A stretch of DNA of 18,834 nucleotides from a virus, in the IMG/VR virus record IMGVR_UViG_3300045988_036394; one strand, given 5' to 3'. The notes under the pieces are model-generated. The model searched no databases. It saw only the letters and a program-made list of their open reading frames with translations, and had not been told where the DNA came from. The position numbers and the translations under genes were made by a program. This document shows, one piece after another, positions 1-18,834 of the stretch; within the stretch, counting starts at the first letter, position 1, and every line of letters begins with the position of its first letter.

Positions 1-42
1 CTGCGCATGTCTCGTGGGCTCGGAGATGTGTATAAGAGACAG
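1..42. other. Illumina Nextera (Tn5) library adapter, not biological sequence
   Basis: Bases 9-42 read GTCTCGTGGGCTCGGAGATGTGTATAAGAGACAG, the Nextera read-2 adapter ending in the 19-nt Tn5 mosaic end. Bases 1-8 (CTGCGCAT) sit where the i7 index lies in the PCR primer. Confidence 0.95.
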
Positions 43-210
43 GGTGTGGGGTTGTGTGAAGATTTTCCCTTGTGGTTTTTTTTATTTGTGTATTATTTTT
101 TTTTGTTCTGTGTCACCGTTGACGCTTTGTTTTATTCCAGTCTCTATTATATTTTTTTTATACTAACCTGTTAAGTTTTTTTTATTTTGGGCGTGTCGTT
201 CGTTTGTTTG

Positions 211-219
211 TGTTATATT
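211..219 (+). promoter_or_regulatory. Candidate extended -10 promoter box (TGTTATATT) for the ITR gene
   Basis: A TGnTATATT box lies about 33 nt upstream of ATG 252, with the SD AAGGGAAAGGAAA in between. I see no good -35. The same TGnTATAAT-like box type recurs in the other main intergenic regions. Confidence 0.35.
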
Positions 220-251
220 GTAGTTATCCGCTTCAAGGGAAAGGAAATAAA

Positions 252-452
252 ATGATTAACAACAGCATCGTCAAGGATTACGCCGGGGGCTGTATTCTGA
301 ACAGTGACCAGCAGCTCGATGATTTCGATATTGATGCGATTGTTGAGAATCTGCGTCATGTGGCTTTGGTCAATGATGTGGCTATTGATGGATATGATGA
401 TTGTGATTCGTTTCCGGCTGATGATTTTATGGAAGCGTTCGAGGAAGCGTGA
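252..452 (+). CDS. ITR-encoded 66-aa highly acidic protein (left copy), function unknown
   Basis: ATG 252 is preceded by the SD AAGGGAAAGGAAA. The TTG at 204 used in the track lacks an SD. Product is MINNSIVKDY...DDFMEAFEEA with 13 D and 4 E against 1 K and 1 R. A bidirectional terminator follows. Confidence 0.7.
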   Translation: MINNSIVKDYAGGCILNSDQQLDDFDIDAIVENLRHVALVNDVAIDGYDDCDSFPADDFMEAFEEA

Positions 453-463
453 GAGATAAAGTT

Positions 464-494
464 AAAAGCCCTAGGCTAACAGCCTAGGGCTTTT
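464..494. terminator. Bidirectional rho-independent terminator
   Basis: AAAAGCCCTAGGCT-AAC-AGCCTAGGGCTTTT forms an 11-bp stem flanked by an A-run and a T-run. It lies between the convergent ITR gene (+) and the endolysin gene (-). Confidence 0.8.
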
Positions 495-500
495 ACTTTA

Positions 501-1166
501 TCATACGAGGTATTGTGTCGTACCGTTCACGGGCTTTAGTGCGACATATCGGGTTTTGCCTGATCTGCCTACGTAGTGTGCCCAAATGTAGCCGTCTTCG
601 ATTGTGGTGCCGCTCATGAGGTTGACTGTCTGCCCTTTGCGGTATTGTGCCACGACTGCACTGTGGATACTGGGTGCCGAGCGTACGTTGAGCACTGACA
701 CGTTGACGCGATAGGTGCGTGCGGCGATTGTGACGGTGTTGGTGTTACCGTTGCTATTGTTGTTGTTTCGGGGGTGAAAGTAGCCTATGATGCCGTTTTT
801 GCTGATATTAAGGTATCCGGTTTTATTAGGATTTTGTGATATGGTGGTGAGCGTGCCGTTGCCGTTGTCTTTGATAACGATAGCGACGTGGTTCATTCCG
901 CTGCGTTTCCAAAACGCCACGTCGCCGTACACGGGCGTATAGTTGGCTGACTCTTTGGTGAAAGTATTTTGCAGTGCGCGGGAGCGGTCATAACGTGCAG
1001 TGTAGACGCTTGCCGCATATCCGTCTACCGTGTTAGTGTCGGCGGCTGGAATACCGTACACGTTACGCGCGTAGGAACTCCACAAGTCCCAGCACTGACC
1101 ACCATACGCGCCGTCCATGTCAATGGTTTTGCCGTTGACTGAGTTAATCCACTCTTGGATATTCAT
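501..1166 (-). CDS. Endolysin: N-terminal CHAP peptidase plus C-terminal SH3b cell-wall-binding domain
   Basis: CHAP signature DMDGAYGGQCWDLW ... GDVAFW ... NHVAIV ... SQNPN. An N-rich linker follows, then an SH3b-like YRVNVSVLNVRSAPS...GYIWAHY. SD AAAGGAG upstream. It is the last gene of the lysis cassette. Confidence 0.9.
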   Translation of the reverse strand: MNIQEWINSVNGKTIDMDGAYGGQCWDLWSSYARNVYGIPAADTNTVDGYAASVYTARYDRSRALQNTFTKESANYTPVYGDVAFWKRSGMNHVAIVIKDNGNGTLTTISQNPNKTGYLNISKNGIIGYFHPRNNNNSNGNTNTVTIAARTYRVNVSVLNVRSAPSIHSAVVAQYRKGQTVNLMSGTTIEDGYIWAHYVGRSGKTRYVALKPVNGTTQYLV

Positions 1167-1178
1167 TTTCTTGCTCCT

Positions 1179-1355
1179 TTATATGGTTTGAGTTAGGTAT
1201 AGTATTGCTGTGAGCCACGGTATTATGGTGATTAACATAAGCTGGACGGCTCCTTTACGATACCGTTGCTCAGTCTTGAGACGCGATAGGCAGTATGCCG
1301 TCCATCCTATGATGGCTAGGATGCTGAGCGTGTCAAATGCTAGTATTCTGCTCAT
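1179..1355 (-). CDS. 58-aa protein with two predicted TM helices (holin-associated, possibly an antiholin or second holin component)
   Basis: Not in the ORF track because it is under 60 aa. Its ATG overlaps the holin stop (ATGA). Product is MSRILAFDTLSILAIIGWTAYCLSRLKTEQRYRKGAVQLMLITIIPWLTAILYLTQTI, two hydrophobic stretches separated by a basic loop. Confidence 0.55.
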   Translation of the reverse strand: MSRILAFDTLSILAIIGWTAYCLSRLKTEQRYRKGAVQLMLITIIPWLTAILYLTQTI

Positions 1356-1714
1356 TTGATATGTCTTGGCTTGGTGTTGTTCTGTGTGAAAATCTGCATG
1401 AATGGCGCGTCCGCCAATTCCGGATTAATTACAGTAATGTTTTCCAAAATTGACGTGAGTTCAATCAAACAAATTCCGCCAACCGTACAAACGAATACAG
1501 ACACCGGCAGTTTCAAGTCAACATGCAGGTTAACCTCATCGATAAACCATGCTGTCAACGTGAGGATAATGTAGGTGAACTTGTGGCCTAATCCCTCACG
1601 CATTTTTTTCGAGCTTAAATTGTCCTGCATGATGGCCTTCGCCACGCCGGTTACGTAGTCGGTGGTAATGAAGAACGTCACCGCGATAGCACACCATACG
1701 TCCGCTGTGGTCAT
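1352..1714 (-). CDS. Holin (toxin-secretion/phage-lysis holin family, TcdE / phi29 gp14-like)
   Basis: Three or more hydrophobic segments and the family-typical block TDYVTGVAKAI....LSSKKMREGLGHKF. SD GAAAGGAA. It lies directly upstream of the endolysin. Confidence 0.8.
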   Translation of the reverse strand: MTTADVWCAIAVTFFITTDYVTGVAKAIMQDNLSSKKMREGLGHKFTYIILTLTAWFIDEVNLHVDLKLPVSVFVCTVGGICLIELTSILENITVINPELADAPFMQIFTQNNTKPRHIK

Positions 1715-1729
1715 TGTTGCTGTTCCTTT

Positions 1730-2797
1730 CTATTTGCCCAGTAGTTCGCCGATAATCAAGCCAAAGTCGGCTTTGACTTGCGAGTCGTCAAAACGTATTT
1801 TACCAAGTCGATAGCCGGTTGTCAGTCGCCTTATTATATCGTCCGATTTTTTGACATACCATGTTTTTTCGTCAACGTGGTTCGGATTGAGTGTATAGAC
1901 GGGGCGGTTGTTGTCTTTTGGAATGCGTCGTGAAACATATTGTGAAACATGTCCGTCGCGTTCGGACACAGAAACCCATATGCCGAACTGCGCGTAGTCG
2001 GTGGTGTCCAGAATGTAGGATAGTTCGCCGTCGCTGGGGATTGGCGCTATCAAAGTGTCCGACTCGTCACGGAATTTGTTACGAATCGCATAGTCGGCGT
2101 AGTCGCCATCGTACCGTTCGAGAAATCTGCCGAACTTTGACTTGGCGACTTTGGTTGAGAAACCGCCATAGTCGGCCAGTTCGAGACAGATAAAGCCACC
2201 GCAGTAAAGCTTGTATTGCTGTTGGTTGGTTTGCTGTGCTCCAATGTCTAGCCGGTATTTGGCGAAATACGGATTAGCCTTCTGTACGGCGTTAGATAGG
2301 AATAGTACTTTTGTTCGGTCTTGCCACCTGTCTACGGTGTTGTAAAACTCGGAAAACGAATTTACTTCGTTACTCAAAAAACGCAGATTATCGGGGAATA
2401 TCTCGTCGAAAATAATCAAGTGAACTTTAGGATAGGCGACTGACTTGAGTCCGCCCGCTTGCGAGAGGGCGACGAAATAGCAGCATGTCCGCCAGTCTTT
2501 CTCGTTCCATGACGCTTTATGAATCTGACCTTTTTCGCCGTTGACTCGAAACTCGTAGGATGGAAAGAACTCCTGAATGTCCTTGAAAAAGGTTTCCTTG
2601 CGGTGCTGTTCCACGTCCGTGCGACGCAGGTAGATGAACTCATGACAATGCTTGATATACTCTTTGATGCCATACCGTTTCGCGGCAAATGTTTTGCCTA
2701 GGCCGCGTGCGCCGATTATGAAGTTCCACTGCGCGTTCCGCGTCAACAGGTTATGCAGGTCGTAATAATCGTGCTCGTCGAGCGTTTGCAATGTCAT
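1730..2797 (-). CDS. DNA encapsidation ATPase (phi29 gp16-like)
   Basis: Walker A NFIIGARGLGKTF and Walker B HLIIFDEIF. Blocks FIYLRR, LSNAVQKANPYF and GKIRFDD align by eye with phi29 gp16 (NFVIGARGIGKSY, FIYVRR, LSNAVSVVNPYF, GYLRFDN). SD GGAGGG lies 8 nt upstream. Confidence 0.93.
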   Translation of the reverse strand: MTLQTLDEHDYYDLHNLLTRNAQWNFIIGARGLGKTFAAKRYGIKEYIKHCHEFIYLRRTDVEQHRKETFFKDIQEFFPSYEFRVNGEKGQIHKASWNEKDWRTCCYFVALSQAGGLKSVAYPKVHLIIFDEIFPDNLRFLSNEVNSFSEFYNTVDRWQDRTKVLFLSNAVQKANPYFAKYRLDIGAQQTNQQQYKLYCGGFICLELADYGGFSTKVAKSKFGRFLERYDGDYADYAIRNKFRDESDTLIAPIPSDGELSYILDTTDYAQFGIWVSVSERDGHVSQYVSRRIPKDNNRPVYTLNPNHVDEKTWYVKKSDDIIRRLTTGYRLGKIRFDDSQVKADFGLIIGELLGK

Positions 2798-2820
2798 GCT
2801 TGCAACCCTCCTAAACTAGT

Positions 2821-2852
2821 GGAGGGCGTGCGCCATGACTCGCACGCCTTCC
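2821..2852 (-). promoter_or_regulatory. 12-bp GC-rich hairpin in the leader of the packaging-ATPase gene
   Basis: GGAGGGCGTGCG-CCATGACT-CGCACGCCTTCC on the plus strand. On the minus-strand RNA its 3' arm ends in CCCUCC, 9 nt upstream of the ATPase SD GGAGGG (2806-2811). Confidence 0.4.
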
Positions 2853-2914
2853 ACCAATCTATCATTGGCAGCCGTTCAAGGGGAAAGGTCATCATACAAC
2901 CACTGCCACTATTA

Positions 2915-2923
2915 AGTATACCA
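2915..2923 (-). promoter_or_regulatory. Candidate extended -10 box (TGGTATACT)
   Basis: A TGnTATACT box lies just downstream of the tail-lysin stop codon, at the start of the 131-nt non-coding gap before the ATPase gene. No -35 is visible. Confidence 0.3.
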
Positions 2924-2928
2924 CACTT

Positions 2929-4152
2929 TTAGAATGCGGGTGGATTAGATTTTCCATCCCACACGCTCAAAAGCGAGTACGCTTGGTTGTATCGTGTTGT
3001 GTACGGGCCGAACGGAAACGTGCTTAGAATGTTGTTTTTAAGCTGTGCGAGGTTCGATGCTTTCGGCACCTTGAGAGCGTTGGCGGGCGACTGGTGATAT
3101 GCAGTTGTCCAAAGAATCTGCATCTTGACGTCATCGTACTGCTTCGGATAGCCCGCGTAGTCTTCCGCGAACTGCTTGCGTTGACCGTCACGCGACTCAT
3201 TGCGTCCCGCCCACGTGCGAAACGCTGTTGCTTCCGCCGAGGTGAGCGAACGCTTGAACGTACCGCCCGACTCCATGAGTGCCGCTATTTCAGGCGCGGC
3301 GGCCTTGAACGCATTGTATCCGGTTGAGTCAGCGGCTTTCATCGCGTTCAACACTTGCAAGCGTCGCTCGAAACTCCATTGCGCAATGCCAATGCCCTGC
3401 AAGTTCGCGGCTTCGACTGCATCCCAGCGCAAACCCGCCTCAACCGTGCCGACGACATAGAGGGCGTACGAATTTTCTGGCGATATCGAGGTGGATGGAT
3501 GCGCCTGTCCGTTGTTGCTGGACGGCTGTGATTGCGACGCCTTTTCTGAAAAATTATTGGCGGTGGTCCTGTGGAATATGCGGGTCCGCGTTCCAGCATT
3601 ATCGCTTTCATGCAAGTAGAGGTTATCGCCTTGCCAGTGTATCCACGCGCCACCGCGCGCGGAGTCGGGGGAACCGTGGCTATTGTCTCCTGTCGGGTTC
3701 TTCTCCGTCGAGGTTGTGCCACCCCCTTCGCCAAGCGCCTTCGGGTGAAGATAGCCTAAGAATGCAGTTAGGTCGAACGTCATGCGCTGCGCTGGATTAG
3801 GGTTTTGAGACAATACGGTGATGCGTCCGTTATGCACGCCGTCCTCCATGACAATGCTCACGTGCGAGCCGGTATGTTGGCTTGAGAAATTCCAGAACGC
3901 CACGTCACCTTTGACGGGACTGTAATTGGCGGGCTTCTTCTCGAAAATCTGCGCCATCTTCGCATTCGTGGGGAAACGCGTATAATTGCCTTCGGCGTAT
4001 CCGGTTGGCGTGATGCAATCGCTTACGGACGCACCGTATAGATCCATGCAATATTTGGCCCACAAGTCCCAACATTGAGCGCCATACGCCCCGTCCATGT
4101 CCCAGAACCGGCCTTGAGTCTGTTTAATCCAATCATCAAAAGTAATAGCCAT
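2929..4152 (-). CDS. Tail-associated peptidoglycan hydrolase: N-terminal CHAP plus C-terminal lysozyme-like domain (functional analogue of phi29 gp13)
   Basis: The N-terminus is paralogous to the endolysin CHAP (DMDGAYGAQCWDLW, GDVAFW, SHVSIV, SQNPN). G/S/T-rich linkers follow. The C-terminal domain has TVEAG...GIGIAQWSFERR, typical of the phage tail lysozyme family. The gene occupies the gp13 slot after the appendage genes. Confidence 0.8.
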   Translation of the reverse strand: MAITFDDWIKQTQGRFWDMDGAYGAQCWDLWAKYCMDLYGASVSDCITPTGYAEGNYTRFPTNAKMAQIFEKKPANYSPVKGDVAFWNFSSQHTGSHVSIVMEDGVHNGRITVLSQNPNPAQRMTFDLTAFLGYLHPKALGEGGGTTSTEKNPTGDNSHGSPDSARGGAWIHWQGDNLYLHESDNAGTRTRIFHRTTANNFSEKASQSQPSSNNGQAHPSTSISPENSYALYVVGTVEAGLRWDAVEAANLQGIGIAQWSFERRLQVLNAMKAADSTGYNAFKAAAPEIAALMESGGTFKRSLTSAEATAFRTWAGRNESRDGQRKQFAEDYAGYPKQYDDVKMQILWTTAYHQSPANALKVPKASNLAQLKNNILSTFPFGPYTTRYNQAYSLLSVWDGKSNPPAF

Positions 4153-4178
4153 GCCACTATTATAGTGGCATGGCTATT
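4144..4178 (-). promoter_or_regulatory. Perfect 35-nt palindrome (17-bp arms) enclosing the tail-lysin start codon
   Basis: AATAGCCATGCCACTAT-T-ATAGTGGCATGGCTATT on the plus strand, with every arm position checked pairwise. The ATG at 4152-4150 lies in the 3' arm of the minus-strand RNA hairpin. The palindrome begins 10 nt after the fibre gene stop. Confidence 0.6.
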
Positions 4179-4187
4179 GTGGGTGGA

Positions 4188-5729
4188 TTAATGGAAGCAG
4201 CTCATGGAGAAGTCAAAATCGAGATAGCCTGCTCCGCCCTCGCCCTGTAGCATGTCAATGACGCTGAACGATTGACCGTCGAACTTGATTTTCACGTACG
4301 ATTCGTTGGACTCCTTGACTCCAATGAGAGGTATCCACGTGCCAAACCTGCTAGTCGAGTTGACAGTAGCGAAAGCGCTGGTATTCCACTCCGTCTTATT
4401 GCCACGGAACTGGAAATGAACGTTCAGGCCATCAATAAAAATCCCCAGCGAACCGTCCGTAACACCGGGTAAGCTAACGTTCGTGTAACGTTCGATTCGT
4501 TTCGCTCTGCCGGTTTTGATGCCGAGGGCGACATATTGAGCATACGTTTCCGAGCCTTGCGTATTAGGGTGGATATCCGTCATACCGGAACCCCAAAACA
4601 GACCCCACGAAGGCGCATCATACACGACTTTCACAGCTGCATGACGTCCGCCTTCAGTCATAACCCCATACTTCTGGGCTTGGTCATAGCTGGGCCAAGA
4701 ATTATCCCACATCATAGGAATCTGCACGACTTCCGCATTGGGGAACAATGTTTTTGCGGTGGTGAGCGTGTCGTACACAATGGATTCCGTTACGGCTGAT
4801 ACCGAATCGTTACGGCCACCGCCGACAACCACATATTTCACGGCATTTTTCTTTGCGCCGAGGTCTGCTGATGCCTGTTGAATCTGCTGCTTAAACGTCT
4901 TATTCTTCGTGCCGCCAATCGTATAACCAGACCCGCCGACAGCATAATTACAGCATTTGAGTCCGAGCAGTCCGGCCGCCTTGACGATCATACTGTCCGT
5001 AGCCGGATTATCGGTGCGGAAGCCCTCGAAATACGAGTCGCCAATACCCACCAAGAGAGTCTGTTCGACGGGCTTGGGCGCATACTTGCCGTCCGACTCA
5101 AGCTTGGTGTAAGTATTGTCCCAGCGTGCTTTTTTGGCTGCCGCATTATCCACATTGCCAGCGCCTAATGCGGCGAGTATCGCGCTGTTTGAGTCGGCCT
5201 TGCTGATTGCGGAAGTGGCGTCCGTGCTTGCTTTATCCCACTTTGCTTTATTTGCCGTCGCGTGAGCGGTGGTGTCGGCGCCCAGCGCGGTGAGGATACT
5301 ACCGTTTGAGTCGGCCTTGCTGATTGCGGAAGTGGCGTCCGTGCTTGCTTTATCCCACTTTGCTTTATTTGCCGTCGCGTGAGCGGTGGTGTCGGCGCCC
5401 AGCGCGGTGAGGATACTACCGTTGGAGTTTGCTTTTTTGGTTGCGGTGGCGGCGTCAGCCATTGCTTCGATGGAGGCCGTACTCGCTTTGTCCCACTTGG
5501 TTTTCGCGGTGGTTGCATTGTCTACAGTGTTATCTCCAAGCAGCGCCTTGACCACTTCTTCATCGTGCGTTTCACGCGACTCTACGACTTCGATGCGATT
5601 GAGATGCGTCTCTAAAGTCGTATCGATAGTGCGCATGCTGCCATTGTAGCCGTCGCGCAAGTCTGCGGGGTCATTGTCGCCGTACAGATTCAGGCCGTAA
5701 TTATCGGTTTTGGTGTATACGGTAGCCAT
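4188..5729 (-). CDS. Appendage/tail-fibre protein with an SGNH (GDSL-type) esterase domain
   Basis: The N-terminal module YGLNLYGDNDPADLRDGYNGSMRTIDTTL is shared with the two upstream genes. About 3.5 copies of a 39-aa repeat (..KWDKAST..SILTALGAD..) follow. SGNH blocks are GIGDSY, a GxSG-like region, VVGGGRND and TDIHPN. The C-terminus looks beta-rich. Confidence 0.8.
   Translation of the reverse strand: MATVYTKTDNYGLNLYGDNDPADLRDGYNGSMRTIDTTLETHLNRIEVVESRETHDEEVVKALLGDNTVDNATTAKTKWDKASTASIEAMADAATATKKANSNGSILTALGADTTAHATANKAKWDKASTDATSAISKADSNGSILTALGADTTAHATANKAKWDKASTDATSAISKADSNSAILAALGAGNVDNAAAKKARWDNTYTKLESDGKYAPKPVEQTLLVGIGDSYFEGFRTDNPATDSMIVKAAGLLGLKCCNYAVGGSGYTIGGTKNKTFKQQIQQASADLGAKKNAVKYVVVGGGRNDSVSAVTESIVYDTLTTAKTLFPNAEVVQIPMMWDNSWPSYDQAQKYGVMTEGGRHAAVKVVYDAPSWGLFWGSGMTDIHPNTQGSETYAQYVALGIKTGRAKRIERYTNVSLPGVTDGSLGIFIDGLNVHFQFRGNKTEWNTSAFATVNSTSRFGTWIPLIGVKESNESYVKIKFDGQSFSVIDMLQGEGGAGYLDFDFSMSCFH
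5187..5423. repeat. Perfect tandem direct repeat, period 117 bp (39 codons), about 2.03 copies, inside the fibre gene
   Basis: Positions p and p+117 are identical for p = 5187-5306. More diverged copies flank it, so the protein-level repeat region is about 5091-5516. Confidence 0.9.
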
Positions 5730-5734
5730 TTATA

Positions 5735-5917
5735 TTAGTCCTTCTCTCGAATTTGAGTTTGCAATTGAGTGAGAATCTGGTCAATCATGCGCATGGAGCG
5801 GTTATAGCCGTCGCGCATGTCCATTGGTGTTGCGTCATTGTAGAGCGGTAGCCCCCAGTGTCGCGTCGCGTCGTATGCGGCGTGGTTTACAGGCGTGGTT
5901 TGTTGACTGTCTGCCAT
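5735..5917 (-). CDS. 60-aa protein made up almost entirely of the shared fibre N-terminal module
   Basis: HWGLPLYNDATPMDMRDGYNRSMRMIDQILTQL aligns with the N-termini of the 4188-5729 and 5923-6276 products. SD GGAGA. Spacing to its neighbours is 5 nt on each side. Confidence 0.6.
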   Translation of the reverse strand: MADSQQTTPVNHAAYDATRHWGLPLYNDATPMDMRDGYNRSMRMIDQILTQLQTQIREKD

Positions 5918-5922
5918 GACTA

Positions 5923-6276
5923 TTAATCTCCGGACGGTGTGGTGGATACGAACGGCAGACCTTCCGCTGTGACTTTGGTGTCGTTGAGGTTTTTGACGGT
6001 GTACTGTCCACCACTGGATGCGGGAATGCGGTTTAGGAAGTGATTGAGGGCGGCGCCGAGCGCTGCGGCGTTCGCTGCGCTCAAGCCGAGAGCGGTGGTG
6101 AACGCGTTCAGACCTTCCGGCAGCGATTCTGGTGTTGGAATGGCGTCAATCCTGTCCGACTGAGTTTTCAACGTCGCATCGAGGATGTCCATGCTGCGGT
6201 TGTACTCGCCTTGGAGGTTCGGCGCGTCCGTCGCGTCATACTTCTCAAGATTGTAGTTCAGTGTTTTCTGTGTCAT
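5923..6276 (-). CDS. 117-aa fibre/appendage-associated protein with the shared N-terminal module
   Basis: LNYNLEKYDATDAPNLQGEYNRSMDILDATLKTQSDRI is followed by an A/L-rich segment and a short C-terminal region. It lies in the structural operon. Confidence 0.65.
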   Translation of the reverse strand: MTQKTLNYNLEKYDATDAPNLQGEYNRSMDILDATLKTQSDRIDAIPTPESLPEGLNAFTTALGLSAANAAALGAALNHFLNRIPASSGGQYTVKNLNDTKVTAEGLPFVSTTPSGD

Positions 6277-6285
6277 TATTGTTCC

Positions 6286-6885
6286 TTACTGTGCGATTTT
6301 CATGAAATTGTTGACCACGACGCCATTGGCGAGATTTTCAACCGTTAGCGGATTGACTGGTTCGCCGTCATCCACGTGTACGTCGCGTGGCGTGATACGC
6401 GGTTCGTCATTATGAAAAATGGTCTTGTTGCCGAGCACCGCGAACTCAAGGCACGTGTGCGCGGCCGCCATTGGCACGGAAAGTTGGGCCATCTGGTTGA
6501 CACGTGCGCCGAAAACGGCAAGCTCACGGTATATGTCGCGGTTAGTGTTTTTCGAGTCCTCATACTCGCCTCGTGTCGGATTGTAAGTTAAGTCTGAGTC
6601 CTCGTACTGTCCGACTTGCTTTTCCAAGTCATCCAAGGTTTTATTAATGCGCTCGAATTGCTCATTAAAACCGGCTACAAGCTGTTTGATGGCTTCGATG
6701 TCCGCGTTCTCGTCTTTTGCGAGATTGTCGAGCTGTTCGCGCAACTCATCCACATGTTCGGCCACCTCCTGCACGTAACCGAGCACAGTCAATGTATCAC
6801 GGTACGAGAACGGCTGAACCGTCGTAAAATAGCGCTGTCGCGGGTCGATGTCGAGCGGTGCGGCGCATAGGTTTATTCCGTTCAT
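6286..6885 (-). CDS. Hypothetical structural protein (coiled-coil; neck/appendage region)
   Basis: A 199-aa ORF with SD GGAGGA. The central segment is heptad-like and acidic (DELREQLDNLAKDENADIEAIKQLVAGFNEQFERINKTLDDLEKQ). It lies between the lower collar and the fibre genes. I recognise no family. Confidence 0.55.
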   Translation of the reverse strand: MNGINLCAAPLDIDPRQRYFTTVQPFSYRDTLTVLGYVQEVAEHVDELREQLDNLAKDENADIEAIKQLVAGFNEQFERINKTLDDLEKQVGQYEDSDLTYNPTRGEYEDSKNTNRDIYRELAVFGARVNQMAQLSVPMAAAHTCLEFAVLGNKTIFHNDEPRITPRDVHVDDGEPVNPLTVENLANGVVVNNFMKIAQ

Positions 6886-6916
6886 AATCCTCCAATCTGT
6901 CTATGTCAAGTATACT

Positions 6917-7729
6917 CTAGTGACCGAGATTGTAGGCGAGACTCGTGCTATAAAGCTGCGGGACGTTGATCATGTTGTCGCCACTGCCCCACATACCTAA
7001 AAATAGGGTCTCAAGCGAGTTAATGACCATTATGTCGATGTTTAGCATGGTGTTACGCCAATCCTGCAAGAGCTGTGATTGCGAACCGCTGGTACCGAGC
7101 GTGTGCGACATGCTGTTGCCTTTATCAGAGGAATGCGAAAAATCGGTGTTGCTGGTACTGGACGCGGTGGCGGTACTGTCCTGCTGTGTGCTCGTATGCG
7201 TGTTGCCCGTCGAGTCCGTTTGGCTTGCGGTTGTGGCGTACTTGCGGAAGTCATCGATGCGAGTTTGCGGAAACTCCGAATTAAACGTCATGCTGGAATT
7301 GTCGGCGGTGGTGTCGGACGTGCTGTTGGCGCTGGACTCGTTCGACTGTGTGCCGCTTGATTTTCCGCTGGACTCATTCGTGCTGGTCGAGTCCATTTCA
7401 TGCCGGACATCGGACGTGATAAACGGGTCGAACTTGCGCTGTGCCGACAAATAGAGCTGGTTGAAATAGTCCATCTGCTCTCGCATGGTACGGCCTAGAT
7501 AAAACACGAACATTTGCGGCGTTTCGCTGCCGATTTCGCGCAATGCGTAGTGTGCCACGATTTTTTCGTTGAGCTTTGCGCGGTATGATTCATCAAAAAT
7601 CGGATAATATTGCGAGCTTAAATGCAGTTTTTCGTCCGTATTAAAACCGCGCGCAATCAGATTACCAAGGGTCAACGTATAATCCGCCATACTGTCCTTG
7701 ACAGCGTATATGCTCAAGTCCTGTACCAT
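6917..7729 (-). CDS. Lower collar protein (phi29 gp11-like)
   Basis: The N-terminal block YPIFDESYRAKLNEKIVAHYALREIGSETPQMFVFYLGRTMREQMDYFNQLY is the pattern I associate with picovirus lower collar proteins. A long S/T-rich region follows. The start overlaps the connector stop (TAATG). Confidence 0.7.
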   Translation of the reverse strand: MVQDLSIYAVKDSMADYTLTLGNLIARGFNTDEKLHLSSQYYPIFDESYRAKLNEKIVAHYALREIGSETPQMFVFYLGRTMREQMDYFNQLYLSAQRKFDPFITSDVRHEMDSTSTNESSGKSSGTQSNESSANSTSDTTADNSSMTFNSEFPQTRIDDFRKYATTASQTDSTGNTHTSTQQDSTATASSTSNTDFSHSSDKGNSMSHTLGTSGSQSQLLQDWRNTMLNIDIMVINSLETLFLGMWGSGDNMINVPQLYSTSLAYNLGH

Positions 7730-8670
7730 TAGTTTTCTTCCTCCTTGTTTCCGTCAACGTCCAGCAAACCGCCAGAAGTGGTGTCGTTCCATTCGATGCT
7801 TATTGGTTTGCCTAAGTCTGCCATTTGCGGCCACAGTCGGTTAATCGTGTCGCACGCCTGTTGACGCGCCTTAAGATAGCTTAGACGGAAAACGTTGGTG
7901 CGGCTGTTTCCCGCAGTGACTTCCGATTCGAGCAGACGTTCTTTCTTTTCGGTCGTACTGTTGTCGATACCGAGATAGTTTACAAGCTCGTTCCAGATTT
8001 GCGTTTTCGTCGTAATGATTTTGTCCGCCATAAAGGGCGTCATGTTTGGAAAGGTTTGAAACATTCCAGTAATATCCGCGCTGTCATACGCGTAGATATA
8101 GGGGTCTCCGTCTTCTCGTGCCTTAATAAGATTCTGCGCGGTGAGTTTATTGGTTTCGGACGTGGCGATAATCAAAGGCACGCTGATATTGTCGAGGTTC
8201 ACGTCCAGCGCGCGGTCAGCAATCGCCAATCGTGTCGCGTAATTCCACATGACATCAATCATGGTGCAACGCAATTGGTTATCCCAAATAGGCACGCATT
8301 TCTTGCTTCCGATTTGGGGATGCGAGTAGTTCGTGGCAACCGGTTGGAATGATGTCGGATTATTGTAGTTGTTGACTCCGCCGATATTTCCAGAGGTGAC
8401 CATAAAACGGCGGACGCCCTTGCGTTCGTCGGGAAAGAAGAGTGCAAGACCGTTTTCAAACAAGGTCAGTTCCAAATAGCGTTCATCAATATACGGGGGC
8501 AAATTAATCCATCTGAAACGTGACACTGCCAACATTTCAATCAATTTCATGTACTGGTTGATTCGTAGGCTTTGCCGCATTTCAGGCAGATTAAGATTGC
8601 CCCACATGGAGCCGAGCACGCTTTGGTTATCCCAGTGCGCCGCCTTCTTTGCGTTATTACGTTTACCCAT
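7729..8670 (-). CDS. Head-tail connector / portal (phi29 gp10-like upper collar protein)
   Basis: 313 aa against 309 aa in phi29 gp10. By-eye matching blocks are FRWINLPPYIDERYLE (phi29 FEWENLPPTINPSFLE), WNELVNYLGIDNSTTEKKERLLESEV ([26 protein letters not shown]) and RQQACDTINRL (REEACEKINEL). Confidence 0.9.
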   Translation of the reverse strand: MGKRNNAKKAAHWDNQSVLGSMWGNLNLPEMRQSLRINQYMKLIEMLAVSRFRWINLPPYIDERYLELTLFENGLALFFPDERKGVRRFMVTSGNIGGVNNYNNPTSFQPVATNYSHPQIGSKKCVPIWDNQLRCTMIDVMWNYATRLAIADRALDVNLDNISVPLIIATSETNKLTAQNLIKAREDGDPYIYAYDSADITGMFQTFPNMTPFMADKIITTKTQIWNELVNYLGIDNSTTEKKERLLESEVTAGNSRTNVFRLSYLKARQQACDTINRLWPQMADLGKPISIEWNDTTSGGLLDVDGNKEEEN

Positions 8671-8683
8671 AATTCACCGTCCT

Positions 8684-8721
8684 AAAAAATAATGGAGAGA
8701 GCTTAATATGCTCTCTCCATT
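8684..8721 (-). terminator. Intrinsic terminator inside the late operon (after the tail-knob gene)
   Basis: Minus strand reads AATGGAGAGAGC-ATATTAA-GCTCTCTCCATT, a 12-bp stem, followed by ATTTTTT. The SD and ATG of the connector gene come next. Confidence 0.75.
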
Positions 8722-8728
8722 ATATATG

Positions 8729-10957
8729 TCAGTACGCGATACCACTCAGCGGCACGTTGTCCGCATAATCGGTGACGCCAATCTTATTGGGGTCAGTCCA
8801 TACCGTCACGCCCGACTCAAAAATACCCTTGATAGTCAAGCGGTATTCTTCAGGACACGTCGAGCTGCGCACGTACAGTTCGTGCAATTTCCAGTACGTG
8901 AAATTGGACATTGCCATCAAATTTGTCGGAAGTTGCATGAAACGTTGTACATAGTAACCGTATCTTAACCACACTTCACCAATGGAGTGCATGGCGGCCG
9001 GTGGTATCTGCCGAAAGCGTACCATGACACCAACAAGCCCGTTCGCCAGATTGAAAGCGTCGCCACCTAATGCGCCAGACGTGGTAGGGGGTATGGTCTG
9101 AGTCTGTTGCACCTGTGCGTTGATACCGGCGATAGTGTTCTCGTAATCGCCTTGCGCCGTCGCCTGTGCAAGTTGCTTGTTCATATCCGCGAACTGCATG
9201 GTCTGCTGGTTGGACAAATTAGTCTGTGCGAGACTGTAGGCGTTGGCCTGCGAAGTCGATGCGTTGTTGGTGGTCTGCGTGTTCGCAAGCTGCTGATTAG
9301 CTGTGCTCACGTTGTTATCATAGGTCATCTGGTTTGTCCATGCGCCGATTGCGGTGCCTGCGATAGCTCCGGCCACACCGCCGATATTGCCTGTGACAGC
9401 GGAACCAACGGCGTTCGCCACGCCACTGCCGATAGTGTTGAGCTGTGACATTTGATTGTTGAAGCCGAGGTTTTTCAGCGTTAAATCGGTGCCCATTTGC
9501 GCGCTTTGGTTGCTAATGGCGTTCATGGCGTTACGATTGGACGTGCCAAGTCGGTTTTGGGCACTTGCGTACTGCGTGCCTAATTGTGCCTGAGCGTAGG
9601 CGTTGTTGATGCCCATTTGGGTTTTCTGAAAACTCCAATCCGCGCTCTGCTGTGCGTATTGGCGCGTGTACGCGGAATTGGCGAGGGCGAGAGCGCTGCC
9701 GCTGTTAACCGTCATGAAAGTCGGGAAATTGGTGATGCCGAATGATGCGTTGAGCATTTCGCCTGGATCAATCGGCAAACCGGAATTATTTGGCAATGGC
9801 GATTGTTCGCTGGCATCACTTGCGTTATATCCGCGCGGATAAAAATTGAGTCGCGGAGAAGGTGGCGCATAGTCCCACGACTCCCGAATAGTCAGGTCAG
9901 CACTTGGGATCTGCTCAGGGTTGTAAGTGATTACAGTTCCGTTAAGGCAGGAACATTCCAATACCGCGTATGGTGCCGTGCGGAATTTTTGCAGATACTT
10001 GTAGCGTTCTGGAAGTTTGAAATTGTCGCGGAAGTCCTTGATATGAATGATGTCGGCGTAGCGGCTTTTAGCGTCATTATGTCGAACCTCCAAGCGGTAG
10101 CAGTCGCCGCGCCAATCAATCATGTGATTAAAAAACGCTCCCGGCTTCTTCTGATTTTTCAACAACGCTTCCGGAAGCTGAGGAATGGCGTATATGCCGC
10201 AAATACCCTGCGTCACCCACGGATATTCAGCGCCCGCGCCCATGACGGCGAGGAAGTCCAAGGAGTCCGAGAAATAGTATAGGGCGGTGCCGTTTGTATG
10301 GTTTTCAAAAACGCTGCCGTCCGCGCACGTGGTTTTCGGTGCGGTTGCCGTGCCTGGGTCAGTGTCCAGTTTGGTGGTCGATACCACGATCACGCCGAAG
10401 GTGGTGTACCCGTTAGTTTCGCCAATCAGACTCTTGTATTGCTGCTCAGTGACCACCATTGCTTTACCGGTATCCAATCCTTCTGGCAGGTCGAGATAGG
10501 TGCGGCCATAATCTTTCCAAGCATTTTCGTTCGCCACGCCGACGTGCCCCCTTTCCACATACGCGTTGCCGAGCTGGATGTCGTGCTGGAAACTCTGCCA
10601 CACGTCCAGTTGGATATTGAGTTGCGTGGTGTTGGCGTTGATATAGTCGCACGTCTGGATGAAATAATACCACGAACGGGGGGTATCAAAATCGTAGTCG
10701 TTCGTCGCAACAAGGTAGTTGTATTGCGACGCTTGTGCGAACGGCACCGGCAGCCGTACCGGAAGGCCATATTTCGCCATCGTGCAGTTCGTGAACTCGA
10801 TGCCATCCAAACCGTCGAAATACTCTTTTTGGGCGGTTTCGTCCCATTCGACAATATCCCTGTAACCCATGTCCCAAGGCACATTACAGAGTTTGAATCG
10901 TGTGTTCGGCGTCCATTTCGCGTAACTAAAATTAATTGGCAAATCGCTTGCACTCAT
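8729..10957 (-). CDS. Tail knob / distal tail tube protein (phi29 gp9-like)
   Basis: The N-terminal region aligns by eye with gp9 (SWYYFIQTCDYINANTTQLNIQLDVWQSFQHDIQLGNAYVERGHV against [46 protein letters not shown]). It has a long Q/N/A/S/T-rich region with an embedded G/A/V/I hydrophobic stretch. SD AGGAGG. Confidence 0.85.
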   Translation of the reverse strand: MSASDLPINFSYAKWTPNTRFKLCNVPWDMGYRDIVEWDETAQKEYFDGLDGIEFTNCTMAKYGLPVRLPVPFAQASQYNYLVATNDYDFDTPRSWYYFIQTCDYINANTTQLNIQLDVWQSFQHDIQLGNAYVERGHVGVANENAWKDYGRTYLDLPEGLDTGKAMVVTEQQYKSLIGETNGYTTFGVIVVSTTKLDTDPGTATAPKTTCADGSVFENHTNGTALYYFSDSLDFLAVMGAGAEYPWVTQGICGIYAIPQLPEALLKNQKKPGAFFNHMIDWRGDCYRLEVRHNDAKSRYADIIHIKDFRDNFKLPERYKYLQKFRTAPYAVLECSCLNGTVITYNPEQIPSADLTIRESWDYAPPSPRLNFYPRGYNASDASEQSPLPNNSGLPIDPGEMLNASFGITNFPTFMTVNSGSALALANSAYTRQYAQQSADWSFQKTQMGINNAYAQAQLGTQYASAQNRLGTSNRNAMNAISNQSAQMGTDLTLKNLGFNNQMSQLNTIGSGVANAVGSAVTGNIGGVAGAIAGTAIGAWTNQMTYDNNVSTANQQLANTQTTNNASTSQANAYSLAQTNLSNQQTMQFADMNKQLAQATAQGDYENTIAGINAQVQQTQTIPPTTSGALGGDAFNLANGLVGVMVRFRQIPPAAMHSIGEVWLRYGYYVQRFMQLPTNLMAMSNFTYWKLHELYVRSSTCPEEYRLTIKGIFESGVTVWTDPNKIGVTDYADNVPLSGIAY

Positions 10958-10968
10958 AAAGTCCTCCT

Positions 10969-11009
10969 AAAAATAATAATAGGTGCGAGAATTATCTTCT
11001 CGCACCTAT
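10969..11009 (-). terminator. Intrinsic terminator inside the late operon (after the major capsid gene)
   Basis: Minus strand reads ATAGGTGCGAGAA-GATAA-TTCTCGCACCTAT, a 13-bp stem, followed by TATTATTTTT. The SD AGGAGG and ATG of the tail-knob gene come next. Confidence 0.75.
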
Positions 11010-11030
11010 CCTACCGGCTATTACTTAATG

Positions 11031-12746
11031 TCAGGCGGAAACAGTGACTTCTGCCGTTCCAGCAGCTCCCGCGAACTTCACGGAGACATTGGCAGTGCCC
11101 GCCGCAGTTCCAGTAAGCACACCGTTAGGGGTGATGGTCGCGTGGGCGTCCACAGTCCACAGTGCGAGGTTGGTCACGTCCGCGGTGTTGCCGTCCGTCT
11201 TGGTGGCGATCGCCTTAAGCGCTACATGCTCCTTGACTTTGACCGACTTTTCGCCCTGAATCTCAATGGACTCGATGGCTCCGGCTTTCCAACCGCCCAT
11301 CCATGCGCCAACCACCGGCACGGACAACGCGGCGGAAACCGTCTGATCAATCTCAGGCGTGGCCGGATTGATATAGGTTGCCTGAGCGGTGACCTTAAGC
11401 GTTTCGGCGGTTTCGTCAAGGCCACAACGCAAAATACCGTCGTTGTCGATAGTCGTAAACTGCGAGGTTGCGCCCTCGACGGCATACTTAATACCTGTCG
11501 GCTGGAACGTAGCCGTCTCCTCATTGACGCTGGAAATAGTGGAAACCACCTGCACCAAGTCACCACGCGACACGTTTTCCGGAGTGATGGCGTCCTGTCC
11601 GTACTTCCTCACGCGCAGCTCGAACTTAGGCGTAGAAGTGGTGAGAGTATCCGGCAGAGTCACAGACTTGGCGGAGCCTTCACCTGTCCAAAACAGTATC
11701 GCGTTCGCAAACGGGTTAGGAGTAATACTGCCCCTGTGCTTAAAGAAGATATTTCGCGTTCCGTCAATCGGGTTAACGGGGGAGTTGGTGGTCTCCAACA
11801 TTTCGTCCCAGCAGAAGAAGAAGTCTTCCGTGGTCAGAACCGCCTGCACCTTACCAGCCGCACCACCGATACCAAACATGTCTTCCGGAATCGGGATAAT
11901 CCGGTACGGGACATTGACTTTATCGATATTGAACGCGGCGGCGAGGGCTTCGACGTTGAGTGCAGCAATTACCTGCGGAGTGGCGAAGAGAATGGCTTCC
12001 GAATCACGCCACGGAGTCACCCAAGACATTGCGTTATATCGTGGCATGGCACTCATTGGCGACGCCTTCAATTCGTTCGCCACTTGCTGAATGAGACGAA
12101 GCAGATTCTTGGCGTCGGCTTCGGTGGAGTCAGGTGCGCCGACGTCCTTGGTATGGACTCGGTAGAAACCGCCCTTGCGCGCGTATTCCGCGAAGGTCTG
12201 TGTCTTCATCAAGTACATGTCGTTTCTATCCGAGAGGATAGGCGCGTTCATGATTTCAGCGATATAATCCGACATGCCCGATTCACCGTCGAACGCAGTC
12301 AGGAGCGCGTCCTCCGGAATGGTGACGGGGTAATAGTGGTCAAAAGTCAGGGGGTGGAACACCGAAGCAGTCGGAAGCGAGTAACGCCCGTACACATCAT
12401 CGCCCAAGTACTCTTTGTTGAAATTGCGGGTACGCGCCTTGACGAGACCCACGGCGGCCTGTTCGTAAGTGGAACCGTAGCGCTTGAGAGTGCGCGGCGA
12501 ACCAATGAGTTTCAGCGGGTCATCCCAGTCCGCGTGCTGGACATAAAGGCCAATCAGTCGCTGAATCAATACCCCTGTGAACTCGTCACGCAGATAGGGG
12601 AAATTGCGCATGGTATCCACCGCGTTGCGGATATTGCCCTGCGTTGCGCTCGGGATACGGGTCTGGAACTGCGGTGAAGTGGCGGAACGCACGGCGTTGA
12701 ATATCTCAACGTCACCCTTGCCTGCCAGTGGTCGAATATTAGACAT
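11031..12746 (-). CDS. Major capsid protein (phi29 gp8-like) with C-terminal Ig-like (Big_2-type) domains
   Basis: The N-terminal blocks NAVRSATSPQFQTRIPSATQGN....FTGVLIQRLIG.......DPLK resemble phi29 gp8 [22 protein letters not shown]...FITSLVDRIG....NPLK. The C-terminal 80 aa (IESIEIQGEKSVKVKEHVALKAIATKTDGNTADVT...GTANVSVKFAGAAGTAEVTVSA) is a typical Big_2 repeat. SD AGGAGGTAA. Confidence 0.9.
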   Translation of the reverse strand: MSNIRPLAGKGDVEIFNAVRSATSPQFQTRIPSATQGNIRNAVDTMRNFPYLRDEFTGVLIQRLIGLYVQHADWDDPLKLIGSPRTLKRYGSTYEQAAVGLVKARTRNFNKEYLGDDVYGRYSLPTASVFHPLTFDHYYPVTIPEDALLTAFDGESGMSDYIAEIMNAPILSDRNDMYLMKTQTFAEYARKGGFYRVHTKDVGAPDSTEADAKNLLRLIQQVANELKASPMSAMPRYNAMSWVTPWRDSEAILFATPQVIAALNVEALAAAFNIDKVNVPYRIIPIPEDMFGIGGAAGKVQAVLTTEDFFFCWDEMLETTNSPVNPIDGTRNIFFKHRGSITPNPFANAILFWTGEGSAKSVTLPDTLTTSTPKFELRVRKYGQDAITPENVSRGDLVQVVSTISSVNEETATFQPTGIKYAVEGATSQFTTIDNDGILRCGLDETAETLKVTAQATYINPATPEIDQTVSAALSVPVVGAWMGGWKAGAIESIEIQGEKSVKVKEHVALKAIATKTDGNTADVTNLALWTVDAHATITPNGVLTGTAAGTANVSVKFAGAAGTAEVTVSA

Positions 12747-12766
12747 TATGTTACCTCCTAACTATT

Positions 12767-13048
12767 TTAGTCAAACAAGTCTTCGATGGACTCTTGCGTC
12801 TCGTCGTTGTCGCCGTCGTTGCCGGACGGTGCGGGATCGTTGTAGCCGAGCGTGTCCAGCATGGCTTTCAATGCGGCCAATTCCTTTTCGAGTGCGTCAA
12901 GTCGTGCGGAAACGTCCGGCTCCTGCTTCTGTTCCGGCTCCGGCTCCTCTTTCGGCTTAACCTCGTCATCTACGGTTTGCGTCTGCTGTTCCTCTTCGGT
13001 CGGCGGCGGAGTAGTGATTTCCTCACCTTCACCGTTTGGGTCTGCCAT
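12767..13048 (-). CDS. Scaffolding protein (phi29 gp7-like)
   Basis: A 93-aa very acidic protein with a coiled-coil segment (ARLDALEKELAALKAMLDTL). The C-terminal ETQESIEDLFD resembles the gp7 C-terminus ETITIEDLEAK. It lies immediately upstream of the capsid gene. SD AAGGAG. Confidence 0.7.
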   Translation of the reverse strand: MADPNGEGEEITTPPPTEEEQQTQTVDDEVKPKEEPEPEQKQEPDVSARLDALEKELAALKAMLDTLGYNDPAPSGNDGDNDETQESIEDLFD

Positions 13049-13085
13049 GCAAAACTCCTTACGTTAGTAGAGTATTTCCATCAAA

Positions 13086-13094
13086 ATTATATCA
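13086..13094 (-). promoter_or_regulatory. Candidate late promoter: extended -10 box TGATATAAT without a recognisable -35
   Basis: A consensus TGnTATAAT box lies about 10 nt downstream of the terminator U-tract and about 38 nt upstream of the scaffold ATG. The hexamer at -35 (CATTTT) is poor. Confidence 0.5.
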
Positions 13095-13103
13095 TGCGTC
13101 GGG

Positions 13104-13137
13104 AAAATAAAATGACCCCCGCAATCACGCGGGGGTC
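13104..13137 (-). terminator. Strong rho-independent terminator (end of the early/replication unit or of the ncRNA)
   Basis: Minus strand reads GACCCCCGC-GTGATT-GCGGGGGTC, a 9-bp GC-rich stem, followed by ATTTTATTTT. Confidence 0.85.
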
Positions 13138-13272
13138 TAACTGTCCTATCAGAGCGCGAGTTGAAAATCGTAGGGCACTACCGCCACGGTAGTGACTCCA
13201 TGTTCGGCGGCATTCTCAGCCGTGGCAATCCGACTCATATTACTCCCAGTCGAAAATCGACGCTCACAAGAC
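13104..13272 (-). ncRNA. Candidate structured non-coding RNA of about 165 nt (possible packaging RNA, pRNA)
   Basis: It is bounded by a consensus extended -10 box (13279-13287) and the terminator. The predicted 5' end (13272-13261) can pair with 13156-13143 as 5+5 bp around an internal loop. That helix encloses hairpins at 13249-13261, 13208-13222 and 13176-13194. It sits downstream of the polymerase gene in the same orientation, like the phi29 pRNA. The alternative reading is a 43-aa ORF at 13149-13280. Confidence 0.35.
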
Positions 13273-13278
13273 TCAATC

Positions 13279-13287
13279 ATTATAGCA
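13279..13287 (-). promoter_or_regulatory. Consensus extended -10 box TGCTATAAT overlapping the polymerase stop codon
   Basis: Minus strand reads ...CATGCTATAATGATTGAG. The TAA stop is inside TATAAT. The predicted start is about G13272. No -35 is visible. Confidence 0.45.
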
Positions 13288-14731
13288 TGACCATTGTGCC
13301 GTAATCATCCATGACTTGCGTTCCATGTCTAAACCTCTCGTACGGGATTGGCTGGGAAAACATGTTTCCGGCCATGCAGACATCCACTTCACCGTCATCT
13401 CGCCACCCCTCATAACGGTTCATTCCAAGGATGGTCAGTTTTTCGTATCGTGCGGCAATCTTCCATTTGCCAAGTTCGGTTGGATGTATGTCACATGATT
13501 CCACCGGCTCCCAACCGCTCAGAATGCAACCATCCGTGTTCGCGTACAAGACTCGGTCAGAGTTGGCGTGGCATACGTCCATAAGCTTGCGGCGGGCGTA
13601 AGCATTGACCCAAACCGGAACAGGCAAATAGTCGGTTTTTAGATTCGATTCTTCACGTTGCGTGACATTCCAGTCGAGAGTGATGCCGTCTTTGGATAAA
13701 GGGAGCATGACGGCGCCTTTTGGGAGACTCGCCATTTTACCTACAAGCGCGTTCATAATAAGTTTCGCCATCTGCCGTTTCTCGCCAGTTGACTTCTGTT
13801 TCAGCCCCCCCCATTCATCGACAAACGAACGGAAGAAGCCTTTGGAGCGCCTGAACTTCCACCCCCTTACATGCCGGTAGACGCTCACGTCATAGTTTTC
13901 GTTGAGCAATTGTTGGTCAATGTCAGTGAGCACGCGCGTGACGTAACCACGTGTCGAGGCAAAGCGGTTGAGTCCGTACACGCTGCGGTTGTCTAACAAA
14001 ATGGGGTATCCGTCTGGTTTAAGTTCCGCGCGAAACGTAAGTTCATCGCAATGCAATGGCATGTCATTATCCTGCTTGTATTTGCCGTCGTATGGTTCCG
14101 GTTCACCCCACGGCAACCACTCGTCACGCAGAATACTGGGATACATGCTATTGCAATCAACGTCGATAGCCTTGCCATAAAATCCTTCTCTGGTCAGCAT
14201 GAAACCGCCGATATAGGCGTCATGCAATGACTTTTTGGTATCCGACTCAAGTTGTGGAAATTTGTCGTAATACCATTTCCACTCGCCGGACGCGAAAGCT
14301 TCCATGCTTGCACCTCCTGCGGTGATTTTACATAATCCACGGTTGCCGTATTCTCTCAGGATGTTGAGCATTTGGGTATCGGTCATGGTGAGACGGCAGT
14401 TCTCCCGTAAAAGATTTGATATGTCGAAAAAACGTGCGGAATTTTCTCGGTCAATACGCACGCTAAAACTGAAAAACTTGCCCTTTTTCGAGACAATCGC
14501 ATCCCAACTTAAGTTAGAGTTGTGTTCGTTATGTGGGAGGGAGTGTACGACGTGAGCCATAAACGGTTCAAGCAATTCTGGATTAGTCACGTAGACGGTG
14601 AGTTTGCCGCCTGACATGATGGACGCCAAAAGGCGATTTGGCGCGGTGACGTCACGCAGGACGGTTCCGTCCGTACAGCGTATGACGTTATCCGCGCACC
14701 ACAATCCTATCCTTTTGTCTTGCGTAGTCAT
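13280..14731 (-). CDS. Family-B protein-primed DNA polymerase (phi29 gp2-like), compact 483-aa form
   Basis: Motif A is IDVDCNSMYPS, motif B is KLIMNALVGKM and motif C is LYANTDGC. GLCKITAGGASMEAF matches phi29 GLDRMTAGSDSLKGF, and C-terminal LGKWKIA and VCMAGN match LGYWAHE and KCAGM. I prefer the start at M21 of the track ORF (ATG 14731, SD AAAGGA), which removes the overlap with the upstream gene. Confidence 0.93.
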   Translation of the reverse strand: MTTQDKRIGLWCADNVIRCTDGTVLRDVTAPNRLLASIMSGGKLTVYVTNPELLEPFMAHVVHSLPHNEHNSNLSWDAIVSKKGKFFSFSVRIDRENSARFFDISNLLRENCRLTMTDTQMLNILREYGNRGLCKITAGGASMEAFASGEWKWYYDKFPQLESDTKKSLHDAYIGGFMLTREGFYGKAIDVDCNSMYPSILRDEWLPWGEPEPYDGKYKQDNDMPLHCDELTFRAELKPDGYPILLDNRSVYGLNRFASTRGYVTRVLTDIDQQLLNENYDVSVYRHVRGWKFRRSKGFFRSFVDEWGGLKQKSTGEKRQMAKLIMNALVGKMASLPKGAVMLPLSKDGITLDWNVTQREESNLKTDYLPVPVWVNAYARRKLMDVCHANSDRVLYANTDGCILSGWEPVESCDIHPTELGKWKIAARYEKLTILGMNRYEGWRDDGEVDVCMAGNMFSQPIPYERFRHGTQVMDDYGTMVML

Positions 14732-14757
14732 GGTATAATTCCTTTGCTTACCGTCCG

Positions 14758-15819
14758 CTATTTTTCCAGTGCGCCCGCTTCCGTCATCCACCTATCGAAC
14801 TGCTGCCTTGAGCGCTGATAGCCCTTGCTATTGTCGCGGAATATCGACGTGAAACCGTGCCGAACTGGGTCATACACTGTCCAGTCGAACACGATACGGG
14901 GGGCGTCCGTCTGTTCGATGAACGCGCGTTTTTGCGCTGCCGATAGGCCACGGAATCGTTTCAAGCGTTTTGAGCCGAGCGTGGTAGCCAAGATTTTCTC
15001 AAAAACCTCATAGCGTCCGCGCGACATGTAAGATGGCCATTTATGTTCTTCATACAAGTCTTTGCCCTGTTTGCCTGTTCCCCGCTTTTTGGACGGTTTG
15101 CGTTTCTGCTCGGTACGCAGCCCCAGTATTTCTGCTACGTCGTGCATCTGCTCACGCAATTCATTGCGATGGCCGCTTTCCAGTTGAGAGCGCACGAAAG
15201 CTTCATCACTCAGAACGTTCGTCATTTGCAAAAAATCAGTGAGTTTTGACGGGATTATCTGGTTACGCCCAAACCCCTCGCCGGTGGTTCCGGTGATTTC
15301 AGCCACTCGCTGCTCATACACGCTACGTTGCGGCATTGCCTGATATCTGTTCCATTCGTTGATTTTCCGTCGTGCCGCATTGATTTTCCGCTGCTGCTGC
15401 CTGAGCAGTTTACGTCGTTTCACCACCGGCTCCGCGCTGATCTGTGCGTCCGAGATGGGCGCACGCTGGGCAAACATGTAATCTTTCTTCGTCGGCTTCT
15501 CAGCAGCGGCGGCATGGTATGGTGTTGCTTTCGCGTCCGCTATGGCCTGTTTCTTTTGCCGTTCCCACTCCTTGCCTAACGTTTTCGCGATATTAACTAG
15601 TTGTTTGTCTGCGGTTTTGGCGAGATTCGAGTGAGAGTACGAGCCAAGCTGCGTAACATTACGCGCGGCACGTGCTTGCGCGGCCTGTATCTTCTTAATG
15701 TGCTTGCGTTGCTGTCTATCGGCTTTGATGGCAACGCTGCTAATGTCCGGCTTTTGGTGGGTGCGATAATTCTGTGACACGACTGCGCGGGGTGCTGGTT
15801 TCTTCCTCTTCCCTGACAT
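14758..15819 (-). CDS. Putative terminal protein (replication primer)
   Basis: It lies immediately upstream of the polymerase gene, as phi29 gene 3 does. The 353-aa product is very basic, with N-terminal MSGKRKKPAPR and further K/R clusters. I could not align it to phi29 TP by eye. The start is taken at ATG 15819 (SD AAAGGA), because the longer track start lies inside a hairpin. Confidence 0.55.
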   Translation of the reverse strand: MSGKRKKPAPRAVVSQNYRTHQKPDISSVAIKADRQQRKHIKKIQAAQARAARNVTQLGSYSHSNLAKTADKQLVNIAKTLGKEWERQKKQAIADAKATPYHAAAAEKPTKKDYMFAQRAPISDAQISAEPVVKRRKLLRQQQRKINAARRKINEWNRYQAMPQRSVYEQRVAEITGTTGEGFGRNQIIPSKLTDFLQMTNVLSDEAFVRSQLESGHRNELREQMHDVAEILGLRTEQKRKPSKKRGTGKQGKDLYEEHKWPSYMSRGRYEVFEKILATTLGSKRLKRFRGLSAAQKRAFIEQTDAPRIVFDWTVYDPVRHGFTSIFRDNSKGYQRSRQQFDRWMTEAGALEK

Positions 15820-15841
15820 GGTTGCAGTCCTTTCAGATAGA

Positions 15842-15866
15842 GAGAGCACCCAATAGGGGTGCTCTC
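15842..15866 (-). promoter_or_regulatory. 10-bp stem-loop between the SSB and terminal-protein genes (possible attenuator or mRNA stabiliser)
   Basis: GAGAGCACCC-AATAG-GGGTGCTCTC. On the minus strand it is followed by UCUAUCU, a weak U-tract, and then the SD of the TP gene. Confidence 0.4.
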
Positions 15867-15900
15867 ATGGTAATGAACTCACATTGTGATTATAGCAAGG

Positions 15901-16347
15901 TCACTTGTTGTTCTTCTGCGGTTCCTGATCCACCGGCTCGATGCTGAAAAACTTGAAGCCACGGCGGGAACGGCGTTCCACCACCTTGATACACAGCGGT
16001 TCCGTCCAAGTGTTCGGCGTGCCGAAGATGCCGAACATAGTATTGAGTCCTGCGGCGAGGGTCGGGGAGGTGGCCGCGTACGCCTTGTTGTCATCGGTCA
16101 CAATAATTACGCGCACGGTATTGGAGATTTCTCCGGTCTGGTCATCGGTCACTTGCACGGCCTGAGCGACGGCGTTCGTCATATTCAGCGGTTCGTTGAG
16201 GTGTTCGTCGAGCTTTTCGGCGTTCTGCAATGCGCTGTAGAGCTTGATTTTGCCTTCGCGGGTCGAGGTGTCGATGAAGTGCTGGACGGTGCCAAGTTCA
16301 GTGTTTTCGGTGTTGAAAGCGATGAGTGCGGTATTGTTGTTTTCCAT
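15901..16347 (-). CDS. Single-stranded DNA-binding protein (phi29 p5-like)
   Basis: By-eye blocks against phi29 p5 are MENNN (MENTN), EGKIKLYSA (EGQIKIFNA), NAVAQAVQVTD (NAIAQYKQVSD), TVRVIIVTDDNKAYAATS (TVTTIFAADGSLYSAIS) and CIKVVERRSRRGFKFFSIE (FKVKVVQGTSSKGNVFFSLQ). It occupies the gene-5 slot between the p6-like and TP genes. Confidence 0.7.
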   Translation of the reverse strand: MENNNTALIAFNTENTELGTVQHFIDTSTREGKIKLYSALQNAEKLDEHLNEPLNMTNAVAQAVQVTDDQTGEISNTVRVIIVTDDNKAYAATSPTLAAGLNTMFGIFGTPNTWTEPLCIKVVERRSRRGFKFFSIEPVDQEPQKNNK

Positions 16348-16403
16348 TGTTTAACCTTTCCTAGATTGTTGTTATTTTGTTTTCAGGCTTATGCCTAAAA
16401 TCT

Positions 16404-16412
16404 TTTATATCA
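16404..16412 (-). promoter_or_regulatory. Candidate internal extended -10 box TGATATAAA overlapping the stop codon of the p6-like gene
   Basis: A TGnTATAAA box lies about 57 nt upstream of the SSB ATG. The arrangement matches the box at the polymerase stop codon. Confidence 0.3.
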
Positions 16413-16727
16413 CACGTCTTCGTTATTTTCAACGTCGGCGTGTCGATTTTTTGTGTGCTCTTCGGGGTTCCATTCTTGAGGTTCCTCAAAGGTAGCATAC
16501 TTATAAAAAGTTTCCTCGTTCATGGAGACTTTTTGCGAAAAAATGTTGATGGAACGCGGAATGAAATTCGGAAACAGTCTCTTCGCACGAATCGAATACG
16601 CGCGTGCATCCTTCAAGCGTCCGTCGATAACGTGTTCGGCTTCCATAAAATCGCCGTCCACCAATTCCATGCCTTTGAGCACGGCATAGACACGCGTACG
16701 GAATATATCAGTTTTGGTTCTAGCCAA
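16410..16727 (-). CDS. Putative dsDNA-binding / origin-organising protein (phi29 p6-like)
   Basis: 105 aa against about 104 aa for p6. The start is TTG, 5 nt after the strong SD GGGAGG. By-eye similarity to p6 includes ..T.V...K.M..VDG.., a basic central block (IRAKRLF against RMKRKY), V.MNEETFYKYAT against VYELPVEKFLEVAT, and an acidic tail. It is in the gene-6 position upstream of the SSB. Confidence 0.5.
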   Translation of the reverse strand: MARTKTDIFRTRVYAVLKGMELVDGDFMEAEHVIDGRLKDARAYSIRAKRLFPNFIPRSINIFSQKVSMNEETFYKYATFEEPQEWNPEEHTKNRHADVENNEDV

Positions 16728-16730
16728 TTT

Positions 16731-17249
16731 TTACCTCCCTTGCAGTAAGATTTTTTCTAAATCACTATCAGTATAACGAGTCGTGTCCAGTCTATCAAAA
16801 TTTTTAAACACGGCGATAATCAAGTTTTGCGCTTGCGGGTTATCGAAAATCGTGCAGCAATCGTATGAGGTGCCGCCCTTGACAGCGCACACCGCGCACC
16901 ATGCAATCAGATTAGGCGGATTAATAATGCCGTCCAAATATTCCGCGTCATACGTGCGGGCGGCGGCGGCGGCGAGTCCGTCCCCCATGGTCAGACTGCC
17001 GCAAATCTGAGACACAGTAATCACCGATTGCGTAAACCACTCACTTGGCGCGTCCCGCCACAGTTCGCACAGCATGTTCACGGCACGACAGCACGTTTCA
17101 AAATCGCCAAAACCCATGTCAAACCGCTTCAAATTCAGCTCACGCTTATGGCCCTTTGTGGCGTTAGTGATACGTTTGCTTTCCATGATCGTATCGTCGA
17201 AATCACGCATGCGGTAGATAGGCCGTCTATCATCGCCGCGCCTAAACAT
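16731..17249 (-). CDS. Hypothetical early protein (172 aa, Cys-rich)
   Basis: A long ORF in the early operon with SD GAGGAA. Its start overlaps the upstream 58-aa ORF. I recognise no family. Confidence 0.65.
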   Translation of the reverse strand: MFRRGDDRRPIYRMRDFDDTIMESKRITNATKGHKRELNLKRFDMGFGDFETCCRAVNMLCELWRDAPSEWFTQSVITVSQICGSLTMGDGLAAAAARTYDAEYLDGIINPPNLIAWCAVCAVKGGTSYDCCTIFDNPQAQNLIIAVFKNFDRLDTTRYTDSDLEKILLQGR

Positions 17250-17418
17250 AATACCGTTCCTCGACTCGAAAATACGATATGTTTTCCATATGAGAGCGGA
17301 TAGCCGCCCACTTTTTAATCAAATCTGCCGCATCCTTGTATGATGGCGCGTAGCCGACTTCGATAGGCGGTTTACGCGCATCCCTCAAATATGCGAGAGC
17401 GACGAAAGTACCGTACAT
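17242..17418 (-). CDS. Hypothetical early protein (58 aa)
   Basis: Not in the ORF track because it is under 60 aa. Product is MYGTFVALAYLRDARKPPIEVGYAPSYKDAADLIKKWAAIRSHMENISYFRVEERYYV. A GGAG lies 8 nt upstream of the ATG. The ORF fills the gap exactly and overlaps the next start. Confidence 0.5.
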   Translation of the reverse strand: MYGTFVALAYLRDARKPPIEVGYAPSYKDAADLIKKWAAIRSHMENISYFRVEERYYV

Positions 17419-17420
17419 GT

Positions 17421-17624
17421 CTAAAACTCCAATTCATCCACGAAGTCACTGTCACCGTACATCCACATGGATGCCCACAACCGTTGGTCAGGGCAGCGTT
17501 TTGGCGGATTAGTGGCGCTCCGCTTATGCTGCCTGCCTGCCCAAAAAGCGCGTAATCGCCAATAACTGTCGGCGTCCGGACACGTGCCGCATATCCACGA
17601 GTGTATCCAACCGCGAAAATACAT
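17421..17624 (-). CDS. Hypothetical early protein (67 aa, Trp/Cys-rich, acidic C-terminus)
   Basis: SD AGAGAGGAA. Spacing to both neighbours is 2 nt. It contains a CxxC (CGTC) plus one more Cys. Confidence 0.55.
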   Translation of the reverse strand: MYFRGWIHSWICGTCPDADSYWRLRAFWAGRQHKRSATNPPKRCPDQRLWASMWMYGDSDFVDELEF

Positions 17625-17626
17625 GG

Positions 17627-17872
17627 CTAATTCCTCTCTAAAAGCGGAGTGAGCGCCAAGTCGGTAGCATCAACGATAATATCAACCACTTGGCCGTAGT
17701 CGCATGCATCGTACGGAGCCAATGCAACAGCGTCGGTCAATCCGTCCTGCGAGTAAAACCGGACATCATACCGCAATTCGTACACACTGCGGTGTGCGCA
17801 ATACCACAGTCCAACGTCACCACCCCTAAACGGAGAATGGAACGTTGCAATCTTCCTGTCATTCTTAACCAT
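17627..17872 (-). CDS. Hypothetical early protein (81 aa)
   Basis: SD AAAGGGG lies 7 nt upstream. The gene is tightly packed in the early operon. Confidence 0.6.
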   Translation of the reverse strand: MVKNDRKIATFHSPFRGGDVGLWYCAHRSVYELRYDVRFYSQDGLTDAVALAPYDACDYGQVVDIIVDATDLALTPLLERN

Positions 17873-17873
17873 T

Positions 17874-18032
17874 TCAAACCCCTTTCACAACAAAAACCAG
17901 CACAATAGCCACGCTCACAGCAATCATGACTAGAAAACACAGTGCGTCACGCATATCTCGCTGCGCTTCAGAAAACGCTTCAGCACCTGAGGCAATCAGC
18001 AGAATCGCAAACAAGATGACAACAATAGCCAT
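17874..18032 (-). CDS. 52-aa early membrane protein (two hydrophobic helices)
   Basis: Not in the ORF track. Product is MAIVVILFAILLIASGAEAFSEAQRDMRDALCFLVMIAVSVAIVLVFVVKGV. It ends 1 nt before the next ATG. A GGAGA lies about 12 nt upstream. Confidence 0.45.
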   Translation of the reverse strand: MAIVVILFAILLIASGAEAFSEAQRDMRDALCFLVMIAVSVAIVLVFVVKGV

Positions 18033-18065
18033 TCCACAATAATTCTCCAATCAAACCAAAGACAT

Positions 18066-18134
18066 TCAAAACATGCCAAAAACGACAACAACACCAATAA
18101 TACACGCGCAAATGACAAGCACCGAAACAAACAT
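18066..18134 (-). CDS. Possible 22-aa hydrophobic micropeptide
   Basis: Product is MFVSVLVICACIIGVVVVFGMF. Its ATG lies 1 nt after the stop of the 77-aa ORF. The SD is weak, so this could be a chance ORF in G/T-rich sequence. Confidence 0.2.
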   Translation of the reverse strand: MFVSVLVICACIIGVVVVFGMF

Positions 18135-18135
18135 A

Positions 18136-18369
18136 TCAATACACCACACTATAAAAATAAGCCATATATTCACCCCCAACGACACGCCTTGGCGGGAACT
18201 GGCTAACATGAGCGTAAAGCATGACTCCCTTCAAGCAGAGGACCCTACGCAAAGCCTCATAAGAGTCTTTGGCGTGAACCACACGATAACTACGAGTCGG
18301 AGTTTCCACTTGGAGATAGTCAACACAAGACCAATCAACTACGATATACGTATGCTCTCTCACAATCAT
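18136..18369 (-). CDS. Hypothetical early protein (77 aa), first gene outside the right ITR
   Basis: This is internal M55 of the 131-aa track ORF. The SD AGGAAGGGAGA lies directly upstream. The longer form would overlap the ITR gene out of frame. Confidence 0.55.
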   Translation of the reverse strand: MIVREHTYIVVDWSCVDYLQVETPTRSYRVVHAKDSYEALRRVLCLKGVMLYAHVSQFPPRRVVGGEYMAYFYSVVY

Positions 18370-18382
18370 TCTCCCTTCCTGC

Positions 18383-18583
18383 TCACGCTTCCTCGAACGC
18401 TTCCATAAAATCATCAGCCGGAAACGAATCACAATCATCATATCCATCAATAGCCACATCATTGACCAAAGCCACATGACGCAGATTCTCAACAATCGCA
18501 TCAATATCGAAATCATCGAGCTGCTGGTCACTGTTCAGAATACAGCCCCCGGCGTAATCCTTGACGATGCTGTTGTTAATCAT
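18383..18583 (-). CDS. ITR-encoded 66-aa highly acidic protein (right copy), first gene of the early operon
   Basis: Identical to 252-452(+). Here no terminator follows it, and the next gene starts 13 nt downstream. Confidence 0.7.
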   Translation of the reverse strand: MINNSIVKDYAGGCILNSDQQLDDFDIDAIVENLRHVALVNDVAIDGYDDCDSFPADDFMEAFEEA

Positions 18584-18615
18584 TTTATTTCCTTTCCCTT
18601 GAAGCGGATAACTAC

Positions 18616-18624
18616 AATATAACA
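18616..18624 (-). promoter_or_regulatory. Mirror copy of the ITR extended -10 box, likely the early promoter of the right-end operon
   Basis: Reverse complement of 211-219. It sits upstream of the first gene of the long minus-strand early operon. Confidence 0.35.
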
Positions 18625-18792
18625 CAAACAAACGAACGACACGCCCAAAATAAAAAAAACTTAACAGGTTAGTATAAAAAAAATATAATAGAGACTGGAA
18701 TAAAACAAAGCGTCAACGGTGACACAGAACAAAAAAAAATAATACACAAATAAAAAAAACCACAAGGGAAAATCTTCACACAACCCCACACC

Positions 18793-18834
18793 CTGTCTCT
18801 TATACACATCTCCGAGCCCACGAGACATGCGCAG
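18793..18834. other. Illumina Nextera (Tn5) library adapter (reverse complement of 1-42)
   Basis: CTGTCTCTTATACACATCTCCGAGCCCACGAGAC followed by ATGCGCAG. This is the exact reverse complement of bases 1-42. Confidence 0.95.

What the first reader, a model, noticed from the sequence alone, without database searches (positions are those of the whole stretch)
43..453. Perfect 411-bp inverted terminal repeats that each contain a whole transcription unit
The right end (18382-18792) is the exact reverse complement of 43-453 wherever I compared it. Identity stops 1 nt after the stop codon of the gene inside the repeat. The left copy then meets a bidirectional terminator, while the right copy runs straight into the SD of the next early gene.

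Protein-primed phages need ITRs, but the ones I know are short and non-coding: 6 bp in phi29, 236 bp in Cp-1 and roughly 110 bp in PRD1. Here the repeat holds T-tract origin-like DNA, an extended -10 box, an SD and a complete ORF. The gene is therefore present in two copies and is read inward from both termini. It is also the first gene on whichever end enters the cell first.
Basis: partly seen in the sequence, partly recalled or inferred. Interest (0 to 1): 0.7.

Follow-up and report, generated by a model that had tools for sequence, protein, structure and literature searches.

The report
Phage end repeats carrying a duplicated gene
This is the near-complete linear genome of a small phi29-like Bifidobacterium phage whose two ends are identical 411-bp inverted repeats that hold the replication origin, an early promoter and one whole small acidic gene. 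It is a rare variant of an end design that is otherwise normal for this phage group.

Summary
Bases 1-453 are the exact reverse complement of 18382-18834. The outer 42 nt at each end are Nextera adapter plus index, so the phage repeat is 43-453 / 18382-18792 (411 nt). It ends 1 nt after the stop codon of a 66-aa ORF.

The window is a protein-primed, phi29-like podophage about 80% identical to Bifidobacterium phage BP1. Eighty related contigs show that 230-440-bp ITRs are the family norm. Each ITR holds an almost invariant terminal block, a conserved outward promoter and an inward early promoter with SD. In most genomes the repeat stops at the ATG, because the two ends carry different first genes drawn from a variable menu.

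Here, and in L043, L077 and L074, the same gene sits in both slots, so the repeat runs through it. Both of the window's junctions also occur separately in other genomes, and L074's two copies diverge near the gene's 3' end. An assembler palindrome is therefore unlikely.

Long, promoter-bearing ITRs are already known: Mycoplasma phage P1 (350 bp), asccphi28 (577 bp) and BadAargau2 (227 bp). The only new feature is a complete gene inside the repeat. The gene is under purifying selection, folds confidently into four helices and has no known relatives. Its function is inferred only.

The parts
1..42 (.). Library adapter, not phage DNA: 8 nt in the index position plus the 34-nt Nextera transposase adapter. 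Mirrored at 18793-18834.
   Evidence: Exact match to GTCTCGTGGGCTCGGAGATGTGTATAAGAGACAG at offset 8 on both strands. Sequence read.
18793..18834 (.). Right-end copy of the adapter plus index.
43..453 (+). Left inverted terminal repeat (phage part, 411 nt). It probably lacks about 8-16 nt of the true terminus.
   Evidence: 100% identity to 18382-18792. (relatives' contig ends extend further..GTGGGAGGGGTGTGGG.. and GGAGGGAGGTGGGAGGGG..).
18382..18792 (-). Right inverted terminal repeat.
43..112 (.). Terminal block, T-rich and nearly invariant across the clade. Inferred origin of protein-primed replication. Mirrored at 18723-18792.
   Evidence: Across 23 distinct genomes the commonest base holds 0.96-1.00 of each column over 53-112 and 0.90 over 43-52, while the genomes differ by about 15-25% elsewhere. 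The origin function is inferred.
146..174 (-). Outward-facing sigma-70-type promoter (TTAACA, 17 nt, TATAAT) pointing at the DNA end. Mirrored at 18661-18689 (+).
   Evidence: 11 of 12 matches. The relative L008 has a perfect TTGACA-17-TATAAT. The hexamers are conserved and the spacer varies in 23 relatives. The run-off RNA is unstructured, z = 0.04. Function unknown.
190..219 (+). Inward early promoter: conserved box GGCGTGTCG, then TTTGTTTGTG, then the extended -10 TGTTATATT. Mirrored at 18616-18645 (-).
   Evidence: this composite motif occurs only in the two ITRs of the window. (conserved in relatives). BP1 has a second copy ahead of its next early gene.
235..245 (+). Shine-Dalgarno region AAGGGAAAGGA, 6 nt before the ATG. 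Mirrored at 18590-18600 (-).
   Evidence: Sequence. Conserved in the family alignment.
252..452 (+). Left copy of the 66-aa acidic ORF ('family D', net charge -15). It is monocistronic.
   Evidence: 144 homologues; 41 aligned ones have 88% mean column identity. Median dN/dS 0.23. AF2 pLDDT 92.7 with four helices. No hit in PDB, BFVD, Pfam or PHROGs.
18383..18583 (-). Right copy of the same ORF, the first cistron of the early operon.
463..495 (.). Bidirectional intrinsic terminator just outside the left ITR, shared with the convergent endolysin gene (501-1166, -).
   Evidence: 15-bp stem with T-runs on both strands. The same junction follows this gene at the late end of L030, L042 and L012.
18136..18369 (-). 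Next early gene (77 aa), with SD GGAAGGGAG at 18371-18379. It starts 13 nt after the stop of the right ITR ORF.
   Evidence: The same junction is found in L007.
13280..14791 (-). Protein-primed family-B DNA polymerase.
   Evidence: PF03175, E = 7.7e-28.
14758..15849 (-). Candidate terminal protein: 363 aa, pI 10.5, lying between the SSB and polymerase genes.
   Evidence: Gene order SSB, then this ORF, then pol, as in Av-1 and the Curtobacterium phages Ayka and Mantle. A homologue lies directly upstream of the polymerase gene in BadAargau2 (E = 3e-20). The match to the Cp-1 TP is weak (E = 0.04). No family hit. The assignment is inferred.

Best explanation
The window is the almost full-length linear genome of a phi29-like, protein-primed podophage of Bifidobacterium. 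Its ends are genuine inverted terminal repeats built to a plan shared by the whole clade.

The plan, reading inward from each terminus:
1. About 70 nt of nearly invariant T-rich DNA, which I infer is the origin where terminal protein and polymerase start.
2. A conserved promoter that fires outward.
3. The early promoter (GGCGTGTCG box plus extended -10) and a strong SD that fire inward.

In most members the repeat stops at the ATG. Each end then continues into a different small gene taken from a variable menu of mostly acidic ORFans. The late-end gene is a one-gene unit closed by the terminator it shares with the lysin gene. The early-end gene heads the early operon.

In this genome the same menu item, a 66-aa four-helix protein with net charge -15, occupies both slots. 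Sequence identity between the ends therefore continues through the whole ORF. It stops 1 nt after the stop codon, where the flanks differ (terminator on the left, SD of the next gene on the right).

Most likely origin (inferred): recombination between phages carrying the gene at opposite ends, or a single crossover between inverted molecules, followed by the end-to-end homogenisation that keeps ITRs of protein-primed genomes identical. That process is known from adenovirus as panhandle or strand-switch repair; I cite this from memory.

Consequence (inferred): the gene is diploid and is transcribed at once whichever end enters the cell. Its likely role is an early host-takeover or anti-defence factor.
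For: Repeat and anatomy.

Phage identity:
- Pfam hits to PolB_2, Phi29_MCP, connector, gp9 and gp16.
- About 80% nucleotide identity to Bifidobacterium phage BP1, plus matches to BD811P1-3.

ITRs are real in the clade:
- Most of the near-full-length related contigs compared end against end have terminal inverted repeats.
- Several are imperfect (L055 374 nt at 95.7%, L085 238 nt at 94%, L052 and L068 at 98.2%), which an assembler palindrome cannot produce.
- BP1's left end abuts a TruSeq adapter within about 8 nt of where this contig abuts a Nextera adapter.
- Contig ends from many assemblies cluster within about 10 nt of each other.

The repeat normally ends at the ATG, with different first genes at the two ends: L008 359/356, L014 357/354, L020 439/433, L026 354/352, L030 360/358, L042 355/353 and others.

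The first-gene families (labelled A-L) are variable:
- Families A, B and D occur at either end.
- Among the nearest relatives by nucleotide identity whose ends are assembled (83-86%; L022, L024, L018, L008), the first genes belong to other families (A at the late end, C or H at the early end); in the closest one, L009, the early-end slot is missing from the contig.

Both window junctions exist separately elsewhere:
- The left junction matches L030, L042 and L012.
- The right junction matches L007.

The same gene sits at both ends in three more lineages that are only 74-78% identical to the window:
- L043: D at both ends, and the repeat also ends 1 nt after the stop.
- L077: D plus its terminator lie inside the repeat.
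- L074: family B at both ends, with the copies identical up to about 4 codons before the stop and different after that.

The ORF is a real gene:
- 144 homologues, almost all 66 aa.
- Median dN/dS of 0.23.
- pLDDT of 92.7.
Against: - No reads are available, so 2x coverage and junction support were not checked.
- The perfect identity of the copies, and the clustering of ITR differences in the innermost 15-60 nt in relatives, could partly reflect bubble merging by assemblers.
- The terminal protein is assigned by position and charge only.
- The true termini are missing from the contig.
- Nothing ties the 66-aa protein to a function. There is no hit in Pfam, PHROGs, PDB or BFVD.
- The homogenisation mechanism is borrowed from adenovirus and was not shown here.
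Confidence: 0.75

Rival explanations
1. Assembly artefact or strain chimera. The phage has the 66-aa gene at only one end. The other copy arose because the assembler reused one terminal unitig, or merged two co-occurring strains, one with the gene at the late end and one with it at the early end.
For: - The two arms are identical down to the adapter, as expected if one graph node was used twice.
- The gene does occur at only one end in L007, L080, L039, L030, L042 and L012, so both parental types exist in nature.
- No read data were available.
Against: - Both junctions must have been present in the reads for the contig to be built.
- Each junction is found independently in other genomes.
- The same both-ends arrangement occurs in three further assemblies from diverged lineages, one of them with non-identical copies (L074).
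- A strain chimera needs two strains sharing 411 identical nt at opposite ends.
Confidence: 0.1
2. The duplication is real but recent and passive. One crossover between inverted molecules, or between two phages, put the gene at both ends. The copies are identical only because too little time has passed, and no active homogenisation extends the ITR.
For: - Cassette exchange is fast relative to core divergence.
- In L077 the repeat ends in the conserved terminator, an obvious crossover site shared by both ends.
- L074 shows a sharp switch from identity to divergence, like a crossover point.
Against: - The window and L043 differ from each other (73% aa identity, dS 0.28), yet each has two identical copies. 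That requires independent recent events in each lineage.
- The outer 180-360 nt of the ITRs examined are perfect, while the inner edge carries the differences. This fits continuing end-inward correction, although an assembler effect is possible.
Confidence: 0.3
3. The ORF in the repeat is not a functional gene. The repeat is long only because replication or packaging needs about 400 bp of cis-acting DNA.
For: The protein has no known family, and this allele carries G12 G13 C14 where the family has E D Y.
Against: - Median dN/dS of 0.23.
- 88% mean column identity across the 41 aligned homologues.
- A confident fold.
- Most relatives replicate with ITRs that stop at the ATG and carry other genes there, so this DNA is not needed in cis.
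Confidence: 0.03

Closest known systems
Mycoplasma phage P1 (NC_002515), 350-bp ITR
   Same: It is a small podophage with its own DNA polymerase gene and a possible terminal protein annotated. The perfect ITR contains an annotated promoter reading inward at both ends, and it stops at the first base of the first gene's start codon. This is the same design as most relatives of the window.
   Different: No ORF lies inside the repeat. There is no sequence similarity, and the host and gene order differ.
Lactococcus phage asccphi28 (EU438902), 577-bp ITR
   Same: It is a phi29-like phage with an ITR longer than this one. The depositors annotated inward and outward promoters and a terminator inside the ITR.
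   Different: No CDS is annotated inside the ITR, and the first genes start 18-37 nt beyond it.
Streptococcus phage Cp-1 (236 bp perfect, about 350 bp imperfect) and Actinomyces phage Av-1 (about 210 bp, 94%)
   Same: Both carry an annotated terminal protein and DNA polymerase. Early genes at both ends read inward, and promoters lie in or next to the ITR. Cp-1 also has an outward promoter annotated in its ITR.
   Different: The ITRs are non-coding and shorter.
Bifidobacterium phages BP1, BD811P1-3 and BadAargau2
   Same: BP1 and BD811P1-3 belong to the same clade (73-86% identity in the polymerase protein). BadAargau2 is a more distant Bifidobacterium phi29-like phage. BP1 has an ITR of at least 148 nt, probably about 236 nt, ending at the ATGs of two different genes. 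BadAargau2 has a perfect 227-nt ITR ending 3-4 nt before both first ATGs.
   Different: None has a gene inside the repeat. The deposited BP1 and BD811P records have damaged or missing ends, and the papers I could search do not describe their ITRs.
Diploid genes in the terminal repeats of poxviruses, ASFV, rudiviruses and Streptomyces linear replicons; long TIRs of fungal linear plasmids (from memory, not tested)
   Same: Genes lying inside terminal inverted repeats are present twice and evolve in concert. The inner boundary of the repeat shifts between strains.
   Different: Most of these have hairpin ends or much larger repeats. None is a small tailed phage.

Membership tests
phi29-like protein-primed podophage | Family-B DNA polymerase of the protein-primed type | tested here: met
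   PF03175 DNA_pol_B_2, E = 7.7e-28, for 13280-14791 (-). tblastn matches polymerases of phi29-like phages.
phi29-like protein-primed podophage | phi29-type morphogenesis and packaging genes (MCP, connector, tail knob, gp16 ATPase, lower collar) | tested here: met
   PF25622, PF05352, PF20934 and PF05894. PHROG lower collar / adaptor Ad4.
phi29-like protein-primed podophage | Terminal protein gene next to the polymerase gene | tested here: inconclusive
   A 363-aa ORF with pI 10.5 sits between SSB and pol, as in Av-1, Ayka and Mantle. There is no family hit. BLASTP to the Av-1 TP gives E = 0.9 and to the Cp-1 TP gives E = 0.04. A homologue sits directly upstream of the polymerase gene in BadAargau2.
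phi29-like protein-primed podophage | Protein covalently bound to the 5' ends; short terminal base reiteration for sliding-back | not testable with these tools
   The true termini are absent from the contig. Relatives end in G-rich repeats (GGGAGG..GGGAGGGG), but at ragged positions.
Genuine inverted terminal repeat of a linear genome (not an assembly artefact) | The same sequence, inverted, at both physical ends | tested here: met
   100% over 411 nt. Ends from independent assemblies and two library types coincide within about 10 nt. Relatives have imperfect ITRs.
Genuine inverted terminal repeat of a linear genome (not an assembly artefact) | Both ITR/unique junctions supported by reads, with about 2x depth over the repeat | not testable with these tools
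   No reads were available. Indirect support: each junction is seen on its own in other genomes.
ITR that encloses a complete transcription unit | Promoter, RBS, ORF and terminator all inside the repeat | tested here: not met
   The promoter, SD and ORF are inside. The terminator at 463-495 is outside the left copy, and the right copy has none. The feature is met in the relative L077.
DNA-mimic or anti-restriction early proteins (Ocr, ArdA, phi29 p56 type) | Sequence or fold similarity to a known member | tested here: not met
   No hit in Pfam or PHROGs, by PDB sequence profile, or by Foldseek against PDB and BFVD (best E about 3). Only the small size, net charge of -15 and first-gene position resemble them.

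The most novel reading that the evidence does not exclude
The two genome ends of this phage clade are paired, hypervariable 'first-gene slots' for anti-defence or host-takeover proteins, driven by an identical ITR-borne promoter. A terminus-inward gene-conversion process tied to protein-primed replication copies whatever is homologous next to the ITR from one end to the other. Under this reading the ITR boundary is set simply by where homology runs out, and a favoured gene can be made diploid and independent of which end enters first. The 66-aa acidic four-helix protein would then be a new kind of early inhibitor.
Probability: 0.25. Interest if true: 0.6.

Novelty: new variant of a known kind. 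Interest (0 to 1): 0.42.

Why it matters
For phage biologists, this shows that ITRs of protein-primed phages are not only origins. In this gut-phage clade they carry the main early promoter, and the inner edge of the repeat moves with the neighbouring gene.

This gives a natural system for two tests:
- whether the ends of protein-primed genomes homogenise each other, and in which direction;
- what the first-expressed genes of Bifidobacterium phages do.

On the practical side, the deposited genomes of the cultured relatives (BP1, BD811P1-3) have wrong or missing ends. This contig also carries adapter at both ends, which should be trimmed.

Tried and rejected
- **pRNA or other known RNA in the ITR.** Rfam at E <= 1 gave only chance-level hits elsewhere. 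The RNA that the outward promoter would make is unstructured, z = 0.04.
- **Function of the 66-aa protein.** PHROGs, Pfam, a PDB profile search, tblastn against phage records, and Foldseek against PDB and BFVD all returned nothing significant.
- **Nine other first-gene families.** No Pfam or PHROG hits.
- **Source record of the window.** The exact protein is in the protein collection on an 18834-nt contig, but it is not in the gene-position index.
- **Close homologues P0002-P0004.** These gave only one genome half each.
- **Exact 31-mer of this allele's 3' end.** No match in metagenome or viral contigs.
- **Degenerate 17-mer.** Mostly random matches, not usable for counting both-ends genomes.
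- **Terminal protein by similarity to the Av-1 TP.** Not significant.
- **Literature.** No paper in the library describes ITRs of Bifidobacterium podophages or an ORF inside a phi29-like ITR.
- **Fold-back (MDA-type) palindrome.** Rejected, because the inverted copy lies at the far end of the genome and not next to its partner.

Full report
**1. The observation**

The window has a single long inverted pair, 1-453 against 18382-18834, at 100% identity. Exact extension from the ends stops at base 453.

The outermost 42 nt on each side are not phage DNA. Positions 9-42 are the 34-nt Nextera transposase adapter, and the 8 nt before it sit where the index would be.

Inside the repeat:
- An extended -10, TGTTATATT, lies at 211-219 behind a GGCGTGTCG...TTTGTTTGTG element.
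- The SD AAGGGAAAGGA lies at 235-245.
- A 66-codon ORF occupies 252-452, and its mirror occupies 18383-18583.
- Identity ends one base after the TGA.

The left copy is followed by a 15-bp-stem bidirectional terminator at 463-495 and then the convergent endolysin gene. The right copy is followed by GGAAGGGAG and the ATG of a 77-aa gene at 18369. Every factual element of the finding holds.

**2. What the genome is**

All substantial genes except the left ITR ORF lie on the minus strand. Pfam identifies the following:
- a protein-primed family-B polymerase (PF03175)
- a phi29-type capsid protein
- a connector
- a tail knob
- a gp16 packaging ATPase
- two CHAP lysins

PHROGs adds an SSB and a lower collar protein. 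A 363-aa basic ORF between SSB and polymerase sits where Av-1 and the Curtobacterium phages encode their terminal protein. It has no significant similarity to them.

The DNA is about 80% identical to Bifidobacterium phage BP1 and also matches BD811P1-3. The host is therefore almost certainly a human-gut Bifidobacterium.

**3. Family context**

A scan of IMG/VR with the tail protein returned 80 related contigs.

*ITRs are the norm.*
- Most near-complete contigs have terminal inverted repeats. Lengths of exactly 55, 99 or 119 nt look like assembler k-mer overlaps, but about 25 contigs have 230-440 nt.
- Several repeats are imperfect: L055 (374 nt, 95.7%), L085 (238 nt, 94%), L052 and L068 (98.2%). 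An assembler that reused one unitig could not produce these.
- The contig ends cluster within about 10 nt of one another.
- In the BP1 GenBank record the real left end (position 292) directly follows a TruSeq adapter. It lies about 8 nt further out than the point where this contig meets its Nextera adapter.
- The ends are therefore physical ends, and this contig lacks roughly 8-16 nt of each.

*ITR layout.* An alignment of 23 distinct ITRs shows the following:
- Window positions 53-112 are 96-100% conserved, in genomes that otherwise differ by 15-25%.
- Next comes an outward-facing TTGACA-17-TATAAT promoter. Its hexamers are conserved and its spacer is not. It matches 12 of 12 positions in L008 and 11 of 12 here.
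- Then come the inward promoter and the SD.
- The window and BP1 lack a module of about 140 nt that most relatives carry between these elements.

*Where the repeat ends.*
- In nearly every relative with both ends assembled, the repeat ends 0-6 nt after the ATG. The two ends then carry different small genes.
- I grouped these first genes into families A-L. A, B, D and K occur at the late end. C, E, F, G, H, I, D and A occur at the early end.
- Most families are acidic, and none of the ten scanned (nine of these families and BP1 gp26) has a Pfam or PHROG match.
- The closest relatives (83-86% identity) whose ends are assembled carry different first genes from the window; in L009, the closest, the early-end slot is not assembled. 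These slots therefore turn over fast.

**4. Why the repeat contains a gene here**

The window's ORF belongs to family D.
- D is found at the early end only in L007, L080 and L039.
- It is found at the late end only in L030, L042 and L012.
- It is found at both ends in the window, L043 and L077.

The window's left junction (TGA GAGATAAAGT..terminator) is the junction seen in L030, L042 and L012. Its right junction (TGA GCAGGAAGGGAGAATGATTGTGAGAG) is the one seen in L007. Both junctions are therefore natural.

The other both-ends genomes show different boundaries:
- In L043 the repeat also stops 1 nt after the stop codon.
- In L077 it runs on through the terminator.
- In L074 a family-B gene sits at both ends, and the two copies are identical up to about 4 codons before the stop and then differ.

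These four genomes are only 74-78% identical to one another in the core, so the arrangement arose repeatedly. The simplest reading is that the ends are kept identical from the terminus inward as far as homology allows. With different first genes, that point is the ATG. With the same gene in both slots, it is the stop codon.

In relatives with imperfect ITRs, all differences lie in the innermost 15-60 nt. This fits end-inward correction, but bubble merging by assemblers could mimic it. The correction mechanism (panhandle or strand-switch repair of ITRs, as in adenovirus) is cited from memory and was not shown here.

**5. The gene**
- 144 homologues were found, almost all 66 aa long. Their longest contigs are about 18-19 kb, and many sit on short fragments.
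- Mean column identity over the 41 aligned homologues is 88%, and median dN/dS is 0.23.
- AlphaFold gives four helices at pLDDT 92.7.
- Foldseek against PDB and BFVD, and a PDB sequence-profile search, found nothing.
- Net charge is -15.
- An early anti-defence or host-takeover role is an inference from size, charge, position and cassette-like turnover only.
- The composite ITR promoter motif occurs nowhere else in the window. The right copy's promoter is therefore probably the main early promoter, while the left copy's promoter serves only this gene.

**6. Comparison with what is known**

GenBank records show the following:
- Mycoplasma phage P1 has a perfect 350-bp ITR with a promoter, ending at the first gene's ATG.
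- asccphi28 has a 577-bp ITR with predicted promoters and a terminator.
- Cp-1 has 236 bp perfect and about 350 bp imperfect, with inward and outward promoters.
- Av-1 has about 210 bp.
- The honeybee Bifidobacterium phage BadAargau2 has a perfect 227-bp ITR ending 3-4 nt before both first ATGs.
- Bacillus phi29-like phages have 6-16 bp (PMC9965433, PMC6266182).

None of these has an annotated ORF inside the repeat. I found no paper describing the ITRs of Bifidobacterium podophages. The finding is therefore a new variant of a known design, not a new kind of element.

**7. Verdict**

The repeat is real and correctly described. An assembler palindrome is unlikely (about 0.1) but can only be excluded with reads. 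Interest is moderate. The length and the promoter are ordinary for non-Bacillus phi29-like phages. The enclosed gene, and the family-wide rule that explains it, are the new part.

Noticed in passing
window 1-42 and 18793-18834: Both contig ends are Nextera adapter (34 nt) plus 8 nt in the index position. This is library contamination that should be trimmed. It also means the contig stops at a transposase insertion site, not at the DNA terminus.
   Followed up: yes
L001 (BP1, PQ571273) 1-291; L002-L004 (BD811P1-3) ends: The BP1 GenBank record starts with a low-quality duplicate of 662-903 and a TruSeq adapter (about 236-291). Its real left end is at 292, and its right end is cut about 88 nt short. 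BD811P2 keeps only a 55-nt overlap of the ITR at each end. BD811P1 and BD811P3 start inside the terminal genes. The ITRs of all four cultured relatives are therefore missing or damaged in the databases.
   Followed up: yes
window about 13105-13287 (- strand): Between the polymerase and scaffold genes lie an extended -10 (TGCTATAAT, 13287-13279), a multi-stem RNA of about 140 nt and a GC-rich terminator. Across 13 relatives, 11 of 36 predicted pairs show compensatory changes, and the single-sequence z-score is -1.8. There is no Rfam match. This is a candidate packaging RNA or other ncRNA.
   Followed up: partly
window 146-174 (-) and 18661-18689 (+); L008 110-138 (-): A conserved, near-consensus outward-facing promoter lies inside every ITR of the clade, about 105-125 nt from the end. 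Its run-off RNA is A-rich and unstructured. Cp-1 and asccphi28 records annotate similar outward promoters. Function unknown.
   Followed up: partly
L008 about 160-300, and most other relatives' ITRs; absent from the window and BP1: An extra module of about 140 nt sits between two copies of the GGGCGTGTCG box. It holds a TTGACACTGTGTCAA palindrome, a GTTACGGTAACGTAACCGTA hairpin and a terminator-like hairpin followed by a T-run. It may be a small RNA unit or an operator/insulator.
   Followed up: no
both ends of L006-L085: The first gene after each ITR is drawn from at least 10 unrelated families of small, mostly acidic ORFans, and these swap between ends and between close relatives. They form two hypervariable early slots.
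   Followed up: yes
window 285-293 (codons 12-14 of the ITR ORF): This allele has G-G-C where at least 90% of the aligned homologues have E-D-Y. dN/dS against relatives is higher for the window (0.24-0.46) than for most other pairs. This could reflect relaxed or shifted constraint in the duplicated gene.
   Followed up: no
window 5116-5466 (- strand gene 4188-5729): Three tandem 117-nt (39-aa) repeats at 64-76% identity lie in the N-terminal part of a 513-aa tail-fibre-like protein with a GDSL esterase domain.
   Followed up: no
window 1080-1121 and 4060-4101: The two CHAP-domain lysin genes (221 aa and 407 aa) share a 42-nt stretch at 88% identity at their 5' ends. This could be a recombination point between the endolysin and the tail-associated lysin.
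   Followed up: no

Follow-up and report, generated by a model that had tools for sequence, protein, structure and literature searches.

Prohead, or packaging, RNA (pRNA) is the only known RNA component of any viral DNA-packaging motor. A review from 2016 and another from 2024 give phi29 and related phages as its only known source, the latter review naming Bacillus phages. The class is characterized by a discrete transcript of about 120-174 nt that binds to proheads, is needed to package the DNA and is missing from mature virions. An Infernal survey from 2025, seeded with the pRNAs of phi29, GA1 and DLc1, added 12 more, all from phages also encoding homologues of gp10 and gp16. The sequence similarity among known pRNAs is only about 12%, and those examined in the 2025 survey pair their loops via a GG/CC core and up to two A/U pairs. 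The phi29 molecule is divided into domain I, a linker and a conserved domain II. Its Rfam consensus structure begins with an A helix of 22 bp with bulges, which is joined by a 1-nt junction to a C helix of 9 bp; a 9-nt bulge on the 5' side, an E hairpin (4 bp, 6-nt loop) and a contiguous 3' strand of the C helix follow. A 3-nt junction then leads to the D hairpin (6 bp, 5-nt loop), and the 3' strand of the A helix follows immediately.

Here, we analysed a stretch of viral DNA of 18,834 nucleotides (IMGVR_UViG_3300045988_036394; hereafter the window), a near-complete genome of 18.8 kb from a small podophage of the phi29 type. All of its long ORFs are on the minus strand, and all positions given below are window coordinates on that strand. 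The nearest cultured relatives are the Bifidobacterium phages BP1 and BD811P1-3, with 73-80% nucleotide identity around the polymerase gene. PHROG and PDB searches identified a gp16-type encapsidation ATPase (355 aa, 1730-2797), a gp10-type connector (313 aa, 7729-8670), a phi29-type major capsid protein (11031-12746) and a B-family DNA polymerase of the protein-primed type (13280-14791), together with a lower collar protein, a tail protein, an SSB and lysis genes. The ATPase aligned over its full length with phi29 gp16 (7jqq, E = 1.6e-36, residues 7-341), and the connector matched phi29 gp10 (1h5w, E = 1.1e-28). The same phage thus encodes homologues of both motor proteins that accompany known pRNAs, as an earlier interpretation of this DNA, made from the sequence without any searches (the sequence-only reading), had stated.

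That reading had proposed a self-contained unit of promoter, structured RNA and terminator downstream of the polymerase gene, with coordinates and sequence strings that proved correct, and had named it a candidate pRNA. The unit lies between the DNA polymerase and capsid genes, at the junction of the replication (early) and structural (late) genes, within an interval of about 230 nt from the polymerase gene to the next ORF that carries no feature in any of the four annotated records of BP1 and BD811P1-3. It opens with an extended -10 promoter, TGCTATAAT (13287-13279), which, just as described earlier, overlaps the polymerase stop codon TAA (13282-13280). Across the entire window, the coding strand has only three boxes of this type, namely at 15897, upstream of the ORF preceding the polymerase, at 13287 and at 13094. 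A consensus promoter scan did not report the box at 13287 because it has no -35 match. The motif TGnTAT(A/G)AT is nevertheless kept in 90 of 91 distinct sequences from relatives, in which 6-7 nt separate the end of the box from the first G of the 5' helix. This G is G13272, near which the sequence-only reading had placed the start, and the promoter would accordingly set the predicted start of the transcript at the very first base of the 5'/3' helix.

The other end of the unit (13142-13104) consists of a 5-nt linker, a 3' hairpin with the hexaloop GUGAUU and a U tract, and is an intrinsic terminator. The stem (13137-13114) has 10 pairs, eight of them G-C, and is followed by ATTTTATTTT; hairpin and U tract, with AUUUUAUUUU after the stem, span 13137-13104. 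A strong terminator with a GC stem had been noticed before, but the stem had been counted as 9 bp. Among relatives, the stem measures 8-10 bp in 83 of 87 sequences, and the hexaloop is GUGAUU in 88 of 91. From promoter to terminator, an RNA of about 167 nt is predicted.

With a structured domain, a terminator and an ORF in this order, and a position between two operons, the locus resembles an attenuation leader, and the unit might act in cis, either as a structured 3' end or terminator of the polymerase transcript or as a leader or attenuator that regulates how much transcription reads through into the capsid operon. We regard this as improbable. A second extended -10 box, TGATATAAT (13094-13086), lies outside the RNA between the terminator and the downstream ORF, where it bounds the unit and serves a 93-aa ORF and the capsid operon; it is kept as TG(A/G)TATAAT in 87 of 91 relatives, and the capsid operon would therefore be independent of read-through. 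Furthermore, the terminator stem exists in 19 different sequence versions whereas the domain upstream of it is conserved, and no antiterminator pairing was seen by eye. The first promoter, finally, is kept at the nucleotide level within the last codons of the polymerase gene and is placed exactly at the start of the helix.

To follow the unit across relatives, we gathered loci, of which a search of IMG/VR seeded with the polymerase provided 80; further searches added more divergent ones (L284, L285, L287 and L289, and L376, L414, L325 and L354). A covariance model, R1, was built from 24 diverse sequences with a hand-checked structure. It matched exactly once in each of 100 related loci, with scores of 90-150 bits, and the match was situated directly 3' of the polymerase gene wherever the locus included this gene, and between the polymerase and capsid genes in the metagenome contigs checked. 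The polymerases of the R1-positive phages are only 64-91% identical, and even in L376, with a polymerase of 64% identity, the RNA is found between the polymerase and capsid genes. Mean pairwise identity was 79.5% for the RNA, 78.2% for the 3' end of the polymerase gene and 73.7% for the downstream ORF. An alignment-based polymerase search of IMG/VR only recovered the 80 closest loci again, polymerase searches seeded with L205 and BadAargau2 revealed one and no new locus, respectively, and a 17-mer scan of metagenome contigs gave mostly chance matches in GC-rich environmental contigs, together with four real ones including two new lineages (L376 and L414).

The same DNA holds a 43-aa ORF (13280-13149), a caveat that the sequence-only reading had raised. 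Its ATG overlaps the polymerase stop codon as TAATG, and a small protein translationally coupled to the polymerase could be imagined. However, only 30 of 91 relatives have the ATG, and in these the frame extends over anything between 2 and 90 aa, most commonly 5 aa. The lengths of indels among the relatives are not divisible by three, substitutions compensate each other across helices and show no codon periodicity, and a PHROG search with the ORF found no match. On the basis of the poor conservation of start and frame and the missing PHROG match, we rule out a coding function, to which we assign practically no weight. Judged from the comparison of relatives, the unit is a conserved non-coding RNA gene.

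The 169-nt RNA was predicted to fold with -68 kcal/mol, which corresponds to z = -4.0 against dinucleotide shuffles, none of 200 folding as well. Pairs were counted in a model-guided alignment of the 91 distinct sequences with 42 modelled pairs. Standard pairs filled 98.2% of the pair cells, compared to 32-49% when the 3' partners were slid by 1-3 columns, and two-sided, compensatory changes were found at 26 of the 42 pairs, compared to 3-10 in the slid controls; none of these values was reached by column shuffles. Since the alignment was fitted to the model, the figures are somewhat biased in its favour; a plain MAFFT alignment gave the same picture (94.4% paired against 36-49% slid).

The fold is enclosed by a long, interrupted 5'/3' helix, as required of the pRNA class, which resembles the A helix of phi29. 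Its 5' strand (13272-13245) is composed of GUCUU, GAGCGU, GAUUUUCG and GGG, and its 3' strand (13175-13143) of CCC, CGAUUUUC, GCGCUC and AGGAC. GUCUU pairs with AGGAC and GAGCGU with GCGCUC, as the sequence-only reading had seen for the closing helix, followed by GAUUUUCG with CGAUUUUC, including U-U mismatches, and GGG with CCC. These five helices (helices 1-5) comprise 19 pairs, which are 98.9-100% paired and show compensatory changes in 11 cases. The internal loops, ACU/UA next to the junction and a U-rich 3x3 loop, are conserved as well. For GGG/CCC, GAG/CUC and AGG/CCU were found in L203 and L376, and in L205 and L289 the outer helix and the 8-bp hairpin described below have nearly all their bases replaced, with every pair retained.

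Within this region, a small hairpin (13261-13249, UCGA-UUU-UCGA) had been proposed as the first of three. It fits the data, but a long-range pairing, in which 13258-13251 joins with 13170-13163 and lengthens the 5'/3' helix, has more two-sided changes and is slightly preferred for this reason; in L284, both U-rich strands are changed together, to GAUUAUCG and CGAUUAUC. The small hairpin is, according to these substitutions, probably a part of the long helix instead.

The other two hairpins of the sequence-only reading were borne out as they stood, and a further helix connects one of them with the junction. This C-like helix consists of UAUG, an internal loop and UCGG on the 5' side (13239-13230, helices 6 and 7) and of CCGA, A and CAUG on the 3' side (13207-13199). 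In the pairings UAUG/CAUG and UCGG/CCGA, six of eight pairs show compensatory changes and 91-96% of the cells are paired. Its 5' strand is followed by a 7-nt bulge, AUUGCCA (13229-13223), which resembles the CE bulge of phi29, and then by an E-like hairpin, CGGC-UGAGAAU-GCCG, with 4 bp and a 7-nt loop (13222-13208), to which the 3' strand of the C-like helix is contiguous. The stem of this hairpin is nearly invariant, the one compensatory change being CGAC/GUCG in L285. Its loop is either UGAGAAU or UGAAAAC, with coupled changes (G/U in 61 sequences, A/C in 27). The third element is a D-like hairpin, CACUACCG-UGG-CGGUAGUG, with 8 bp (13194-13176, helix 10), in which all seven counted pairs are compensatory and 99.5% of the cells are paired. 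The 3' strand of the long helix follows on from it without a single unpaired nucleotide. The strands at the junction measure 5 and 4 nt in the window; most relatives have 6 nt in the first, and across relatives the second varies between 3 and 6 nt. Around the three-way junction, the RNA thus has a C/E arm and, next to it, a D hairpin that adjoins the A 3' strand, an organization supported by covariation.

Comparing both molecules from end to end, the RNA of the window is composed of an interrupted helix of 19 bp, a 5-nt junction, an 8-bp helix, a 7-nt bulge on the 5' side, a hairpin with 4 bp and a 7-nt loop, a contiguous 3' strand, a 4-nt junction and a hairpin with 7-8 bp and a loop of 3-5 nt, directly followed by the 3' strand of the long helix. 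Each of these elements has its equivalent in phi29 pRNA, with the same 5'-to-3' order, the same side and a similar size. In phi29, the bulge ends in AACC, which pairs with the D loop, GGUU, of the neighbouring molecule; here, too, the final four bulge bases match the D loop by complementarity, with a CC/GG core flanked by A-U and G-C. In both RNAs, a main domain (135 nt here) is followed by a short linker (5 nt here) and a conserved 3' hairpin, so that the terminator hairpin is a possible counterpart of domain II. The E loop of phi29, UUGAGU, has UGAG in common with the E-like loop. Both RNA genes have their own promoter and lie downstream of the polymerase gene on the same strand, and both phages possess homologous gp16-type ATPases and gp10-type connectors.

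There are also differences. The bulge has 9 nt in phi29 and 7 nt here, the E loop 6 nt and 7 nt, and the junction strands 1 and 3 nt compared to 5 and 4 nt. The CCA bulge in the A helix of phi29, on which ATPase function depends, has no counterpart by sequence in our RNA, which has the U-rich and ACU/UA internal loops instead. The D loop is only UGG and, unlike that of phi29, would require its closing pair to open for a 4-bp pairing. The genomic position does not match in the way that the sequence-only reading had suggested, since the pRNA gene of phi29 is located at the genome end, about 0.8 kb beyond the polymerase gene, whereas our unit follows the polymerase gene immediately, where early genes give way to late ones in a unidirectionally transcribed genome. 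Moreover, the host of phi29 is a Bacillus and the host here an actinobacterium.

By sequence or covariance model, phi29 pRNA and the RNA of the window show no similarity. RF00044 (Phage_pRNA), which represents the pRNA of Bacillus phages of the Salasmaviridae and scored phi29 at 145 bits in the same search, had no match in the window at its gathering threshold of 100 bits and none in 12900-13500 even at E <= 10. Searching the window with Rfam as a whole gave only sub-threshold matches driven by the terminator (isrJ, anti-hemB and similar). The scan with the Rfam model, which the sequence-only reading had suggested as a check, was therefore negative, and the RNA is not a member of RF00044 as defined by its covariance model. 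As pRNAs share only so little sequence, the missing match lowers the claim of membership and leaves the functional analogy untouched. With no bridge between RF00044, R1 and the model R2 introduced below, the link to pRNA is one of architecture and short motifs, not of detectable homology.

Among these motifs, the complementarity between bulge and loop deserves particular attention. The bulge bases GCCA (13226-13223) are complementary to UGGC (13186-13183) in the region of the D-like loop. In an 85-sequence alignment, 97.4% of the bulge-loop cells were paired in the true register, compared to 3-66% when slid. The two central C-G pairs are compatible in all 91 sequences, four of which have U-G at one pair, while the fourth pair, at the A-U end, is mismatched in nine. 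The pair at the other end (56-104) is G-C in 73, G-U in 11 and A-U in 7 sequences and is never unpaired. An A in the bulge occurs only together with a U in the loop, in at least six lineages (BD811P2, L287/L106/L325, L203, L284 with L414, L289, and L376), and both positions are different between L205 (GCCG/UGGC) and its sister L289 (ACCA/UGGU). As in the pRNA class, bulge and D loop are hence complementary with a CC/GG core and change jointly, with covariation in only one of the four proposed loop pairs, a signal that pairing between molecules and a pseudoknot within one molecule would produce alike. A mutual-information scan was dominated by helix pairs and clade effects and placed this rarely variable pair outside the top 30. 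For the covarying loop base, an alternative partner is found within the D-like hairpin, which it could close (G-C 69, G-U 12, A-U 2, A-C 2); if this closing pair forms, the remaining loop of only 3 nt would be small for a kissing contact.

The sequence-only reading had envisaged a longer contact of 7 bp, GCCACGG with CCGUGGC. Of this, the 3-4 bp of GCCA/UGGC are supported; the three further pairs were rejected, as they clash with helices that covary on their own.

A conserved, structured small RNA of the phage with another role, for instance as a regulator of the early/late switch, as a decoy for host proteins or defence, or as a compact pseudoknot, would account for part of these data. Its own promoter, a terminator and a conserved fold are features of any small RNA gene, the location exactly at the junction of replication and structural genes would suit a regulator, and homology to RF00044 is not detectable. 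The covariation fits cis and trans pairing equally, and the invariant GUGAUU loop and the coupled changes in the E-like loop are not explained by the pRNA model. Generic phage small RNAs, or 3' ends formed by intrinsic terminators, likewise appear as short intergenic transcripts with a promoter and a Rho-independent terminator, but normally have neither a multi-helix fold of 135 nt kept by compensatory changes in 91 distinct sequences nor a conserved tertiary-type complementarity between loop and bulge. A different role would moreover require a chance copy of the element order of pRNA, the side of the bulge, the contiguous strand, the zero-nt transition from D to A and the CC/GG pairing, all coinciding with homologues of the only known RNA-dependent packaging motor. 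No target complementary to the loops was seen elsewhere in the window, in which R1 matches a single site. We therefore consider another role for the RNA unlikely, and favour a pRNA.

Further hints come from a sister group of phages infecting Bifidobacterium asteroides. The set includes BadAargau2, BadAztec1 and five metagenomic relatives, with polymerases about 30% identical to that of the window. Their gene order is the same as in the window (SSB, putative terminal protein, polymerase, RNA, small ORF, capsid), and the RNA is unannotated there, too. The gap of about 175 nt opens with TG(C/T)TATA(A/G)T over the polymerase stop codon. When a pRNA-type model was applied to four close sequences, 98.5% of the cells were paired, compared to 22-52% when slid, with six compensatory pairs, two of which belong to the C-like helix. 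The predicted RNA shares with that of the window the long 5'/3' helix, the three-way junction, a 4-bp hairpin preceded by a bulge on the 5' side, and a D-like hairpin whose loop is UGG. The bulge has 9 nt and ends in ACC, and the UGG loop is flanked by U, thus containing GGU. The E hairpin, CGUA-UUAAGU-UACG (with UUGAGU in L417), nearly equals the CUGA-UUGAGU-UCAG of phi29. In contrast to these likenesses, the sequences of the two groups are not alignable, and the 3' hairpin of the sister group has a GAAA-type loop and no U tract. An exact downstream complement of the last four bulge bases is present in three of the seven RNAs, the chance expectation being 0.10-0.36 per sequence. Even with filters off, R1 found nothing significant in the BadAztec-type phages, Av-1, Eggerthella LE1-1, MT835826 and MT835861; R2, the model of the BadAztec-type RNA, matched neither the window clade nor phi29, and an Rfam search of the BadAztec-type loci found nothing. 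With so few sequences, the RNA of the sister group is a lead for the pRNA reading and not a proof of it.

Taken together, we consider it likely, with a probability of roughly 0.7, that the unit is a gene for a prohead (packaging) RNA belonging to a new family, unrelated in sequence, outside the Bacillus phages. The proposal of the sequence-only reading is supported in this respect, as every expectation that could be tested at the sequence level was borne out, from the motor genes, the match in 100 of 100 loci and the placement of the promoter to the architecture, the loop pairing and the dismissal of the ORF. By analogy with phi29, the RNA would be transcribed from its own extended -10 promoter of a constitutive type, end at the intrinsic terminator and fold into the three-way junction. 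Several copies may then assemble into a ring that encircles the connector of the empty prohead, and in which the bulge GCCA of one molecule would pair with the hairpin loop UGGC of the next. The C, E and D arms would touch connector and capsid, and the long 5'/3' helix would project outward and dock the gp16-type ATPase, which in turn would translocate the protein-primed linear genome.

Full-text literature searches revealed no report of a pRNA in Bifidobacterium phages or other actinobacterial phages, and the paper describing BP1 does not mention such an RNA. What is new here is thus a likely pRNA with an unrelated sequence family, a new host phylum and a new genomic position. As cultured phage-host pairs exist, namely BP1 on B. 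pseudocatenulatum U19 and BD811P1-3 on B. dentium DA811, the hypothesis can be tested directly. If true, it would supply a gene so far absent from the annotation of a very abundant group of phages of the human gut, whose polymerase family counts more than 170 protein clusters in public data, and would offer a new three-way-junction scaffold for RNA nanotechnology. A second family would also reveal the features of pRNA that are under real constraint (topology, CC/GG loop pairing and E hairpin), and would bear directly on the question of whether pRNA belonged to the ancestral phi29-type motor or was invented late by Bacillus phages. On balance, we lean towards the view that RNA-dependent packaging extends beyond the phi29-like phages of Bacillus, and that the abundant Bifidobacterium podophages of the human gut, and probably the B. 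asteroides phages of the honeybee gut, have their own fast-diverging pRNA families at the polymerase/capsid junction; pRNA would then be an ancestral and widespread part of the phi29-type motor, which has been missed because it is invisible to sequence models.

At the junction between the polymerase and capsid genes, the Bifidobacterium asteroides phages BadAargau2 and BadAztec1 and their metagenomic relatives carry, in the interval after the polymerase gene (L206:2925-3100, L207:2780-2955 and L416-L420), an RNA that lies at the same place as the RNA gene of the window and has the same promoter box over the polymerase stop codon. It is about 125 nt long with a pRNA-like topology, and its E hairpin, CGUA-UUAAGU/UUGAGU-UACG, is almost equal to that of phi29. 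The 3' hairpin of this group has a GAAA-type loop and the conserved sequence GGCGGCAC, and a U tract is absent. The interval after the polymerase gene was also inspected in two other phages. In Actinomyces phage Av-1, the interval from the polymerase gene to the capsid module (L294:3622-3935) comprises, in this order, an annotated 55-aa “ORF 7”, an annotated promoter, about 70 nt and, directly ahead of the next gene, a strong terminator of 14 bp that has a U tract. This equivalent junction may hold a small RNA unit, though one that seems too short to be a pRNA. The 163-nt gap after the polymerase gene of the human faecal phage MT835826 (L292:3734-3896) displays a promoter, TTGACA-17-TACAAT with TG. 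Behind it, some 110 nt form a structured segment whose ends are paired; this segment reaches the next start codon and lacks a terminator. The covariance model built from window-type RNAs (R1) gave only a weak match in this gap (8 bits, E = 3.5).

In the window RNA itself, the terminator hairpin (loop at 13120-13131, minus strand) has the hexaloop GUGAUU, which is conserved in 88 of the 91 relatives, on stems of 19 different sequences. A plain terminator would not usually show such constancy of a loop on a variable stem, which suggests that the loop is recognised by something. Coupled positions were found at two further sites of the RNA. Columns 67 and 70 of the alignment (A7), both in the E-like loop (13212-13218), co-vary as G/U (n = 61), A/C (n = 27) and G/C (n = 2), giving the top mutual information of the whole RNA. 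Although G-U and A-C are isosteric as wobble pairs, the two positions are only three bases apart, too near for a pair between them, and their coupling may stem from clade structure or recombination. The internal loop that separates the two outer segments of the long helix (13266-13267 and 13148-13151) takes two forms with coupled strands: GU on the 5' side goes with UGAU on the 3' side, and CU with ACAU. Its columns 11, 140 and 141 show high mutual information without Watson-Crick logic, and the two versions may represent either two clades or a non-canonical motif.

The two ends of the window form a perfect inverted repeat of 453 bp, with one copy at each end (1-453 and 18382-18834). The outermost 42 nt at each end are CTGCGCATGTCTCGTGGGCTCGGAGATGTGTATAAGAGACAG, within which we recognised what we take to be Nextera transposase adapter sequence; the extreme ends are thus an artefact of the library. 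This leaves no more than about 411 bp for the true terminal repeat, provided that the repeat is real rather than an effect of assembly.

Searches of the window ORFs against PHROG revealed that a 221-aa protein adjoining a holin (501-1166) and a 407-aa protein in the structural, late gene block (2929-4152) have a common N-terminal endolysin-type domain, matching the same families, including phrog_635 and phrog_8781. The former is likely the endolysin, and the latter probably a tail-associated cell-wall hydrolase. No PHROG match was obtained for the 93-aa ORF directly upstream of the capsid gene (12767-13048) or for the 363-aa ORF directly upstream of the polymerase gene (14758-15849). By position, these two correspond to the scaffolding protein and the terminal protein, respectively, of phi29-type genomes, and in Av-1 a terminal protein is annotated at the place equivalent to that of the 363-aa ORF.

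What the first reader, a model, noticed from the sequence alone, without database searches (positions are those of the whole stretch)
18383..18583. Duplicated, terminus-proximal gene for a 66-aa hyper-acidic protein: candidate DNA mimic or anti-defence factor
The product MINNSIVKDYAGGCILNSDQQLDDFDIDAIVENLRHVALVNDVAIDGYDDCDSFPADDFMEAFEEA has 17 acidic and 2 basic residues by my count. Small, very acidic, first-expressed phage proteins are often DNA mimics or enzyme inhibitors. Examples are the phi29 p56 UDG inhibitor, T7 Ocr and the ArdA class.

Placing the gene in both ITRs doubles its dosage and makes it promoter-proximal at both ends. That fits a product needed before anything else. I see no sequence similarity to p56 or Ocr, so the function is inference only.
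Basis: inference. Interest (0 to 1): 0.65.

Follow-up and report, generated by a model that had tools for sequence, protein, structure and literature searches.

The report
Swappable acidic early gene at phage ends
A real, conserved gene for a tiny, very acidic protein sits just behind a promoter built into both end-repeats of a phi29-like Bifidobacterium phage. It is one of several unrelated acidic proteins that related phages swap in and out of that position, which suggests a host-neutralising accessory factor, but its function is untested.

Summary
The ORFs at 252-452(+) and 18383-18583(-) encode the same 66-aa protein (13 D + 4 E against 1 K + 1 R, pI about 4.05). Both lie inside a perfect 453-nt terminal inverted repeat. 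The outer 42 nt of each end are Illumina Nextera adapter, not phage DNA.

The window is a near-complete phi29-like, protein-primed podophage. Its closest cultured relatives are Bifidobacterium phages BP1 and BD811P1-3.

The gene is real:
- 144 homologues were found.
- Median dN/dS is 0.13.
- It has a strong ribosome-binding site.
- AlphaFold2 gives a confident four-helix model (pLDDT 90).

It matches no Pfam, PHROG, PADLOC or PDB entry and no known fold, including Ocr, ArdA, p56 and Ugi.

The main new result concerns the end-repeats of this phage group. They carry a conserved inward promoter and ribosome-binding site, and the repeat normally stops at the ATG of a variable first gene. At least five unrelated small acidic proteins occupy that slot. 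The 66-aa protein occurs at the early end, the late end, or both. Both ends carry the same family in only 3 of 26 typed genomes. It also occurs in three phi29-like lineages whose polymerases are only about 35% identical.

This fits a mobile, immediate-early, host-neutralising accessory protein. DNA mimicry is plausible but unshown.

The parts
1..42 (.). Illumina Nextera adapter plus 8-nt index. This is a sequencing artefact, not phage DNA.
   Evidence: The adapter string CTGTCTCTTATACACATCTCCGAGCCCACGAGAC was found at both ends in inverted orientation. Its identity as the Nextera adapter and index rests on my own knowledge.
18793..18834 (.). Illumina Nextera adapter plus index, the mirror of 1-42.
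43..453 (+). Left (late-gene end) inverted terminal repeat, phage part.
   Evidence: It is 100% complementary to 18382-18792. Terminal repeats of 85-522 nt, often imperfect, occur in 58 related contigs.
18382..18792 (-). Right (early-gene end) inverted terminal repeat, phage part.
211..219 (+). Inward extended -10 promoter element (TGTTATATT) of the left repeat. Its mirror is at 18616-18624 on the minus strand.
   Evidence: It is conserved as TGnTATAGT, TGGTATGAT or TGGTATTAT at the same distance from the ATG in groups A, B and C, and in BP1 and BD811P2. Its function as a promoter is inferred.
235..245 (+). Ribosome-binding site AAGGGAAAGGA, ending 6 nt before the ATG. Its mirror is at 18590-18600 on the minus strand.
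   Evidence: Conserved in every related end aligned.
252..452 (+). Left copy of the 66-aa acidic protein gene (family F3). It converges on the endolysin gene.
463..495 (.). A 15-bp hairpin with T tracts on both strands. It is a bidirectional terminator between the left F3 copy and the endolysin gene (501-1166, minus strand).
   Evidence: a similar hairpin lies in BP1 at the same place.
18383..18583 (-). Right copy of the 66-aa acidic protein gene (the finding). It is the first gene of the long minus-strand transcription unit.
18136..18369 (-). The next early gene (77 aa, pI 8.6), with its own ribosome-binding site 14 nt after the F3 stop codon. It lies outside the repeat and is probably co-transcribed with the right F3 copy.
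   Evidence: Sequence read. A homologue follows F3 in contig 053117 (L012, 74% identity). pI.
189..198 (+). Conserved GGGCGTGTCG box upstream of the inward promoter. Its mirror is at 18637-18646. Its role is unknown.
   Evidence: Conserved across groups A, B and C, and present in 1-3 copies in relatives.
146..174 (-). Outward-facing sigma-70-type promoter (TTAACA-17-TATAAT) inside the repeat. Its mirror is at 18661-18689 on the plus strand.
   Evidence: It is a 12/12 consensus match in 32 related ends. Where the contig end is most complete, it lies about 105-110 nt from that end.

Best explanation
The 66-aa protein (called F3 here) is an optional gene cassette that recurs across diverged phage lineages. 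It sits in the first-gene slot behind a host-type promoter and ribosome-binding site built into the terminal repeats of a group of phi29-like Bifidobacterium phages.

The promoter lies in both repeats, so whichever genome end enters the cell first can be transcribed at once by host RNA polymerase. At the late end, the slot gene is the only thing that promoter can express, because a terminator and convergent late genes follow it.

In the window's lineage the same cassette occupies both slots. The repeat therefore runs through the whole gene, most likely because one end was copied onto the other (recombination or panhandle-type repair; inferred).

The product is a compact four-helix protein whose acidic positions are mostly conserved. 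I think it most likely works stoichiometrically. It would bind and block a basic, nucleic-acid-binding host protein, such as a restriction enzyme or other defence or repair enzyme. In that case it acts as a charge decoy or DNA-mimic-like inhibitor.

Shown here: gene reality, purifying selection, the promoter and slot architecture, the optional and polymorphic distribution, spread across lineages, and the lack of any known homologue. Inferred only: immediate-early timing, the target, and inhibition by mimicry.
For: Phage type. The window encodes a protein-primed PolB, a Phi29-type capsid protein, a connector, the gp16 packaging ATPase and a Phi29-type SSB. Its closest relatives are Bifidobacterium phages BP1 (PolB 85%) and BD811P1-3.

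The gene is real and constrained.
- It has 144 homologues.
- Median dN/dS is 0.13.
- Mean pLDDT is 89.9 with four helices.
- 13 of the 16 acidic positions in the family consensus are at least 90% conserved.

Slot architecture.
- The extended -10 element, ribosome-binding site and ATG are conserved in groups A, B and C, and in BP1 and BD811P2.
- The repeat ends at the start codon in BP1 and 5 nt into the ORF in BD811P2, after which the two ends carry different genes.
- In group A contigs the repeat boundary falls 2-6 nt past the slot gene's ATG.

Polymorphism.
- The slot holds families F1, F2, F3, F5 and F6, with pI from 4.05 to about 5.
- hhalign finds no homology among them.
- None hits Pfam or PHROG. 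F1, F2 and F6 also give no meaningful PDB sequence match.
- F3 occurs at the early end only, the late end only, or both. Both ends carry the same family in 3 of 26 genomes.
- BP1 lacks F3.

Spread across lineages.
- F3 is 65-83% identical across lineages whose PolB is about 35% identical and whose ATPase is 47% or 29% identical.
- A-B gene identities (median 0.83) equal A-A identities (median 0.84), and nearest neighbours cross group lines.
- In group C the cassette carries its own copy of the promoter module and a terminator.

The family is confined to phages.
- Only 20 clusters at 50% identity were found among 1.84 billion proteins.
- None was found in 185,579 species genomes.
Against: - There are no expression or binding data.
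- The predicted fold matches no known DNA mimic or inhibitor (Foldseek best E = 4 against PDB and 1.2 against BFVD).
- High acidity is not specific. The putative scaffold protein at 12767-13048 also has pI 4.05.
- The slot could hold proteins needed for the phage's own entry or replication rather than counter-defence.
- The inward promoter has no clear -35 element and was not picked up by the consensus scan.
- No association with a particular tail or receptor-binding variant was seen, so nothing points to a particular host defence.
Confidence: 0.45

Rival explanations
1. F3 and the other slot proteins are functional analogues of the phi29 right-end early operon products (p17, p16.7). On this view they are phage-own helpers, made from the first-entering end, that complete genome internalisation or organise early replication. 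They would not be counter-defence factors.
For: The positional analogy is good. The late-end slot is an inward-facing early gene next to the packaging ATPase and lysis genes and converges on them. Phi29 genes 17 and 16.x, driven from promoter C2, are arranged the same way (my own knowledge). Every late end that could be typed carries some slot gene.
Against: - The occupants are mutually unrelated and combine freely. That is unusual for a core mechanical function.
- F3 is absent from many close relatives.
- No similarity to any phi29 protein family was found.
- A protein with net charge of about -15 is unlikely to bind DNA directly.
Confidence: 0.15
2. F3 is specifically a uracil-DNA glycosylase inhibitor. 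It would be a functional analogue of phi29 p56, protecting the single-stranded replication intermediates of protein-primed replication.
For: p56 is a small (56 aa), acidic, early, DNA-mimicking protein of phi29-like phages (PMC4974454, read). F3 is similar in size, charge and phage type.
Against: - The profile search of all PDB sequences found nothing, and Foldseek gave no significant match. That p56-UDG complexes are in the PDB is my own knowledge.
- F3 is predicted all-helical, whereas p56 is a beta-sheet-plus-helix dimer (my own knowledge).
- F3 is optional within the clade, whereas the replication mode that motivates a UDG inhibitor is universal.
Confidence: 0.08
3. F3 regulates or chaperones a basic phage protein, such as the pI 10.5 putative terminal protein or the SSB. 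Alternatively, it mediates competition between co-infecting phi29-like phages. In neither case would it target the host.
For: - The phage encodes a very basic 363-aa protein just upstream of PolB (14758-15849, pI 10.46). That would be a natural partner for a hyper-acidic protein.
- Three phi29-like lineages share F3 and the promoter region. This suggests shared hosts and co-infection.
Against: F3 is equally conserved in lineages whose replication proteins are only about 35% identical, so co-evolution with a phage partner is unlikely. It is also dispensable in close relatives that have near-identical replication genes.
Confidence: 0.12
4. The duplication in the window is an assembly artefact, for example a fold-back chimera or a repeat copied onto the other end by the assembler. 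On this view the phage carries one copy.
For: The two copies are 100% identical over 411 nt, and both ends finish in the same adapter. Many public contigs of this group have k-mer-length (119-nt) terminal repeats that reflect assembler behaviour.
Against: - Independent assemblies carry F3 at both ends, some with a mismatch between the two copies (L010/L011, L015/L016, L038/L039).
- Both inner junctions of the window are seen separately elsewhere: F3 followed by the 77-aa gene in L012, and F3 followed by a hairpin and the endolysin in L001, L014 and L019.
- Protein-primed phages are expected to have terminal repeats.
Confidence: 0.03

Closest known systems
Phi29 p56 (uracil-DNA glycosylase inhibitor, DNA mimic)
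   Same: It is a small, acidic, early protein of a protein-primed phi29-like phage and acts by binding a host DNA enzyme (PMC4974454).
   Different: F3 shows no similarity to it in sequence or predicted fold. F3 is predicted all-alpha. F3 sits in a polymorphic slot behind a terminal-repeat promoter and is optional, and its target is unknown.
T7 Ocr (gp0.3) and ArdA anti-restriction DNA mimics
   Same: Like Ocr, F3 is hyper-acidic and helical. It is also the first gene behind strong host-type promoters on DNA that may enter first. The logic is to express the inhibitor before the rest of the genome is exposed (my own knowledge of Ocr).
   Different: F3 gives no Pfam hit to any family, which covers Ocr and ArdA (that Pfam has models for both is my own knowledge). 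It has no structural match. At 66 aa it is about half the size of Ocr, and its oligomeric state is unknown.
Phi29 right-end early operon (promoter C2; genes 17 and 16.x)
   Same: It is an inward-facing early transcription unit at the end next to the packaging ATPase and lysis genes, converging on the late genes. In phi29 this end is ejected first (my own knowledge).
   Different: The products are unrelated. In the Bifidobacterium phages the promoter lies inside a long terminal repeat and so is present at both ends, and the gene behind it is interchangeable.
Genes within the terminal repeats of poxviruses and rudiviruses (for example SIRV2)
   Same: Whole accessory genes lie in the terminal inverted repeats, so they are present in two copies. 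The repeat boundaries shift between strains (my own knowledge).
   Different: The scale differs (0.4 kb against 1-10 kb), as do the virus realm and the way the ends are replicated. I found no report of a terminal repeat containing a gene in phi29-like phages, but only four literature queries were run.
BD811P2 gp1 (WAX06311.1) and the 'hypothetical protein' entries of Caudoviricetes metagenome-assembled genomes
   Same: BD811P2 gp1 is a true homologue. It clusters with F3 by BLASTP and sits first behind the same promoter at the early end of a cultured Bifidobacterium dentium phage. The metagenomic entries are 67-83% identical to F3.
   Different: All are annotated only as hypothetical. BD811P2 carries a single copy, and a different acidic protein (gp21, family F6) occupies its other end.

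Membership tests
phi29-like protein-primed podophage (genomic context) | A protein-primed family-B DNA polymerase together with the phi29-type capsid protein, connector, gp16 packaging ATPase and SSB | tested here: met
   PF03175, PF25622, PF05352, PF05894 and PF17427 all score above their curated cut-offs. PHROG hits agree.
phi29-like protein-primed podophage (genomic context) | A linear genome with inverted terminal repeats | tested here: met
   The window has a 411-nt phage repeat. Related contigs have 85-522-nt repeats, many of them imperfect.
phi29-like protein-primed podophage (genomic context) | A packaging RNA (pRNA) | tested here: not met
   Rfam gave no hit at E <= 1. The RNA downstream of the outward repeat promoter is unstructured (z = 0.04). 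The Rfam pRNA model probably covers only Bacillus phages (my own knowledge), so absence is not proven.
Ocr (T7 gp0.3) family | Sequence match to the Pfam Ocr model, or a fold match to the Ocr structure | tested here: not met
   The Pfam scan gave 0 families at E <= 0.1. Foldseek against PDB gave a best E of 4 with unrelated proteins.
ArdA anti-restriction family | Sequence match to the Pfam ArdA model, or a fold match | tested here: not met
p56 / Ugi / SAUGI uracil-DNA glycosylase inhibitors | Sequence or fold similarity to a solved inhibitor structure | tested here: not met
   The profile search of all PDB sequences gave 0 hits at E <= 10. Foldseek against PDB gave no such match. The model is all-helical.
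DNA-mimic proteins (a functional class, not a homology family) | High density of conserved acidic residues and low pI | tested here: met
   17 of 66 residues are acidic and pI is 4.05. 13 of the 16 acidic positions in the family consensus are at least 90% conserved.
DNA-mimic proteins (a functional class, not a homology family) | Surface carboxylates arrayed with the spacing of DNA phosphates | not testable with these tools
   The structure tool returns no coordinates (one search confirmed that no model file is available).
DNA-mimic proteins (a functional class, not a homology family) | Binds the DNA-binding site of a target protein and competes with DNA | not testable with these tools
   This needs biochemistry.
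Phage anti-defence accessory genes (functional class) | Optional and patchy among close relatives, sited in a variable hot-spot, and exchanged across lineages | tested here: met
Phage anti-defence accessory genes (functional class) | Homology to a catalogued defence-related protein | tested here: not met
   In PADLOC-DB the only hit was at E = 0.046 (10.7 bits), which is noise. PADLOC models defence systems, not counter-defence proteins. No dedicated anti-defence library was available.
Phage anti-defence accessory genes (functional class) | Expression restores phage growth on a host that carries the defence | not testable with these tools
   This needs an experiment.

The most novel reading that the evidence does not exclude
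The terminal repeats of these Bifidobacterium phi29-like phages act as a two-ended expression platform: an origin, then a promoter and ribosome-binding site, then a plug-in slot. Its interchangeable occupants (F1, F2, F3, F5, F6) would be a set of unrelated, previously undescribed inhibitors of host defence or DNA-metabolism proteins. F3 would be a DNA mimic with a new four-helix fold. Spreading the repeat over a cassette would be a simple way to guarantee that cassette's expression whichever end enters first.
Probability: 0.3. Interest if true: 0.7.

Novelty: new variant of a known kind. Interest (0 to 1): 0.5.

Why it matters
Lytic Bifidobacterium phages have only recently been cultured (BD811P1-3 and BP1; PMC12694917). 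I know of no characterised counter-defence proteins for this genus, which is central to the infant and adult gut.

This analysis provides a defined locus and a short list of five small protein families that are natural candidates. At least two of them are present in cultured phages (BD811P2 gp1 and gp21, BP1 gp1), so they can be tested.

It also shows how a terminal repeat in a protein-primed phage can carry regulatory signals and grow to take in a whole gene. This matters for annotating such genomes and judging their completeness. It may also matter for engineering phi29-type linear replicons, because the slot is a natural insertion site with its own promoter.

Tried and rejected
- Known-family membership. 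Pfam, PHROGs and PADLOC scans of F3 gave nothing usable. A profile search of all PDB sequences gave 0 hits. Foldseek against PDB and BFVD gave no hit better than E = 1.
- Remote homology. A profile search of 1.84 billion representative proteins found only 20 clusters, all obvious family members or frameshifted fragments.
- Other databases. tblastn of F3 against GenBank phages returned nothing, perhaps because of low-complexity masking. BD811P2 gp1 was recognised as a homologue only by direct comparison. The first IMG/VR scan with the single sequence failed, but the alignment-based scan worked. The scan of 185,579 species genomes found nothing.
- A common origin for the slot proteins. hhalign probabilities were below 5% for every pair. 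The shared C-terminal '(E/D)D(M/F)xEAF' look of F2 and F3 is not significant.
- Other slot families against Pfam and PHROG, and F1, F2 and F6 against PDB sequences. These gave nothing except a short, probably spurious match of F2 to the protein A B-domain.
- A link between the cassette and the tail or receptor-binding protein variant. None was seen.
- The outward repeat promoter as the driver of a pRNA. Rejected, because the RNA is unstructured and Rfam is silent.
- Literature. Nothing was found on this protein or on terminal-repeat genes in Bifidobacterium phages.
- Considered from the sequence alone and dropped. These were a beta-clamp-binding motif at QQLDDF and mimicry of the SSB C-terminal tail by DSFPxDDF. 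The residues are partly buried or variable, and no test was available.

Full report
**1. Observation**

The minus-strand ORF at 18383-18583 and the plus-strand ORF at 252-452 both translate to the same sequence: MINNSIVKDYAGGCILNSDQQLDDFDIDAIVENLRHVALVNDVAIDGYDDCDSFPADDFMEAFEEA. It has 13 Asp, 4 Glu, 1 Lys, 1 Arg and 1 His, with pI 4.05 and net charge about -15.

Both ORFs lie in a perfect inverted repeat, 1-453 and 18382-18834, which stops one base after the stop codon.

One correction is needed. The outermost 42 nt at each end are the Illumina Nextera adapter CTGTCTCTTATACACATCTCCGAGCCCACGAGAC plus an 8-nt index (the identity of the adapter is from my own knowledge). Phage sequence therefore starts at 43 and ends at 18792. 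Comparison with relatives shows that a few true terminal bases are missing.

**2. What the window is**

Almost all large ORFs are on the minus strand. They include:
- a protein-primed family-B DNA polymerase (13280-14791);
- a Phi29-type SSB (15901-16347);
- a Phi29-type major capsid protein (11031-12746);
- a tail knob protein (8729-10957);
- a connector (7729-8670) and a lower collar protein (6917-7729);
- the gp16 packaging ATPase (1730-2797);
- two CHAP-domain lysins.

A 363-aa protein with pI 10.5 lies just upstream of the polymerase (14758-15849). By position it is the likely terminal protein (inferred).

The closest cultured relatives are Bifidobacterium phage BP1 (PolB 85% identical) and BD811P1-3 (73-75%). 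The window is therefore a near-complete genome of a phi29-like phage of gut Bifidobacterium, and terminal inverted repeats are expected.

**3. The gene is real**

- A search of 5.8 billion proteins found 144 homologues. Nearly all are 66 aa and 67-83% identical, and they lie on contigs of 16-19 kb.
- Across 26 gene sequences the median pairwise dN/dS is 0.13. Variable sites number 56 at third codon positions, against 33 and 26 at first and second positions. The conservation therefore acts on the protein, not merely on DNA of the replication origin.
- AlphaFold2 with a 34-sequence alignment gives a confident compact model (pLDDT 89.9, pTM 0.73) with helices at 4-17, 27-40, 48-53 and 56-65.
- The hydrophobic core positions are conserved. 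So are 13 of the 16 acidic positions in the family consensus, at 90% or more. The most invariant stretch is Y-x-D-C-D-S-F-P-x-D-D-F-x-E-A-F-E.

**4. It belongs to no known family**

- Pfam, PHROGs and PADLOC gave nothing.
- A profile search of every PDB sequence gave nothing even at E <= 10.
- Foldseek against PDB and BFVD gave nothing better than E = 1.
- A profile search of 1.84 billion representative proteins found only 20 clusters.
- A scan of one genome from each of 185,579 bacterial and archaeal species found none.

The family is thus narrow and confined to phages. Membership of the Ocr, ArdA, p56 or Ugi families was tested and not met.

**5. Terminal-repeat architecture in relatives**

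An IMG/VR scan found 37 loci in which the gene always lies within 700 nt of a contig end and points inward. Eight contigs have it at both ends, some with a mismatch between the copies. The two-copy state is therefore real in nature.

Aligning the upstream regions shows a conserved module just before the ATG:
- a GGGCGTGTCG box;
- an extended -10 element (TGnTATAGT, TGGTATGAT or TGGTATTAT; window 211-219);
- about 15 nt of leader;
- the ribosome-binding site AAGGGAAGG (window 235-245).

The same module is present in the cultured phages, but there the repeat stops at the gene start. In BP1 the 148-nt repeat ends exactly before the ATGs of gp1 (81 aa) and gp26 (91 aa). In BD811P2 the 55-nt repeat ends 5 nt into the ORFs of gp1 (61 aa) and gp21 (105 aa).

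**6. The slot is polymorphic**

I fetched the late ends (through the ATPase gene) and the early ends (through the SSB gene) of up to 80 close relatives each.
- 58 contigs have both ends. Their repeats are 85-522 nt and often only 92-99% identical. A run of exactly 119-nt repeats reflects assembler k-mer truncation.
- The inner boundary of the repeat falls 2-6 nt after the ATG of the first gene.

Typing that first gene gave these families:

| Family | Size | pI | Note |
|---|---|---|---|
| F1 | 83-87 aa | 4.2-5.1 | |
| F2 | typically 80-81 aa | 4.1-4.2 | BP1 gp1 type |
| F3 | 61-66 aa | 4.05 | this finding; includes BD811P2 gp1 |
| F5 | 76 aa | 4.2-4.9 | |
| F6 | 105-124 aa | 4.05 | BD811P2 gp21 type |

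A few singletons were also found. F4 (about 77 aa, not acidic) is simply the next conserved early gene, seen first when no cassette precedes it.

The families are unrelated to each other (hhalign probability below 5%). None hits Pfam or PHROG, and F1, F2 and F6 gave no meaningful PDB sequence match.

F3 shows three placements:
- early end only (contig 053117);
- late end only (contigs 002598, 002631, 010496, 016630);
- both ends (the window, 028413, 032762).

Only 3 of 26 genomes typed at both ends have the same family at both ends. The window carries no other slot family. Cassette type does not track the variant of the tail or receptor-binding protein.

**7. Spread across lineages**

F3 occurs in three phi29-like lineages:

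| Group | Core proteins against the window | Other features |
|---|---|---|
| A (window-like) | PolB 85-88%, ATPase 93-96% | |
| B | PolB 35-36%, ATPase 47%, SSB 52% | |
| C | ATPase 29% | 16-kb genomes, different gene order, still phi29-type ATPase, capsid and connector |

F3 itself stays 65-76% identical at the protein level across these groups. Its nucleotide identity between groups A and B (median 0.83, maximum 0.90) is no lower than within group A (median 0.84), and nearest neighbours cross group lines.

The outermost repeat sequence is specific to each group, whereas the promoter-proximal part is shared.

In group C the cassette carries its own promoter copy: a 141-nt direct repeat at L029 121-261 and 687-827. 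It also has its own terminator and is stacked outside the native promoter. In contig 032762 a second promoter copy follows F3 and drives an F2 gene.

F3 therefore behaves as a mobile unit of promoter, gene and sometimes terminator.

**8. How it most likely works**

Shown:
- It is a real, folded protein under purifying selection, with its acidic positions conserved.
- It is encoded by an optional cassette that recurs across lineages.
- It sits directly behind a conserved promoter-like element and a strong ribosome-binding site within the terminal repeat.
- At the late end (252-452) it is followed by a 15-bp bidirectional terminator hairpin (463-495) and converges on the endolysin gene. That promoter can therefore express only this gene.
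- At the early end it is followed after 14 nt by the next gene (18136-18369), so it is the first cistron of the early operon.

Inferred:
- Host RNA polymerase fires this promoter as soon as an end enters the cell.
- By synteny with phi29, the late end may enter first. In phi29 the end next to gene 16 is ejected first and carries the inward promoter C2 (my own knowledge).
- A promoter in both repeats makes expression independent of entry polarity.
- Where the same cassette fills both slots, homology extends and the repeat grows by 200 nt. The likely cause is recombination between ends or panhandle repair, as known for adenovirus-type replication (my own knowledge).

The properties of the product and its polymorphic, mobile, first-expressed context best fit a stoichiometric inhibitor. 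It would occupy the basic, nucleic-acid-binding surface of a host defence or repair protein. I put the general host-neutralising role at about 0.45, and strict DNA mimicry at about 0.2 (a subset of that).

**9. Rivals**

| Rival | Confidence | Main objection |
|---|---|---|
| A p17/p16.7-like helper for entry or replication | 0.15 | The occupants are unrelated and freely combined. |
| A p56-like UDG inhibitor | 0.08 | No fold or sequence similarity, and the gene is optional although the replication mode is universal. p56 properties are from PMC4974454. |
| A partner of a basic phage protein, or a factor in competition between phages | 0.12 | Equal conservation in lineages with very different replication proteins argues against a phage partner. 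|
| An assembly artefact | 0.03 | Independent two-copy assemblies exist, and both junctions are seen elsewhere. |

**10. Novelty and value**

The family is annotated only as 'hypothetical protein'. I found no paper that discusses it or the repeat-slot design.

Small acidic early inhibitors and variable early-gene hot-spots are known kinds. Genes inside terminal repeats are known in poxviruses and rudiviruses (my own knowledge). I found no earlier description of a phi29-type terminal repeat that carries a promoter and ribosome-binding site with a plug-in slot and can take in the whole gene. I therefore rate this a new variant of a known kind.

Interest is moderate (0.5). The locus gives a concrete set of testable candidate counter-defence proteins for Bifidobacterium phages, but no function is demonstrated.

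Noticed in passing
window 1-42 and 18793-18834: Both contig ends are Illumina Nextera transposase adapter plus an 8-nt index (ATGCGCAG), in inverted orientation. This is untrimmed read-through, not phage sequence. Any analysis of terminal sequence or repeat length should start at 43 and end at 18792.
   Followed up: yes
window 146-174 (-) and 18661-18689 (+): A near-consensus sigma-70 promoter (TTAACA-17-TATAAT) inside each repeat points outward, toward the genome end. In 32 related ends it is a perfect 12/12 TTGACA-N17-TATAAT. Where the contig end is most complete, it lies about 105-110 nt from that end. The roughly 100-nt run-off RNA it would make is A-rich and unstructured (z = 0.04), so it is not pRNA-like. 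Its role is unexplained; origin activation or a small RNA are possibilities.
   Followed up: partly
whole window: Rfam gives no hit to the phi29 packaging RNA or to any other family at a meaningful score, although the phage has the gp16 ATPase and connector that use a pRNA in phi29. Any pRNA here is unrecognisable to the existing model.
   Followed up: partly
window 189-198 and 18637-18646; L021 99-144 and 447-473: A conserved GGGCGTGTCG box lies about 15 nt upstream of the inward extended -10 element. Relatives have one to three copies, and it is shared by lineages A, B and C. It could be a regulator-binding site.
   Followed up: no
L043 (GenBank PQ571273, Bifidobacterium phage BP1) 1-379: The first 300-380 nt or so of the BP1 record duplicate the 3' part of gp1. 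They lie outside the true terminal repeat (380-527 and 19316-19463), so the deposited left end looks misassembled.
   Followed up: partly
GenBank PQ571295 (Klebsiella phage KA1-2) nt 4-211: The end of this Klebsiella phage record, which has a neighbouring accession number to BP1, matches the Bifidobacterium-phage terminal repeat at 79% identity. It is probably a cross-sample chimera or contamination.
   Followed up: no
window 12767-13048 (-): This 93-aa protein has 29 acidic and 6 basic residues (pI 4.05) and lies directly upstream of the major capsid gene. By position it is the likely scaffold protein. It shows that extreme acidity in this genome is not specific to DNA mimics.
   Followed up: no
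window 14758-15849 (-): This 363-aa protein is very basic (pI 10.5), has no family hit, and lies immediately upstream of PolB. By synteny with phi29 gene 3 it is the likely terminal protein.
   Followed up: no
L029 121-261 and 687-827 (IMG/VR contig 3300045988_082458): In the 16-kb group C phage the whole 141-nt promoter module is directly repeated (97% identity). The 66-aa gene and a terminator lie between the two copies, and the repeat at the other end stops exactly where the second copy begins. This looks like a record of how the cassette was inserted.
   Followed up: partly
L074, L076, L089, L093, L094, L098 and others (IMG/VR contigs): Many public contigs of this phage group have terminal inverted repeats of exactly 119 nt at 100% identity. 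This most likely reflects the assembler's k-mer length cutting a longer repeat short. Completeness calls based on repeat length would understate the true ends.
   Followed up: no
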